Positions 1-64,000 of a stretch of 64,000 nt of DNA are shown in pieces. The DNA is from Kiritimatiellia bacterium (GTDB taxonomy: Bacteria; Verrucomicrobiota; Kiritimatiellia; JAAZAB01): positions 128,001 to 192,000 of the forward strand of contig JAXGPF010000006.1 in the NCBI GenBank assembly GCA_040767085.1, written 5' to 3'. How positions within the stretch are numbered: the stretch's first letter is position 1; each line of letters opens with the position of its first letter. A model generated the notes under the pieces. That model was given only the letters and a program-made list of their open reading frames with translations, did no database searches and was not told the origin of the DNA. The translations under genes and the position numbers were made by a program.

Positions 1-1282
1 CTTTGGTTATATTACAGTTCTTATTGAAGCAGTAAAACGGCAATGCGGAAATCATGGCCAATATTATCCATATTTCCATCTCGGTAAAATCCGCCATAGT
101 GCCCCCAACGACTAAATAATAGACGAGGCCTCCCATCAATCCGGCAATAAATATATAATTAGCTTTTTGCAATATATTCGTACGGCTAAAGCGACGCAAC
201 ATAGTTATCGCGGCAAAATAGATTCCGGCGAATATAGTAAAGCCGCAAAGCCCTAATTCAGCCAATATTTGCAGATAAACATTATGAACACACAAATATT
301 TCAAATTGCTGGCCATCCTGCCTTCTTCGCCGCCCATACCTATGCCGACACCGGTAACAGGATAATATTTAATAATTTCCACCGAGTTCTTCCACAGATC
401 AAATCGCTCAATAATAGCCGGATCAGATACTGGTTCACGCATGCTATACAAACGCCCTGTTATGACTCTCATATATCCTTGCGAATCCAGATAAATAATT
501 AATACCGCCATAACAATCAAGAACTTGGCTATTATTCCGGGTTTGAACCGCAGAATACTTTTCATTTTAAAAACAAACCATGCCACGCCGGCAATCAGTC
601 CGAGCCACACGCTGCGCGACAAGGTGGCCAATTCCACTATTAATAAAATCAATAATACATTATAAAACACCACTTTTCGCCGTGCTGGCCCATTGGACCA
701 TAAGCCGGTCGCCAGCCATAATATGATCGTCGTCCCGGTCCAAAGCGCCAGGGAATTTACGGTTCCTGAAAATGTTGCCTGGCTTACATCCATACTTCGC
801 CAAGACCGCAATACGTCCGATGTAAAGCCATCTATAGAGATTAGCGCAGCTAATTTCAATTCACCCCGAATAACAGCCATAACTAAATAGTAATATATGT
901 AGGCGAACGACATGATCATTCCGTTAATGACACATGTTGCCACGGTCCGATAATCAAGTAGCAACCAAAACAATATGATAAAGTACAATACTAAATTTCT
1001 TAAATACTTACTGGCGCGAACAACCCCATACTCATAATCCGGCGACCACAAAACAGACGTAAAACAATATAGCACAAACAATATCAATAATCCGTCCAAC
1101 ACACCCAGCCGCAATCTTATGATTCCGGCAAACATCTGACACAGAACTACTCCGGCTCCCAACAGGATGACAACATCGCCAGGGCGAATATTAGCGCCAT
1201 TTAATTCCACAACGGAGATATTCCGAATAGGGATCGTGAAAGCGATCAAAAAGGCGAGATATTTATGGATATTCTTGAACAC
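1..1282 (-). CDS. O-antigen ligase/polymerase (Wzy_C-like) membrane protein, runs off the window edge
   Basis: Not in the ORF track. Segments translated by hand in one frame from GTG 1282 (VFKNIHKYLAFLIAFTIP) are hydrophobic and carry LATLSRSVWLG and YPVTGVGIG...HNVYLQILAELGLCG motifs. Confidence 0.85.
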   Translation of the reverse strand, partial: MFKNIHKYLAFLIAFTIPIRNISVVELNGANIRPGDVVILLGAGVVLCQMFAGIIRLRLGVLDGLLILFVLYCFTSVLWSPDYEYGVVRASKYLRNLVLYFIILFWLLLDYRTVATCVINGMIMSFAYIYYYLVMAVIRGELKLAALISIDGFTSDVLRSWRSMDVSQATFSGTVNSLALWTGTTIILWLATGLWSNGPARRKVVFYNVLLILLIVELATLSRSVWLGLIAGVAWFVFKMKSILRFKPGIIAKFLIVMAVLIIYLDSQGYMRVITGRLYSMREPVSDPAIIERFDLWKNSVEIIKYYPVTGVGIGMGGEEGRMASNLKYLCVHNVYLQILAELGLCGFTIFAGIYFAAITMLRRFSRTNILQKANYIFIAGLMGGLVYYLVVGGTMADFTEMEIWIILAMISALPFYCFNKNCNITK

Positions 1283-1407
1283 TATTATAATTCAGATTAA
1301 ATAACACATACACTATAAACGCAATAATAAACTGACACGATGTCTGTAATACCAGTAGAATTCAACATGATAATTTCAATTATTTCCCGGTCGCGACCAT
1401 CATGCTG

Positions 1408-2520
1408 CTATGATAAAGCATCATTAAGATAATCAATACCTATTTTCCGAAATGCCGCTAGACCAGCGTCCACATGTTTCCAATCTATGCCACTGGAATG
1501 TATATATGTAATCAAATCACATTCATATTTATCAATTGCCCGCTGCGACAATCCCACCACATCAAGAAGCGATAAAATGCGGTTGTTCATCTTGGCTTCA
1601 TCCCGCCCACGCAATAATACTATAAACGGACGGTGAAATAACAAGCAGAATACTAAACCATGAAATGAATTGGTTATGACGTATTCTGCCTTCATTAATC
1701 TGGTTAACCATACTCCCGGATCAATCAAAGCGCCACCACAAAGGCCGCGAACAAGATTATATATATGCGGAGAATACAACCGGACGTAACTGGCGCCAAT
1801 TTTCGAATACTGGCGAATATGCTTCAAGACACTTGCCGCCAACACATCGTTAGTGGCCCCCAACAAATATAAAAATATATATGGTGTTTTTTGCCGTTTA
1901 TCCTCCGCCGCGATCAAACGATATTCCGGAGCGGTCAATAACAATGTCGGATCCGGCACAAACACGGCATCATTGCGACCTAGTTTTCTCACAAGGTCAA
2001 CGCCATCTTTTTCACGCACACTAACGTGATTAAGCTTGCGGGCGAATACCGACCATTTTTTACAAATATCATCAGCCAAATCTGAGAGTCCAAAACTTGC
2101 CGCATAAGATATTCGGCGCGCTTTTTCATCTCCAAACCCAAGCCATACAACAAAGTCATCATTTGGCCGAAGATATTTTGGGCCCCACACCTGATCGCTG
2201 CCGGCGATAAACGCATCCGCAACCGGCGGCGTATCGAGCAACTCGAATCTGGAATATTTACGAGTAATATCCGGCAAATACCGGCAACGATACTGATAAA
2301 ATTTGTACCTTAAGCAATTATCATATATTTTACTGACCACCCCCGGCGGTTGGCGAGAAATCCATGAACGGGGATGAAATATTGAAGAATTCCACATGAA
2401 CTCATAATTAATGAAAAATGGGGAATGCCCCATTTTGAGTAAATGCGTTTGCAGCGCATATGCCTGCAAGACCGCTCCATAGTTTCGCACGGCATGTAAT
2501 GTCACAATACCGATTTTCAA
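1408..2520 (-). CDS. Polysaccharide pyruvyl transferase family protein
   Basis: NYGAVLQAYAL, GSDQVW, ISYAASFG, VSVRE, DPTLLL, TNSFHG motifs. Confidence 0.9.
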   Translation of the reverse strand: MKIGIVTLHAVRNYGAVLQAYALQTHLLKMGHSPFFINYEFMWNSSIFHPRSWISRQPPGVVSKIYDNCLRYKFYQYRCRYLPDITRKYSRFELLDTPPVADAFIAGSDQVWGPKYLRPNDDFVVWLGFGDEKARRISYAASFGLSDLADDICKKWSVFARKLNHVSVREKDGVDLVRKLGRNDAVFVPDPTLLLTAPEYRLIAAEDKRQKTPYIFLYLLGATNDVLAASVLKHIRQYSKIGASYVRLYSPHIYNLVRGLCGGALIDPGVWLTRLMKAEYVITNSFHGLVFCLLFHRPFIVLLRGRDEAKMNNRILSLLDVVGLSQRAIDKYECDLITYIHSSGIDWKHVDAGLAAFRKIGIDYLNDALS

Positions 2521-2535
2521 GCCAATACTCCGTTG

Positions 2536-3756
2536 TTATCTTCTCCGCATAATTTTAACGACAAACCATAAACGGTGTTTCACTAACGCTATCGCCCGAC
2601 GGAGAAAAGACGGCGTATAAAGCCGGTATTTTCGGGCAACATCATCAAAAGTCATTTTTACCAACTCCCGATAGAAATCATCACGCCGACGAGGATGCGC
2701 CACAGGGCGGACCAAGGCAGGGTTGCCCGCCGCAGCTACCGCCAAATCCGCGGCGCCGACAAACAAGTCCTGTCCACATTCATCGAGCAATTTTTTCCCT
2801 TTTACGTTATTAACCAGCACAAGCGAAGTGCCCTTGTCGTCGCGATCATATTCCGGATATTTTTTTGATACTCCCCAAAAATCAGCAATTGTTATGTCCC
2901 CGCCTCGCGAGATGTTTGCGAATTGGCATTTGTAACATGATAACCGCAATGAGATGTCACTAAGAAATGCCGCCATATAAGCATCATCGAAAACATAATC
3001 TGCCACTATCTCGCCATTATCAAAATATTTACATACGCTGTATTTTTTCCATCCTGAAATCTTATTGCGAAAAGATACCGCCAACAGTTTCAGTCCTTTT
3101 TCGTTATAATGCTGAACATATTTTTCTAACAGCAGCGGTGATGGCACTCCATGACATACCATATCACAACACCAAAGCGTGTCATATTCTCGACGCAAAT
3201 AACCACGCAGCCCGGCCACTTGACATGGCGTCCCCGAAAAGAGGACATAGCGCCCATTTTTCAGCATGTTATGAATATCGCGATATAGATTTGGATCAAT
3301 TTCACTCTGGACATACTTGGAACCGCGCAGGCGATGAATATCAGCAGATTTATCAATGAGTATATGACGAACTACAAGATTAGCATCGAAAGCGGCGCCG
3401 ACAACGGCGCCGCCGCGTTTCAAAACATTTTCAGCTAATGCGGTAAACACTCCGCCGGAAGAACTATCCATACGAATTTGCTCATTCGTATTCCAAGCAG
3501 CATACACAAGGGGTGGTGATATAATCCCGCTTTGATTATTAGATAAAGTATTTGGCAATAATTTCTGATTAACGGGGCATATTTGGCGACAAATATTACA
3601 ATTATTACAAAGACCCAACTTGATTTGCGGATGCGCAAACCCCTCGAGATCCGACCGCATCTCGATGGCGTTTTGAATACAAACAGCAGCGCAGGCGGCG
3701 CAGCCTGTGCAACTTTCTAAATTTGTTCCTAGCGGATGTCTTGCCTTGTTTATCAT
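2536..3756 (-). CDS. Coenzyme F420 hydrogenase/dehydrogenase beta-subunit (FrhB/FdhB)-like protein with N-terminal 2x[4Fe-4S]
   Basis: CTGCAACAAVC and CNNCNICRQICP ferredoxin motifs; SSSGG, GSKYVQS, GTPCQV, CHGVPSP, DITIADFWG. Confidence 0.9.
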   Translation of the reverse strand: MINKARHPLGTNLESCTGCAACAAVCIQNAIEMRSDLEGFAHPQIKLGLCNNCNICRQICPVNQKLLPNTLSNNQSGIISPPLVYAAWNTNEQIRMDSSSGGVFTALAENVLKRGGAVVGAAFDANLVVRHILIDKSADIHRLRGSKYVQSEIDPNLYRDIHNMLKNGRYVLFSGTPCQVAGLRGYLRREYDTLWCCDMVCHGVPSPLLLEKYVQHYNEKGLKLLAVSFRNKISGWKKYSVCKYFDNGEIVADYVFDDAYMAAFLSDISLRLSCYKCQFANISRGGDITIADFWGVSKKYPEYDRDDKGTSLVLVNNVKGKKLLDECGQDLFVGAADLAVAAAGNPALVRPVAHPRRRDDFYRELVKMTFDDVARKYRLYTPSFLRRAIALVKHRLWFVVKIMRRR

Positions 3757-3798
3757 AATTATTTTAAAAAGAAGGATGTCAAGGCTATAACATGCTTG

Positions 3799-5331
3799 TC
3801 AACTATGTTTAAATATATTCAGTATACGCCGGCTTGCTTGGTAAGCATAAGCTCGTTCCCTGTGATCAAACGCAAAAATCAAGGAAGTTAAAATTGCGAA
3901 CAGCACTCCAGACAGACCAGTAATAATCAGGCGCACACAAGATGGCGACAACCAGAGACGTGGAATCAAGACGGCAATCGTTGACACAAAAGCGACTATT
4001 CCACAAGGCAAAAACACCTGCCTTAACCATTGCAGGACCGACACTCCCAAAAGCCGACGCATCCATAACACACGTCCCACGGAAACAGCGCCAACAGTAA
4101 AAATAAATGCGCACCCTACACTGGCCGGAGGAGCGTCAAACCACAAGCCAACCCAGGCCAGCGGCACAGTCAATATTAAACAAGTCCCCAATGTTGCCTG
4201 ATAACCGGCAATTTTTCCATAGGCGCTTACCGCAAGCATATTGCCAGCGGACAAACGATCAAAAACAACTGACACTAAAATCAACTGACACAAAACGGCT
4301 GAATAAACCGGCGGCTCATTGAGCCATATTTTCAGCACATAATCCATTTCCGCTATAAGCGGTATTGCAACCAACGTGATCAAAATCGCACCATATTTAT
4401 TCGCTAATTGCGCGAGGCAGATCATTCGCTTTCGATCACCGCGACCTTCCATTGAAGTCATTTCCGGCGCCAACGCGTTTAGCATAGCGTTTGACAATAA
4501 ATTTGCAGCCCGGGAAGCCTGGTAGGCTATATCGTAGGCGGCATTCACTTTCGGTCCAAAATGAACATTCAGTAAGACCGCAGACCCATGATCTCGTATG
4601 GTCCCACCCAATGCTCCAAATAGATTCCAGCCGGCAAATGAAAATACTTCCTTAATGCGCGTGAGATCATGCCAATAACTCAACTTAATACTGCAGTCTA
4701 CAAATACTATAAAAGCCCTCGCAATTTGAACGGTCTGAATAAATATTATAATCAATACCATTCCTGCGCTATAAATAATAAGTTTATCACCTTCAAAATA
4801 TCTTAAAAACAAAGCCAGGGAAAAAGACAAAAATGACTGAAATATAAACCATACCGCCAGTTCAACCATGTGCTGTCTTGCGACGAACATTGCAACAAAC
4901 GGCATGGAAATCATGCTAACAAAAACTGAAACCAACGAAAGATTGAAGACCCAAAGACATGCGCTGATTCTATCCGCCGGCACATTAAGCAGATGCTTTA
5001 TGAGATATTCACCCAGAAGATAGCCAATAATGGTTAATAAGGATGCCAAAACAATGTGAATGCCAATAGCCGTATTAAACCATTTATTAAGCTCATCTTT
5101 ATTACCGCGGCCAATAGCGTAGGCATAATGCCGGGCTGCACTGGTGCCCATAACCGTGTTCAGAATAGTAATAAAAATTATTATCGAACCAACTACGCTA
5201 AATAATCCAAAATCAATTTGCCCTAAAGCATTCAACACCCATCGGTTGCTAAATACCATTAAAACAACAGCAATTATAGAACGCCCATAAGTGGCCATTG
5301 TATTGATAATAACGCGTTTGGATGGTGTCAT
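3799..5331 (-). CDS. Polysaccharide flippase (Wzx/MATE-like)
   Basis: 510 aa, about 12-14 hydrophobic segments, N-terminal VIINT...R.VLNALG..DFG pattern, glycan locus context. Confidence 0.85.
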   Translation of the reverse strand: MTPSKRVIINTMATYGRSIIAVVLMVFSNRWVLNALGQIDFGLFSVVGSIIIFITILNTVMGTSAARHYAYAIGRGNKDELNKWFNTAIGIHIVLASLLTIIGYLLGEYLIKHLLNVPADRISACLWVFNLSLVSVFVSMISMPFVAMFVARQHMVELAVWFIFQSFLSFSLALFLRYFEGDKLIIYSAGMVLIIIFIQTVQIARAFIVFVDCSIKLSYWHDLTRIKEVFSFAGWNLFGALGGTIRDHGSAVLLNVHFGPKVNAAYDIAYQASRAANLLSNAMLNALAPEMTSMEGRGDRKRMICLAQLANKYGAILITLVAIPLIAEMDYVLKIWLNEPPVYSAVLCQLILVSVVFDRLSAGNMLAVSAYGKIAGYQATLGTCLILTVPLAWVGLWFDAPPASVGCAFIFTVGAVSVGRVLWMRRLLGVSVLQWLRQVFLPCGIVAFVSTIAVLIPRLWLSPSCVRLIITGLSGVLFAILTSLIFAFDHRERAYAYQASRRILNIFKHS

Positions 5332-5573
5332 TGCGCGTTGTTGGGATTTATGTTAATGACCTACCCCGAGACACAACAGACCGACAAGACTGCATTGGCA
5401 AAAATAACTTATGTTGTATAATTCGGGAAATGCCTGGGAGTATTGGCAAATTTTATGATTGTAGCCTAAATTCGCATTTATATGCCGCCACAATTTCTAT
5501 CTCTGAATCTAATCGTCCTCAAAAACTCCCCAATATGGATGTGATGTTAACGGACGAAAGATTTTCTATGGAG

Positions 5574-6668
5574 CTATTCCAGCCCCACCCGGCGGGACCA
5601 TTCGTAGATGAAGGCGGCAAAACAGGCAATGAAAAAGGCGGCCAAACCCGCCAGGGCTGTTTTTTTCAGCGCGCCTCGGCTGCTGCGGTACACTACCGGT
5701 TCGCCCAACGGCAATACTTCCTTGGAACTTAATTGCGTGTTGACGTAATCCAGGGCCTGCGCCGCAAGCTCGTCGGCCGCATCGAGTTCCGCGGGCGGCT
5801 TGGCGCCGCCGCCGTTGAAGGATTGCATCCGGCGGGAAATTTCGTCCACCACCCGGATGTAAAATTCGCGGGAACTGACCGCTCCGGCGGCCTTCTGTTC
5901 GGCTTCCGCCAGGCGGTTGCGCGCATCAAGATATTCCTCGTTCATTTCCTGGGACTTGAGCTGCAAATCCCGCATCCGGCCCAGCGCGTTGCTGTCGGAA
6001 GCCTTAACCAGGTCCTGCCACAGGACCGTGTCATCCACCGAGCGGGAAACGGTGATGAATTTCTGGTCTTCCAACTGTTCCGCGTTCTGCCGGGCGGCCT
6101 GAACGGCGGCCGTGTATTTCAACCAGTCCTCCTGCAGTTCCTTCAGGCGGCCGCGGACGTAAATCAAAGCTTTTTCCATGGCCTTGCGCTGGACCTCGCG
6201 CATGGTCTCATCGCGCCAGACGCGCGCGATGGCCAGGGCATCTTCCGACCGGGGCAGGATAATGGAGCCTTGAATGATGCTGGTTTTGGGCGGGCGGATG
6301 ACTTTCATGGACTGCCGCAAATCGGTAAAATCCAGGTTGATGCCCGCGCTCTCGCAAAACTTGTGCACCCGCATGCCGACCACGGAAGACCTGGCGGTTT
6401 CGTGGTGCGTCAGCACGCTGGTCTCGAAGAGGTCCTTGTCCACCCGGCCCTCGCGTGAATATTCCGGCACTACCTCAATCAGGGCGACCGCTTCGAAAGG
6501 GCGCGGTTTCAGGAACAGATACGCGGCAGCCGCGAGCGCCGCCAGCAGCGTAGCCGCCAGGATGCCGCGGCGATGCCGCCAGATCATACGGATCAGGTCG
6601 GCCAGGCTGATAAAATCATCTTCCGGCGTAATCGCGGGGGGCGGGGCATTCTGATTGTTTGCTTGCAT
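5574..6668 (-). CDS. Wzz-type chain-length determinant
   Basis: EDDFISLADLIRMIW start, two terminal TM helices around a coiled-coil region. Confidence 0.8.
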   Translation of the reverse strand: MQANNQNAPPPAITPEDDFISLADLIRMIWRHRRGILAATLLAALAAAAYLFLKPRPFEAVALIEVVPEYSREGRVDKDLFETSVLTHHETARSSVVGMRVHKFCESAGINLDFTDLRQSMKVIRPPKTSIIQGSIILPRSEDALAIARVWRDETMREVQRKAMEKALIYVRGRLKELQEDWLKYTAAVQAARQNAEQLEDQKFITVSRSVDDTVLWQDLVKASDSNALGRMRDLQLKSQEMNEEYLDARNRLAEAEQKAAGAVSSREFYIRVVDEISRRMQSFNGGGAKPPAELDAADELAAQALDYVNTQLSSKEVLPLGEPVVYRSSRGALKKTALAGLAAFFIACFAAFIYEWSRRVGLE

Positions 6669-6770
6669 GGGATCACCTGGTTACTGTGTTCAGTGTTCGG
6701 TTTTTCGGCGTAAAACTTTAATATCAAAAGGCGGGCACTAGCCCGCACTGTGTCATTTGCGGACTGTTTT

Positions 6771-7048
6771 TTATCCACAGATTACGCAGATTTACACAGA
6801 TTTTGCCTGAATTCGGAAAACGGAATATTTTCTCACAAAGTCACCAAGCCGCCAGGAAAGAATCAGCAGGAAAACATTATAGCTTTGGGAAACAGCGCAA
6901 AGCACAAACCGCTTTGCTCGTTGCGCTATTTCCAAAACCGTGTTCCGTTTCACGGAACTGCCGCATAGCGGTATGTTTTCCTTCAGAATCCGAACTTCCT
7001 TCCTCCTTCACGGCTTAGCGCCTTTATGTGACAACCTTTTCCGGTTCC
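6771..7048. repeat. Intergenic short tandem repeats plus nested imperfect inverted repeats
   Basis: CACAGATT/CGCAGATT/CACAGATT units at ~6776-6802; AGGAAAACAT (6868-6877) vs ATGTTTTCCT (6973-6982); GGAAACAGCGCAA (6888-6900) vs TTGCGCTATTTCC (6921-6933). Confidence 0.6.
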
Positions 7049-7130
7049 CCATTCGTGGCTGTCCGGAATTCATGGAAATATTATTGTGATCCGTTAAAAC
7101 CTTTAAAACATAAGTTTTTAAATCAGCTTT

Positions 7131-8135
7131 TCAGGCTTGATAATACTCCCGGTACCAATCCACGAACCGGCGCACGCCCTCCTCGATCGGCGTGGCGGGC
7201 ATGAAGCCGACATCGCGCGCCAGGTCGGACACATCCGCGCAGGTCAGCGGCACGTCGCAGGATGGCAGCGGCTTGTTGATTTTTTTGGCCTGGCGGCCCA
7301 GGCAATCCTCCAGGATGGCAATCAGCCGCGCCACTTTTACCGGCTGGTGGTTGCCGATGTTATACAGCCGGTAGGGCGCAGTGCTGCTGCCCGGGTCCGG
7401 CGCGGCGCCGGACCAGTTCGGGTCGGGTTTTGGAAGGCAGTCCAACGCGCGCAGCACGCCTTCAACAATGTCATCCACGTAGGTGAAATCGCGCGCGACT
7501 TCCCCCTGGTCGAACACCGTGATAGGTTTGCCCTCCAGGATGGCGCGGGTGAACATGAAGAGGGCCATGTCCGGCCGGCCCCAGGGACCGTAGACGGTGA
7601 AGAACCGCAGCCCGGTGACGGGCAGCCGGTAGAGATGGCTGTAGGCATGCGCCATCAGTTCGTTGGCCTTTTTGGTGGCGGCATACAGGCTGAGCGGGTG
7701 GTCCACGTTCTGGTGCACGGAAAAGGGAATCCCGGTGTTGGCGCCGTACACGGAACTGGATGAGGCGTATACCAGGTGGGCCGCCTGGACCTGCCGGCAG
7801 ATTTCCAGCACATTGGCGAAGCCCAGCAAATTGGCGTCAATGTAAGCCTGCGGATTTTCCAGCGAATAGCGCACGCCGGCCTGGGCGGCCAGATGCAGAA
7901 CTCTATCCGGCCGCGCGTCAACCAGTTCCCGCACCGCCGCGCGGTCGGCCAGGTCCAGCTTGCGGAAGGCAAAGCCCGGATGCCGCTGCAGGCGCTGCAG
8001 GCGCGCGTTCTTCAATTTCACGTCGTAATAAGGGTTTAAATTATCCACCCCCACCACCGCATCGCCGCGCGCCAGCAGTTGTTCGCATAAATGATAACCG
8101 ATGAATCCAGCGGCGCCGGTAACCAGCATCTTCAT
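7131..8135 (-). CDS. NAD-dependent epimerase, UDP-glucuronate 4-epimerase type
   Basis: [42 protein letters not shown]. Confidence 0.92.
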
Positions 8136-8305
8136 ATTGACAGACTCCGTCCTCTTGCATTACGCACCAAGGCGGTCAGGCCCTGGCCGCCTTGCCGGGT
8201 GTTCGCCGCCGTAAGACCCTGAGCGGAGTCGACGGGCAGGCAAACCATTTTATCGCGGCGTAGTCCTCGACAAAACATAGGAACTTAACATACCGGCCTG
8301 AATTT

Positions 8306-8710
8306 TTAAAGCGTGATTTTAGGCGCTGGCCCGGCGTCCGCCGGTTCCGCAGGAGCAGGCCGCGGTGTAAACCATTCGCAACTATCGGTCGCCTCCACTA
8401 TTTTATTGCGCCGGGCGCAACGCTGCACAAACGGGTTGACTACGTAATCCGCGCAATGGCGGCAAAGCCGGCCGGCTTCACCCGTCTTGAAAATTTTTAC
8501 CGGCGCCGGCGCGTCTGTTTTATCAAACACCCGGGGCTGGCGGACGGTTTTAAACGGCACTTCCGCTTTACCGGCAAAGACATGCCCGCATGACAGGCAG
8601 GACAATTTTTCACCCGCGCGCCGGAAACCGTCATAGATCGGCTCGCGTTTCAGCAGCGATTCCCGCCCGCAGGCTGAACATATGATTTCAGGATTTTGAC
8701 TGTTTTCCAT
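8306..8710 (-). CDS. Small Cys-rich (Zn-ribbon/Fe-S) hypothetical protein
   Basis: CSAC, CLSC, CRHC...C...C; abuts the upstream gene. Confidence 0.7.
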   Translation of the reverse strand: MENSQNPEIICSACGRESLLKREPIYDGFRRAGEKLSCLSCGHVFAGKAEVPFKTVRQPRVFDKTDAPAPVKIFKTGEAGRLCRHCADYVVNPFVQRCARRNKIVEATDSCEWFTPRPAPAEPADAGPAPKITL

Positions 8711-11113
8711 TTAGATTTTTCTCCCAGCAGGCCAGGCCAATGCGCCGGGCGCCAGCCGCCAGGCGCCCAGCAGACAACACGCGCCCGCAGCTTTGACGGC
8801 TGCCAGCAGCAGCATGGCGTCGGCTAAACCGAACAGCGGCAGCAATATAATGCCCGGCAAAACTCCGCCCAGCGCTGCGCCGGTCAAATCCAGGGCATTG
8901 ATCCAGGGCGTGGACTCGGCGCCGCCGTCTCCCGGCCGCCACAAGCGGCAGGCCAGTGGAAACTGCGCCCCGGCCGCCAGGCCGGCCATGCCGACCAGCA
9001 GGTACACTGCCCCCGCCGCGCCCACCGGCATTTTCGTCACGGTCAGCAGCCAGTGCATGGCCGGCGCCACCAGGCAAGCCGCGGCCAATAACCCCAATTC
9101 CGCGGCCAGCGCGCCGCGCCACACCCGAGCGGATGCAGCGGGATTCGCCGTCTCTCCGCCGCCCGGCTCAGCCGCCAAAGCCCGCGCCGACAGGAGCGCC
9201 CCGGCGGCCAAGCCGGCCATGAACACTGCCATGATCATGGCCAACCCCGCATATATATTACCAAAGACGTTTTGAAATACAAACACCAAGGTGATTTCCA
9301 GCGCCATCTCGCAAAACCCGGTGCTTATCACAACATAACCCAACAGTCCGTTAAAGGCGCGGCGGCGGCCGGCCGGCCGGCCGGCCGCTGCCCGCACCAG
9401 CAGCCACGCCAGGATGCCGCCGGCAAGCACAATATATCCAATCCAACGCAAATTTATCCGCTGTAACCATTTAATCCATTTTTGCACCGGCAAATTGCCG
9501 ATCTGGAGCCAGCGTGTCAAGACCGTAAAAGTTGACACCGGCCGAAACGCCGTATTGGCAGGCGCGGCGCTGACGGCCAACTGTTGCCGGACCCGCGCCG
9601 TCTTGTCCGGCGCCAATTCCTCGGCATCCAGCAGCCAACCGGGTGTAAAATAAGCGCCATTTATCTCCGCGGCGCTGGCGCGCCGGTACAATTCCGGTGC
9701 ATCCAGGGTAATGGGACTGTCCGGCCCGCCGGCGAAAAAATGGCTGACCGCGCCAGGGGTCACCAGCACCCGCGGGAAAACCAGCCGCAAGGCTGCCTCC
9801 ACCGAAGCCGCCAGCCGCAAGGCTTCCCCGCGCAAATGCTCGGAGGTCGGCAAAGCCGTGTACATGAACCCATCCGGGGCCAGGATGCGCCGCACAGCGC
9901 GGTAGAATTCCGCGGTGAAAAACCGGTTGGCCGCAATCGTGTCCGGTTCCGCGGTGCCGACAATGACCACGTCAAATTGCCCGGCGCATTCCCGGATAAA
10001 ACGCGGTCCATCCGCCGCCACAAAACTTGCGCGCCGATCCATCTCCGCGCCGGGCGACGTCCGTTTAAATTCCTGCAGCAAAACAGTTTGGGACCGGTCC
10101 TGCTCCAGGCACACCAGCCGTTCCAGAGGGTATTTCAGCAATTCTGGCACATCGTCAGGCGGGTTGCCGCCCAGCAGCAGCACACGCCGGGCGCCCGGCA
10201 TCTGGGCCATGATGAAATGGATTTTAAATTCAGCGGCGACCGGATCGGGAAACACGAAGGCCACCTGGCCGTTACTGTAGAGGGTTTTCTGTCCCGCGCT
10301 TTCAAACAGCGCCAGGTTCCGATAGCGCGAATCCACCGATGCCAGCAACCGGGCGGCGCCCAAGCCGCCGGCGCGAGAATCCAGCACGCCGAAGCTATGC
10401 CAGCGCAGCCGGATACCCGCCCATTCCAATCGCGCCAGCAGCCGGTAATTCACGCCGAACAGGCAAAACACGCAGAGCAATCCCAGGCAAACCCGACGCG
10501 CCCAGGGCCGCGGTGCCGCCAGCCAGGCGCCCGCCAATCCACAACCGCCCGCCCAAACGGCCGGCGCCATCCCGCCGGGCAGATTGACCAGGGCGGCGTA
10601 AAATAATCCGCCGGCGCAGATGCCGCCCAAAGCATCGGCGGCGTAAATCCGGCCGGCGGCGCGGCCGGCCGGCTCTCGCCGGCCCCGGGCGGACTGCCGG
10701 CATACCGCCGGAAACAATGCTCCGACGGGCAGGCACAACGGCGCCAGGGCCGCCGCGATGAAAACGGCCATCCACCCCGGCGGCGCCTGCTCGCCAAACG
10801 GGATGCGCAACAGACGGGGCGCAGTTCGTATCAAGAACACTTCCGCCGGGGCAACCAGCGCCAGCCAGACCAGCAAGCCCGTGATGATCCATGCCAGCCG
10901 GCGGGAATCGCAGCGGCGCTGCGCCAGGCCGAACAGGCCGGACCCGGCCCCCGTCAACAGCAGCCACCCCGCCAGCGACAGGCCGATGGTGATCTCGTTG
11001 CCGTAAAAGGCCACCAGCAACTCGCGCAACACCACCATCTGCGCCAGCATGGCAAACATGCCGGCGCAGAACATGGCGGCCGGCAGCTGCCCGTCCGCTG
11101 AAAAAAACCGCAT
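8711..11113 (-). CDS. Membrane-fused spermidine-synthase-like SAM-dependent transferase
   Basis: Q.V.LRE...FYGNE N-terminus, two multi-TM blocks around a domain with DGPRFI, FDVVI, NRFFTAEFY; start could also be 11131 or 11140. Confidence 0.8.
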   Translation of the reverse strand: MRFFSADGQLPAAMFCAGMFAMLAQMVVLRELLVAFYGNEITIGLSLAGWLLLTGAGSGLFGLAQRRCDSRRLAWIITGLLVWLALVAPAEVFLIRTAPRLLRIPFGEQAPPGWMAVFIAAALAPLCLPVGALFPAVCRQSARGRREPAGRAAGRIYAADALGGICAGGLFYAALVNLPGGMAPAVWAGGCGLAGAWLAAPRPWARRVCLGLLCVFCLFGVNYRLLARLEWAGIRLRWHSFGVLDSRAGGLGAARLLASVDSRYRNLALFESAGQKTLYSNGQVAFVFPDPVAAEFKIHFIMAQMPGARRVLLLGGNPPDDVPELLKYPLERLVCLEQDRSQTVLLQEFKRTSPGAEMDRRASFVAADGPRFIRECAGQFDVVIVGTAEPDTIAANRFFTAEFYRAVRRILAPDGFMYTALPTSEHLRGEALRLAASVEAALRLVFPRVLVTPGAVSHFFAGGPDSPITLDAPELYRRASAAEINGAYFTPGWLLDAEELAPDKTARVRQQLAVSAAPANTAFRPVSTFTVLTRWLQIGNLPVQKWIKWLQRINLRWIGYIVLAGGILAWLLVRAAAGRPAGRRRAFNGLLGYVVISTGFCEMALEITLVFVFQNVFGNIYAGLAMIMAVFMAGLAAGALLSARALAAEPGGGETANPAASARVWRGALAAELGLLAAACLVAPAMHWLLTVTKMPVGAAGAVYLLVGMAGLAAGAQFPLACRLWRPGDGGAESTPWINALDLTGAALGGVLPGIILLPLFGLADAMLLLAAVKAAGACCLLGAWRLAPGALAWPAGRKI

Positions 11114-11119
11114 TTTTCC

Positions 11120-11149
11120 TTGACTTGACATGTGCGGCATATATATGAT
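11120..11149 (+). promoter_or_regulatory. Putative sigma70 promoter for gap
   Basis: TTGACT-N18-TATGAT upstream of the AGGAG RBS and gap start. Confidence 0.45.
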
Positions 11150-11209
11150 GAGGGCCTTTTAATTAAGAATCATTGTCCCGAAAAGGCGCAATGTCAATCA
11201 TGTAGTTAA

Positions 11210-12250
<1,041 letters not shown>

Positions 12251-12258
12251 TGTTCTCC

Positions 12259-12511
12259 CCTGAATTTTGCACGAATATTGGGTAGAAATGATTTAAAGCA
12301 ATCATAGCGCGTGCAAAATAAATTTTACGCAGTTATCTGTTGACACCCATATGGTTACATAAGCGCCGTTTCCGGAAACACCAATATTCGCCGGCAGACG
12401 GCCGCGCGATTTTGGCGCAGGGCTTTGTTGCGCGGGGCTTTGCGGTATGTTTATACAGCGGCACCCCGCGCGCCGCGCCCTGCGCCAAACTTGTGCGGTG
12501 CAAAATTCAGG
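12259..12511. mobile_element. MITE-like element, 253 bp
   Basis: Perfect 14-bp terminal inverted repeat CCTGAATTTTGCAC (12259-12272) / GTGCAAAATTCAGG (12498-12511); TCTC near both flanks; no transposase. Confidence 0.65.
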
Positions 12512-12515
12512 TCTC

Positions 12516-13772
<1,257 letters not shown>

Positions 13773-13780
13773 GCCACACC

Positions 13781-14566
13781 GTGAATAAAACCGCCATAAC
13801 CATCCGCAAGCCGCTGGTCGCCGGCAACTGGAAGATGAACAAGACGGCCGCGGAAGCCGGGGAACTAGTGTCCGACCTGAAACGGGCGCTGGCCGACTGC
13901 CGCGGCGTGGACGTGGTGGTCTGCCCGCCCTTCACCGCGCTGGCGGCAGTCAGCGGCGCCATCTCCGGCAGCGAAATCGGCCTGGGCGCGCAAAACATGC
14001 ACTGGGAAAAATCCGGCGCCTACACCGGCGAAATTTCCCCGGCCATGCTGCGTGAACTGTATTGCCATTACGTGATCCTGGGCCACAGCGAGCGTCGTAC
14101 GCTGTTCCATGAAACCGACGCGGTCATCAACCGCAAAATCAAGGCGGCGCTGGCCAATCACCTGCGGCCGATCGTCTGCGTGGGCGAAACGCTCCAGCAG
14201 CGCAATGACGCCCAGACGGAAGAAGTCCTGGCGGCCCAGATCAATCACGGCTTGCAGGGACTGGATGCCGAAGGCTTGGCGGCCCTGACGATCGCTTATG
14301 AGCCTGTCTGGGCCATCGGCACCGGCAAGACGGCCACGCCCGCCATGGCGCAGTCGGCGCATGCCTTCATCCGCGGCCTGCTGGCCCAACTTGCCGGCGA
14401 AAAAACCGCGCAATCCATCCGCATTCTGTACGGCGGCAGCATGAAACCGGACAACGCCGCAGAACTGCTGGCGCAGCCGGATATTGACGGCGGGCTGATT
14501 GGCGGCGCCTCGCTGGAAGCGGCGGCCTTCGCCGCCATCGTTCAGGCGGCCGCCGCTGAAGCATAA
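13781..14566 (+). CDS. tpiA: Triosephosphate isomerase
   Basis: AGNWKMN, GHSERR, AYEPVWAIGTG, YGGS. Confidence 0.98.
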   Translation: MNKTAITIRKPLVAGNWKMNKTAAEAGELVSDLKRALADCRGVDVVVCPPFTALAAVSGAISGSEIGLGAQNMHWEKSGAYTGEISPAMLRELYCHYVILGHSERRTLFHETDAVINRKIKAALANHLRPIVCVGETLQQRNDAQTEEVLAAQINHGLQGLDAEGLAALTIAYEPVWAIGTGKTATPAMAQSAHAFIRGLLAQLAGEKTAQSIRILYGGSMKPDNAAELLAQPDIDGGLIGGASLEAAAFAAIVQAAAAEA

Positions 14567-14578
14567 GGTGCATCGAAT

Positions 14579-15073
14579 ATGACATTCATCAAAGTAATTT
14601 TGATTCTGGTGGAAGTGCTTTGCAGCCTGCTTTTGATTGGAGTGGTCCTCCTCCAGAAATCCAAAGGCGAAGGCTTGGGCATGGCATTCGGCGCTGAAAT
14701 GGGCGAATCGCTCTTCGGCGCCCGGGCGGCCAATGTCCTGGTTAAAATCACCATCTGGCTGGGGATTATTTTCATGCTGAACACCGTCTTCCTGGCCAAG
14801 ATTTACAGCCAGGGCCAGGGGCGTTCGGTCATGGAACGCGTGGCCGCTCCGGCGCCCGCGCCGGCCGCTCCCAATGCCGCCGCACCCGCCGGCATGACGC
14901 CGGAAACCACTTTGCCGGCGCCCGTCCCTGCGCCGATATCCGCCCCCGCGGCGTCCGTGGCGGACCCGGAGATGCCGGCAGCAAACCTGCCCGCGGCGGA
15001 TATGCCTCCGGCCAGCGCCGCCCCCGCGGCGCCCGCCGAGACGGCCCCCGCGGAACCTGTGGCCGTGGAATAA
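14579..15073 (+). CDS. secG: Preprotein translocase SecG with Pro/Ala-rich tail
   Basis: VLLQKSKGEGLGMAFG, two TMs, downstream of tpiA. Confidence 0.92.
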   Translation: MTFIKVILILVEVLCSLLLIGVVLLQKSKGEGLGMAFGAEMGESLFGARAANVLVKITIWLGIIFMLNTVFLAKIYSQGQGRSVMERVAAPAPAPAAPNAAAPAGMTPETTLPAPVPAPISAPAASVADPEMPAANLPAADMPPASAAPAAPAETAPAEPVAVE

Positions 15074-15080
15074 GCGGAAC

Positions 15081-15293
15081 TGGCGTCTGGCCGCATGTGA
15101 ACCTAAATCAGGCAGTTGGCAAGTTTGCTGCGTCCCGCTTTAAAGCGGGACAGGGATGCACGCTTGCCACGCGCAGCGCGTGGGCGGCAAGGGTGACGGT
15201 GTATTAATATATCCCGCTTTGAGCGGGACAAGCTCCGAATTTATCCCTCCCAGCGGGAACCTTGCCAACAAAGCAGATGCGGCAAAATCGCCA
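15081..15293. repeat. Nested palindromic element (MITE/REP composite or structured RNA)
   Basis: GCCGCAT/ATGCGGC, GTTGGCAAG/CTTGCCAAC, AGGGAT/ATCCCT; perfect 20-bp palindrome GTCCCGCTTTAAAGCGGGAC (15132-15151) with a near copy at 15212-15228. Confidence 0.65.
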
Positions 15294-15417
15294 ACCATTT
15301 TTCCGGTTTGAAATTCAAAAATTTTCTCACACCAGAAAGGTGTTTGCGACAGAAATCCTATCTTTCCTGTTTTCAATTGCTTATGTCAATTTTTGAATTT
15401 CAAATGCCGAATTTAGG

Positions 15418-17244
15418 GTGAATGATTTGTTGATACTGCCGCTGTGCTTGTGTATCTGGCTCGGGGCAGCCTGGCCTGAGGCCCGGGCCGCCGCGCCGCC
15501 GCCCGCCAACAACCCCGCGCCGGAGAGCGAAATCGTTTATTACGGCGTCACCAGCCGTATCCGGGGCTTCGATCCCGTCACCGCCGGCGATGTCCCCTCC
15601 TCCATGGCCATTGCCCGCATTTACGAAGGCTTGCTGCAATATTCCTACCTGGACCGGCCTTACCGGCTGGAGCCCTGTCTCTGCGAGGCGCTCCCGGCCG
15701 TCTCGGAAGATCGCCTGGTCTATACCTTCAAAATCCGCCGTAATATTTTTTTCCAGGATGACCCCTGCTTCAACGCCGGCGGCGGACGCGGCCGCGAATT
15801 GACGGCCGGCGATTTCGTCTATTCCATCAAGCGCGTCGCCGATCTGAAAAACAGTTCCAGCGGGTACTGGGCGTTTCATGACCGCATTGCCGGGCTGGAC
15901 GATTTCCGCGCGGCTTCCGCCGGGGACGCCCCCACCGATTACGACCGGCCGGTGGCCGGCCTGCAGGCGCCCGATCCCAGCACCCTGCGGATCGAGCTCA
16001 CCCGCCCCTACCCGCAGCTGCTCTGGATTCTCGCCATGCATTATGCCTTCGCCGTTCCGCGCGAGGCGGTGGAATTTTACGGGCCGGACTTTGCCGGCCA
16101 CCCGGTCGGCACCGGCCCGTATCGCCTGCATGACTGGCAACGCAATTACCGGCTGGAATTCGCCCGCAACCCCAAGTGGGCCGCCACCGGCCGCCAGGAA
16201 TTTTATCCCCGCCAGGGCGAACCCGCCGACGCCGCGGCCGGCCTGCTGGCGGATGCGGGACGTCCCCTGCCCTTGATTGACCGTCTTGTCCAGTACACCG
16301 TGACCGACACGTCCACCATGTGGCTGATGTTCCTCAACGGCCAGCTGGAATCATCCGGGATTTCCCGCGATAATTTCGAAGCCGTCATCACCGGCGACCG
16401 CCGCCTGGCCGCCGATTTGGAAAAACGCGGTATTAAACTCTACGCTACCCCGGTGCTGGAAACTTACTACATCGGGTTCAACATGGACGACCCGGTGGTC
16501 GGCGCCAACAAGCAACTCCGCCAGGCGCTGACCTGCGCCTTCAATTCGGAGCAGTACGTCCGGTTTTACAACGGCCGCATTGTCCGCGCCCGCTCGCCGA
16601 TCCCCCCCGGCATCGGCGGCTTCGAGGACCTGGCCGTGCCCTATCCTTTCGACTTGGCGCAAGCCCGCCGCCTGCTGGCGGCAGCCGGCTATCCCGACGG
16701 CCGCGACCCGGCTACCGGCCGGCGGCTGGCGCTGACGATCGATCTGGGCCGGGCCAACGACCCGGAAGCGCGCGCGGCGACGGAATTGCTGGTGGATTTC
16801 ATGCGGCAAATCGGCGTGGAACTCACCCCGGTGTATAACAGTTGGCCGGCGTTCCTCGACCGCCTGGACCGCGGCCAGGTGCAACTGTACCAATTGGGCT
16901 GGGTGGCGGATTACCCTGATGCGGAAAATTTCCTGCAGTTATTTTACTCGCCCAACCGCTCGCCTGGCCCCAATCACAGCAATTACGCCAATGCCGAATG
17001 CGACGCCCTTTACGAGCAAATCCGCGTCATGCCCGCCGACGCGCCGGAGCGCCTGCGGCTGTGCCGGCGCATGGTGGAAATCATCAGCGAGGATTGCCCC
17101 TGGATTTTCACGCATCATCCCATGGATTACATCATCCACCATCCCTGGCTGAAAAATTACAAGCCGCACGATTTCCCATACGGCATGGCCAAGTATTACA
17201 ACATTGACACCGACGCCCGCCGCGCCGCCGCCCGCGGGCGCTGA
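15418..17244 (+). CDS. ABC transporter substrate-binding protein, family 5 (OppA/DppA-like)
   Basis: Signal peptide, IYEGLL, GTGPY, LRQAL, W.ADYPD.ENFL. Confidence 0.9.
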   Translation: MNDLLILPLCLCIWLGAAWPEARAAAPPPANNPAPESEIVYYGVTSRIRGFDPVTAGDVPSSMAIARIYEGLLQYSYLDRPYRLEPCLCEALPAVSEDRLVYTFKIRRNIFFQDDPCFNAGGGRGRELTAGDFVYSIKRVADLKNSSSGYWAFHDRIAGLDDFRAASAGDAPTDYDRPVAGLQAPDPSTLRIELTRPYPQLLWILAMHYAFAVPREAVEFYGPDFAGHPVGTGPYRLHDWQRNYRLEFARNPKWAATGRQEFYPRQGEPADAAAGLLADAGRPLPLIDRLVQYTVTDTSTMWLMFLNGQLESSGISRDNFEAVITGDRRLAADLEKRGIKLYATPVLETYYIGFNMDDPVVGANKQLRQALTCAFNSEQYVRFYNGRIVRARSPIPPGIGGFEDLAVPYPFDLAQARRLLAAAGYPDGRDPATGRRLALTIDLGRANDPEARAATELLVDFMRQIGVELTPVYNSWPAFLDRLDRGQVQLYQLGWVADYPDAENFLQLFYSPNRSPGPNHSNYANAECDALYEQIRVMPADAPERLRLCRRMVEIISEDCPWIFTHHPMDYIIHHPWLKNYKPHDFPYGMAKYYNIDTDARRAAARGR

Positions 17245-17253
17245 CGGCAATCC

Positions 17254-18060
17254 ATGAACAACCCGGAAACTCCCTTAATCACGCGCGAGCGCCTGGCCGC
17301 CGACCTGGAAAAAATCGGCCTCCGGCGCGGCGGCCTGGCGCTGGTGCATAGTTCGCTCAAGTCGCTGGGGCGGGTGGACGGCGGCCCGGACGCGGTGATT
17401 GACGCCCTGCACGACGTCCTGGGGCCGGCGGGCTTGCTGGTTTTTCCGTCGTTTCAAAAAGGCGGCGAACATAAACTGCTGCGCGAGGGCGTGGTCTTCG
17501 ATGTGCGCTCTACCCCGACCGGGCAGGGCCTCCTGCCGGAAACCTTCCGCCGGCGCCCCGGCGCCATCCGCTCGCTCAGTCCCACCCACTGCCTGGCGGC
17601 CCGCGGGCCCGGCGCGGACGAATTCCTGGCCGGCCACGAAAAATGCGAGGTGTCGGTGGGCCATGGCACGCCGTTCGAAAAAATCGTCGAACGGGGCGGC
17701 CAAATCCTGCTGCTGGGCGTGACGCATGCCTGCAACACCATGCTGCACTACGTGGAAAACACGTCCGGCGCGCCGACCGTCTCGTGCGAGTTGTTCACAC
17801 CGACCGTCATTGACGCCGCCGGACAGGCGCACACGGTCCCGACTTACCCCCACATGCCGGGTCTGCGCCGGCGTTATGAGCGGATCGAGCAGGAATTGAC
17901 GGCGGCCGGCATCCAGGCGAACAGGCGCGTCGGCCTGGCCGAAGCCCGCCTGATTGACGCCCGGGCGATGGCGCGGCACATCGGTGCGCGGGTGCGCGCC
18001 GACCCGCTCTACCTGATCGACGTGTTCAATCCCGCTCCAACGACTCCAGGCGCAGCGTAA
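17254..18060 (+). CDS. AAC(3)-family (YokD-like) N-acetyltransferase
   Basis: LVHSSLKSLG, RSLSPTH, ILLLGV...NT.LHY.E. Confidence 0.88.
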   Translation: MNNPETPLITRERLAADLEKIGLRRGGLALVHSSLKSLGRVDGGPDAVIDALHDVLGPAGLLVFPSFQKGGEHKLLREGVVFDVRSTPTGQGLLPETFRRRPGAIRSLSPTHCLAARGPGADEFLAGHEKCEVSVGHGTPFEKIVERGGQILLLGVTHACNTMLHYVENTSGAPTVSCELFTPTVIDAAGQAHTVPTYPHMPGLRRRYERIEQELTAAGIQANRRVGLAEARLIDARAMARHIGARVRADPLYLIDVFNPAPTTPGAA

Positions 18061-18529
18061 CCCGGCCGCATCCCGCCTGCCGCGTGGAGGCTTCAATTTT
18101 GCAGGCGCGCAGCGTCCAGGGCGGCCGCTGGCCGGCAGCGGCGCTCAATAGCGCGCCCACGGCCTCCAAGGCCGCTTCGCCGTATTGCATTTCCATCCGA
18201 CGCGCCTGCCAGCCGTCCGGCAGCGCCTGGGCGCCGCGGTCGAGGATTTCCGGTCGCGCGCCTGGTGTGAATTCGTGCGCCAACTGCGTCAGGGGCGCCG
18301 GGCGCGCGGGGCGCGGCAATTCCCGTAAAACCGCCAGACGCCGGCGTGCCGCCTGCTGCTCCGCTTCCACGGCGCGCAGCCGCTCCCAAACCGCCGCCCG
18401 CTGCCGCAACGCCTCCGCCCGCGCCGGGGCCATGGCGGCGTTGCGCGCCGTCCACAGCAGTCCGGCGGCCAAAACCGCCGCCGCGGCCAGCCAGGCCAAT
18501 GTATTCCCATTCCGTAATTTTTTTTGCAT
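18026..18529 (-). CDS. Type II secretion GspM-like protein
   Basis: N-terminal TM, coiled coil, ferredoxin-like C-terminus, follows the gspL-like gene; start 18529 or 18550. Confidence 0.55.
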   Translation of the reverse strand: MQKKLRNGNTLAWLAAAAVLAAGLLWTARNAAMAPARAEALRQRAAVWERLRAVEAEQQAARRRLAVLRELPRPARPAPLTQLAHEFTPGARPEILDRGAQALPDGWQARRMEMQYGEAALEAVGALLSAAAGQRPPWTLRACKIEASTRQAGCGRVTLRLESLERD

Positions 18530-18537
18530 AGCCAGCC

Positions 18538-19971
18538 TTATTCGCGCCATTTGCCATTGATCACGCAGGCGGCGCGGCCATCTTCCAGCGCGGGCAAGGT
18601 TTCCGGCGCCGCGGCATATCCCAGCTCGCGCAGCCGGCGCGCCAAAGCCTCGAACCGGCCCCAGTCCGCCGCTGCGCACCGGATCGTGAATTGGCGGTCG
18701 TCCGCCTCCAAAACCTGATAAGCTATGCCGTCGGCCGCGCCGGCTTCCAGCAATTGCCCGATGCGCAGATGCAATTCCGCGGCCAGCGCCGCATGCAATC
18801 CCGCCGTTGATTGCTGCTCGCTTTCCCAGGCGCGCTGCGCCTCTTCCGCTTCCCGGCCGTAGGGAATCCGTTCCCCGGGGGCCAGCCGCGCCGCCAGGGC
18901 GGACACTGCGCCGCGCATGGATTGCAAGCGGTGCGACGCCGACAACTGCCAGATTGCATTGCCCGCCAGCAGCAGGCATCCCGCCGCCAGCGCCATGACA
19001 GCCGTGCGGCGCGCAGCCTGCCGCCGCCAGCCGCGCACCGCCGGGTGCAGCAGCGGGCCGTCGCGCAAATTGCACCGCCATGCGCCGGGCATCAATGCCC
19101 TGCCCGCCAAAGCGCGGGACAAGATTCCCGCTGCATCCGCCGGACGCGATAGCCGGCCCGGCCAACGCTGCGGGAGCCGCCGCGCCAATTCATCCGACAG
19201 CAGCGCCGATACGCCGGCGCCGGCATACAACAGCCAGTGCGGCCGCCAGTCCGCGCCGGCCTGAGCATACAAGATCCGCTCCAGCCGGCTGAACAAAGCC
19301 TCCATGCGCTCTCCGTCGGCGCCGGAAGTTTCCGCTTCCCAGGCCAGGGCATGCGCCTGCTGAAAATCTCCGCCGCGGCCCGTAACCACCGTCAACCGGT
19401 CCGGCTGAAGATACATCAGCACCCGCGCTTCGTCCGGCAATGCCGGGATTTCCAGCAGACTCTGCGTCCATAGCGCCAATCCGGCATGATCCAGGAACAC
19501 CGGATCCCACCCCGCGGCGCGATAGCGCTCCAACTGGGTTTCCACGACTTTGACGCGCGCCGCCAATGCCAGCACCTGCGTTTTACCATCCGCCACACGC
19601 CGCGCCGCGGCGAAACTGTATCGGCAATCCTCCAGCGCAAATGGTAATTGGGCATCCAGCAGCGCCGGCAAGACCCGGCGTGTTTTCGACCAAGCCTCGA
19701 ACGGGGCGTCCAGCCAGACGGTCAGGCTATCGTTCACCGCCAGACAGCCGGACGCCGGCAAACGCCGGTCCGCCACCCCGACGGCAGCCGCCGGCAGGTT
19801 TTCAAAATGCAGCCGGCCGCGCCAATCCCGGCGCGCGCGCGCGCAGACCGGGCCGGCCGGCCCGAGTTCCACCCCCGCGCACGCCCGCATGGGCATGGCC
19901 GGCGCGCGGCGGAATGCCCCTCCCCGGCCGCGCTTGCCGGAGAAATTTACTTTAAGATGCTGGAAGTTCAT
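18538..19971 (-). CDS. Type II secretion GspL/PilM-like protein
   Basis: Actin-like cytoplasmic region (LPALLDAQLPFALED), single TM, periplasmic tail. Confidence 0.7.
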   Translation of the reverse strand: MNFQHLKVNFSGKRGRGGAFRRAPAMPMRACAGVELGPAGPVCARARRDWRGRLHFENLPAAAVGVADRRLPASGCLAVNDSLTVWLDAPFEAWSKTRRVLPALLDAQLPFALEDCRYSFAAARRVADGKTQVLALAARVKVVETQLERYRAAGWDPVFLDHAGLALWTQSLLEIPALPDEARVLMYLQPDRLTVVTGRGGDFQQAHALAWEAETSGADGERMEALFSRLERILYAQAGADWRPHWLLYAGAGVSALLSDELARRLPQRWPGRLSRPADAAGILSRALAGRALMPGAWRCNLRDGPLLHPAVRGWRRQAARRTAVMALAAGCLLLAGNAIWQLSASHRLQSMRGAVSALAARLAPGERIPYGREAEEAQRAWESEQQSTAGLHAALAAELHLRIGQLLEAGAADGIAYQVLEADDRQFTIRCAAADWGRFEALARRLRELGYAAAPETLPALEDGRAACVINGKWRE

Positions 19972-20035
19972 AGATTAGCATTTCAGCGAACAGCCCCTCC
20001 TTGGAGCCAGGGCGCCACGGCCCCGGCGCAGCGGT

Positions 20036-20953
20036 TTACCGGCACACCCAGCGCCGCACCCGCCATTGTGCCAGCGGGTCGCGTTCCGCCAGCGCCCAGA
20101 CGCGCGCGATGCCGCCGGTTTGCTCCGCTTGCGCCGCCACGGTAAAATACAAGCTGCGCACATCCAGGTAGTCCTCACAATCCCGGATGGAATCATAATA
20201 GGCAAAATTTTTCAACGCCTGGAACGGCTGCGCGTCGCGCCGCTGGACCAGCGCCGCCGCCGCAAAGGCGCGGGTCTGCCCCAAGACGCCCAGCAATACT
20301 GCCGCCGGCGCAGTATTGACATTTACGGGCGCAAGACCGGCGTTGGGATCCGGCAACACGCTGAACAATTCCGCCAGCCGCTCCGGCTCCGCTTCCGGCG
20401 CCAGCGCCGCCAGCTCGGCGGTGCTCTGCAAGACCGCGCCGGTCAGCCCGGCGGGATGCCCAACAAACCAATCCCGCCAGCGCCGGGCAACGGCCACCGG
20501 CGCCGGGCATTGCATGCCGGCCAATAATTCCGCGGCAATCGCTTCCGGCAGGCGGGCGACGCCCGCGGTCAGCGCCGCCGCGCCTAAATTGTTGACATTA
20601 AACAAACGCGCGGCATCGCTGACCTGGACGGACAGCAGCGTGCCGTCCGGCAACGTTTCGCGCCGGGGCGCGGCCCAGGCGGCATTGGTATGGATCGAAG
20701 CCGCCGCGGCGGTTTCGTCCGCCAGCGCCTGCAGCGCCTGCCAGGCGGCATCGCACGCCAGAGCGCGCAGGCGTGTGTGCGCGCCGGCCCTCTGCTCCCG
20801 CGCCAGCCGGCCGCGCGCCGCCATCTGGGTCTGCAAGGTTAAAGCTGCCAGCAGGGCCAGCAACATCAAAACCACCGGCAAAACCATGCCGGCATCGCAG
20901 GGCTGCGTCATTCTCAGAACAGACGGCTCGGTACGGAGACCTCGCCCTACCAT
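20036..20953 (-). CDS. gspK: Type II secretion minor pseudopilin GspK-like
   Basis: G|MVLPVVLMLL prepilin-like site, D..R.FNVNNL, VNVNTAP, VRSLYF; start uncertain (20911, 20953 or 21109). Confidence 0.75.
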   Translation of the reverse strand: MVGRGLRTEPSVLRMTQPCDAGMVLPVVLMLLALLAALTLQTQMAARGRLAREQRAGAHTRLRALACDAAWQALQALADETAAAASIHTNAAWAAPRRETLPDGTLLSVQVSDAARLFNVNNLGAAALTAGVARLPEAIAAELLAGMQCPAPVAVARRWRDWFVGHPAGLTGAVLQSTAELAALAPEAEPERLAELFSVLPDPNAGLAPVNVNTAPAAVLLGVLGQTRAFAAAALVQRRDAQPFQALKNFAYYDSIRDCEDYLDVRSLYFTVAAQAEQTGGIARVWALAERDPLAQWRVRRWVCR

Positions 20954-21016
20954 TTCACAAGCATCTGTCGTGGGTAGGGCGAGACCTCCGGGCGAGCCGC
21001 CGAGAATAACGCAGCC
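20901..21016. repeat. REP-doublet (REPIN-like) palindromic element
   Basis: GGCTGCGTCATTCTC/GAGAATAACGCAGCC ends; CTCGCCCTACC/GGTAGGGCGAG core; 10-bp direct repeat GCCGGCATCG at 20888 and 21020. Confidence 0.75.
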
Positions 21017-21107
21017 GTGGCCGGCATCGGCGGGGGGAACGAAATAAGATTGACTCCCGCCGCGTGTTTTGCTGCAATCAAGGTTAACGCCAATCGCAGG
21101 TTTTGCC

Positions 21108-22262
21108 ATGAAATATAATCTTATCAGCATGTTCCGTCAAAGTCAAACTTCGCTTGGACGCAGCCTGCTGGTCTGCGGTCTGATCGCGGCGACGCTCCAT
21201 CCGGCCGGCGCCGCCGCCCCCCCGCCTCCCGCCCTGACCAATGCGCCGGGAGTTAAGCCGCCGTCGGCCGACACCAACACTCCGGCTGCCCAGCCGGCCG
21301 CCATCCCGGTCGCCCCTGCCGCAACCAAGTCGGCGCCGGCAAAGGCCGCCCTGGCCGCAGCGCTGCCGAACGACCTCGCGCGCGATTTGCCCGGCGATGC
21401 CGCGCCGGCGGGCGATGCCGCGTCCGACGAACGGCTGCGGCTGTACTTGCAGGCCAACGAATCGAAGTCCATGGCCGAATGGCTGAAACAGCAGAACCTC
21501 CTGGAGGAAGCCGCGGATATTTACCAGGAAGCGCTGGGATTGTACAGGAACCTGGCGGAAAAACATCCCGGCTGGCATGCCGAACTGGTGAATTTCCGGA
21601 TTAACCATTGTGAAGAAGAGTTGGCCGATCTCTCCGGGACGCGGGCCGGCGCCCCGCCCGCCGGGCTGCCGGCGCAGTTTGCCCGGGAGCCTTCGCCCAC
21701 GCTCGGTGCGGCGCGGAATACCGCGCGGCTGAGGCGCGCCGCGCAATTGGAAAAGATATCCGACCTGCCGGCGGCCCTGGCGCTCTACCAGGAAATCCTG
21801 GATGAAACGCCGCAACATCCCGCGGCCCTGCAGGGTGCCGCCCGCATTTACCTGCGCATGCAGCGGATCGAGCCGGCGCGCGCCGTCCTGCGCCAGGCGG
21901 AACAGCTGCCGGACAGCGACGAAGCCACCCTGTTGTTGTGCGCCCTGCTGCTTTGCCATGACGGCAACTTCCATGCCGCGCGCCGGCTGGCGGATACTTT
22001 GCTCAAGCGCAATCCTTACAATGCCAACGCCCACCTGGTCATGGGCGCCGTGCTGGCCGACATCGGCCAGTTGGCGGCGGCGGAAGAGGCCACCAAACGC
22101 GCCATAACCCTCAACCCCAAGCTCGGTGATGCCTATTACAATCTGGCCCAACTCAGCCTGCGCCAGCAACCGATTGACTTGGAAAAAACCAGGCACCATT
22201 ACCGCAACGCCATTAAATACGGCGCCGCTCCCGATCCCGCGCTGGAAGCCTTGCTGGATTAG
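21108..22262 (+). CDS. Exported tetratricopeptide-repeat protein
   Basis: Signal peptide, Pro/Ala linker, TPR helices (NPYNANAHLVMG, NPKLGDAYYNLA). Confidence 0.8.
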   Translation: MKYNLISMFRQSQTSLGRSLLVCGLIAATLHPAGAAAPPPPALTNAPGVKPPSADTNTPAAQPAAIPVAPAATKSAPAKAALAAALPNDLARDLPGDAAPAGDAASDERLRLYLQANESKSMAEWLKQQNLLEEAADIYQEALGLYRNLAEKHPGWHAELVNFRINHCEEELADLSGTRAGAPPAGLPAQFAREPSPTLGAARNTARLRRAAQLEKISDLPAALALYQEILDETPQHPAALQGAARIYLRMQRIEPARAVLRQAEQLPDSDEATLLLCALLLCHDGNFHAARRLADTLLKRNPYNANAHLVMGAVLADIGQLAAAEEATKRAITLNPKLGDAYYNLAQLSLRQQPIDLEKTRHHYRNAIKYGAAPDPALEALLD

Positions 22263-22271
22263 GGCGCGGCC

Positions 22272-23198
22272 ATGACTACCAATGTTTTAAAAGGCATGGC
22301 CTGGTCCCTGGCCAGCGCGTTTCTCTGGAGCACCACCTTCGTCTGCGCCCGGTACCTGCTGGCTGACGCCCGGACCGATCCCCTGACGCTCTCAACCGCC
22401 CGTTTCCTGCTGGGCGGGCTGACCTTGCTGGGTATCGGCGCGCTGCGGCCGGGCATGCTCCAACTGCGCCTGCGGCCGGCCGACCTGGCGCGCCTGGCCG
22501 GGCTGGCGCTCTGCGGCCTGGCCGGCATGAGCGTCCTGCTGTTTTACGGCCAGAAACACACCACGGCCATCAACAGTTCCATGCTGATGCAGTTAAGCCC
22601 GGTGTTCATCATGATCATGGGACTCGGCGTCGGCGAACGCATCACCCGGCGCAACCTGGCAGCCTTGCTGCTCAGCCTGTGCGGGACCATGCTGGTCGTG
22701 GGCGTCATTACGCCGGCCGGCCTGGGCGCCCCCCTGGCCGCCGCGCGCGGCGACCTGCTGGTGCTGGGCGGCGCCTTCTGCTGGGCGCTTTATGCCATCC
22801 TCAGCAAGCCCACGGTGCAACGGCTGGGCGGATTTACCGCCACCACCTGGGTCATGCTGGCCGGCGCGGCGGAACTGGTGGTGCTGCGGCTGGCGCTGCC
22901 GGCGGAATTCATTCCGCCGGCCGGGGCCGGCGCCTGGACGATTATCGTCTATATGGCGCTTTTCCCCACCGCCCTCGCGTTCTTCGCCTGGTACGAGGCC
23001 ATGCGCCTGATTGACCTGGCGATCCTGAATGTCATGCAGTATCTGACGCCGGTCTTCACGATTGTCCTGGCCGGGTGGTGGCTGGGCGAGCGCCTGACCT
23101 GGCTGCAGGGGCTGGGCATCGCGGTGGTGTTGTCCGGCGTCGCCCTGCTGCGGCCGGCGGCACAGAAGGCGCCGGGCCGGGCGCGCGGTCCGGAATGA
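22272..23198 (+). CDS. DMT/EamA family transporter
   Basis: Duplicated 5-TM EamA pattern, GE.I and GE.L motifs. Confidence 0.9.
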   Translation: MTTNVLKGMAWSLASAFLWSTTFVCARYLLADARTDPLTLSTARFLLGGLTLLGIGALRPGMLQLRLRPADLARLAGLALCGLAGMSVLLFYGQKHTTAINSSMLMQLSPVFIMIMGLGVGERITRRNLAALLLSLCGTMLVVGVITPAGLGAPLAAARGDLLVLGGAFCWALYAILSKPTVQRLGGFTATTWVMLAGAAELVVLRLALPAEFIPPAGAGAWTIIVYMALFPTALAFFAWYEAMRLIDLAILNVMQYLTPVFTIVLAGWWLGERLTWLQGLGIAVVLSGVALLRPAAQKAPGRARGPE

Positions 23199-23255
23199 AA
23201 CCATGGATATCCTGCCGCCGCGGGTGGGCGTGAGCGTAAGACACATGCTTTTCTC

Positions 23256-23284
23256 TTGCATTGCCCGGCCCGGCTCAATATGCT
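23256..23284 (+). promoter_or_regulatory. Putative sigma70 promoter
   Basis: TTGCAT-N17-TATGCT about 60 bp before the next start codon. Confidence 0.45.
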
Positions 23285-23344
23285 GCAAGAGCGAATATTG
23301 ATCCGCCGCCGGATTGCGGCCCATCTGCACAACAGGGAAACAAG

Positions 23345-24382
23345 ATGCATACCATGCATTCATGGCCGGAAGTCATTGAACATGCGCTCATGATCACGGG
23401 ATTCGTGGGCGTCATGATGCTGGTGATCGAATACGTCAACGTCATCACCATGGGCCGCTGGCAGGAAGGCATCCGCCGCCAGCGCTGGAGTCAGTACCTG
23501 CTGGCAGCCTTGCTGGGCGTCATGCCGGGCTGCCTGGGATCTTTCGTTGTGGTGGCCATGTACACCCACCGCACGCTCTCCCTCGGCGCCCTGGTGGCGG
23601 CCATGATAGCGACGGCCGGGGATGAATCTTTTGTAATGTTCGCCATGATTCCCCGCACCGCCTTGCTCTTGCACGGCATGCTGTTTGCCCTGGGAATCGT
23701 TTTCGGCATCCTGACGGATACACTGCTCGGACGCCGCCTGCCCAACCAGCTTGCCTGCCCCATCGATTTCACGATTCACAAGGAAGCACGCGGGGTCTGC
23801 CTGCCCCATGGTCAAATTTTGAAACAATGGCAGCGCTGTTCGGCGGCGCGCGGCACGCTGGCCATATCGCTCGGGCTTTTCCTGGCCGCAATACTGGCCG
23901 GGCAGATCGGACCCCCGGAATGGAACTGGGTCCGGTGCTCGCTGGCAGTCGTATCCGCCGTGGCCTTGTTTATCGTCGCCACGGTGTCCGATCATTTTCT
24001 CGAGGAACACTTGTGGAAACACGTTGCACGCAGCCATGTGCCCCGCATTTTCCTGTGGACGCTGGGCGCCATGGTTTTGCTGCACCTGGCCGTGGAACAC
24101 TGGAACATCGGGGATGTGATCCAGCAAAACCACTGGATCGTGCTGGGAGCCGCCGGCCTGGTGGGAATCATTCCCGAGTCCGGCCCGCACCTGGTCTTCG
24201 TCACCATGTTCGCCAGGGGATTGGTTCCTTTCAGCGTGCTCCTCGTCAACTCCATCGTGCAGGATGGGCATGGCATGCTTCCCCTGCTCGCCCACTCCCG
24301 GCGCGATTTTGTGATTGTGAAACTGATCAGTCTCGCGGCCGGCCTGGCGGTCGGCGCATTTTTGATGTTGTGCGGGCATTAA
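23345..24382 (+). CDS. Putative 10-TM metal/metalloid exporter (ArsP_2 / putative manganese transporter-like)
   Basis: PGCLG, ATAGDE, IPESGPH, QDGHG motifs. Confidence 0.75.
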   Translation: MHTMHSWPEVIEHALMITGFVGVMMLVIEYVNVITMGRWQEGIRRQRWSQYLLAALLGVMPGCLGSFVVVAMYTHRTLSLGALVAAMIATAGDESFVMFAMIPRTALLLHGMLFALGIVFGILTDTLLGRRLPNQLACPIDFTIHKEARGVCLPHGQILKQWQRCSAARGTLAISLGLFLAAILAGQIGPPEWNWVRCSLAVVSAVALFIVATVSDHFLEEHLWKHVARSHVPRIFLWTLGAMVLLHLAVEHWNIGDVIQQNHWIVLGAAGLVGIIPESGPHLVFVTMFARGLVPFSVLLVNSIVQDGHGMLPLLAHSRRDFVIVKLISLAAGLAVGAFLMLCGH

Positions 24383-24448
24383 CCTGGCGGCGGGATACGG
24401 GCACACTGCGCCAGGCCGGGGGCGCGGGAAAGCGAAGGAGAAAGCCGT

Positions 24449-25246
24449 ATGCAATGGTATTACGCGAAACGCGGGGAGAGGCACGGGCCAGTGGAAGACG
24501 CGGAATTCCGCCGCCTGATCCAGCAGGGCGCGATTACCCCCAAGGACCTGGTCTGGAACTCCAGCCTGGGCGATCGTTGGGCCCCGGCGTCATCCGTTGC
24601 GGGCCTTTTTAACGCGGCTGCCGTGCCGGCAGCCGCTGGCGGGCCCGCGCCGGTCCGGTCCGGCGAATTGACGCACAACCGCGATCTGATGCGCCTGGCG
24701 CGCGAATCGCTCCGCGGCCGCTGGGGATTCGGCGTCGGCGTGTCTTTGCTGTATATGGCAATCTCCGCCGGATGCGGTTTCCTGCCTTTTCTGGGTTCCA
24801 TCGCCAGCCTGTTGATCACCGGGCCCATGGTCGTGGGCTTCACCCTGGTTTTTCTGAACGTGTCCCGACGGCAGTCAGCGGAAGCGGGCCAGCTCTTTTA
24901 CGGTTTTCAGCGCTTCGGAGCGGCCCTGGGCGCCTACCTGCTGATGGCGCTTTTCATCCTGCTCTGGAGTCTGCTGCTGATCATTCCCGGTATCATCGCG
25001 ACCTACGCCTACGCCATGACCTTCTTTGTCATTGCCGACGATCCGGCGGCCGGCCCGCGGGAGGCGCTGCGCCGCAGCAAAGAAATGATGCGGGGCAGCA
25101 AATGGAAATTATTCTGCTTTTTCTGGCGTTTTTTCGGCTGGGCCCTGCTATGCGTCCTGACGCTTGGCATCGGTTTTCTCTGGCTGTACCCTTACATGCA
25201 GACTGCCATGGCTCATTTTTACGATGACGTCCGGCCGCGGGACTGA
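24449..25246 (+). CDS. GYF_2 domain plus DUF975 family membrane protein
   Basis: WYY...GPV...LVW...W N-terminus; LLLIIPGII..Y.Y, S..MM.G.K. Confidence 0.85.
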   Translation: MQWYYAKRGERHGPVEDAEFRRLIQQGAITPKDLVWNSSLGDRWAPASSVAGLFNAAAVPAAAGGPAPVRSGELTHNRDLMRLARESLRGRWGFGVGVSLLYMAISAGCGFLPFLGSIASLLITGPMVVGFTLVFLNVSRRQSAEAGQLFYGFQRFGAALGAYLLMALFILLWSLLLIIPGIIATYAYAMTFFVIADDPAAGPREALRRSKEMMRGSKWKLFCFFWRFFGWALLCVLTLGIGFLWLYPYMQTAMAHFYDDVRPRD

Positions 25247-25267
25247 GATCCGTCGGCTTCGGCATCC

Positions 25268-27262
25268 TCAGGGCACATATTTGGCGCCGCTGAGTTTGAA
25301 CAGGATCAAATTCACCACCGGCTGCGGCAGGTAAACCCGGGCGCGATCCTTGGTCAGATTGTCCTTGCTGTCCAGGATGGACAACTTGCCCTCCAGGACG
25401 TGCGTCTTTTGGCCGGCCTCCGCCGCGGGATCCTTGTCGTAGGCCAGTTGGGGCTGCATGGTGAAGGTCATGTTCTTCCAAAACACCTTGGTATTGGATG
25501 ACGATTTGCTCCGATTCTGAATCATGTCGAACAAACTGTATTCGCGGGTTTCGTTCCCCCACCAGTCCCAGTGCGCGGCGTCTTTCGGGGGATTTTCCTC
25601 CACCAGCTGCACCGCCACGACCTGGTTATGGCAATCCACGACCAGCAGAAGCCGGCTGAAGGTTTCCTCGAAAATACCGCTGTAGCTGTAATAGAAAAAG
25701 CTGTTTTCCGGGAAGCCGGGCGTCGTGACGCTGCGCTTGGCGGCGGATCTTTTTTCGAGGAACAGTGACTGCACCGCGTTTTCCAGGGGCATCAAATAGG
25801 TGACTTTCTTGTAGATTATCAGGGATGGGTATGGGTGGGCATCAACTTTCGGTTCGCCCAGGCTGCCCAGCAGGGCCTGCATGTCATCCGCGCTCCGGGC
25901 ACTGGCCGTCACGCCATAATGCCAGCTCGGTGAAAGCGCCAGGCCGGCGCCGAACCCGGCGCGCGCCCCGGGATCCTGCTCGCCGCGGGCAATGCGGGCG
26001 ATAATCGCCGTCACCTCCATGCGGTTGGTGGCGTCAGGATGCGCTTGCAGGGCTTCTTCCAGGATGCGCACTGACGCCTTGAGATCGCCCGCTTTCCGCG
26101 CTTCGGCCACGGCCTGCACCAGGGCCATGGAATCGTTTTGCTGTTTCTGCATGGCGATCGCGGCTTCGATGTTTTTCTGCTTCCACCGCGCCAGCATGGA
26201 CTCGGCTTCGGCCCGGTTAACCGCTTCGGGATTCCGGCTGAGCGCCGCCCCAAGGAGGTCCATGGCCCGGCGGAGATCGAAGCGGGATTCGGCCTCCGCC
26301 GCCGCCATGTCCTTGAACAATGCCTCGGTCTGGTTAAACCTGATCTGCATTTGCGCCAGCAGCCGCGAGGCCTCCGTGCGGTTGGTGGCGGCCGGGTAAT
26401 CCTCGATGGCGTTTTCCAGCATTTTGATGGCCAGCGGCAGATCGCCCATCTGGCGCACCGAGCGCATGGTATTGGCCAGCGCCATGGCTTCCATGGAAGC
26501 CGTGCGGTCGGACATCAATTTTTCCGCATAGGCCATGCGCATCTGGCTTAACCGCGATTCAGCCTGGGTGCGGTTGAACGCCCGCGGGTTATGATGCACG
26601 GCCTGAATCAGGTTTTCCAACGCCTGGCCCAGATTGGTGGCCGCCACCGCGTCCACCACGTCCAGCGCGCCGGCAACCTGAATGGATTGTTCCATCCGCT
26701 GCATCAGTTCTTGCGCTGCGTCCCGGTTGCGCGCCTGGGGATAATTGCTGCAGGCGGCGTTAATGGCCGCGATGGCCGCCTGGTAGTCGGCGGCGGCGGA
26801 TTCCCGCGCCATCACTTCTTCCAGGGCGCGGGAAGCGGCATGCACCTCCCGCAGGCGGTTCAAATACAGGGCCAGCAAGACCGCGAAAGCCGCCGCCATC
26901 GCGATGAAGGTCACCCAACCGAACACGTTGGAGGGGGATGCCTGCCTGATCCGCCGGGGCGCTGCCGCCGCCGGCACGGCTGCCGGCACCGCCGGCGGCG
27001 TGTCCGCGGCGGGGGTCTCCACTTCCGCGGCTTGCGGCGCTACCTGAAAAAAATGCGCGCAGTTGGCGCATTGGATTTCCCGGTCCGCCATCTCGCCTGG
27101 CGCCAGGAATGCATTGCCGCAATTGCCGCAAACAGCGCGAAAGGCGGGCGCCGGCACTGTTACCGGCTGGCGGCAATCAGGGCACTCTATCGTCCGCCCG
27201 ACGCCCTGCTCATCCACGGCAAGGCTTTTTTTGCATGCGCACTGGAAATATATATCCGCCAT
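25268..27262 (-). CDS. Double Zn-ribbon, single-TM protein with five helical repeats
   Basis: CAC/CPDC and CGNC/CANC, one TM, five P.A.NR repeats. Confidence 0.75.
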   Translation of the reverse strand: MADIYFQCACKKSLAVDEQGVGRTIECPDCRQPVTVPAPAFRAVCGNCGNAFLAPGEMADREIQCANCAHFFQVAPQAAEVETPAADTPPAVPAAVPAAAAPRRIRQASPSNVFGWVTFIAMAAAFAVLLALYLNRLREVHAASRALEEVMARESAAADYQAAIAAINAACSNYPQARNRDAAQELMQRMEQSIQVAGALDVVDAVAATNLGQALENLIQAVHHNPRAFNRTQAESRLSQMRMAYAEKLMSDRTASMEAMALANTMRSVRQMGDLPLAIKMLENAIEDYPAATNRTEASRLLAQMQIRFNQTEALFKDMAAAEAESRFDLRRAMDLLGAALSRNPEAVNRAEAESMLARWKQKNIEAAIAMQKQQNDSMALVQAVAEARKAGDLKASVRILEEALQAHPDATNRMEVTAIIARIARGEQDPGARAGFGAGLALSPSWHYGVTASARSADDMQALLGSLGEPKVDAHPYPSLIIYKKVTYLMPLENAVQSLFLEKRSAAKRSVTTPGFPENSFFYYSYSGIFEETFSRLLLVVDCHNQVVAVQLVEENPPKDAAHWDWWGNETREYSLFDMIQNRSKSSSNTKVFWKNMTFTMQPQLAYDKDPAAEAGQKTHVLEGKLSILDSKDNLTKDRARVYLPQPVVNLILFKLSGAKYVP

Positions 27263-27297
27263 TCTGACCTGCCACCAATGTTTGTGGTTGTTTTTAA

Positions 27298-27326
27298 ATT
27301 ATCACCAATAATTTCATGCAAGTCAA
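27298..27326 (-). promoter_or_regulatory. Putative sigma70 promoter
   Basis: TTGACT-N17-GATAAT on the minus strand, 35 bp upstream of 27262. Confidence 0.5.
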
Positions 27327-30133
27327 TTTAATTTTAGGAGGCCGTACGCCGCCCGGCGGCTGCCGGGCGGCAGGCTGACCCAGGCCGATAACTCGCGCGC
27401 CGGCGCCAGACCGGCATCGCGCCCGACGTTGATCCGCAACGGCCTGTCCGGCGCGCCATTTAATCCCAGCGACTGGAATGGAATCCGCACCGCGGCGCGC
27501 CAGGCACGGCCCATGCATTCCGCCTCGACACGCCACTGGAAAAAGCGCGCCTGCCGCCGGTAGGCATAAGGTTCGGCAAATCCCAGCGGGGGGTTGACAT
27601 TCATCCCGCGCGAAACCAGAAAATCGCGGGCGCCGCGGGGATTGACCATGAAGCGGCGCATCGGTTCAAATTGGCTGGTTTCGATATTGATCCAAATCCG
27701 GTCGTCGCTGCTGAAGCCCTCCTTGTCCCGACCGCGCATCGCCAATTGGTCCATCCGCGGCTCGCGGCAGATGAAATTGAAATACAGCGCCCGGCCGTCA
27801 TAGGCCGCCTGCCATTGCGTCGTACGGCCGGTCCGTATGGCGCGCGGGCCGGCAAAAACGCCGGCGGACGGCACGGCCGCCCAGTCAACTTTGGCGGGAT
27901 TGCCGGCCGGCGGTGAATTAATCCGTCCGGCCCGGCTAACTTTGTTCCCGGCGCATTCCGGCCAGGGGCTTTTACCGGCGCGCAAGCGCGCCGCCACCGC
28001 CGGAAATTCAATGCGCAGCAGGCGCCGCAAGGAAGCCATGCGTTTGCGGATCAGCGCGGGATTATACTTGTAGATGCCCGCTTCGGGGGTATAGCCCAGC
28101 CGCGGCCAGGCTAACGCCAGCGGCAACAGCCGGCGGTTAGCCGACAATTCCTCCCCGACAATCGCGCGCATGGCCGCCAGGATGGCCGCGGCGCTTTTAC
28201 CTCGTCCATCCGCCAGTTGCTCGCGCAATCTGTAAAATTCCAGGATATTGACGCCGCTGATAAAATGCAGCTCCAGGGCCTGGGCCAGGGCGATTTCCGC
28301 CAGCCGCGCGCGCTGATTCCGGCAGCGCGGCATCAGCGGCGCCAGCAGTCTGACCCCCCGCCCCCAGTCATCGCGCATACGCGTGCAGAGCCGGATGATT
28401 TCATCCAGGGTATGATAGCCGGTACAGTCGCCGATGCGGTCGCCCACCGGCGGATCGGGCTGCCAACTGCGCGGCAGGTGGATATCGCGCGGGATCAGGT
28501 TCAATTCCCAGACCGCGCCGTTATGCATGGGCCCGTAGTAACTGAAGCCGATGGTCAGGGGATAATTACGATAGGCCCGGGCAAACCAGCCCCAGGCCCG
28601 CGCCACCGTCCCGGCATGTTCCTGCCAATCGCGCCGGGCATGCCGCAGCAGGAATTGTTTTTCCGACTCCGGGAATGGTTCAAAAGCCAGGTCGCCCGCC
28701 GCCCGCTGCATGACCGACGGATCATTGCTCGACCCCCAGTTGGCCAGGATGCCGGAAACACCCAGCTTGCGCATGGCGGCAATTTTGCGGTAAACCAGCC
28801 CCGGCGCCGGGATGCACGGCACGCTGGCCAGCTCGTGCGAGCCGGCCACCATGGCCTTCGCAAAAATTGGCGTGCCGGCGCGCCGGGCCGCCCGGGCGCA
28901 ATTGACGAACAAATCGGCCGGGCCGGCATAGGAAAGCCAGTAATCATCCGCCCGCCGCATTTTACCGAGCTGGCGCGCATGGCCGCCATTTTCGAAATTG
29001 TGCATCAGCGTTACACCCGGCGGCATCCGGCTGGCGGCATCCGCCGTCAGCCGCTCGCCCCAGCACACATTCTGCATGTAGGGCCAGGCGACCAACTCGG
29101 CCTGCGGGTCGGCCTGGCGGATACCGCGCGCCATCGCCGCCAGGGTGTCGGCCAGCACCGCGTGCGGGGCGCGGCGGGAACAGCGCGGGCAATTATTATT
29201 GAACGCGCTGCCGGAATAGCAATGCGATGGGCGTTCCCCGACACAGATATTGATAAAGCCCCCTAATCCCGGGATGTCGCGGAACAGGCGTTCCATGGCC
29301 TGCGTGAGCAGGTTGCGGCCGGCGGCCGACGAGGTGCAGAAATTCACATGATCAAACAGCGACTGCCCGCGCAATTCCGGGTATTTTTTCAGAAGCGGGT
29401 CGCCGGCATGCAGCGCTTCCGGAACGATTCCTAAAAAATACACCTTTATGCCGTAGCGGGCGTAGCGTTCCACCATTTGCCGCGCTGCGCGCAAAAAGCT
29501 TTCCGCGGCGCGCCCATCGGCCGGCGTCAGCCGGCCCGGATAGCCCAGCCAGGCCGGCGTGGTCCAGATGGCATTGGCGCCGTCGTGCGCCACCCGGTTC
29601 AAATAGGCGTCCGGCATGCCGTCCAGCAGCCCGTCCGCCATGCCGGCCGCCCGGGCATTGGCCCGCATCAAGGCGATGTGCCCCAGATGCATCCGGGTCT
29701 TCAAAAACGGTCGGCGCGTGATGGCGCCCCGCGGCAGCACCGGAGCGCCGCGCCGCAACATTTCATCCTCCAGAAAAATCAACCCCCGCCGGATACCCTC
29801 GGGTTCCTCCGCCGTAATCACGCACTCCCCGCCGGACACATCCAGGCAATATGATTCCCGGCCGGCCACCGGCGCGCGCCGCAGCCGGATGGCCACCGCC
29901 TTGTCCGCGGGCCGCGATTCCACATGCCGGGGAATGCCGGCGGATTGCAAAAAACAGCCAAAATCGGCATAGGCGGTTTCCAGGACGGCCTGCGGAAACG
30001 CATCCGACTGCAGGCGCACGCCGCCAACCAGGCTGATTTCATTGGGCGCCGGCCGCCGCCGGCGCCAGGCCGGCGTTGCGGCATGCAGCGGTTTCAACAA
30101 GTCGGGGATGAACGGCAGGCGACTGGATTTCAT
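27323..30133 (-). CDS. Putative glycoside hydrolase: GH20-type N-terminal domain, barrel, CBM9-like C-terminus
   Basis: ESYCLDV...GIRRGLIFLE; CPRC; AYDGRALY...W.A.VRIPF; no signal peptide. Confidence 0.6.
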   Translation of the reverse strand: MKSSRLPFIPDLLKPLHAATPAWRRRRPAPNEISLVGGVRLQSDAFPQAVLETAYADFGCFLQSAGIPRHVESRPADKAVAIRLRRAPVAGRESYCLDVSGGECVITAEEPEGIRRGLIFLEDEMLRRGAPVLPRGAITRRPFLKTRMHLGHIALMRANARAAGMADGLLDGMPDAYLNRVAHDGANAIWTTPAWLGYPGRLTPADGRAAESFLRAARQMVERYARYGIKVYFLGIVPEALHAGDPLLKKYPELRGQSLFDHVNFCTSSAAGRNLLTQAMERLFRDIPGLGGFINICVGERPSHCYSGSAFNNNCPRCSRRAPHAVLADTLAAMARGIRQADPQAELVAWPYMQNVCWGERLTADAASRMPPGVTLMHNFENGGHARQLGKMRRADDYWLSYAGPADLFVNCARAARRAGTPIFAKAMVAGSHELASVPCIPAPGLVYRKIAAMRKLGVSGILANWGSSNDPSVMQRAAGDLAFEPFPESEKQFLLRHARRDWQEHAGTVARAWGWFARAYRNYPLTIGFSYYGPMHNGAVWELNLIPRDIHLPRSWQPDPPVGDRIGDCTGYHTLDEIIRLCTRMRDDWGRGVRLLAPLMPRCRNQRARLAEIALAQALELHFISGVNILEFYRLREQLADGRGKSAAAILAAMRAIVGEELSANRRLLPLALAWPRLGYTPEAGIYKYNPALIRKRMASLRRLLRIEFPAVAARLRAGKSPWPECAGNKVSRAGRINSPPAGNPAKVDWAAVPSAGVFAGPRAIRTGRTTQWQAAYDGRALYFNFICREPRMDQLAMRGRDKEGFSSDDRIWINIETSQFEPMRRFMVNPRGARDFLVSRGMNVNPPLGFAEPYAYRRQARFFQWRVEAECMGRAWRAAVRIPFQSLGLNGAPDRPLRINVGRDAGLAPARELSAWVSLPPGSRRAAYGLLKLN

Positions 30134-31242
30134 ACCGGCATTTTTCCTGATTCAACGACGGGTCGGATGGGATACTCGTAAAAGGCATTTCGGCATGGCG
30201 GCCGATCGGCCAGGTTAAAGACCGTCGGCATCCGCTGCGGCAGACAGAAGGTGGAAAACGCCGTGCCATCCCGGCAGACCGAGTGCGGATAGCCGTCATG
30301 CGAACGCAGGATGGCCTGGAACGCGGCCAGCGTCCGCGGCAGTTGATCGCGGGCGCGCGCGACGGCCGCGAACCGGACGGCTGAATGCTCGGCGATATCC
30401 GGCTGACAACCCGTCTGCGACAGCCGCTCCAGCAATTCCGGCATATGGATATGGTTGGTGGAAAAGACCATCCCGCCATGCGCATCGGCATCCTGCACCA
30501 CCGGCTCAAATCCGCCCAGGCATTGGCAGGCAACCAGGTTCCCGGCGGCATCCCCCAGGACGTAACTCGATTCCGGCCGGATTTTGCGGAGCAAGGCCAG
30601 CGCCGACGGCACATCCCGGCAATGCTCCAGCAGCAACCGCGTGCCCAGCGAGCCGCGCAGGTAAACCGCCGTATCCGGGCGCGGCGGCTCCGGCGCATAT
30701 CCGCCCAAACTGGATTGCGCCACCGACAGGCCGGCCGCATTCATCCCGTTATGCCCCCAGGCCGCCCCGATCCAGGTGATCATGACATGCGCCAGGCCGT
30801 TTTGCGGCAGGCGCCGCACGGGAGCGTAACAGAGACGCGGATCATCCAGGTTCCCGCCGACAATGATCCCGGCATCCGCCGTCTGCATGCCGATGGAAGT
30901 GCAGGCGGATGGCGGATGCTTCCCCCGGGGAACGCTATTCCAGACGCGCAGGTTCAGCCGCTCAATTCGCCCGTATTCCACGCCGCTGCCCTCGGCGATG
31001 CCGCGCAATTCGTCCTCCAGCCAGGGCGCGAACCGCATGTTGCTGGCGCGCACTGCGCGCAAGCCCGCGTCCAATTCGGCGTCGCTCTCTTCAAAATCAT
31101 GCCGCAGCGTATTGGCGACCGTGGCATGCACGGCATGCCGGAACGTCCGGCCGTGCTGCACGCCCATTTCAAAATGCGTTCCGGAAAATGTTTCCACCGG
31201 CAACGGCATAACCGCCCTCCCTCTCAAAACGGTCACGTCCAT
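30130..31242 (-). CDS. C45-family autoproteolytic Ntn acyltransferase/hydrolase
   Basis: EMGVQHG, ELRGIAEG, A-CTS catalytic Cys, GMNAAGL, TNH. Confidence 0.85.
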   Translation of the reverse strand: MDVTVLRGRAVMPLPVETFSGTHFEMGVQHGRTFRHAVHATVANTLRHDFEESDAELDAGLRAVRASNMRFAPWLEDELRGIAEGSGVEYGRIERLNLRVWNSVPRGKHPPSACTSIGMQTADAGIIVGGNLDDPRLCYAPVRRLPQNGLAHVMITWIGAAWGHNGMNAAGLSVAQSSLGGYAPEPPRPDTAVYLRGSLGTRLLLEHCRDVPSALALLRKIRPESSYVLGDAAGNLVACQCLGGFEPVVQDADAHGGMVFSTNHIHMPELLERLSQTGCQPDIAEHSAVRFAAVARARDQLPRTLAAFQAILRSHDGYPHSVCRDGTAFSTFCLPQRMPTVFNLADRPPCRNAFYEYPIRPVVESGKMPV

Positions 31243-31310
31243 AATTCATGCAGCATTTTAACGGCCGCATCCGAGCGTCCCTGACCAATCCGCCCGTCCG
31301 CCAAGCTGGG

Positions 31311-32990
31311 TTACCTGATGTTGAACAGCGCGCCCATGCCGACGTGTTCATAACATCCAATATCCACCAGGCCGGAAAAGCGGTCCAGCCGCGCGCGGCC
31401 TTCGATGTCCAGCGCATCTGCCATCCAGGGCTGGTTCGTGCCGGCATTGATGCAAAGCGATCCAGCCGTTAATTGATACTCAGACCCAAGGTCCGGGTCA
31501 TACGCGAAAGAATTCGTGACGGTGAAATAAGAACTTACCGGCAGCGGAGCCACGCAGGTGTTGGAGATAATGATGTTCCGGGATTGCCCATGCCAGTTCA
31601 TATTACTGTAACTGCCGCTGGCGCTGTAGTTGCCGTAAATGATGCAATTGACTACATTCAATACATGGTTTGAGGTTTGACTAACATAAATCCCGCCTGC
31701 ACTGGAGGAAGATGCGCCGGGATCCGTCACATTATCCGCAAAGGTGCAGTTTTCCACCGTCGTTGTGCCGTAATTGATGTAAAGCGCGGCGCTGCTATTT
31801 GACGCGGTGTTTCCCGCCACCAGGCAATTGCGCAGCACTGCGCCGGATTGATCCCAGATCATCACACCCCCGCCTTGGGAAGCGGCCGTATTACTGACAA
31901 TCCGGCAGTTTTCCACCAACCCCGGCTGGTAATAAAAGACGCCGGCGCCCGCATAGGAGGTTTCTCCTCTTTCTCCGGCAGTATTGCCGGCAATCAGACA
32001 GTTCTGCACGGTGCCGCCGCACACCGCCACACCGCCGCCGACGCCATAAGCATTGTTGTTGCTGATGATGCAGTCTTCCACCAGGGCATTCGCCCAAAGG
32101 CGCACTCCGGCGCCCCCGCGATTGCTGCTGCGCGAGGGACTAATGCTGGTGTTGCCGTAAACCAGGCAGCCGCGCGCAATGGCATTGGTTATCTCCAGTC
32201 CGCCGCCTGAACTTGCGGTATTATTCAGGATTTCAACATTGGCAATGCTTGGTCCATTAATAGCATAAACTCCTCCGCCAACACTCAGGGCGGTGTTGCC
32301 GGCTACGACACAGCCTGTCACTATACCGGCGCCATCGGCGTAAACTCCGCCCGCTGACAAAATCGCAAGGTTATTGCTCACAAGGGTATTCGCCATGATC
32401 CCATCCGGTCCGACCATCGCCCCGCCGCCGTGGGCGTAGTGGGTCATATTGGTGGCGATTACGCAGTTGGTAACCAGGCCTTGCCGGACATATACTCCGC
32501 CGCCATACGCCGCCTGGTTGCTGATGACCAGGCAGTCGTCCAGGGTGGCGTTGGTGACAAACACCCCGCCGCCGTAGCCCGCATAGGTCGAACCGGAGAC
32601 GTAGCCCCGGGTGATGGTGAACCCGCGCAGCACGGTTTGCGCATGCTCCAGCCAGAAACAGCGGTTGGTGGAATTGGGATAATTGCCGTCCACCACCGTG
32701 CCGTCCCGGTCCAGGGCGCCATTATTCCAGCTCCGCACCGTCATCGGCGCGCTGATTGCCACCTCGTTGGTCAGATAATACGTGCCGTTGGAGACCCAGA
32801 CATTGGTCCAGCTCTGCGCCGCCGCCGCATCCACCGCTGCCTGGATATTGGTCGCGGCGGTCGCCCAACTGGCGTAGGGCGGATCGTTCAGCGGGTCCAC
32901 CACGCGCGTCCCGGGTTCCACCACATGGCTGACCTGCGCCGCCGCCAGGCCGGCCGATAAAAACGTCATAACCATTATCTTGAATTGCAT
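31311..32990 (-). CDS. Exported right-handed beta-helix protein with choice-of-anchor-Q-like C-terminus (family B, copy 3)
   Basis: Signal peptide, many N.A..GGG repeats, S.CINAG...D..G..R...DIGCYE. Confidence 0.85.
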   Translation of the reverse strand: MQFKIMVMTFLSAGLAAAQVSHVVEPGTRVVDPLNDPPYASWATAATNIQAAVDAAAAQSWTNVWVSNGTYYLTNEVAISAPMTVRSWNNGALDRDGTVVDGNYPNSTNRCFWLEHAQTVLRGFTITRGYVSGSTYAGYGGGVFVTNATLDDCLVISNQAAYGGGVYVRQGLVTNCVIATNMTHYAHGGGAMVGPDGIMANTLVSNNLAILSAGGVYADGAGIVTGCVVAGNTALSVGGGVYAINGPSIANVEILNNTASSGGGLEITNAIARGCLVYGNTSISPSRSSNRGGAGVRLWANALVEDCIISNNNAYGVGGGVAVCGGTVQNCLIAGNTAGERGETSYAGAGVFYYQPGLVENCRIVSNTAASQGGGVMIWDQSGAVLRNCLVAGNTASNSSAALYINYGTTTVENCTFADNVTDPGASSSSAGGIYVSQTSNHVLNVVNCIIYGNYSASGSYSNMNWHGQSRNIIISNTCVAPLPVSSYFTVTNSFAYDPDLGSEYQLTAGSLCINAGTNQPWMADALDIEGRARLDRFSGLVDIGCYEHVGMGALFNIR

Positions 32991-33027
32991 AATACCCCTC
33001 CGTTTTATGCCACAGGTACCTTGCGCT

Positions 33028-34344
33028 TTATTTTAAGGTTGCCTCCACCATTTGCCAACTCTGGGTCGGAAAATATTTTTCGCGCACGCAAACCGGTGTT
33101 TTTTTGCGGGGCGTGACAATAATCCTGTAAGAAAACTCCCGGCGCACCGGCTGGTTGGCCGCCTCTCCGGCGGTCTCTTCCCATTCATCCAGCAGCAATG
33201 CCCCCGGCTCGCCGCGCCCGGGCGTCATCCCGGCGGCGCCGGTCATGGCTGTGCGGACGATCCGGTCATCCTGTTCGCACCGAAACTCGATTTGGGCATT
33301 TTCCACGGCTTTGCCGTGCAAGTCAACCGCTTTCAGCGCCACATGCCGGCTGGATACCGCGCGGATGCTCTCGGGAACATCGCTGGCGCTGACCGTGGTG
33401 CGCCGCGCCCCGACGCGCGCATGATGCACCGTAAAGACCGCATTCGTCCGCGCCGCGTACCGGTTGCCCTTGCGCGGGGTGCCGACTTCGCAGTCAACCA
33501 GGTAAATGTTGCCGGCCTGCAAGTCCCAGTTGGCGTCATTTTCCTCGAACCGGCATTCGGTCAGGGTAGCGTTCAACGGGTAACGCGACGAATCGCCGAA
33601 GACGGTTTTCAATCCCCGGAATGTCGTCCCGTGCATGGCCTGGCTGCCCCAGCCGAACGCCATGCGGCTATCGGAAAACACACAGTCTTCAATCGAACTG
33701 TTGCCGGCATTTACGCCGTAACCGATCGTCCCGTTCACCCCGGCGATGGCGGCCGATTTCAGGACAATCCGGTCCAGGTAAAGATAGAGGTGGCTGCCGA
33801 TGGGGCGCGCCGGATCGGCGGAGGCAATGGCACCGTGATACACATGCAACTCTCCGCCGGTAGTCCGCCCGGGCGCCATGGTGTTGCCGCGGTAATACGC
33901 GCCGGCGCGCAGCGTGCCAGCCTTGCCGGCGCCGCTGTCAAAAAGCACCCGGGGCTGGATTTCCGGATTGTCCGGGCAGCCAATGGTCAGGCGGTTGACG
34001 CGTTGTCTGCCGGGCGGGTAAATCACCAGGTCGCCCTGCACGATCAGGCTGGCGCGGGGATGGCCGGGGCCGCCCAGTTGGAAATAGGTGTCGGGCCCAT
34101 CGTCGCGCCCGATCCAGAGGTTGGCTTTGACGGTGCAGGTGTCGTTCGACCGGTCATAAGACACCAGGCCCCATTTGTTCAGTTGCTCGGCAAACATCAA
34201 CTGGCGCGGACCCGCCGGCAGATCGGACGTATAATCGTAAAGCCAGACGGCGTGGTCTGCCTGGTTATAGATGCAAACAGCGCCGGCCGGCGGCGCGGCG
34301 GTCAGCAGCAAACTGCACATGAGCGCAAAAATTAAACGTTTCAC
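33028..34344 (-). CDS. Exported uncharacterised protein (family A, copy 3)
   Basis: Signal peptide; motifs shared with 49664-50956 and 56364-57662. Confidence 0.8.
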   Translation of the reverse strand: MKRLIFALMCSLLLTAAPPAGAVCIYNQADHAVWLYDYTSDLPAGPRQLMFAEQLNKWGLVSYDRSNDTCTVKANLWIGRDDGPDTYFQLGGPGHPRASLIVQGDLVIYPPGRQRVNRLTIGCPDNPEIQPRVLFDSGAGKAGTLRAGAYYRGNTMAPGRTTGGELHVYHGAIASADPARPIGSHLYLYLDRIVLKSAAIAGVNGTIGYGVNAGNSSIEDCVFSDSRMAFGWGSQAMHGTTFRGLKTVFGDSSRYPLNATLTECRFEENDANWDLQAGNIYLVDCEVGTPRKGNRYAARTNAVFTVHHARVGARRTTVSASDVPESIRAVSSRHVALKAVDLHGKAVENAQIEFRCEQDDRIVRTAMTGAAGMTPGRGEPGALLLDEWEETAGEAANQPVRREFSYRIIVTPRKKTPVCVREKYFPTQSWQMVEATLK

Positions 34345-34383
34345 GAGGTGTTGTCCGATTCCTTACACTCCGTCTGGTTGCAT

Positions 34384-34525
34384 CAGGTTCAACGGTTGTC
34401 AGGTTCAACGGTTGTTTGAGGTTAAATGTGAGCTTACCTTAGAACTTCCATTAACCGCTGCACCTTTGAACCTCAATTCGCCCCCTCTTCCCTTTTGCCC
34501 CTTTGCCCCTCTGCCCCTTTTGGCA
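34384..34525. repeat. Short tandem and inverted repeat patch
   Basis: Exact 16-bp tandem CAGGTTCAACGGTTGT x2 (34384-34415), TGAGGTTAAA/TTGAACCTCA, and T(T/C)TGCCCC x3. Confidence 0.7.
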
Positions 34526-37500
34526 TTACGGCGCAAATTCCGTCGGCTCGGCGCCCAGCTCGAATTGCATGGCGTCCACCCAGACGCAGGCGCCCGGATT
34601 AGTCGCAGCCACCGACAAGCCGTAACTGTTATGCCGGTGCGCATGGCGCGGCATGGTCAGGGGCACATGGTAGCGCTGCCATTCCGTGGTCGGGGTAAAA
34701 GTCGCCGCTTGATTCGGAATCCCGTTACCGCTTAAACGCACCGTCACCCCCGGGCGGTCGGCGCGCATCCAGGCCGACCAGACATACGGCGTCGGCCGGT
34801 CATGTTGGGGGCAGAGTTTGAAATAAGTATAACCGCCGCGAATGCGGTATGCATATTTGCCATGGTAAGCCTGTGCGGCATCCAACTCAAAGTTGGCGCT
34901 TTCACGCCCGGCGCGCTGCCTGGGATATGTCGGCGCGCTATGGGCGCCCAAAAACCAGTAGTCCGGGAATCCCGGCAGGGTATTTTCTTCGAATGACGGG
35001 TTGGGCATGATGTTTTTGATGCCCGCCTCCGGAATCCGCGTTTCCGCCTTTTCGGGAACATAATCCGCCTTCAGGGGCGTCTGGGCAACGGTCACGGTCA
35101 ATTCCTGCCCGGCATCCGCGCGTTCATCCACCAGGTAAATCCGGCGGCCGAACGGCTCGATGGTGTCGCTGAATGCGCCATCCTTCACGGCAAAGGTTTC
35201 CGGCCCGAATTGCCGGCGAATTTGGCTGGCCGGGCCGGCAAACGGCAGGGAGAACGACGCCTGGACCGGCCAGGGCCGGCTGTTAACGGCCAAAAGGGCG
35301 TAGCCGCCCGCCGGATTGCGGCGCAACGCCGCATGCACATCGGGCATTTTCATGCCGATCACATCCACGTCCAATCCTGCGTATGCCACCTTGTGCTCCG
35401 GCACCGGGGTGGTGATCAAAGGATAAATCGCGCGGATTTCCCGGCCGAGTTCGCGCATCATATCCCAGGTCGCCTGGTGCATGGCGGGATAAACGAAATA
35501 AAACACGCCGCTGCATTCATACAAGATCGCCAGGTAAGTCTGCGCGCGCTGCTCCGCGGGTAGGTGATGCCGCTTGTAATGCCCGGAATACATTTCCAGC
35601 ACCGGGGTCTGCCAGACCGGCTTGCGGTCAATCCGGCCGCGCGCAGTTAAATCGGCCGTCTCGCGCGCCACCCAGTTGGGCGAATCGCGGCCGGCGCCAA
35701 CCGGCGGGGCCCAGTAAGGATCGCGGGCATGGATATCGCTCCAGTCGGTGTATTTTTCTTCGTAGGGCGGCATGCCGGAATTCCACAATACGCGCATGGG
35801 ATGATACCCATCGGTTTCGTTGGCCAGGCGGTATAATTTCCGGCCTTCGGCATATTGGTCAAAGTAACTGTCCAGCAGCGGCTCGTCAAACGATTCGTAT
35901 GCCATCAGGGCCGGGTGGTCTTTCACCGCCTCGATGCCGGCGCGGATGACCGGCGCGGCCTGGTCGAAGATGTCGGCGTGAATCCGGTTGCGTTCCGGAC
36001 GCGACCACCTGGATTTCATCAATCCGCCTTTAAGGTATGTAAATCCAGACCAGCCGTTCAGTCCTGCTGGCAACTTGGGCTGGAACCCGGCTTTGCTGCC
36101 GGCGAATGACAGGGGGATCGCCACCATGTGCATATTGTATTGGCCGACTTTATCCAAGGCCTCCAAGGTTGCCTCCACCGTGCCCGGCGCCGCCCAGTAC
36201 ATGATCGAATTGAATCCCGCCTCGGCAATTTCCCGGTAATTTTCATCGTTGAAAACATTGCGATTCCAACCGCCCATCAAGATGCCGTAGGCGAAGTAGG
36301 GCTGGCCGTTGTCCAGCAGCATCCGGATTTTCCGGTCTATTTTCCATTCCCGGCCCGGCTTGGGCGGACGCTTGACCAGATCCAATGCCTGATCCGCGAT
36401 CAACGCGCCGGACGCCTGCCGGAATTCCACCTTGACCTGGTGGCTGCCGTCGGCAATGCCTGCCAGCGAAAAGGCGCATTCCGTATGCGGTTTGACCGCT
36501 TTGGTTTCTCCCAGTATTTTGCCATCCGAGGTGGTTACCGCCAGGCTGGTGTGCTCCAGCCCCGTCTCCGGCAGGCCGATCCGGCAGACGACTTCCGCCT
36601 GCTCTTCGGTCGTGTAATAATTCCGGTCCAGGTAAGCGCTGAACAAATCCAGCGCCGGCGGATTTTCGATCAGGATCCGGTCCAGAATCTCGCCCTCGAC
36701 CCCCGCGAGTTCCACTTCAATATTCCGGCGGACTACCGAGCGCACCGGCATGGCCAGGTCGAATTCCGCATCCGCCCCGCCGGCCAGGTCCAACTCCAAC
36801 TCCGTCACGGCTGGCGCGCCCGCGACGGGCGCGTCTTTCACCCGCAACGACACCTTCCCGGCGCGGCTGCTATAATTGCGCGCCAGCCCCATGACCCGGT
36901 ATTGATTCTTGCCGTCCGCAAATTCGTAGCCGCTGATCTCGGTCTTTTCCAGCCGCGGCAGAAACGGCGCCTCGAAAGCGGCGTCCGCCAGCCCCGCCAC
37001 GGCGATGAACCGGTCGGGCGTGGTCCACCAGGCAGCCGGCGTGGCCGCCCAGGCGGCCACTTCGCGTTCCTTCCCGATTTCCACCCCGTATGGATCGAGG
37101 ATGGGCGTGAAAATATGCGCCAGCAGATTAATCCGGGCTTTCCCCGGCTCGCCCAGTTCCATCAGCAAGGCAAACGGCAGGGCGATTTCCGCCTGCCAGC
37201 CGGTGTCGGTGATGCTGGCAGCCGACCGCCACGGGATGCTCCAGGCGGTCTGCAATCCGCCTTGCGCCGAATTCCGCTGCTCGGAGCGGACATTCCCGCA
37301 ACTCAGGCGGAAGTGATACCACATTTTGCCGTCCGTCCCGGGATCGAATCCGACCTTGACGCAATTCTCCCGCTGCACCGGATCGTCCCGGTGCCTGTAC
37401 ACCGGCACAACCGTCAGCGGCAGCGGATGCGCGATATCAAACCCGATGTACAGCCACGCGTTATCCCGCATCAGCCGGGCCGTGACATTGGTCATGCGGA

Positions 37501-37702
37501 TTTGGCCGCCGCCCGCGTCGATGCGGACGAAATCGGCGACGGCCAGCGCCGGCCCCCAGGCCGGGTCGTCCAGGCTGCCATCCATCCGCGGCGGCTGCTC
37601 GCATACCGGAATCACCGGCGGCGCCGGCTCGGCGTTGGCCATTGCCCAGCCCAGCGTAATCATCAACGTAGCCATACCCAGTTTTTTAGCCCATGCCTGC
37701 AT
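34526..37702 (-). CDS. Large exported CBM9-like + GH-A-like barrel + CBM-like protein (family C, copy 4)
   Basis: Signal peptide, DG.LDD..W, FDEP, DPYW, NPSFE, terminal WVDAMQFELG.EPTEF. Confidence 0.8.
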   Translation of the reverse strand: MQAWAKKLGMATLMITLGWAMANAEPAPPVIPVCEQPPRMDGSLDDPAWGPALAVADFVRIDAGGGQIRMTNVTARLMRDNAWLYIGFDIAHPLPLTVVPVYRHRDDPVQRENCVKVGFDPGTDGKMWYHFRLSCGNVRSEQRNSAQGGLQTAWSIPWRSAASITDTGWQAEIALPFALLMELGEPGKARINLLAHIFTPILDPYGVEIGKEREVAAWAATPAAWWTTPDRFIAVAGLADAAFEAPFLPRLEKTEISGYEFADGKNQYRVMGLARNYSSRAGKVSLRVKDAPVAGAPAVTELELDLAGGADAEFDLAMPVRSVVRRNIEVELAGVEGEILDRILIENPPALDLFSAYLDRNYYTTEEQAEVVCRIGLPETGLEHTSLAVTTSDGKILGETKAVKPHTECAFSLAGIADGSHQVKVEFRQASGALIADQALDLVKRPPKPGREWKIDRKIRMLLDNGQPYFAYGILMGGWNRNVFNDENYREIAEAGFNSIMYWAAPGTVEATLEALDKVGQYNMHMVAIPLSFAGSKAGFQPKLPAGLNGWSGFTYLKGGLMKSRWSRPERNRIHADIFDQAAPVIRAGIEAVKDHPALMAYESFDEPLLDSYFDQYAEGRKLYRLANETDGYHPMRVLWNSGMPPYEEKYTDWSDIHARDPYWAPPVGAGRDSPNWVARETADLTARGRIDRKPVWQTPVLEMYSGHYKRHHLPAEQRAQTYLAILYECSGVFYFVYPAMHQATWDMMRELGREIRAIYPLITTPVPEHKVAYAGLDVDVIGMKMPDVHAALRRNPAGGYALLAVNSRPWPVQASFSLPFAGPASQIRRQFGPETFAVKDGAFSDTIEPFGRRIYLVDERADAGQELTVTVAQTPLKADYVPEKAETRIPEAGIKNIMPNPSFEENTLPGFPDYWFLGAHSAPTYPRQRAGRESANFELDAAQAYHGKYAYRIRGGYTYFKLCPQHDRPTPYVWSAWMRADRPGVTVRLSGNGIPNQAATFTPTTEWQRYHVPLTMPRHAHRHNSYGLSVAATNPGACVWVDAMQFELGAEPTEFAP

Positions 37703-37867
37703 AATATAACCTCTTGAATTCACATTAATGGCATCCCAGTATTCTTGACATTAAACATTTTGACGGGAAAGCAAGTCAACTACATTATTACATTCTGAAT
37801 TCTGACTCCTGCATACGGAATTCTTTTAAAACGTGAATTTTGAAATTTGCCAGGCCGGTATTACATA

Positions 37868-39112
37868 TCATAACGCCACCCGGTAGCGGTAGCAATCGGA
37901 AGTGAAATCCTCCCAGTCGGTGCGAGGCTGTTCCGGCAGGGTTAACACGATTTCCCCGCTGAACCGGTCTTCATAAAAGCCAAAGTTGGTGTAACGGCGC
38001 GGCCGCGCCGATTGGGCGGCCGGCCAATCGGGCGGCAGGGTGTCAATCACCGCGACAGTCGCGCGCCGCAACTGGCCGCGTTCCGGGAGCAACTCGGCCA
38101 GGCACAGGGGATAACGCGGCCCGGAATTGTACGTGGGCTGATCCAGGATGTTGCCGATCCAGTAATAACGCCGGGTGCGGGATGACCGGATAATGCCGGC
38201 ATAGGATGACGGGCTCCATACCGGCTGACCATCCTCATAAGTCAGCGGTTGGGGTTCGGAGAAAGTGTGTCCGCCATCGCCGGAGATCACCCAGAATTTC
38301 AGGCTGGGAAAGGTTTTGCCTTGCCGATCTCCGCAACAACGCAGCGAAATAAAAATACGGCCGTCATCTAGCAAGACCGGCGCGGGTTCGCAGCAGCCCT
38401 GGGACGACTTGTCCGGCGGCACGCTGATGTATTCCGAAAAAGCCCATTCCAAGCCGGACAAGTCCGACTGCCAGCGGCCATGCAGCAATCCGCTCTGGTA
38501 CCCCAAACCGTCAAAAAGCTGTAAGACCACCGACTGGAGCACCACGCCGCCGGGAGTTTTTAAGGTCGGCCCGACGCCGTACAGTCCGCCGGTCTGACCG
38601 TAATGCAGGCGCGGGCCCCAGTGGCCGGCGTCGTATTCCGCGCCGGCGCAGATTACCTGCCGGGGCGAACCCCAATGCCGGCCGGCATCGCGGGACACCT
38701 GGTAAAACATGCGGCGGGCGCGGCCGGTGCACCCGGCGTCGGAAAACGATTCGGCATGCGCCAGGGCGGCGCTGATGGTGGTGGACATGTAAAAACGGAC
38801 CAGCGCCCCATTGTCGGGATCGCGGAAATAGTGCGGATCGTATATGCGTTCCCCTTCCACGTGATTCATTGGCTGGCGGAGGGGAGTGCCGGACATCTCC
38901 CACGTTGCGCCGTTATCGGGAGAAATGCGCGCATAGATTTCCGGCCGGTAATAACTCATCATGGGAAACGGCCGGGGCCCGGTATGCCGGGCTTCCAGCG
39001 CCACGGTCTCAATCAGTTCCGGGCCATCGGCCTGCGTATAGGCCTGGCCGCCGGCATAAACCGACACACCGGCGCGCGGCGCGGCTATGTACAATTCTTT
39101 TTGGATTTTCAT
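37868..39112 (-). CDS. Sialidase-like BNR/Asp-box beta-propeller protein
   Basis: Asp boxes SPDNGATW, SRDAGRHW, SGDGGHTF; CEP and PRYPL; no signal peptide. Confidence 0.75.
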   Translation of the reverse strand: MKIQKELYIAAPRAGVSVYAGGQAYTQADGPELIETVALEARHTGPRPFPMMSYYRPEIYARISPDNGATWEMSGTPLRQPMNHVEGERIYDPHYFRDPDNGALVRFYMSTTISAALAHAESFSDAGCTGRARRMFYQVSRDAGRHWGSPRQVICAGAEYDAGHWGPRLHYGQTGGLYGVGPTLKTPGGVVLQSVVLQLFDGLGYQSGLLHGRWQSDLSGLEWAFSEYISVPPDKSSQGCCEPAPVLLDDGRIFISLRCCGDRQGKTFPSLKFWVISGDGGHTFSEPQPLTYEDGQPVWSPSSYAGIIRSSRTRRYYWIGNILDQPTYNSGPRYPLCLAELLPERGQLRRATVAVIDTLPPDWPAAQSARPRRYTNFGFYEDRFSGEIVLTLPEQPRTDWEDFTSDCYRYRVAL

Positions 39113-42100
39113 TCTTCGAACTCCGTCGGCTCGTACCCTTGTTCCAGTTGTATTCCGTCAAACCAGGCCGTCCCGGGCGTGGTCAGGTAAATCATATACG
39201 CGGAAGCCTCATCCCGCAGGCTGAGCCGCGGCGGTATCGTCACCGGCATCCAATACCGCTGCCACTGGCCGGTCAAGGTGAATGTTTTGCCGTATGGTTC
39301 ATCCTTGGTGACGCCGCGGCCGCGCAGAATGATATTTTCGCCGCCCCGGGCGCCCCGGGCGTAAAACGACCAGACATACGGCGTTGGCCGCTCATGCTGG
39401 GGCGCGCAGTAGAATCCCATCTGGACATTGCCGCCGTCCGCCGGCCGCGTCAGTTTCAGGCATCTGCCGCCGAACCTGGCGACGCCGGGCAAAGCGTCCA
39501 CCTGCGCATCGAAAAACACATAATCGGCATGACCGGGGATGGTCTCATGGAAGCCCGGATTGGGAAATACGTTTTTGGTTGCCGGGCGCCAGTTGTTCGG
39601 CAAGGCGGCCGCCGCCGGCGGGATTTTTTCCGGGCGCAACACGGCAATGGTCAAGTCCGCCGGTTCGGACAAGCCCCGCCCCAGCCGGTAGGCGCGCACG
39701 GCGAAAGGCTCCAGGACTTCGCTGAACGCGCCATCTTGCACCGGCAGTTCGGCGTCGGCGAACACGCGCCGCGTCGGGCCGGACAAGCCGGCCAGCGTGA
39801 AGGTTGCGGTTACCGGATAGTACCGGCTGTTGGCGGCGATCAGCACCAGCCCGCCATCCTCCGGATCGCGGAAAATCCGTCCCTGCACATCGGGAAATTC
39901 ATCGCGCTCCGGCGCGAAAGCCGCCGCGGCATATTCCGCCGCGGGCGCCTGCGCCCGCAAGTGCCGGATAGTTTGCCGGACTTCCGGCTGGACCGCCATC
40001 GGCCCGATTTTTTTGACTAACGCCATGGAATCCGCCAGGCTTTGCCAGGCGTAATCGGAATGGACCAGCGAGGTGTAAGCGAACCAGAACAATCCTTTGG
40101 CGCCATGAATGATGGCCAGGAAATTCTGGCAGTGCTGTTCTTCGGCGGTTATAACGCGCTTGCTCCGGGTCATGCCGCTCCACAACGAACCTACCGGCAC
40201 GATCCAGACCGGCTGCCTGAATTTCCGCGCGCGCTGGTCGTTCCAATGCACGATCTTCGAGACAAAATTCGGCGTATTGCGTCCGGCAGTGGACGCATCG
40301 CCATCGGGAATCCAGTAGGGATCGGTGCAGAGGATATCGCCGCCGGTGAGATATTCGTCGCCCGGCGGGATATGGCTGGAATACAACAGCATCACGGGAT
40401 GGTAGCCGTCGGCAGCATGCGTCACCCGGCGCAGTTCGTCCAGGTACTTGGTGATATTGAAAAAACGGTTCTCGCACGGCTCATCAAAGGTATTGTAGGC
40501 CAGCAGGTTTGGATAGGTTTTCACGCTCGCGATCAACTCCCTGGTCAGCGGGATGTTTTTGTCGAAATACTCTCCAAACACCGCGGTCTTGTCCGGATGG
40601 GCGGCCCGGGATTCCATCAGCAGGCCGCGCATCGCCGTTGAACCGGAACGGCTGAACGACAAAATCCTCCGGGCCTCGGCCGCCGGCAAAAGCTTCTCAG
40701 GCAATGCCAACCCGGCGCTTCTCAGCGGCAGCCAGCCGGTCTCCAACTGCGAGACGACATACATCCCGTGTTTGGCGGCGGTCTCCAAAAAGGCATTGGC
40801 ATTGGTGGCCGGCAACGACCGGTTCCACTGGAAAAACGTGTTACAGCCGACATCGGCGATTTTTTTGAACGCCGCTTCGTCCGACGGCTTGACCCCGGCC
40901 ATGACCGGACCGAACGGAAAGATCGGATGGCCCTTGGGATCGAGCACCACCCGGTTGACCTGGTCAATCTTCCATTCCAGCCCCGGCTTGGGCGCAAGTT
41001 TGAGCAGTTCCAGTTCCACCGCGTAAAACGGCCGGCCATCTTCCCGCACCAGTGCGATTTGCACCGGATGCCGGCCAATCGCCAATTCCCCGATACCAAA
41101 CTCCAACCGGGTTTCAGCGGCGGCGGGCGCCCGGGCGGCGGACCGGCCGTCAACCTCGACCGACACCTGCATTCCCTGCAGGCTTTCCGCCGGCATGGCG
41201 ACAGCCGCCACGGCCCGGGCGGTTGTTTCGTCGGTGTAATAATTGCGGTCCAGCCAGCCGTCCATGATCTGCAAAACCGCGGGATTCCGCACCTGCCGCG
41301 TCTGCAGCACTTCGCCATCGGCGGCATTCCGCAGCTCAATCGTGATATCGCGCGCCGCGGGATTCGGCGCCGGGATCTCCAGCGTATGCCGCGCGGCTGC
41401 CATGCCGGACTGCCTGATGGTACGGAACACCGTTTGGGCCGCGCCGGCCGCCGGCTGGTCCGTCACCCTCAGTTCCATTTCGCCGGAACGGGTATTCGCG
41501 CCCCGCGTCTCGATTTCCACCGCGTAATAATTTTCGCCATCCTTCGTGAAATACGGCTTGACCTCCACCCGCTCCAGCGCGACCAGGAACGGCACCTGCA
41601 GCTTGCCCGGCTGCAGCGGGGCCAGGGCACCGAACGACTGGTGTTCGTGAAACGATTGGATCACAGGCCGCCAGACGCTGTGATGCATGATTTCGTGGGT
41701 GACGACCTTTTGGGCGTCCATGAACGGCTCGCGCCGGTTGCGCGTTATATTCAAGCGAATATTATTCAAATCGCCGTACTCGACGAACAGGTACAACGGG
41801 ATGGCCGCTTCCGCCGTCCACCCGTCATCCGTAACCGCTGCCGCCGAGCGCCAGGGCAGGTTCCAGGTTTCCCGCTGGCGCTCGCCTTCCAGAAAACGCT
41901 GCTCGGCCTTGACGTTGAAGCAGCTTAAAAGGAAATGATAATAGACCTTGCCGGCGCCGTCGGAATCGAAAAATATTTCAACTGATTCATCGGTATGGAC
42001 CGATCCGTCATGCTCCTGAACCTTGGGCGCCGCCACCAGATGCTGCAATGGATTGTCGCATTTTAACCCGATATACAGCCAGGTATCGTCATAGGCCAGC

Positions 42101-42321
42101 CGGACTTCCGTGTCATCCGCCCGGCGTTGACCCGGGTCTTTGTATAAATAAAAATCACCCAGAGGTTCCGCTTGCCGCCAGAAAGCCTCATCCAGCTTAC
42201 CGTCCAGCCGGGGCGGCGTTTCGATCTTTACCGCCGCGGCGTCCGGAACATCTCCGGCATAAGCCAGCGCGCCGGACACGGTCATGGCCGCCATTAAAAT
42301 TGCAGTCAGGTTTGATTTCAT
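39109..42321 (-). CDS. Family C protein, copy 3
   Basis: Start MKSNL at 42321 (GGAGA RBS, ATGA overlap); same architecture as the other C copies. Confidence 0.8.
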   Translation of the reverse strand: MKSNLTAILMAAMTVSGALAYAGDVPDAAAVKIETPPRLDGKLDEAFWRQAEPLGDFYLYKDPGQRRADDTEVRLAYDDTWLYIGLKCDNPLQHLVAAPKVQEHDGSVHTDESVEIFFDSDGAGKVYYHFLLSCFNVKAEQRFLEGERQRETWNLPWRSAAAVTDDGWTAEAAIPLYLFVEYGDLNNIRLNITRNRREPFMDAQKVVTHEIMHHSVWRPVIQSFHEHQSFGALAPLQPGKLQVPFLVALERVEVKPYFTKDGENYYAVEIETRGANTRSGEMELRVTDQPAAGAAQTVFRTIRQSGMAAARHTLEIPAPNPAARDITIELRNAADGEVLQTRQVRNPAVLQIMDGWLDRNYYTDETTARAVAAVAMPAESLQGMQVSVEVDGRSAARAPAAAETRLEFGIGELAIGRHPVQIALVREDGRPFYAVELELLKLAPKPGLEWKIDQVNRVVLDPKGHPIFPFGPVMAGVKPSDEAAFKKIADVGCNTFFQWNRSLPATNANAFLETAAKHGMYVVSQLETGWLPLRSAGLALPEKLLPAAEARRILSFSRSGSTAMRGLLMESRAAHPDKTAVFGEYFDKNIPLTRELIASVKTYPNLLAYNTFDEPCENRFFNITKYLDELRRVTHAADGYHPVMLLYSSHIPPGDEYLTGGDILCTDPYWIPDGDASTAGRNTPNFVSKIVHWNDQRARKFRQPVWIVPVGSLWSGMTRSKRVITAEEQHCQNFLAIIHGAKGLFWFAYTSLVHSDYAWQSLADSMALVKKIGPMAVQPEVRQTIRHLRAQAPAAEYAAAAFAPERDEFPDVQGRIFRDPEDGGLVLIAANSRYYPVTATFTLAGLSGPTRRVFADAELPVQDGAFSEVLEPFAVRAYRLGRGLSEPADLTIAVLRPEKIPPAAAALPNNWRPATKNVFPNPGFHETIPGHADYVFFDAQVDALPGVARFGGRCLKLTRPADGGNVQMGFYCAPQHERPTPYVWSFYARGARGGENIILRGRGVTKDEPYGKTFTLTGQWQRYWMPVTIPPRLSLRDEASAYMIYLTTPGTAWFDGIQLEQGYEPTEFEE

Positions 42322-44246
42322 GGTTTCTCCAAATAGCCATACTGGCTGGTTGCATACATATGCTTGTCCAAGGCGGCCGCATCCCTCTGGAGCGCGGACC
42401 AGGCATGCGGGAACAGGCTTTCGTTCCGGTAAAAACGGATGACATTCATCCGCCATCCGCCGGCCGGCGGCCGGCCGGCAGCCATGCACGCCAATGGAAT
42501 TTCCGCCGTCCCCCGCCACATCCCATCCGCTGCGCCGGTTGCCACGCGCCAGTCGGTTTCATAAATCCATGCGTCATCCGCATGCCGGCCCGGACCGAAC
42601 CGCAGGATGCGCCCGGCCTTGACTCCCCTGGCCGTGAATGCAAACTGATAAACCGTCTGCAGGTCATTTTCCGGACACAACATGACCGCCACGCTGTCAT
42701 CCAGCCGGGCGAAATGCTTTGACCAGCGCTGGTATTCCAGCAACTCGGTCCCGACGCGGATGCCGGTCTTGATGGCGGCCGGGTCGCGCTCGGCGCAAAG
42801 CACGGTGATATAAAGCCGATCGCGGATCAGCACGGCCTTGACGGCGGTCTCGGCGATGGCCGGGCGATTGCCGATGGTCAGGAAGCCGGCGGAATATTCG
42901 CCGGTATTCCATTGACCAGCGGCCTTTTCCAAGCTATCGGCATCCGGCCCGGCCGGAGCGATCCGGCATACCGGCCGGCCGTCGCGCTCGGCGCGCCCGC
43001 GACGGATCGCATCGGGCAGCCGGGCGAAATGCTGCGCGGCTTTTTCGCACTGAAATTTCCAGAGCATGCTGAAAGGCTCGTCGGTCAAGGCCAGGTAGCG
43101 TCCGCGTTCATCCGGCGCGTTTTCGGCTTTGGCCAGCGTGGCGTGCATGTGGTTTTGGTCGGCTGCGGGCAGCACGGCCAGCACATCCGGGTGCTTGAGC
43201 AAATGGCGCACCCTGGCAATCACGCCGGGCGCATCCCGATAGGCGTCCAGGAATCCCACGCCGGCATATTGGCCGCGGGCATACGCCCAGGCCGCCGGGG
43301 GCGCGCCCTGGTAGGTAAACGAAACGTGGTCCAGCGCCAACCGGTCGAAGGCCAGTTGGACCATCTCCGCCGCCGGCAGTTTTTGATAAAAGTCCAGGCC
43401 GAGCGTCCGCAGCAGATTGAGCGCCACCAGGCCGGCCATGGCGTTTTCCGCCGGCTTCAAATCACCCGGCACCACGCCGCAGCTGCCGATACCTTCCGGA
43501 TCGTAAGCGCGGCAGGTCGGACACAACATGCAATATTCCGGCACCAGCATGACCGGCATATCCGGCCGGCGGCGCATGGCCACGCCCACCTCGTACATGC
43601 AGTCGCCTTCAAAGACTTCGCCGCGCAGCATTTCGGCGCAGCGCCCGTAATAAGCGATTACAAACAGCAGATGCTGGGGAAACAAGCGCAGGCAATCGGC
43701 GGAATATATCCGCGCGGCGAACTCGCGGCGGATTCCGGCCAGTTCGGCGGCGGTGCGGCCGGCATTGTGGGCGGGCAGCAACCGCGCCAGCCAGTCCCGC
43801 ACCCGCGCGCGCCCGCGCGCATAATCGCCGTCCGTCACGCCGGGCATGCCGCCCCAGGCCGGCCCGCGCGGCGCATGCACGCAGACGCCTTCGATGGACG
43901 GCAGCTTGGATATCAGCAACTGCAGCGCGGCGTAGCCGGTAATCACCGGTTCGACGACGAACCGCGCTTCTGATTGCTTGCGGAACATGCGGTACAGAAT
44001 TTCCATATCCCACAACATGGTTTGTGCCACGCCCTGCGGCGCATCATCGTCGCAACCGCTGTATTGGACGCCCGCATAACCCCGGAAGCGCAAGCGCCGC
44101 CGTGGATTGTCCCGGATGGCCTGGAGTATGGCCGTTAAACGCTGATCACCCAGGTCTTCCCAATCACGGCCCGCGCCCAGCCGCGCGATCAAGGCCACCA
44201 GTTCATGCGGCCGGACGATTAATGTATTGTCGGATTGATGCATCAT
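42318..44246 (-). CDS. Hypothetical protein: tandem DUF1284-like metal-binding domains + CBM9-like domain
   Basis: VRPHELV and LFPQHLL starts, CMLCPTC...C; C-terminal W..TAEIPL...WRMN..R. Confidence 0.55.
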   Translation of the reverse strand: MMHQSDNTLIVRPHELVALIARLGAGRDWEDLGDQRLTAILQAIRDNPRRRLRFRGYAGVQYSGCDDDAPQGVAQTMLWDMEILYRMFRKQSEARFVVEPVITGYAALQLLISKLPSIEGVCVHAPRGPAWGGMPGVTDGDYARGRARVRDWLARLLPAHNAGRTAAELAGIRREFAARIYSADCLRLFPQHLLFVIAYYGRCAEMLRGEVFEGDCMYEVGVAMRRRPDMPVMLVPEYCMLCPTCRAYDPEGIGSCGVVPGDLKPAENAMAGLVALNLLRTLGLDFYQKLPAAEMVQLAFDRLALDHVSFTYQGAPPAAWAYARGQYAGVGFLDAYRDAPGVIARVRHLLKHPDVLAVLPAADQNHMHATLAKAENAPDERGRYLALTDEPFSMLWKFQCEKAAQHFARLPDAIRRGRAERDGRPVCRIAPAGPDADSLEKAAGQWNTGEYSAGFLTIGNRPAIAETAVKAVLIRDRLYITVLCAERDPAAIKTGIRVGTELLEYQRWSKHFARLDDSVAVMLCPENDLQTVYQFAFTARGVKAGRILRFGPGRHADDAWIYETDWRVATGAADGMWRGTAEIPLACMAAGRPPAGGWRMNVIRFYRNESLFPHAWSALQRDAAALDKHMYATSQYGYLEKP

Positions 44247-44272
44247 TCACGCCCTTAAGTTTGCCAGGCCCA

Positions 44273-47200
44273 TCATTCCTCAAATGCCGTCGGGGCATCC
44301 CCGCACTCCAGCTGGACGGCATCCACCCAGAGCGCCGCGTCCCGCGGCGCGCTCAGGCGGATGGTATTATACATGTCCAGCCGCCCGGAGGTCGGCGCCG
44401 CCGCCAGCGGCGCGGAATACCTGGCCCACGCGGCGGTCAGCTTGAATTTTCGCGGTTCGCCCAGCGCGCCCGGAGTGAATTCGACTTCCGCGCCGTCCCG
44501 GTCGGCGCGCATGTAAGCCGAAAAACACATCGCCTGCGGCTTATTAACGCCGGGGGCGATGTAACATTCCAAAAAGCCGCGCCCGGCCAGCCGCATGCTG
44601 ACCTTGCCATGCCATGGGTTGTCTTCGTCCAACCCCCACAAAGCGCCGGGCTGGCCGATGCGGGGCCCGGGGATGTAAGTCGGCCGGTAATAATCGGGCA
44701 GACCGGGCAGCGCGGCCTGCTCGAAACTGGGGTTGGGCAGGATGTTTTTCCGGCCCGGCCGTCCGGAACGCGGTATGGCCGCGGCGGTGTATTCCGGCGC
44801 CGCTTGATCCGGATGGCCGGCCATGGACAAAGTCAATTTGATCATGCCGGCCGCGTCGTGCTCCCTGCTGATTTTATACGCGCGCACCCCGTAAGCTTCA
44901 AACCGATCCTGAAAGCTGCCGTTTAACGCGGGGTATTTTTTGCCATTGCCCGGGGCGAACATCCGGCTGACCGCGCCAGCCGCATCCAGTATGGGCGCGG
45001 CAAATTCCACGTCTACCGGGTAAGGCCGGCAATTGGCGGCCAGCAGGATCAACCCGCCGCCGGGATCGGCCAGCAGTTTCGCGTGAATATCGGGATATTT
45101 TTTATTGGCGTAATCTATGACCCCCGGATGGTATTGAATCTCCTGCGGCACTTCCGGCGCAACGGCTGCCGGGCCGAGTGTCTGCATCTGCCGGGCTAAT
45201 TCGGCCAGCGATGCGAACGAACTCTGGTGCGTGAAAGGATAACAGAAATACAACAACCCCTTGGCGCCGTGAATCAGCAGCAGGTAAGTCTGGCAGAATT
45301 GTTCCGCCGGCGTCAGATAGCGTTGGTGCATACCGCTCCAGCGCTCGCCCACCGGCACATGCACCACCGGCTTGCGGCCGGTGCGGGCACGCTGTTCGAA
45401 CATGTAATGCATGTTAACTACATGCAGCGGGCTGCCGCCTTCGCCGGGATGACCCGGAATCCAGTAGGGGTCCGGGCCGATCGTGTCGCAGAAATCGAAT
45501 TCCTCCGCCCCGGCCAGCGCGTGCATCGGGTGGTAGCCGTCTTCCGCCTGAACCCGGTTGTACAAATCCAAGCCCTGCACCCACTGGTTGAAATACCGCG
45601 CGCCAAACGCTTCATCGAAATTATTGTAAGCCAGCAGATTGCCGCAATCCCGGATGGCGCGGACGCCCGCGATCATTTCCGGGAGCGCATTTTCGTAAGC
45701 GGCGGCGAAGACCGCTGACTTTTCCGCCGGTGTAAAATCGCGCAAGGCGCGTTTGTCATCCGGGCGGGTATTGATGAAATCCTTGATATAATATTGATAG
45801 GGCGGCCCGCCGCCCTGGATCAAGGCCACCTTGATCCGGGTCAGCGGTACCTGCCGGCAGAAATTTTCCACCGGCACCCACATCAACAGGTTGGATTCAC
45901 GCGCCAGTTCCATGTAGCGCAAGCCATCTTCCGGCTTTATCTTGCGCCACCACATCAGGGTGTTGTGCCCGGCCGCGGCGGCTTCGAGCATGTCCGCCCG
46001 GTTGGTGCTGCCAAAAACCAGGCCGAACGGGAAAAACGGCCGGCCATTGCGCAAGATCACCCGGTGGACATAATCGATCTTTACTTCGCACCCCGGCTTG
46101 GGCGCACGGCATACCGCTTTCAGGTTTTTTTCGAACAAAATTCCGCCATCCGCGCGGCTGATTTCCACCCGCAAGTCATGCGCGCCATCCGGCAGCCGCG
46201 CGCGTTGCGCGCCCAATCGCATCCGGGGCGCCACGGAGTCCGACTTTGCCAGCGTCTTCCCGGCGCCGTCTTTCAATTGCGCTCGCAAGTCGCGCAGCGC
46301 CTCAGCCGGCAATCCAATCTCACAGATCACCGTGACTTCATCTTCATCCGTGAAATAACTGCGGGCAGGATATACTGACAGCAATGTCAGCGCCGAAGTA
46401 TCGTCCGCCATATCCCGCGCCCAAACTTCACCCGTGGCCGGATCTTCCAGCAGCACCTCCACCGACCGGCTGGCCGGGTTGGACACCGGCACGTCAATGG
46501 CCACCCCGGTTTGCGCCATCGGCGCAAGGCCCACCCGCCGCTCAACCCGGTTGACTGCGCCGGACTTGGGCCGGTCCAGCACCGCCACCAGCACGGCGCC
46601 GCTGACCATGCTGTGATTGGAAACATCCACCGCCACCGGGTAATGGAACCGGCCGTCACCCGCCGCATACGCGCCCACCGCCGGGCGGCCAGCCAGGGCC
46701 GGCAGAAATGCCGGCTGCACCGCCATGCCCGCCAAATCCGGCAGCGCCAGGGAGCCAAACCGGCCCGGTTCGTGGAAGCCGGCCGCCAGCGGTCTCCAGG
46801 TTAGCCATTCGCGCCGCAGGTCAACCTGGATGCCCTGGGGATCTATCACCGGCTCCAGGACGTTCAGACACACATTCATCCGCACCCGGTCCGGGGCGCC
46901 GTACGAAACCAGCAGGGACAGGGGGACCGCCCACTCCGCCGTCCAGCCGGCAGCGTCAACACGGGTGGCGGAGCGCCATGGCCCATTCCACGCTCGGTCG
47001 CGCAGGCCGCCGCGATCGGCGCGCTGCTCGGCTTTGACATTGGCGGCGCTGAGGATGTAATGAAAATACAATTCCCCGTTGGCGCCGGGATCTATGAAAA
47101 ACTCCAGGGAATCGTCATGGGACAGGTCGCCGTCATGCTCGCGGCAAGCGAGCGTCAGGCGCGACGGATCCGGATGCCGGATCTCCGCCGCGAAATACAG

Positions 47201-47431
47201 CCAGGCGCCGTCATGCGCCGTCCAGACACGATGCGCCCGCTTGACCCCGGGCGCTTTCAGCGAAACAAATTCCGCGATCGCCGGCGCGCCGGACCAGCAA
47301 GCATCGTCCAGGCGGCCATCCAGGATGGGCGCATCCGACACGGCGCGGGCGCTGATGCCATCCGCCGCTGATATGTTGCCCGCGGCAAATAAACCGCAGA
47401 AAAATGCCAATATGTATTTTTTATCAGCCAT
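44273..47431 (-). CDS. Family C protein, copy 2
   Basis: Signal peptide, FDEA, DPYW, NPSFE, WVDAVQLECG.APTAFEE. Confidence 0.8.
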   Translation of the reverse strand: MADKKYILAFFCGLFAAGNISAADGISARAVSDAPILDGRLDDACWSGAPAIAEFVSLKAPGVKRAHRVWTAHDGAWLYFAAEIRHPDPSRLTLACREHDGDLSHDDSLEFFIDPGANGELYFHYILSAANVKAEQRADRGGLRDRAWNGPWRSATRVDAAGWTAEWAVPLSLLVSYGAPDRVRMNVCLNVLEPVIDPQGIQVDLRREWLTWRPLAAGFHEPGRFGSLALPDLAGMAVQPAFLPALAGRPAVGAYAAGDGRFHYPVAVDVSNHSMVSGAVLVAVLDRPKSGAVNRVERRVGLAPMAQTGVAIDVPVSNPASRSVEVLLEDPATGEVWARDMADDTSALTLLSVYPARSYFTDEDEVTVICEIGLPAEALRDLRAQLKDGAGKTLAKSDSVAPRMRLGAQRARLPDGAHDLRVEISRADGGILFEKNLKAVCRAPKPGCEVKIDYVHRVILRNGRPFFPFGLVFGSTNRADMLEAAAAGHNTLMWWRKIKPEDGLRYMELARESNLLMWVPVENFCRQVPLTRIKVALIQGGGPPYQYYIKDFINTRPDDKRALRDFTPAEKSAVFAAAYENALPEMIAGVRAIRDCGNLLAYNNFDEAFGARYFNQWVQGLDLYNRVQAEDGYHPMHALAGAEEFDFCDTIGPDPYWIPGHPGEGGSPLHVVNMHYMFEQRARTGRKPVVHVPVGERWSGMHQRYLTPAEQFCQTYLLLIHGAKGLLYFCYPFTHQSSFASLAELARQMQTLGPAAVAPEVPQEIQYHPGVIDYANKKYPDIHAKLLADPGGGLILLAANCRPYPVDVEFAAPILDAAGAVSRMFAPGNGKKYPALNGSFQDRFEAYGVRAYKISREHDAAGMIKLTLSMAGHPDQAAPEYTAAAIPRSGRPGRKNILPNPSFEQAALPGLPDYYRPTYIPGPRIGQPGALWGLDEDNPWHGKVSMRLAGRGFLECYIAPGVNKPQAMCFSAYMRADRDGAEVEFTPGALGEPRKFKLTAAWARYSAPLAAAPTSGRLDMYNTIRLSAPRDAALWVDAVQLECGDAPTAFEE

Positions 47432-47462
47432 TGATATCTCAGTCTTTCACCGCAAGCGATAA

Positions 47463-47623
47463 GAGCTAAATTCAAAAGTCTTGGCCGGCGTGGCTGTGCC
47501 CGCCATAGTTCGCCGCGGCGAACGACGGCTGGGAAACCGGCCCTCCCAGAACACAAAAGCCACTGGTTTCTGGAGGGTTGGGTTACACCCCAACCGTTCT
47601 GTGCGGACTTTTGAAATCAGCTC
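47463..47623. mobile_element. MITE/REPIN-like element, 161 bp
   Basis: 18-bp terminal inverted repeats (16/18) GAGCTAAATTCAAAAGTC / GACTTTTGAAATCAGCTC; internal CCCTCCCAGAA/TTCTGGAGGG doublet. Confidence 0.65.
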
Positions 47624-47625
47624 GG

Positions 47626-49628
47626 TTAATGAATCCCGAACAACGTTCCCCGGGGCACATATTCGTAGCAGCCCATGTCCGCGATGCGGGTCATCCGGTC
47701 CAGGCGCGCCCGGCCGTCCAGGTCAACCCCCTGCGCCATCCAGGATTCATTCGTCCCGGCATTGATGCAGGGCGAACCGGTCGTCAGCCGGTAATCGCCG
47801 CCGGCAAAATCGGCGAATTCCGGCGGCGCGGCGGTGTTGTGCTGGTTGGCGGTGGACAGATCGCGCGATGTGCAGCAGTAATGGAACGAATTGGTCGAGG
47901 CGGTCGGGTTATGGTATGATATCCCGACATCATTGTTAACCGCCGAGTCCGCCAGGTTGGAATAGATTATGGTGTTGACGATCAAGTTGGTGCTTAACAC
48001 GAACATGCCGCCGCCGGCGGTGACGGCGGTATTGCCCGCCAGCGTACAGTTTTCCACCAGGCCGGTGTAAGTCGCGGTGTTGTAAAGGTAAATCCCTCCG
48101 CCAGCGCCGCCAGAACTGTTGCCGGCAAACAGGCAGTTCCGCATGAATCCGCCTTCGGCATAAATCCCGCCGCCGTTACCAAAGGCAACATTGCCGATAA
48201 ACCGGCTGTTTTTGACAAAGGTGTTGGACGCATTGGTTGAATTCAAATACATCAAAAAGGCGCCGGCGCCTTCCCTAAGCGTATTGGTATTATTCAGAAA
48301 CAAACACCGGTCAATGTTCAGCGCTTTGAAGCCTGTCCGGGCTTGCAGCCCGGCGCCGGGGCTCAGGCTGATGTTGCCCTCGACGTACAATCGGACATGG
48401 CCAGTTCCGCATTTTCATTGTACATGGTTATACCGCCGCCGCCGGGCGTTCCGCTGCCGGAAAAACCATTGGTCGTCTGCGTGTTGAAGGCGATGGACGC
48501 GCCTTCGATCTGCGTCAATCCCAAGGCAACGAAAACTCCGCCTCCCTCCTTGCCGGTGTTCCAGCAGATTTCGCCACCCCGGACCTCGGCCCCGGAAGTT
48601 CGAATCCCGCCGCCAAATCTAGCAAGGTTGTTGGAAATGACGCACCCGTGTAGGCGGGCAACATACTGGGTTTCGTTGTTGACATATACACCGCCGCCAC
48701 CGCCTAAGTCAGGCACGGTATTGCCGTAAATCAGGCAATTGGTCAGCAAGGCCGAGGAGTTCGCGACCGCGACGACGCCGCCGTTGGTGGCGGAATTGCC
48801 ATAAATCCGGCAATCATTCACAACCGCGTCCGCAGTGCTTTGATAAACATAAATGCCGCCGCCCAGGCCGGCCGTGACGGAATTGGTCAGATCGTTGCCA
48901 GCCACATCACAATTGGAAACCACCGGGGCGCCATAATAAAAAATGATTCCGCCGCCGTTCTTGCCGGCGCGGTTGTCAACTACCGCGGCATTTTCCAGCC
49001 GGCCGGTGCCGGACATGTAAACCCCGCCGCCACCATGCGTCGCCGTAGTGCCGTAGGAGGCGTTATTGCTGATGACGCCGCCCGTCAGCAGACTGTCCCC
49101 GATCACGCTCGCCCCGCCACCACCATAGTAGGCAAAATTGGCGCTGATCCAGCAATTGCTGGCCACCGCGTCGCCCAGCAATCCCACGCCCGCGCCCCAG
49201 TCGCCGTTGCAGTTGACCACCCGGCAATTGGCCAGCAGGCCGTTGGTCATGTAAACGCCGCCGCCGTAATCGCCGGACGTGGCATAACCGTTGGAAATGG
49301 TGAATCCATCCACCACGGCTTCGGGATGAAAGATGCGCACGCGGTAATTGCCCGCGCCGTTGATGACCGCCGCATGCTGCACATGGCTGGTAAACACCAA
49401 ATCGCGGTTGATAGTCAGCACCGCCGCCAGATCATACGTGCCGTTGGAGACGACAACCGTGCTGCCATCCGGCGCCTGCGCCGCGGCATTACTCAAGGTG
49501 GCCCAGGCCGCATCCCAACTGAAGCCGGATTTGTCATCGTCGCCGCCGGGCGCCACGTAATAAGGCGCGGCACCCAGTGCGCCGGCCAGCAGACTGCAAA
49601 CGATCGCCGCCATGACTTTGTTTTGCAT
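47626..49628 (-). pseudogene. Family B beta-helix protein, copy 2, split by a 1-nt frameshift near 48385
   Basis: ORFs 48363-49667 and 47626-48390 are the two halves; GAT TGT AC_ GTC GAG GGC AAC restores DCTVEGN; AGGAGG RBS before ATG 49628. Confidence 0.75.
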
Positions 49629-49663
49629 TGCTGATACCTCCTGATTAGATATAAAATTTCCGG

Positions 49664-50956
49664 TCACGGCAATGTAATCCGGATGGTTTGCCAGCTTTCA
49701 TCGGCGCGGATGCCGCCGGCCTTGGCCGTGCCGCCTTGCGATGACACGGCTTCTATGATATATGAATAATGTTCCGGCGCAAGGTTCATTTTCCAGGTAT
49801 ATTCGGTTAAGAGAATCGCCCGCGGATCGTCCCGCCCCGGCGTGCACCCGCGATCATCGGCGGTCTGCCGCCAGTTCATGACCATCTCCGGCAGCCCCTG
49901 CTCGCAACGGACGGTCACCCGCGCCCCGGCCGCCGGCTGCCCGTCGGCATGGACCACTTCGACGACGGCATGGCGCCGGGATTGCACCAGGCCCTGGTTC
50001 GGCGGCGTGCGCGATGCCTTCAGGATATCCTCCAATTGCGGCCGGCCCACGGTGCAATCAACCAGGGTGACGCCTTTGTCCGTGGTGCGCAGATGCCAGT
50101 TGCGCCGGTTGTTTTCGAAAACACAATCAACAAAAGTGGCGTCCACGCACCCATAATCCATGACGACGGTTTCAAAATCCCGGAAAGCGCAGCCGGTCAG
50201 CGTATGCGGCCCGTTTTCCAGCCCCCACTGCCCGTGTTCGAACACGCTGTTGCGGATCAGGTAGGCGCCGCGCGCGCCGCGCACCCGGCCCGGGTCCTGC
50301 GCCCCGTGCAGCATGCGCTGCCCCCAGGCCAGATGGGCGCCATCCAAAACCAGCCCGTTGCCCATGAAGGCCGATTGCCAGGCCTGGTTGGTCCCCGGCC
50401 GGCAGGCGCCGATGGAACTGTTATAGACATGCAACTGCCCGCCAGTCTGCCGCCCTGCCCGGGCGATGGCCGCGGGCATGCGCCCGGTGAACAAGCCGAA
50501 TTCGCCCGGTTGGGAGTTGTCGAATTTCAAGGCGGCGCGCACGACGGGATTGTCCGGGTCGCCCAGGCGCAAACGATTGACCGGGATCGGCGCGCGCCAG
50601 TACACGCCCTCGTTCTCGCCTTCCACGTGCGACGGCATGACGAACAGGTCGCCGCGCATGACCAGAATTTCCCCGGGCTGCGCCGCGGTCCCGATTTGCA
50701 GGTAAGTCGCCGTGCCGTTGTTGGCGCCGACCAGTAAATGGCAGTTGATGGTATAAACATCCGCGGCGGCATCATGGCTGACCTTGCCCCAGCCGTTCAT
50801 GGCGTCGCATGCCCGGATCTGCCGCAGGGTGCAGGGGTAGCTTCCTGGGAAATCCGTCACCCAGACGGCGTTCAACGCCGCATCGTACCCGATTCCCGCC
50901 CGGGCCATGGCCGCCATTGCCAGGGCAATGATCAGGATGTTAGCCAGCTTTAACAT
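49664..50956 (-). CDS. Family A protein, copy 2
   Basis: Signal peptide; PCTLRQ, GW.KV, NRLRLG, RCEQ, TPGR, LLTEY. Confidence 0.8.
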   Translation of the reverse strand: MLKLANILIIALAMAAMARAGIGYDAALNAVWVTDFPGSYPCTLRQIRACDAMNGWGKVSHDAAADVYTINCHLLVGANNGTATYLQIGTAAQPGEILVMRGDLFVMPSHVEGENEGVYWRAPIPVNRLRLGDPDNPVVRAALKFDNSQPGEFGLFTGRMPAAIARAGRQTGGQLHVYNSSIGACRPGTNQAWQSAFMGNGLVLDGAHLAWGQRMLHGAQDPGRVRGARGAYLIRNSVFEHGQWGLENGPHTLTGCAFRDFETVVMDYGCVDATFVDCVFENNRRNWHLRTTDKGVTLVDCTVGRPQLEDILKASRTPPNQGLVQSRRHAVVEVVHADGQPAAGARVTVRCEQGLPEMVMNWRQTADDRGCTPGRDDPRAILLTEYTWKMNLAPEHYSYIIEAVSSQGGTAKAGGIRADESWQTIRITLP

Positions 50957-50962
50957 CGGGCA

Positions 50963-53900
50963 TTATTCCTCGAATGCGCCGGGCTCCAGCCCGGTTTCGA
51001 ACTGCAGGCCGTCAATCCAGACCGCGCCTTCGCCCTTGACCTCCAGGCCGAACCAGTTGTAGGGATCCACCCCGGCCGGCACCAGGTCGCTTTCGGCATA
51101 GCGCTGCCAGTCGGTCGTCAGCCGGAAAGTTTCGCGGCCGAAATATTTGGCGGCGGTGCCGGCGTCGCCGCGGAAGATGAACTGCGCTTCGACCCCTGCG
51201 CGCTCCGCGCGCATGTATACCGACGCCGCGCAATGCGTCGGCCGGTCGAATTTCGGACCCAGGTAGCAGATGCAGCGGGAGCCCGAGACGAATGGCTCCG
51301 GCGAAGCCTCCAGGCGCAGGCTGGCCTTGCCATGCCAGGCTTGCGCGGCATCCAGCCCGAACGCCGCGTCGGCGCGGCTGAAAAACGGCCGGGCGGGAGT
51401 ATGCGCGCGCTGGTAAAGCGACGAGGGGAAAACCCGGAAATAATCGGGCCACCCCGGCAAGCTGGCCTCCTCGAAGCTCGGATTGGGAACCAGGTTGCGC
51501 TTGCCGATGCGGCCGGTGCGCGGGTGCTCGATTTCCTCGCCCTGGCCCAGTTCCGGATGAGGCGTCATGCTGACCGATATTTGTATTTTGGCCGCGGCGG
51601 GCCCGCCGGTCACCGCGTCCGGCGGCCCCAGCGTGTAAGCTCGCACACCGTACGGCTCCAGCCGGTCGCGGAAGGCGCCATCCTGAACCGGGTAACGGTC
51701 GGCGGCAAACAGCCGGCCCACCATGCCGGTCGGCCCGAGCGTGCCGACGCCGAAAGTGACATCCACGGGATACCACTTGGCGTTGGCGGCCAGCAGCACC
51801 TGCCCGCCGTCCGGATTGGGCTTCAGCGCGACGTGAACATCGGGCATGACATTGTTGGCCGGGTCCATGCTACCCGGCTCATATTTGACCGTCTGCGGCA
51901 CATCCGCCAGGCCGGCGATCGGCCCGAGAATTTCCATCTGCCGGCTCAAGGCCCCCATGGTTTGCAGCGACAGCGGATGCTGGAAGGGATGGACAAAGTA
52001 AAAGAATCCTTTCACCCCGTGAATCAGCAGCAGGTAAGTCTGGCAAAAATTCTCCGCCGGCAGCATGGCGCGCTTGTGACAGCCGCTGAAATATTCGCCC
52101 ATCGGCACCATCCAGACCGGCCGCCGCAGCCGCGCGGCGTCCGCGACATAATTGCGCAGGCGCGTGCCGTCATAAAAACAATAGGTCCGGTGCACCGCCG
52201 CGGCCGGGGAATTGGCGCGGGGATCGCTGCCGGCGGGAATCCAGTAGGGATCGGCGCCGATGATGTCGCAATGGTTGTCATACGGGCCGCAGTTGAAAAA
52301 TACCGGCCGGTAGCCGTCCAGTTCCTGCGTCAGCGCGTAATAATCCGCCGCGGCTTTTTCCACCACGGCGTTCACCGGCGGCTCGTCGATGTTCATGTAC
52401 CCGATCAGCCGGGGATTGTCCCGGATTTTTTCCAGCGCCGCGCGCGTCGTCTGGAATTTTTTGGCATAGGCCGCGTCATAGGTCGGGTATGACTCCGGGA
52501 AGCGGCCGGGCGGCGAATCCGGCCGGAGGTATTTCAGCCGGTACCGATTGACGGAGCCTTCCGCCGGGGTATGCGTTTCCAGGCAATCCAGCCACTGCAT
52601 GTCGTATTTTTCCAGCCACGCCTGCATCCGGTCCAGGGTGATCAGGTTCGGGTAGCCGGGATAATCCCTGTCCAGTACATAGCCCCAGGAAAGGATGGTC
52701 TTGATCCCCGCGTCGGACAGTTGCTTGAAATATTCCTCGGTGCTGACCTCGGCTATGACGCCGAATGGCACAAACGGCCGGCCGTCGCGCAAAACCACCT
52801 GGTTGATCCGGTCAAGCTTGTATTCCCGGCCCGGCCGCGGCGCGCGCTTGATGATTTCCACCGGGCACGTGAAAACCGGCCGGCCATCCCGGGCGCAGGC
52901 TTCAACGGCCAGCGTATGCCGCCCGAGCGCCAGCGGCGCCAGCGGAATCCGCAAATGCGTATCGGCGCCCGCCATGGGGTGCCGCGCCAGTTCCGCCCCC
53001 TGGGCGTCGCGCGCCCGGAGCGTCATCCGGGACAATTCCGACTCCGGCAGTCCGGCCCGGCAAATAATCACCGCTTCTGGCTCCGCGGTGTAGTAATTGC
53101 GGTCCGCATAGGCGGTCAGGAGCACCAGCGCCGATGTGTCCGGCACCGGCGCCGACAGCCAGACCTCGCCGGTGGCCGGGTCTTCCAGGCGCACGGTGAT
53201 CTTACGCTCTTCCAGGTCGGCCGCCGCCACGCGCAAATCCAGTTCGCGCTGTTCATGCCCTTTTAACCGCACCTCAAACCGCTGTTCGGATTTTTTCCCG
53301 GACAACAATTCCTCGGCGGCCACCAGGACGGCGGCGCCCGGCTGGCGCGAGTGGTTGCGGAGGCGCAGGCGCAGCGGGTAAGCAAAAGTCCCGTCGGCCG
53401 CGGTTTCATAACCGGCCACCGTAACCTGGCGGAAGTCCGGCAGGAACGGCGTCTGGATATTGCGCGGCGCGAATTCACGCGCATAGCCGAACCGTTCCGG
53501 CTCGTGGAAGCTCGAGATCACCGGCGCCCACAGCAGGTAGGCGCGGTTGGCGCCGATGCGCATGCCGTACGGGTCAATGACCGGGTCAACCACCGTCACC
53601 CCGAAATTCATCCGTAAATCGGACGACGGCCCATAATCCGCGACCGCCTCCAGCGGCAGCGCCATTTCCGCATTCCAGCCGCGCGTCGTGCGCCGGGTGG
53701 CCGAACGCCAGGGCATGTCCCAGCCGTGTTCGCGTTCGACGCCGTGCGGCGTCACGGTAACGCGGCGTTCGGCGCGCGTGTTGGCCGCCGAAAGCATGTA
53801 TTGCAGGTACATCCGCCCCGCCGTGCCGGGATCAATGAACACCTCCACGTCGTCATCCTGCGACACGCCCCCATCGGGTTCGAAAACCGTCGGCTGGATA

Positions 53901-54190
53901 TGCTCGGGCTTGGGATGCGTAATTTCAAAGGCGATGTACAGCCAGGTATTGTCATAGGCGGCCCGAACGCGCGCCGCGGCGGCGGCTTCGGATTGACCCC
54001 ACGGGCTGAGCGGCAATTCCGCGGCGTCCGACCAGCACGCATCGGCCAGATCGCCGTCAATCGCTGGCGCCTGGCGGCAAGTCCGCAGCGGGAATTCCGG
54101 CAAAGCCGCCGGATCGGCCGGCCCGGCCGCCAGGCAGACGCCTATCCCCAGCATGCCCATCCAGCCGCTAATATTTTTCAGGTTATGCAT
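50963..54190 (-). CDS. Family C protein, copy 1
   Basis: Signal peptide, IDEP, DPYW, NPSFE, WIDGLQFETG.EPGAFEE. Confidence 0.8.
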   Translation of the reverse strand: MHNLKNISGWMGMLGIGVCLAAGPADPAALPEFPLRTCRQAPAIDGDLADACWSDAAELPLSPWGQSEAAAAARVRAAYDNTWLYIAFEITHPKPEHIQPTVFEPDGGVSQDDDVEVFIDPGTAGRMYLQYMLSAANTRAERRVTVTPHGVEREHGWDMPWRSATRRTTRGWNAEMALPLEAVADYGPSSDLRMNFGVTVVDPVIDPYGMRIGANRAYLLWAPVISSFHEPERFGYAREFAPRNIQTPFLPDFRQVTVAGYETAADGTFAYPLRLRLRNHSRQPGAAVLVAAEELLSGKKSEQRFEVRLKGHEQRELDLRVAAADLEERKITVRLEDPATGEVWLSAPVPDTSALVLLTAYADRNYYTAEPEAVIICRAGLPESELSRMTLRARDAQGAELARHPMAGADTHLRIPLAPLALGRHTLAVEACARDGRPVFTCPVEIIKRAPRPGREYKLDRINQVVLRDGRPFVPFGVIAEVSTEEYFKQLSDAGIKTILSWGYVLDRDYPGYPNLITLDRMQAWLEKYDMQWLDCLETHTPAEGSVNRYRLKYLRPDSPPGRFPESYPTYDAAYAKKFQTTRAALEKIRDNPRLIGYMNIDEPPVNAVVEKAAADYYALTQELDGYRPVFFNCGPYDNHCDIIGADPYWIPAGSDPRANSPAAAVHRTYCFYDGTRLRNYVADAARLRRPVWMVPMGEYFSGCHKRAMLPAENFCQTYLLLIHGVKGFFYFVHPFQHPLSLQTMGALSRQMEILGPIAGLADVPQTVKYEPGSMDPANNVMPDVHVALKPNPDGGQVLLAANAKWYPVDVTFGVGTLGPTGMVGRLFAADRYPVQDGAFRDRLEPYGVRAYTLGPPDAVTGGPAAAKIQISVSMTPHPELGQGEEIEHPRTGRIGKRNLVPNPSFEEASLPGWPDYFRVFPSSLYQRAHTPARPFFSRADAAFGLDAAQAWHGKASLRLEASPEPFVSGSRCICYLGPKFDRPTHCAASVYMRAERAGVEAQFIFRGDAGTAAKYFGRETFRLTTDWQRYAESDLVPAGVDPYNWFGLEVKGEGAVWIDGLQFETGLEPGAFEE

Positions 54191-54255
54191 GATTCTTTCC
54201 GTCCAAGCCAGGATATTAATCTTCTCATATTAGACTTGACGATTATTAATGAATA

Positions 54256-54282
54256 GGTAGGGCGGCCAGTCCCTTGGCCGCC
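54256..54282 (+). repeat. GGTAG-type REP hairpin
   Basis: GGTAG followed by GGCGGCCA-gtccct-TGGCCGCC; related to the core of 20901-21016. Confidence 0.6.
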
Positions 54283-54450
54283 GCGGTCCGCGCGCCTTGC
54301 GGTGTAAATTTCCAGGCGCGCTGCCAGGCGCCGGCGTTGATCGCAAACCCGGCAGCATCCAGCTTTATTTCATATTTCATTTGCGCTATGCCTTGAACCT
54401 GAAGATTGCGCCGCGCAAGTTTGACGCGCCCATCGCCTGCCGGGGCCATC

Positions 54451-56349
54451 TCACTGCAGACGGAACATCGTCCCCGGGGGAATGTATTCGTAACAGCCCA
54501 TATCCGGCAGACGGGAGAAACGGTCCAGCCGCGGACGACCGTCCAGGTCAAAGCCCTGCGCCATCCAGGATTCATTCGTCCCGGCATTGATGCAGGGCGA
54601 CCCGGCGGCCAGCCGGTAATTGCCGCCGGCAAAATCGGCGAATTCCGGCGGCGCGGCGGTGTTGTGCTGGTTGGCGGTGGACAGATCGCGCGATGTGCAG
54701 CAGTAATGGAACGAATTAGTCGCGGCAGCCTGGTTTAGAGGATACACCCCCACGTCAATTTCAGCCGCGGCGCTGGCGCGGTTGGAATAAATGATGGTAT
54801 TGATGAAATAATTGGTGGAGACCACCCACATGCCGCCGCCGTAACCGGACACCGATTCGTTGTCCGCGAACGTGCAGGACCGGATGCTGCCGTTGCTGAC
54901 GATCATGTTATCCGCAAACAGCCCGCCGCCATGGTTGGAAGCGACATTACCCGCCACCAGGCAGTTGATCAGCGTCCCCCCCTGGGTCAAATGCGCCCCG
55001 CCGCCATAATACCCACTGTTATTGCTGACAATCCGGCTGTGAGTTATCAATCCGCCCTGCGAAGCATAAATCCCCCCGCCAAGGCTGCTGCTGTTGGTGC
55101 TGCCCAGGTTGCCTTCTATGACGCAGTTGGACACCACCCCGCCGCGATACAAGATAATCCCGCCGGCATTCTTGGCCGACTGGTTGTATCGAATCGTGCA
55201 GTTCATGATTTGCGCGTCATCCGGCGCGGCGCCGGATCGGGTAACATACACCCCGCCGCCGCCCTGGTTGCCCAATCCGTCGGAGCGATTGTATTCAATC
55301 GTGCAGCCGTCCACCAGCGCGCCGCCGGTGCCGGCGCCGATGCCGACCCCGCCGCCATCGCGGTTGGTTGACCAGTTATGCGTAATGAGGCAATTGCGGA
55401 CAATCTGGGTCGCATGGCCGCTCAGGTAAATGCCGCCGCCGGTGCCATCGCCGCCGGTGCGGTTGTTGCTGATGACGCAGTCAACCACCAGGGCGCCGGG
55501 CGAGCCGGCATCACGCAGATACACGCCGCCGCCGCTGCCCGCGCTTTCAGTCGCGGAGTTAGCCGCGATCGTGCAGCCGGTCACAATTCCATTATAGGTT
55601 ACCGTCATGCCGCCGCCGCTGCCGGCGGAATTATTGCTGATGACGCATCCGCGGACGATCCCGAGCTGGATGAGTATTCCGCCGCCGCCCTGACTGCTGC
55701 GGTTCGCCTTGTTCCCGGCAATCAGACAATCGGCGACAATCCCGCCCACGGTATAACTGCTGTTAGGCCCAGTGCGGATGAAGATACCGCCGCCGCGAGG
55801 ATCGGGATCGTTGGTGGAAATTATATTTTCGATTATGCAACTGTTGTAAACCGCGCCGGTGCCATACATCCAGATGCCTGCGCCGCCCTCGCCGCTTGCA
55901 GTGCCCTCGACGTAATTGGCCTTGATCAGGCAGCCGGTGACCGTGCCGCCCAGCGAGGAAATATAAACGCCGGCGCCGGCGTTGGCAAATCCGTTGGTGA
56001 TCTGCAAGCCGTCCAGCACGGCGTCTTTATGGTTCACCCAAAAACAGCGATAGTCGCCGCCGCCGTCAATGATCGTGTTCGTCTGGCCGGGCGTGTTCAC
56101 CCCGCGCACCGTCACGGCCTTGTCATTGGTGATGGTGGCGGCAATTTTATACAGGCCGTTGGACACCAGCACCAGTTCGACATCGCTTTGCGCCAGCGCA
56201 TTGCTGATCGTGGCCATGGGCGCGGCCCAGTTCGTTCCGCCATTGATATCCGACCCCGCCGGCGGCGGCGCCACATGGTAAGTCGCGGCGGAAAGTCCGC
56301 CGGCGATTGCCAGGCTGCAGCCTGCCAACAACAGTTTCAAGTAACGCAT
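54451..56349 (-). CDS. Family B beta-helix protein, copy 1
   Basis: Signal peptide, GGG repeats, SPCINAG...DMGCYE, ends GTMFRLQ. Confidence 0.85.
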   Translation of the reverse strand: MRYLKLLLAGCSLAIAGGLSAATYHVAPPPAGSDINGGTNWAAPMATISNALAQSDVELVLVSNGLYKIAATITNDKAVTVRGVNTPGQTNTIIDGGGDYRCFWVNHKDAVLDGLQITNGFANAGAGVYISSLGGTVTGCLIKANYVEGTASGEGGAGIWMYGTGAVYNSCIIENIISTNDPDPRGGGIFIRTGPNSSYTVGGIVADCLIAGNKANRSSQGGGGILIQLGIVRGCVISNNSAGSGGGMTVTYNGIVTGCTIAANSATESAGSGGGVYLRDAGSPGALVVDCVISNNRTGGDGTGGGIYLSGHATQIVRNCLITHNWSTNRDGGGVGIGAGTGGALVDGCTIEYNRSDGLGNQGGGGVYVTRSGAAPDDAQIMNCTIRYNQSAKNAGGIILYRGGVVSNCVIEGNLGSTNSSSLGGGIYASQGGLITHSRIVSNNSGYYGGGAHLTQGGTLINCLVAGNVASNHGGGLFADNMIVSNGSIRSCTFADNESVSGYGGGMWVVSTNYFINTIIYSNRASAAAEIDVGVYPLNQAAATNSFHYCCTSRDLSTANQHNTAAPPEFADFAGGNYRLAAGSPCINAGTNESWMAQGFDLDGRPRLDRFSRLPDMGCYEYIPPGTMFRLQ

Positions 56350-56363
56350 TTTGCCCTCCCTTT

Positions 56364-57662
56364 TTAATGTTTGTCCAAAGTCAGCTTGATCAACTTCCAG
56401 TTTTCATCCGCCTGGATGCCTTTGACTGCCGCCGTCCGGCCTTTATGTTCCGCCTTGATGGTGTAAGTAAAAGCCATCTTGTCCGGCGCATCCGAACCCT
56501 TCACGGCGGTCAGGATGTATTCCGTGAGCAACAGGGTGTTGTCTTCGCCCCGCCCCGGGGTCCGGCCCTGCGCATTGGTTTTGAAAACCCGGCTTTGGAT
56601 CAGATCGCAGCCTTCCTGTTCCGCCCGGAACGAGACCGCCGCGTCCTCCAGCGGGTTGCCGGCGGCATCGGCGACTTCCACCACCACGTGCCGGCGCACG
56701 GACAATTTCGGGCGATTGGTCTTCCCCTTGGACTCGCGCGTGCCGAACAAGTCGCCCTGGCGCGGCTTGTCCCAGACGCAATCCACCAGGACCAGCCCGT
56801 CATCCGACATGTTCAAGGACCAGTTGCGGTCGTTGTTTTCAAACACGCAATCGGTCAATTCTGCCTTCAGGCTGCCGTAATCCATGACCGCCGTGCCGCA
56901 GTTCCGGAAAACGCACCCCGACGCCTGCTGGGCTCCGTTCAACAAAGGCACGCCCACGCGCTCGAAAAGGGTATTCCGGACAAGGTAGTCCTTGTTGTGG
57001 CCGGCAGTCATGCCGTAAATGAACTTTTTGACATCGGCGATCCGGGCGCCGTCGAAAACCGTGCTGCCATGACACCCCATGAATCCGTTTTTGGCGTCCC
57101 CAATCGGATAATTTGGATCAAGAGCCGAGATTTCGCCGTGATACACATAAACCCCGCCGCCGAATTGATCGGCCTTGATCCAGGGCAGGCGTCCGCAAGT
57201 CAAGGTCCAATGCTCGTTGGACGTGCAGGCAAACTGCAACTTCGCGGATATGTTGGTCGCCCCGGGCAATCCCAGGCGCAGGGCGTTCATGCGTCTCTCC
57301 ACCTGCCAATACAGTCCAGTGTTTTGCGCTTTAACAAAATACGGATGAACATAAACATTGCCGCGCATGATCAAGGTTTCGTTGGGGATGTCCGCGTTGC
57401 CGACTTGCAGCACCGTTTCCGTCCCGTCATTGGCGCCGATGATGATGTCGCAATCAACATGGCAAACGGCGGAAGTTGCGGCATAGCGCACTTTATTCCA
57501 GCCGAACGCGCGGTCGGCCACGGCCAGCTGCCGCAGGGTGCAAGGCCAGGCCGGCGGATAATCCGCAATCCGGATCGCCTGGCGTTCTTCGTCAAAAAGG
57601 ATGCCGGCGGAAACATGGGCGGAAAAAGCCAGGGCGGTTAATAAGGATATGGCGTGGCGCAT
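56364..57662 (-). CDS. Family A protein, copy 1
   Basis: Signal peptide; same motifs as the other A copies. Confidence 0.8.
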   Translation of the reverse strand: MRHAISLLTALAFSAHVSAGILFDEERQAIRIADYPPAWPCTLRQLAVADRAFGWNKVRYAATSAVCHVDCDIIIGANDGTETVLQVGNADIPNETLIMRGNVYVHPYFVKAQNTGLYWQVERRMNALRLGLPGATNISAKLQFACTSNEHWTLTCGRLPWIKADQFGGGVYVYHGEISALDPNYPIGDAKNGFMGCHGSTVFDGARIADVKKFIYGMTAGHNKDYLVRNTLFERVGVPLLNGAQQASGCVFRNCGTAVMDYGSLKAELTDCVFENNDRNWSLNMSDDGLVLVDCVWDKPRQGDLFGTRESKGKTNRPKLSVRRHVVVEVADAAGNPLEDAAVSFRAEQEGCDLIQSRVFKTNAQGRTPGRGEDNTLLLTEYILTAVKGSDAPDKMAFTYTIKAEHKGRTAAVKGIQADENWKLIKLTLDKH

Positions 57663-57681
57663 GGCAAGGGCCCCTTGATGA

Positions 57682-58743
57682 TCAACCGTTGTTTTTTTCC
57701 GAACGCGGAATTTTCACCACCCCCGGCCGGCAGCCAGCGGCCGCGGCAGGATTCATTAACGTTAAAAGTTTCAGCATGCCGGCTTTCCCCAGTTTGAAAT
57801 AATCCGGCTTGGCGATCCGGCGAACCTTGATTGCGGGCGGCAGGCGCTCCATTTCCGGGACATCCTGGCAAAGGAACACGAAGCCGGGGGGCAGGCAGTC
57901 ATGCTCGCGGGCCAGGACCTCCATGGCGGCGCGGCCGAACCCGCCGCCCTGGGAATACACCGCCCGCGGATGCCGCGTCCGCAAGAGGCGCCGCAAAGGC
58001 CGGGCAATGTCATCCGCGGGAATGGTGTATTCCGGCGGACGTTGCAACCCGCGCTGGGCGAATAATCCCTCGAACGCGGCATACACCTGCCGCGCGTCGG
58101 GATGGCTGTCATCGCGCCCCACGAATGCCACGTCCGCGCCGGCCTGCGCGATCAATTCCGCCGCCCCCTTCAGCATGGCGCCCTGATAATCGTCCAGCAC
58201 GACATTTTTCCAGCCGGGCAAGGCCCAGGAATTGACGACCACCAGCCGGTCGCAATGCGCAAAGAAATATTCCGGCATTTCCGGATGCAGCGCCGGCGGA
58301 TGCAGCCAGAGCAGGCCGTCAAATCCCAGCGCTGTCACATCCGCCAGGGTGTCGGCCGGTTGGCGCGCCGTGAAATTTACAAATTGCACCGAGACTTCAT
58401 GCCGCGCCAGCGCCGCAAACACCCCTGCCAGCTCCTGCTGGAAATTGCCGGTGATGTTCACCAGCATGCCGCTGGACAGGATCACGCCCACCTTGGGACA
58501 TGGCGGCGCCGGGTTGTCGGCGGTTTTCCGGGGATTGACAAACGTGCCCATGCCGCGCTTGGGCACGAGATATCCTTCCCGGACCAGGTCTTCCATCGCG
58601 CGGCGGACCGTGCCGCGGGCAACATCGAATTTCCGGCACAACTCGCGCTCGGAAGGCATCTTGACGGCTTGGCCGCCGGCATGCGCCACCTGGTTGACCA
58701 CGAATTGCCGGATCCGCATGTATTCTGGAACGGGAATAGACAT
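57682..58743 (-). CDS. GntR-family regulator with LacI-type sensor domain
   Basis: MPSERELCRKFDVARGTVRRAM..L...G....RG.GTFV; periplasmic-binding-fold-like C-terminus; start 58743. Confidence 0.9.
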   Translation of the reverse strand: MSIPVPEYMRIRQFVVNQVAHAGGQAVKMPSERELCRKFDVARGTVRRAMEDLVREGYLVPKRGMGTFVNPRKTADNPAPPCPKVGVILSSGMLVNITGNFQQELAGVFAALARHEVSVQFVNFTARQPADTLADVTALGFDGLLWLHPPALHPEMPEYFFAHCDRLVVVNSWALPGWKNVVLDDYQGAMLKGAAELIAQAGADVAFVGRDDSHPDARQVYAAFEGLFAQRGLQRPPEYTIPADDIARPLRRLLRTRHPRAVYSQGGGFGRAAMEVLAREHDCLPPGFVFLCQDVPEMERLPPAIKVRRIAKPDYFKLGKAGMLKLLTLMNPAAAAGCRPGVVKIPRSEKNNG

Positions 58744-58815
58744 AACCAGCCAAAAAGGCGCCGGCCGCGGCGATGCAATCTGAGTTACGGCATACCCAGC
58801 ACAAGCTTCTATACC

Positions 58816-58844
58816 ATTGTGACCACTTTTGCGGATCTTGTCAA
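58816..58844 (-). promoter_or_regulatory. Putative promoter of gntR and the island
   Basis: TTGACA-N17-CACAAT with TGGT half-sites flanking the -10 box. Confidence 0.5.
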
Positions 58845-58955
58845 CCAATTTCTGCGCGGCGGCAGCAATTCGGGCGCATCTGTGATTAGGTGCAGGCAAG
58901 CAGACACCGGTAACACGATTGGTTGCTTGCGCACAGTCTTTGGCCGCGCAGCGGC

Positions 58956-59039
58956 TTTGGAGTGCGCAGGGCTCGACTGCGCTTCTGGTAGGCTTGCGTT
59001 TAAAACCGTCAAATCCGGCCTAGCCGGACGCACTCCAAA
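58956..59039. repeat. GGAG-type REP doublet
   Basis: Perfect 11-bp inverted repeat TTTGGAGTGCG / CGCACTCCAAA with an inner hairpin. Confidence 0.6.
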
Positions 59040-59088
59040 AAGGCGGCAAGTCAATTAATCAAAAATGCGCCCCCGTGCATGAAAGACG

Positions 59089-59853
59089 GTTTGGGATTGC
59101 CCCCCGTCCAGGGGATCGTATAATCACTGGCCCAGGTCGGTGGCGGTGACGCCCGTTTGGGATTGCCCCCCGTCCAGGGGATCGTATAATGAAATCGAAT
59201 CCATGGCCGAAACACTCTCTGGTTTGGGATTGCCCCCCGTCCAGGGGATCGTATAATAAAATAATAGTTTACACCATATGCATTTTTGTTTGGGATTGCC
59301 CCCCGTCCAGGGGATCGTATAATACGCGGACCTGTTTCGACTATACCGGCCCCGTTTGGGATTGCCCCCCGTCCAGGGGATCGTATAATGCGGGTGGTTG
59401 CTATGTATTCGACGGGAACGGTTTGGGATTGCCCCCCGTCCAGGGGATCGTATAATGCCGGCGGCGCGGATGTCGGAGAAGTTGTAGTTTGGGATTGCCC
59501 CCCGTCCAGGGGATCGTATAATCGGCGGAGCATTTTCGCGTGCGGGATGCGAGTTTGGGATTGCCCCCCGTCCAGGGGATCGTATAATACAAACGGACGG
59601 CGGAATGCGCGTAGTGCTGTTTGGGATTGCCCCCCGTCCAGGGGATCGTATAATTGCGGCACTGCGCTCGATTGCTGCATGATGGGTTTGGGATTGCCCC
59701 CCGTCCAGGGGATCGTATAATTGGTTCTGGGATGGGACGCGGATGAACCGGGTTTGGGATTGCCCCCCGTCCAGGGGATCGTATAATACGGCCGAGGAAG
59801 TGGCGTCGCGCGAGGCGGTTTGGGATTGCCCCCCGTCCAGGGGATCGTATAAT
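59089..59853 (+). CRISPR. Type II-C CRISPR array: 12 identical 36-bp repeats, 11 spacers of 30-31 bp
   Basis: Repeat GTTTGGGATTGCCCCCCGTCCAGGGGATCGTATAAT; orientation inferred from tracrRNA pairing. Confidence 0.98.
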
Positions 59854-59856
59854 ATG

Positions 59857-59885
59857 TTGACATTTTTGTTTTAATATCATATAAA
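59857..59885 (+). promoter_or_regulatory. Putative tracrRNA promoter within the AT-rich leader
   Basis: TTGACA-N17-TATAAA. Confidence 0.65.
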
Positions 59886-59891
59886 TCAAAA

Positions 59892-60038
59892 GCAATGGAT
59901 GAATGTCGCTTTTGGACGGGGGGCATCATCTCAAATAAGCTGACCAACTTGTGGCACTGAGAACTCGTGGCAACACGGGAGCACCCACAGGTTGCAAGGT
60001 TTGGATGCGCTCCGAGCAATCGGAGCGCATCTTTTTTT
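59892..60038 (+). ncRNA. tracrRNA
   Basis: Anti-repeat TGGACGGGGGGCA (59913-59925, 13-bp perfect), TC bulge, ATCTCAAAT lower stem, AAGC nexus-like segment, terminator. Confidence 0.85.
60004..60038 (+). terminator. Rho-independent terminator
   Basis: 12-bp perfect stem GATGCGCTCCGA-gcaa-TCGGAGCGCATC followed by T7. Confidence 0.85.
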
Positions 60039-60387
60039 ACCAGATAAAGACCATTTGTTCCGGCATCTTTTCCGGCATAGCGGTTTTTTTGCAGCGAAAG
60101 ACCATCATTCTTCCCCACTGGGCATCCGAAATGATCAGCGCCCTCACTTCGCCTTCCGGCGGTATGTGTTTTTGCAGTCGGCGCACGGTGGTTTCGACCC
60201 GGTCCGCGCTGCCGCAGGGGCGGGCATAAACGCTGAACTGTAACATTATGTAGCCCTCTTTAATCAGGTCGCGCCGGAAATCGGCCGCCGCTTTTCGCTC
60301 TTGCCGCGTTCCGACGGGCAAATCAAAAAATACAACTGCCCATGCCATGCGATATTTACTACATCTGGTTGGCCGACTCCGTTTCAC
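60037..60387 (-). CDS. cas2: CRISPR-associated Cas2
   Basis: YRMAW..VFFDLP, FRRDLIKEGY.MLQFSVY. Confidence 0.95.
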   Translation of the reverse strand: MKRSRPTRCSKYRMAWAVVFFDLPVGTRQERKAAADFRRDLIKEGYIMLQFSVYARPCGSADRVETTVRRLQKHIPPEGEVRALIISDAQWGRMMVFRCKKTAMPEKMPEQMVFIW

Positions 60388-60392
60388 ATTGA

Positions 60393-61394
60393 TTACGTAC
60401 CGGAAGTTGGCTGTGGTATCATCGGGATTGATAGAGGGAAGCGAGCGTCGCGCAATGTAGCCTGCTGCAGCCCGCGCACCAGCAAATCAATGGCATGCAA
60501 CATTCGAACAGTCTGGCCCTTGATTTTGACTTCCAAGGCCAAAAGCTTGGCGGCTGCCGGTATCCAGGATTGCATGTCATAATGCAGGCCGCTGTATGCC
60601 AAATACTGGCGTAATTCCCGGTCTGCCCAAGGACGTAAGGGCTCCATGATATCGTCCGCCAGCGCAAATGAACCGGCACGGTTGCTGTGGTGCAGACCCA
60701 GCGCGGCAATAAAACCATGCACCGCCAGGCTCCGTAAAACCGCCGTCCGCAGCACCGCGTAGGCATAATCCAACATGCCGTTTATGCCTTGCCGGCTGCC
60801 GGGAACGCGTTTAGTTTCAGCCGAGGGCAATTGGCGGAAAAAACAATGCCAATATATGCGTGCAGCCCGTGATTCACAGGCATCTGGCGTTGCGACGTGC
60901 CTTCCGACTCGTTGTGATGGCGTAATTTTATCAATAGATACTCGCTGTTTCACGGAATCTGCTACCGGTGGGTTTTCACAGGTTTTGGCAATCAGCATTA
61001 ATTTGCCATGCGTCTCGCGGTCGTTTGCCAGTACCGCCGCCTGATTGTGTATCTTGGCCGCAATCAGTTGGCGCCACATACCGGTTTTCCATGTGTCAGT
61101 CCAAACAGTTTGGGCGCGGATGCATTCTGTATTGGTAGCCCGGTAATACGGCAAAGATATGGAGCATGGTTCGAAACGTTCGTTGCAAATTAACAGCGGG
61201 ATGTTCAATTCCGCCATTCGTCGCAACGCGCTGGCGGTAACCGATGTTTCCCGGGAGGCAACAATGACCGCGGCGACATCCGCCAACGGGATGGAGCGTA
61301 TTTCATCCTCGTCCGGCGCCTTTATCTGCAACTGGTCCAGTCGCAGTCTGACATGCAAATCAGGCTTTATCAGATGGATGATTCGGAAGCTCAT
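60393..61394 (-). CDS. cas1: CRISPR-associated Cas1, type II
   Basis: KIHNQ, ESRAARIYW, NGMLDYAYAVLR, GLHH, LADDIMEP. Confidence 0.95.
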   Translation of the reverse strand: MSFRIIHLIKPDLHVRLRLDQLQIKAPDEDEIRSIPLADVAAVIVASRETSVTASALRRMAELNIPLLICNERFEPCSISLPYYRATNTECIRAQTVWTDTWKTGMWRQLIAAKIHNQAAVLANDRETHGKLMLIAKTCENPPVADSVKQRVSIDKITPSQRVGRHVATPDACESRAARIYWHCFFRQLPSAETKRVPGSRQGINGMLDYAYAVLRTAVLRSLAVHGFIAALGLHHSNRAGSFALADDIMEPLRPWADRELRQYLAYSGLHYDMQSWIPAAAKLLALEVKIKGQTVRMLHAIDLLVRGLQQATLRDARFPLSIPMIPQPTSGT

Positions 61395-64000
61395 AACCGG
61401 CATGCTTGAAATACTGTTGCCAAGTTAGCTGCACTCCGTTCTCGGGGAATCCGGCCGCAACTAAACCATCCGCATCTCCGGAGAGGTGAACCGGTAGAAG
61501 CTGTATTTGGTTCTGCCTGGTGGATTTTATTATATATTTTCCAGCGGGTTTTCCAGTACCGGGCGAAGTGACCAAGTGCACAGTATCATTGACGCGCAAA
61601 ACATGATACGGGCGTTTATCCGGGGCAATGGGATGAATCATTATAGGCTGGTCTGATTTACCAAAGGGGATCAATACAGGCACAAGGCGTATGCTGTCAG
61701 CGGAAAGATGAATGCGGGCTTCACGATACCCGTCCCGTTTCACAAATGCTTTTATATCGGCATGAACGGGCATGACTGACCGATCATCTTTAACGGAAAC
61801 TAACTTGACGGTACGAATAGGGATAATTGGCCTTTCAGGCCATTTGAATTGTGGTGTAGTATTGGATTTTCTTGCTGCTTCGCGCCAGCGTTGGAAATGT
61901 GCAAAACATAGCTTTTCAATAAAATGGTCTGGTAGTTGTCCTTTATTTTTCTGCTTCTCATCCGCCGCGTTAGCGTCAGCGGTAAAATGCGACCAAGCTG
62001 TTATGAGGTATTCCCCGAGTTCCGGCGGATATACATCACGGAAATTCATGGGCTTTAATGTGTTCAGCTTTTCGCGGCACACATAGACGTTGGCGTCGCG
62101 CTTACCCAACAGGGTTGTGAAATAACCCGAACGATGGGGACGGCGTGAAGCATGATGTCGGATGTTAATTCGGGGTATTATCGCCTGGCAAATATCATGC
62201 ATCTGATTGGGACGGGGGAAGACCGGATTGGCGGCATGGCTTCGTCCGCGCTCATCCATGGTCCACCATCCGTGATTCTGGTTTTCGTCCATCGCCCCGA
62301 CGGTTCTGTGGGCCAGCCATGGCAACGTACAGGCTATGACCATGGCATCCAGCGCATGGTGACGCAAGTCTGCCCGGTTTTTGGTTTGGCACCTATTTTG
62401 TTCATCCGGAGTAAGGTCATCCCACCTTTGGCCTTCAGGAAGCGGATTCAATAGGTGATTTAACCCCCAAGCCTGCCGCAAACGACTGGTGATTTGGCCG
62501 TTGGTGACCTGGAAAGCGACGGAAGGCTTGTTTCCGGTTTCCATGGTTGGATCGCGACCTTCCTTGGAAATCCATCCCAGTTGAATCAATGTAATATGGC
62601 GTATGACACGCGCGATGTAGGCCGTGTGCTGCAAATCAGCTTTCTGCTCGATTAATTCCTCCGCATTCGGACTTAAAAACAGTTCGCGTTTTAGCCCTGT
62701 AAAGCGCGCGGCGGCATTTTTGGCAATGGCATTCCATTCTTCGGATTTTCCAAAGGCTTCAAAGGGCGTGCGATCCAATTGCAAGTTCCGGTTGCAATGG
62801 ATATGAGTGATGGTAAGGTTGTAGGACTCATTGCAATCTACGCGCGCGCGGGGGACAATATGAGCGATGTCAGCGGAATCGCCCAGCGCTGCACGGTTTA
62901 TCGTTTGCAGGCAAATCGGGCAAATCCCATGGGCTTCCTTCCATAAGCGATAGCGTAAAATTGCCTGGCGGGTGGGAAAAATTCCCTCGTCCGCCAGATC
63001 GTTGCGGGCTTGCTCGCGTTCGGCGCGATATTGTTCGTTTTGTTTGTTTAATTTTTGCTTGGCTTTCCGGCCCAAAGCCAGGCTGCGCACGGCCTCGACA
63101 ATTATGAAATCAGGCTTGCCGTGTTTTGAGACAAGCTGCAATAAAAGACGATTATACAAACCAAGACGATGCCGCACTAATGGATGGCGGATCTCTGCCA
63201 TATAACGATTCAAGGCGGCCTCGCGTGTCTCATGCGGCCGGCGCAACAGTGGTTGGGACGGAATAATTTGTCGTCCCGCATTGATTTCGCTTTTTATGAA
63301 ATCCAGGGTGGGCGATGCGAACCGCGCTCGGCCGGCTGTGGAATCTGGCGTTAATGGTTTCTGATCTTCTATCAATATAAATTTATCGCTGAAAGGGCGG
63401 GACAGCTTTTTCAGCCGACCCAGCGTTACCTTGCCATGGCGATCCCACTCCTGCTGCAAGGTTGCGACAAACTCAGGAAAATGGATGCGCGGATCAAGAT
63501 GCCGGCTGGTGGCCGGATCTAAAACGCGAAAATTCATTAACGCCAATACCCATTGGGCGCTCCGAAATTGTGCCTTGTTCTTGCGCGCAACATGTAACGG
63601 CCGGCCCTGTTCATCATAAGGTTTATAGGCGTCCAATGCCGGCCCGCGATTGTCAAAACGCGGCCAGCGCAATCCCAAAATCCCGGGATTGCGCGATTCA
63701 CCAGCGCGAAAATAAACATGATACTCCTTTCCGTTCCTCGATTTAACCTGGGTATCGCCGTATAAAAGCCAATTGGCTTTCCCCGATAATTGCGGATAAC
63801 ATTTTTTTTGCGCTTCAACAATCGCGCGAAATTCTTCCTCAAGTTTTTCCCTCGGCCAGTAAATCTGGCGGCCCCATTTTCCGGCGGGATGGCGTCCGAC
63901 CTCCTGTCTTCGCATGGAAAGCAATTGACAGGGGTAAAGGCATCCCCTGGTTGCCATTTCTTGCACAATCGCGAGAACTTTTGCTTTGACATCGCCCTCT
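61360..64000 (-). CDS. cas9: Cas9 (type II-C), N-terminus outside the window
   Basis: Frame open to the edge; PRFDNR, HPLVR, RuvC-II IIVEAVR, HNH CPIC...HIVP...N...CN, RuvC-III RHHALDAMVIAC; no csn2 or cas4 next to cas2. Confidence 0.95.
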   Translation of the reverse strand, partial: EGDVKAKVLAIVQEMATRGCLYPCQLLSMRRQEVGRHPAGKWGRQIYWPREKLEEEFRAIVEAQKKCYPQLSGKANWLLYGDTQVKSRNGKEYHVYFRAGESRNPGILGLRWPRFDNRGPALDAYKPYDEQGRPLHVARKNKAQFRSAQWVLALMNFRVLDPATSRHLDPRIHFPEFVATLQQEWDRHGKVTLGRLKKLSRPFSDKFILIEDQKPLTPDSTAGRARFASPTLDFIKSEINAGRQIIPSQPLLRRPHETREAALNRYMAEIRHPLVRHRLGLYNRLLLQLVSKHGKPDFIIVEAVRSLALGRKAKQKLNKQNEQYRAEREQARNDLADEGIFPTRQAILRYRLWKEAHGICPICLQTINRAALGDSADIAHIVPRARVDCNESYNLTITHIHCNRNLQLDRTPFEAFGKSEEWNAIAKNAAARFTGLKRELFLSPNAEELIEQKADLQHTAYIARVIRHITLIQLGWISKEGRDPTMETGNKPSVAFQVTNGQITSRLRQAWGLNHLLNPLPEGQRWDDLTPDEQNRCQTKNRADLRHHALDAMVIACTLPWLAHRTVGAMDENQNHGWWTMDERGRSHAANPVFPRPNQMHDICQAIIPRINIRHHASRRPHRSGYFTTLLGKRDANVYVCREKLNTLKPMNFRDVYPPELGEYLITAWSHFTADANAADEKQKNKGQLPDHFIEKLCFAHFQRWREAARKSNTTPQFKWPERPIIPIRTVKLVSVKDDRSVMPVHADIKAFVKRDGYREARIHLSADSIRLVPVLIPFGKSDQPIMIHPIAPDKRPYHVLRVNDTVHLVTSPGTGKPAGKYIIKSTRQNQIQLLPVHLSGDADGLVAAGFPENGVQLTWQQYFKHAGYELPNHPSDKA

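Follow-up and report, generated by a model that had tools for sequence, protein, structure and literature searches.

Paired Ala/Gln replacement at the HNH metal site of a type II-C Cas9 from a Kiritimatiellia bacterium and its possible meaning for target-strand cutting

The Cas9 encoded at the end of the 64,000-nucleotide stretch analysed here (the window) has Ala and Gln at two positions of its HNH metal site where related proteins have Glu and Lys. Comparison with these relatives indicates that the two replacements, E521A and K549Q, are an inherited pair and not a private lesion. They are judged to reflect remodelling of the active site under selection rather than decay, since the His, Asn and Arg of the site and its putative zinc ligands are kept, the pairing is strict and the loci are intact. 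The HNH domain of this protein, P0002, may well remain catalytic, and we put the probability of this at about 0.5.

The locus and its Cas9

By its gene content the locus is a complete type II-C CRISPR-Cas9 system with cas9, cas1, cas2, an array and a predicted tracrRNA, without csn2 or cas4 (Table 1), and its three cas genes are all open and full length. An earlier sequence-only reading had taken array, tracrRNA and cas1/cas2 to be intact, and all of them were found, the tracrRNA as a candidate whose repeat:anti-repeat duplex comprises 26 bp at −44.1 kcal/mol compared to −26.9 kcal/mol on the other strand. Spacer order was taken from the source assembly alone, as the Logan contigs leave the array unassembled. 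The full cas9 gene (L001:1498-4563, minus strand) encodes 1021 amino acids, and its first 142 codons, including that of RuvC-I residue D19, lie beyond the window end. P0002 matched Pfam RuvC_III with an E value of 1.4e-14 and scored 23.0 bits for HNH_4, marginally above its cut-off of 22. The RuvC-I, -II and -III residues D19, E444, H689/H690 and D693 are all present in P0002 and conserved in its relatives, in agreement with the earlier statement that RuvC-II and -III look intact.

The closest solved relatives of P0002 are Neisseria meningitidis-type Cas9 chains, to which it is only distantly similar (E 2e-20 over residues 402-657). With the N. meningitidis-type II-C Cas9 structures (9ar4, 6kc8, 6jdq) it shares the domain order RuvC, HNH, RuvC_III, and the locus resembles that type in the cas9-cas1-cas2 set lacking csn2 and cas4, in having the tracrRNA candidate and the crRNA on one strand (the crRNA sense of the array is the + strand), and in 36-nt repeats that start with GTT, end in a −10-like box and each hold a promoter-like site (TTGCCC-16-TATAAT in 12/12 repeats, where shuffling gave a mean of 1.2).

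Table 1. Features of the CRISPR-Cas9 locus in the window and residues of the HNH site of P0002.
Feature	Position	Strand	Remarks
CRISPR array	59089..59853	+	12 identical 36-nt repeats, 11 spacers of 30-31 nt
Self-targeting spacer	59589..59618	+	30/30 to the host's own lpd at G000:C3:32248-32277
Spacer to DegT-type aminotransferase gene	59655..59685	+	27-28/31, chromosomes of related genomes
tracrRNA candidate	59905..60040	+	Anti-repeat ~59908-59937, stem-loops, intrinsic terminator 60003-60032 with T run
cas2	60037..60387	−	Pfam CRISPR_Cas2, E 5.8e-15
cas1	60393..61403	−	Pfam Cas_Cas1, E 1.9e-30
cas9, type II-C	61360..64000, runs past window end	−	3′ 2.6 kb of 3066-nt gene
HNH beta-beta-alpha-metal domain core	62701..62943	−	Residues 495-575
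Gln549, codon CAA	62779..62781	−	Position of SpCas9 K866 / NmeCas9 K614; clade norm Lys
Asn545 (metal ligand) and Arg546, retained	62788..62793	−	N in 135/135, R in 132/135
Span of four putative zinc ligands C502, C505, H541, C544	62794..62922	−	Conservation in the 135-member set given in the text
His522, codon CAT, catalytic general base, retained	62860..62862	−	H in 134/135
Ala521, codon GCT	62863..62865	−	Position of SpCas9 D839 / NmeCas9 D587; clade norm Glu

The HNH metal site

The HNH stretch of P0002 reads CPICLQTINRAALGDSADIAHIVPRARVDCNESYNLTITHIHCNRNLQLDRTPFEAF, with ADIAH at the metal site. It had been proposed that an Ala codon directly precedes that of the catalytic His, at the position of an acidic metal ligand. 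Reading of the codons on the minus strand confirmed the first part and the HMMER alignment with the NmeCas9 HNH chain bore out the second, Ala521 aligning with the Asp of VEIDH and Gln549 with the Lys of ENQNK. The Lys said to be missing three residues after the last Asn is indeed gone, replaced by Gln549, but its spacing in the clade of P0002 is four residues past the Asn. The remark that the codon lies one base from Asp GAT does not describe its history, the ancestral residue of the clade being Glu (GAG/GAA). Compared with what defines a type II-C Cas9, P0002 has the RuvC residues, the catalytic His, the structural Asn (N536) and the metal Asn, and it lacks the acid before the catalytic His and the Lys of the HNH helix. 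An AlphaFold model of the HNH stretch, built on a five-sequence alignment, had a pLDDT of 61.5, below 50 in the active-site part, and was set aside.

Sequencing or assembly error at base 62864 is refuted as far as contigs allow. The base had been singled out for confirmation, and Logan contigs of four runs from four studies (X1 62221-63554, X3 62395-63514, X5 62338-62963 and X6 62606-63208, where X5 and X6 carry no possible-source flag) showed 0 differences over the Ala521 codon; the comparison was made on contigs and not on raw reads, and rare variants would stay hidden in it. Ala is also found at this position in three other distinct proteins and in one metagenome locus.

The suggestion that CPIC...HIHC could bind zinc fits a conserved CxxC...HxxC pattern, and P0002 has the four ligand residues of a zinc-finger HNH (CxxC ... 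[C/H]xxC) at two knuckles, encoded at 62922-62920 (C502), 62913-62911 (C505), 62805-62803 (H541) and 62796-62794 (C544). This putative site is highly conserved, with C502 in 135/135 sequences and C505, H541 and C544 each in 133/135, the latter three being missing together from one and the same pair. NmeCas9 HNH lacks the Cys-Cys-His-Cys set at the aligned positions. The top PDB sequence match for the HNH stretch alone was the endonuclease domain of a group II intron maturase (6me0, E 7e-4), which has the same CPxC ... HxxC(H/N) spacing, a likeness of sequence pattern only; the maturase differs in its protein context and in having His-His where P0002 has Ala-His.

Inheritance and covariation of the Ala/Gln pair

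Position 521 is Glu in 130, Ala in 4 and Gly in 1 of the 135 sequences of the clade set, and position 549 is Lys in 131 and Gln in 4, with Gln confined to the four Ala proteins. The search of orthologs for Ala that had been called for was thereby positive, both replacements being common to P0002 and three other distinct proteins. These four protein clusters have 54-62% overall identity, so that the state is an old one, and columns 521 and 549 are the only two strongly group-specific ones in the whole protein. The Ala codon is GCT in P0002 and GCG, GCC or GCA in other lineages. Among 126 representatives, excluding the query, all 8 with Ala or Ser before the catalytic His have Met or Gln at the Lys position and all 118 others have Lys. 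In 77 metagenome loci Ala or Ser was seen 11 times (10 with Met, 1 with Gln) and Glu or Asp 65 times, always with Lys. Half-changed forms, being Ala/Ser with Lys or Glu/Asp with Gln/Met, were absent from the 135-, 126- and 77-member sets.

The Ala/Ser forms with [DE]M make up one deep sister clade of six representatives, supported by an SH-aLRT of 99, whose end branches measure 0.47-1.24 changes per column. An Asp/Glu is invariant directly ahead of their Met; near the site of the A+Q group no new acid is present that could act as a substitute. Ala and Gln also occur together in P0247, a distant Cas9 whose site has four Cys, and the neutral pairing of Ala/Ser with Met/Gln has originated more than once. 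For the A+Q state itself the HNH-only tree required 2 changes and is compatible with a single origin (1 change). P0002 is on a long branch (end branch 0.52-1.17); FastTree joined it to P0102 with a long-branch warning, and mixture-model trees pair the two still. Further A+Q members were sought with P0091 in genome contigs, giving 5 relatives, and the motif, read in 4 of them, was DIEH in 4/4.

Every Ala/Ser form keeps the catalytic His, Asn and Arg together with the zinc ligands. The truly dead-looking variants of the same superclade lose the His, as in P0141, which reads EF and has S for N and V for R, and in P0094, which reads GR. The evidence that His and Asn are retained comes from few independent lineages, a point against a still-catalytic HNH. 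For the six pairs of A+Q proteins HNH identity lies within the spread of ordinary pairs matched for overall identity (fractions 0.31-0.88), and the HNH of this group gives no sign of relaxed constraint at the sequence level. The loci are likewise complete as far as the contigs extend: all 11 Ala/Ser loci have cas1, 7 have cas2 and the remaining 4 are on contigs that stop less than 1 kb from cas9, and the three that reach past cas2 have arrays of 14, 15 and 17 repeats. The 14-repeat locus L070 is another complete A+Q locus.

Spacer targets and the activity of the HNH domain

In the proposed mechanism the joint swap of the Glu and its putative helix Lys partner for neutral residues in P0002 and its three relatives would leave His522 as general base and Asn545 as the sole direct protein ligand of the catalytic metal, with Arg546 for the transition-state charge and Asn536 in a structural role. 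This set would still cleave the target strand, and rate or metal affinity may well be reduced. The site is seen as still selected rather than dead because the Ala/Ser forms, which lie in full CRISPR loci where their DNA could be read, retain the catalytic His, Asn and Arg; we infer the Glu-Lys contact, the persistence of catalysis and the mode of metal holding alike. In Serratia nuclease and I-PpoI the metal is bound through a single Asn and waters, and a His/Asn/Arg set works without an acid before the His. These nucleases belong to unrelated families with other supporting residues and offer mechanistic precedent only.

SpCas9 mutants give the closest comparison. D839A, H840A and N863A are engineered nickases, and P0002 likewise has Ala at the D839 position and an intact RuvC, but its change is a natural and inherited one that comes with loss of the Lys, and P0002 still has its His and Asn. 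In vitro nicking is given for N863A, the D839A mutant being scored by cell editing (PMC6706240; PMC10063541). By that score D839A substantially compromises gene editing (PMC6706240), which supports the earlier claim that loss of D839 impairs target-strand cleavage, and the Lys equivalent to K866 is termed invariant in II-A and II-C Cas9 by the same source. The effect of D839A by itself counts against persistent catalysis in P0002, where the additional loss of the Lys could abolish target-strand cutting.

Credible targets were found for just 2 of the 11 spacers when the array was compared with 301 genomes of the class and 33 of the order. One spacer is a perfect match to the host's own lpd. It is internal to the array, with at least three spacers on each side, and its protospacer sits in the intact gene, outside the array, on a 225-kb contig; loose contig ends at 59589 and 59619 were considered as alternative forms of the array and rejected, as they correspond to this lpd protospacer locus. 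The spacer to the DegT-type aminotransferase gene has no close copy in the host's own genome. With n=2 only, the 3′ flanks of the two protospacers, GGACGGCGAA and CGCTGGGSAT, share G at +2, +5 and +6, and the 5′ flanks, again n=2 only, share AAT at −6 to −4. Exact searches with spacer 59258-59287 gave 0 matches in viral contigs and 0 in metagenome contigs, and blastn of the whole array against phages and plasmids gave chance-level pieces only (E 0.06-0.8). The lpd self-spacer is easier to explain with double-strand cutting weak or absent.

It is possible, but not most likely, that P0002 is a natural nickase or a very slow cutter, in which target-strand cutting by HNH has fallen below a useful rate and the domain is kept only as a conformational switch for RuvC. 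The enzyme would then nick the non-target strand or just bind, defence would depend on the host to process the nicks, and matches to its own genome would be tolerated. Both residues placed at the HNH metal site by mutational and structural work are gone (PMC6706240), RuvC is intact, and prime editors with D839A are reported to retain non-target-strand nicking (PMC10063541). The array moreover holds its perfect guide to an intact housekeeping gene, and the crRNA would pair with the lpd template strand, so that mere binding would be harmless. Template-strand pairing is the orientation least blocking to transcription for dCas9. Apart from catalysis HNH acts as the switch licensing RuvC, and this role could preserve the domain without necessarily preserving the residues for catalysis. 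Those residues are nevertheless kept in every Ala/Ser lineage across deep divergence and lost in the dead-looking relatives, and the covariation of E/K with A/Q or A/S-M is perfect and lacks intermediates, which implies that selection still acts on how charge is balanced in the active site. The Ala/Ser Cas9s also retain adaptation genes and long arrays, immunity in the studied type II systems requires both nuclease sites, and the lpd self-target may simply be without a PAM, with two protospacers in hand. It is less likely than not that the A+Q proteins, the Ala/Ser forms with Met and at least one distant Cas9 are RuvC-only nickases or conditional cutters that work without the canonical acid-Lys pair. 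Under the same doubtful reading the host would bear its perfect lpd guide unharmed, which would make this a type II system that acts in nature by nicking or binding. If the HNH is dead, its functional analogue would be IsrB, an RNA-guided nickase that occurs naturally; IsrB is described as having no HNH domain at all (PMC10734277), whereas P0002 keeps this domain with the greater part of its catalytic residues.

Escape from anti-CRISPRs of the AcrIIC1 type, which dock on conserved HNH catalytic residues, is an improbable driver of the change, although it would suit both the repeated origin of the change and its restriction to 521 and 549 as the sole strongly group-specific columns. This conjecture, for such it purely is, concerns the driver and is compatible with a still-catalytic HNH. 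Decay or silencing of the system, with the HNH change as a step in loss of function and the self-spacer tolerated by an inactive locus, is very unlikely: self-targeting spacers are frequently associated with degraded CRISPR systems, the branch of P0002 is long and a search of 4 same-genus genomes gave no ortholog, but the cas genes are complete, the repeats are identical and each has its promoter-like site, repeat and tracrRNA candidate form a good duplex, the A+Q state recurs in the complete locus L070 and the HNH has no excess divergence.

Cas9 forms like P0002 may have been missed because one Cas9 catalogue retained only proteins with canonical catalytic residues (PMC7606464). If the remodelled HNH still cuts, as we consider about evenly probable, Cas9 would not need its supposedly fixed acid-Lys pair and His, Asn and Arg could suffice for the site, which bears on the mechanism and on calling orthologs active from sequence. 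No natural Cas9 nickase was found in the literature searched, and if the HNH does not cut, these proteins would be the first known as far as that search reached; the question would then be how immunity could come from a nick, or whether the system serves some other purpose. The strict coupling of the two replacements makes them a clean natural experiment on the HNH site, and they may also be the trace of an escape from anti-CRISPRs binding there.

The CRISPR locus and the HNH site of its Cas9

The system of the window is assigned to type II-C because neither csn2 nor cas4 is found at the locus. Its Cas9, P0002, has a full length of 1021 aa with a GTG start codon when the gene is completed from the window's own assembly, and its HNH stretch reads CPICLQTINRAALGDSADIAHIVPRARVDCNESYNLTITHIHCNRNLQLDRTPFEAF. 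In a HMMER alignment with the NmeCas9 HNH chain, Ala521 aligns with the Asp of VEIDH and Gln549 with the Lys of ENQNK, positions that correspond to D839 and K866 in SpCas9. The Ala codon before the catalytic His, pointed out in the sequence-only reading, was confirmed with 0 differences in contigs of four runs from four studies, although contigs would hide rare variants; two of these runs carry no flag as a possible source of the assembly. RuvC-II and RuvC-III had looked intact, and D19, E444, H689/H690 and D693 are all present.

Features of the CRISPR-Cas9 locus (window positions)
Feature	Position	Strand	Remark
cas9	enters at right window end, stops 61360	minus	type II-C
Ala521 codon GCT	62865..62863	minus	
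His522 codon CAT		minus	
Gln549 codon CAA	62781..62779	minus	
cas1	60393-61403		good Pfam match; directly after cas9
cas2	60037-60387		good Pfam match; follows cas9 and cas1 directly
tracrRNA candidate, anti-repeat	about 59908-59937	plus	pairs with repeat over 26 bp

The array consists of 11 spacers set between 12 identical repeats of 36 nt, and every repeat holds a promoter-like TTGCCC-16-TATAAT on the plus strand (12 observed against a shuffle mean of 1.2). The anti-repeat:repeat duplex reaches −44.1 kcal/mol on this strand versus −26.9 on the opposite one, and a strong terminator lies 3′ of the anti-repeat at 60003-60032; the crRNA and the predicted tracrRNA are therefore read from the plus strand, an orientation comparable to that in type II-C systems of Neisseria. 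The Pfam matches, identical repeats and paired anti-repeat candidate agree with the earlier view of an intact array, tracrRNA and cas1/2. A 355-aa ORF on the minus strand (59051-60118) spans the array without a Pfam match and was rejected as a repeat artefact.

Paired replacement in the HNH domain

Among 5.8 billion proteins, 265 relatives of P0002 had E values no higher than 1e-10. The 120 that were listed show 49-62% identity, and a second search with words from the HNH stretch gave 15 more. In the joint alignment of 135 sequences, Glu occupies position 521 in 130, Ala in four and Gly in one; at position 549, 131 have Lys and four have Gln. The Ala521 and Gln549 sets are exactly the same proteins, P0002, P0004, P0005 and P0091 (the A+Q group), so that the proposed check of orthologs did find the same alanine. 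No other column of the protein is strongly group-specific; columns 746 and 1021 were flagged as weakly so. The prevalence of Glu at 521 makes it the ancestral residue and not Asp, and the one-base distance from GAT pointed out earlier does not reflect the route taken, the codon in relatives whose DNA was available being GAG or GAA.

The suggestion that CPIC...HIHC could bind zinc gains from the conservation of its putative ligands (C502 in 135/135; C505, H541 and C544 in 133/135 each), and the site stays a putative one. P0077 and P0085 have lost three of them together (C505T, H541E/D, C544F) with Glu-His and Lys retained, which fits a single functional unit.

When 1.84 billion cluster representatives were searched in full with HMMER, 126 of the best 150, the query left out, gave an HNH match. 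Ala or Ser precedes the His in eight, all with Met or Gln at the partner site; the remaining 118 all have Lys. The sequence type [AS]H ... CNRx[DE]M is common to seven of the eight; six of these were placed in a tree from which the HNH columns were excluded, where they group as one clade (SH-aLRT 99) whose end branches measure 0.47-1.24 changes per column. P0247, the remaining one, is a distant Cas9 whose site has four Cys and which again reads A ... Q. HNH was readable in 77 of 80 metagenome loci, where 11 have Ala or Ser with Met (10) or Gln (1), and Lys accompanies Glu or Asp in 65/65. Their Ala codons are GCG, GCC and GCA against GCT in the window, and Ser is TCA or TCG. Half-changed forms (Ala/Ser with Lys, Glu/Asp with Gln or Met) were found in none of the 135 aligned sequences, 126 representatives and 77 metagenome loci. 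L046, a metagenome locus of 2355 bases with a Cas9 fragment, has an HNH of the Glu-His type overall yet reads ADIAH ... CNRDLMKNRTPY, and may represent a separate origin of the Ala and Met pairing.

The catalytic His, metal Asn, following Arg and zinc ligands are kept in every Ala/Ser Cas9 examined. Three relatives of the same superclade have lost the catalytic His and look HNH-dead: P0141 (ADIEF, Asn and Arg also replaced), P0094 (AEIGR) and the fragment P0157 (EP). Within the range of HNH identity among ordinary pairs with comparable overall identity, the six A+Q pairs fall at fractions 0.31-0.88, and their HNH domain appears to evolve no faster than that of the ordinary pairs. In the metagenome loci with Ala/Ser, cas1 follows cas9 in 11/11 and cas2 is present in seven, the other four contigs stopping less than 1 kb from cas9. 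The three reaching past cas2 carry arrays of 14, 15 and 17 repeats, and one of the three (L070) belongs to the A+Q type. Among Glu/Asp loci that extend 2.5 kb or more beyond cas9 on its downstream side, cas1 occurs in 14/14, cas2 in 14/14 and arrays in 11/14.

Distribution of the locus and spacer targets

No P0002 ortholog was found in the four same-genus genomes searched; with 28 other same-family genomes covered as well, the best match in any of 60 related genomes reached 32% identity along part of the protein. This looks like a locus of sporadic distribution or one that was acquired. In a same-family genome, an array with a near-identical repeat (GTTTGGGATTGCCCCCCGTCCAAGGGATGGTAAATT) lies in the last 150 bases of contig G030:C229 and runs off its end; this 84%-complete assembly yielded no cas9 match. 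The Cas9 clade itself (P0101, P0109, P0110, P0077, P0085, P0111 and others) is a mosaic: HNH identity conflicts with backbone identity (P0101 and P0110, 88% versus 66% overall; P0101 and P0109, 53% versus 73%), and two types of C-terminal PAM-interacting part cut across the Cas9 tree. Domain exchange through recombination seems to be at work.

Spacer 59589-59618 matches the host chromosome 30/30 on a 225-kb contig (G000:C3:32248-32277), inside an intact dihydrolipoamide dehydrogenase gene (lpd) within an aceE-aceF-lpd row. Its crRNA has coding-strand sense and would therefore pair with the lpd template strand. The spacer is the eighth of 11, and at least three others are younger whichever end gains new ones. 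Any one of three conditions would explain why this self-target is tolerated: absence of a PAM, presence of an inhibitor, or weak cutting. The other spacers gave no match above noise in the host genome at up to 8 mismatches. Spacer 59655-59685 matches (27-28/31) a conserved DegT-type sugar aminotransferase gene on the chromosomes of four related genomes, of which the host has only paralogs of at most 40% identity. This suggests that the array takes up spacers from the DNA of related bacteria, as has been reported in Neisseria. The two matched protospacers, too few for a PAM, have G in common at +2, +5 and +6 on the 3′ side and AAT at −6 to −4 on the 5′ side.

How the HNH site may work

A remodelled yet working HNH is ranked first, with a probability of roughly one half judged from comparative sequence data. 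Asn545 would then be the sole metal holder, and the enzyme possibly a slower one. In Serratia nuclease and I-PpoI the metal is held by Asn alone.

The nickase proposed in the sequence-only reading, or a near-nickase, comes second at clearly lower odds. PMC6706240 found editing substantially lowered in SpCas9 D839A and regards the Lys equivalent to K866 as invariant across II-A and II-C; taken alone, both speak for a nickase, as do D839A prime editors, in which the non-target strand is still nicked (PMC10063541). The 30/30 spacer on intact lpd points the same way, though not decisively. Against the nickase, the comparative data favour an HNH site still under selection, because the pair changes jointly, repeatedly and without intermediates, and because the other catalytic residues are kept across deep divergence in whole loci. 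A decaying system is quite improbable, and a sequencing or assembly error, given the identical contigs of four runs, almost certainly not the source of the alanine.

A literature search confined to main texts, for natural Cas9 nickases or naturally altered HNH catalytic residues, returned nothing on Cas9 itself; supplements could list a tested clade member. IsrB is named as a natural nickase in PMC10734277, and a large Cas9 ortholog catalogue (PMC7606464) retained only proteins with canonical catalytic residues. Some anti-CRISPRs grip the HNH catalytic residues (PMC5859409), and escape from such binding is a possible selective driver of the remodelled site.
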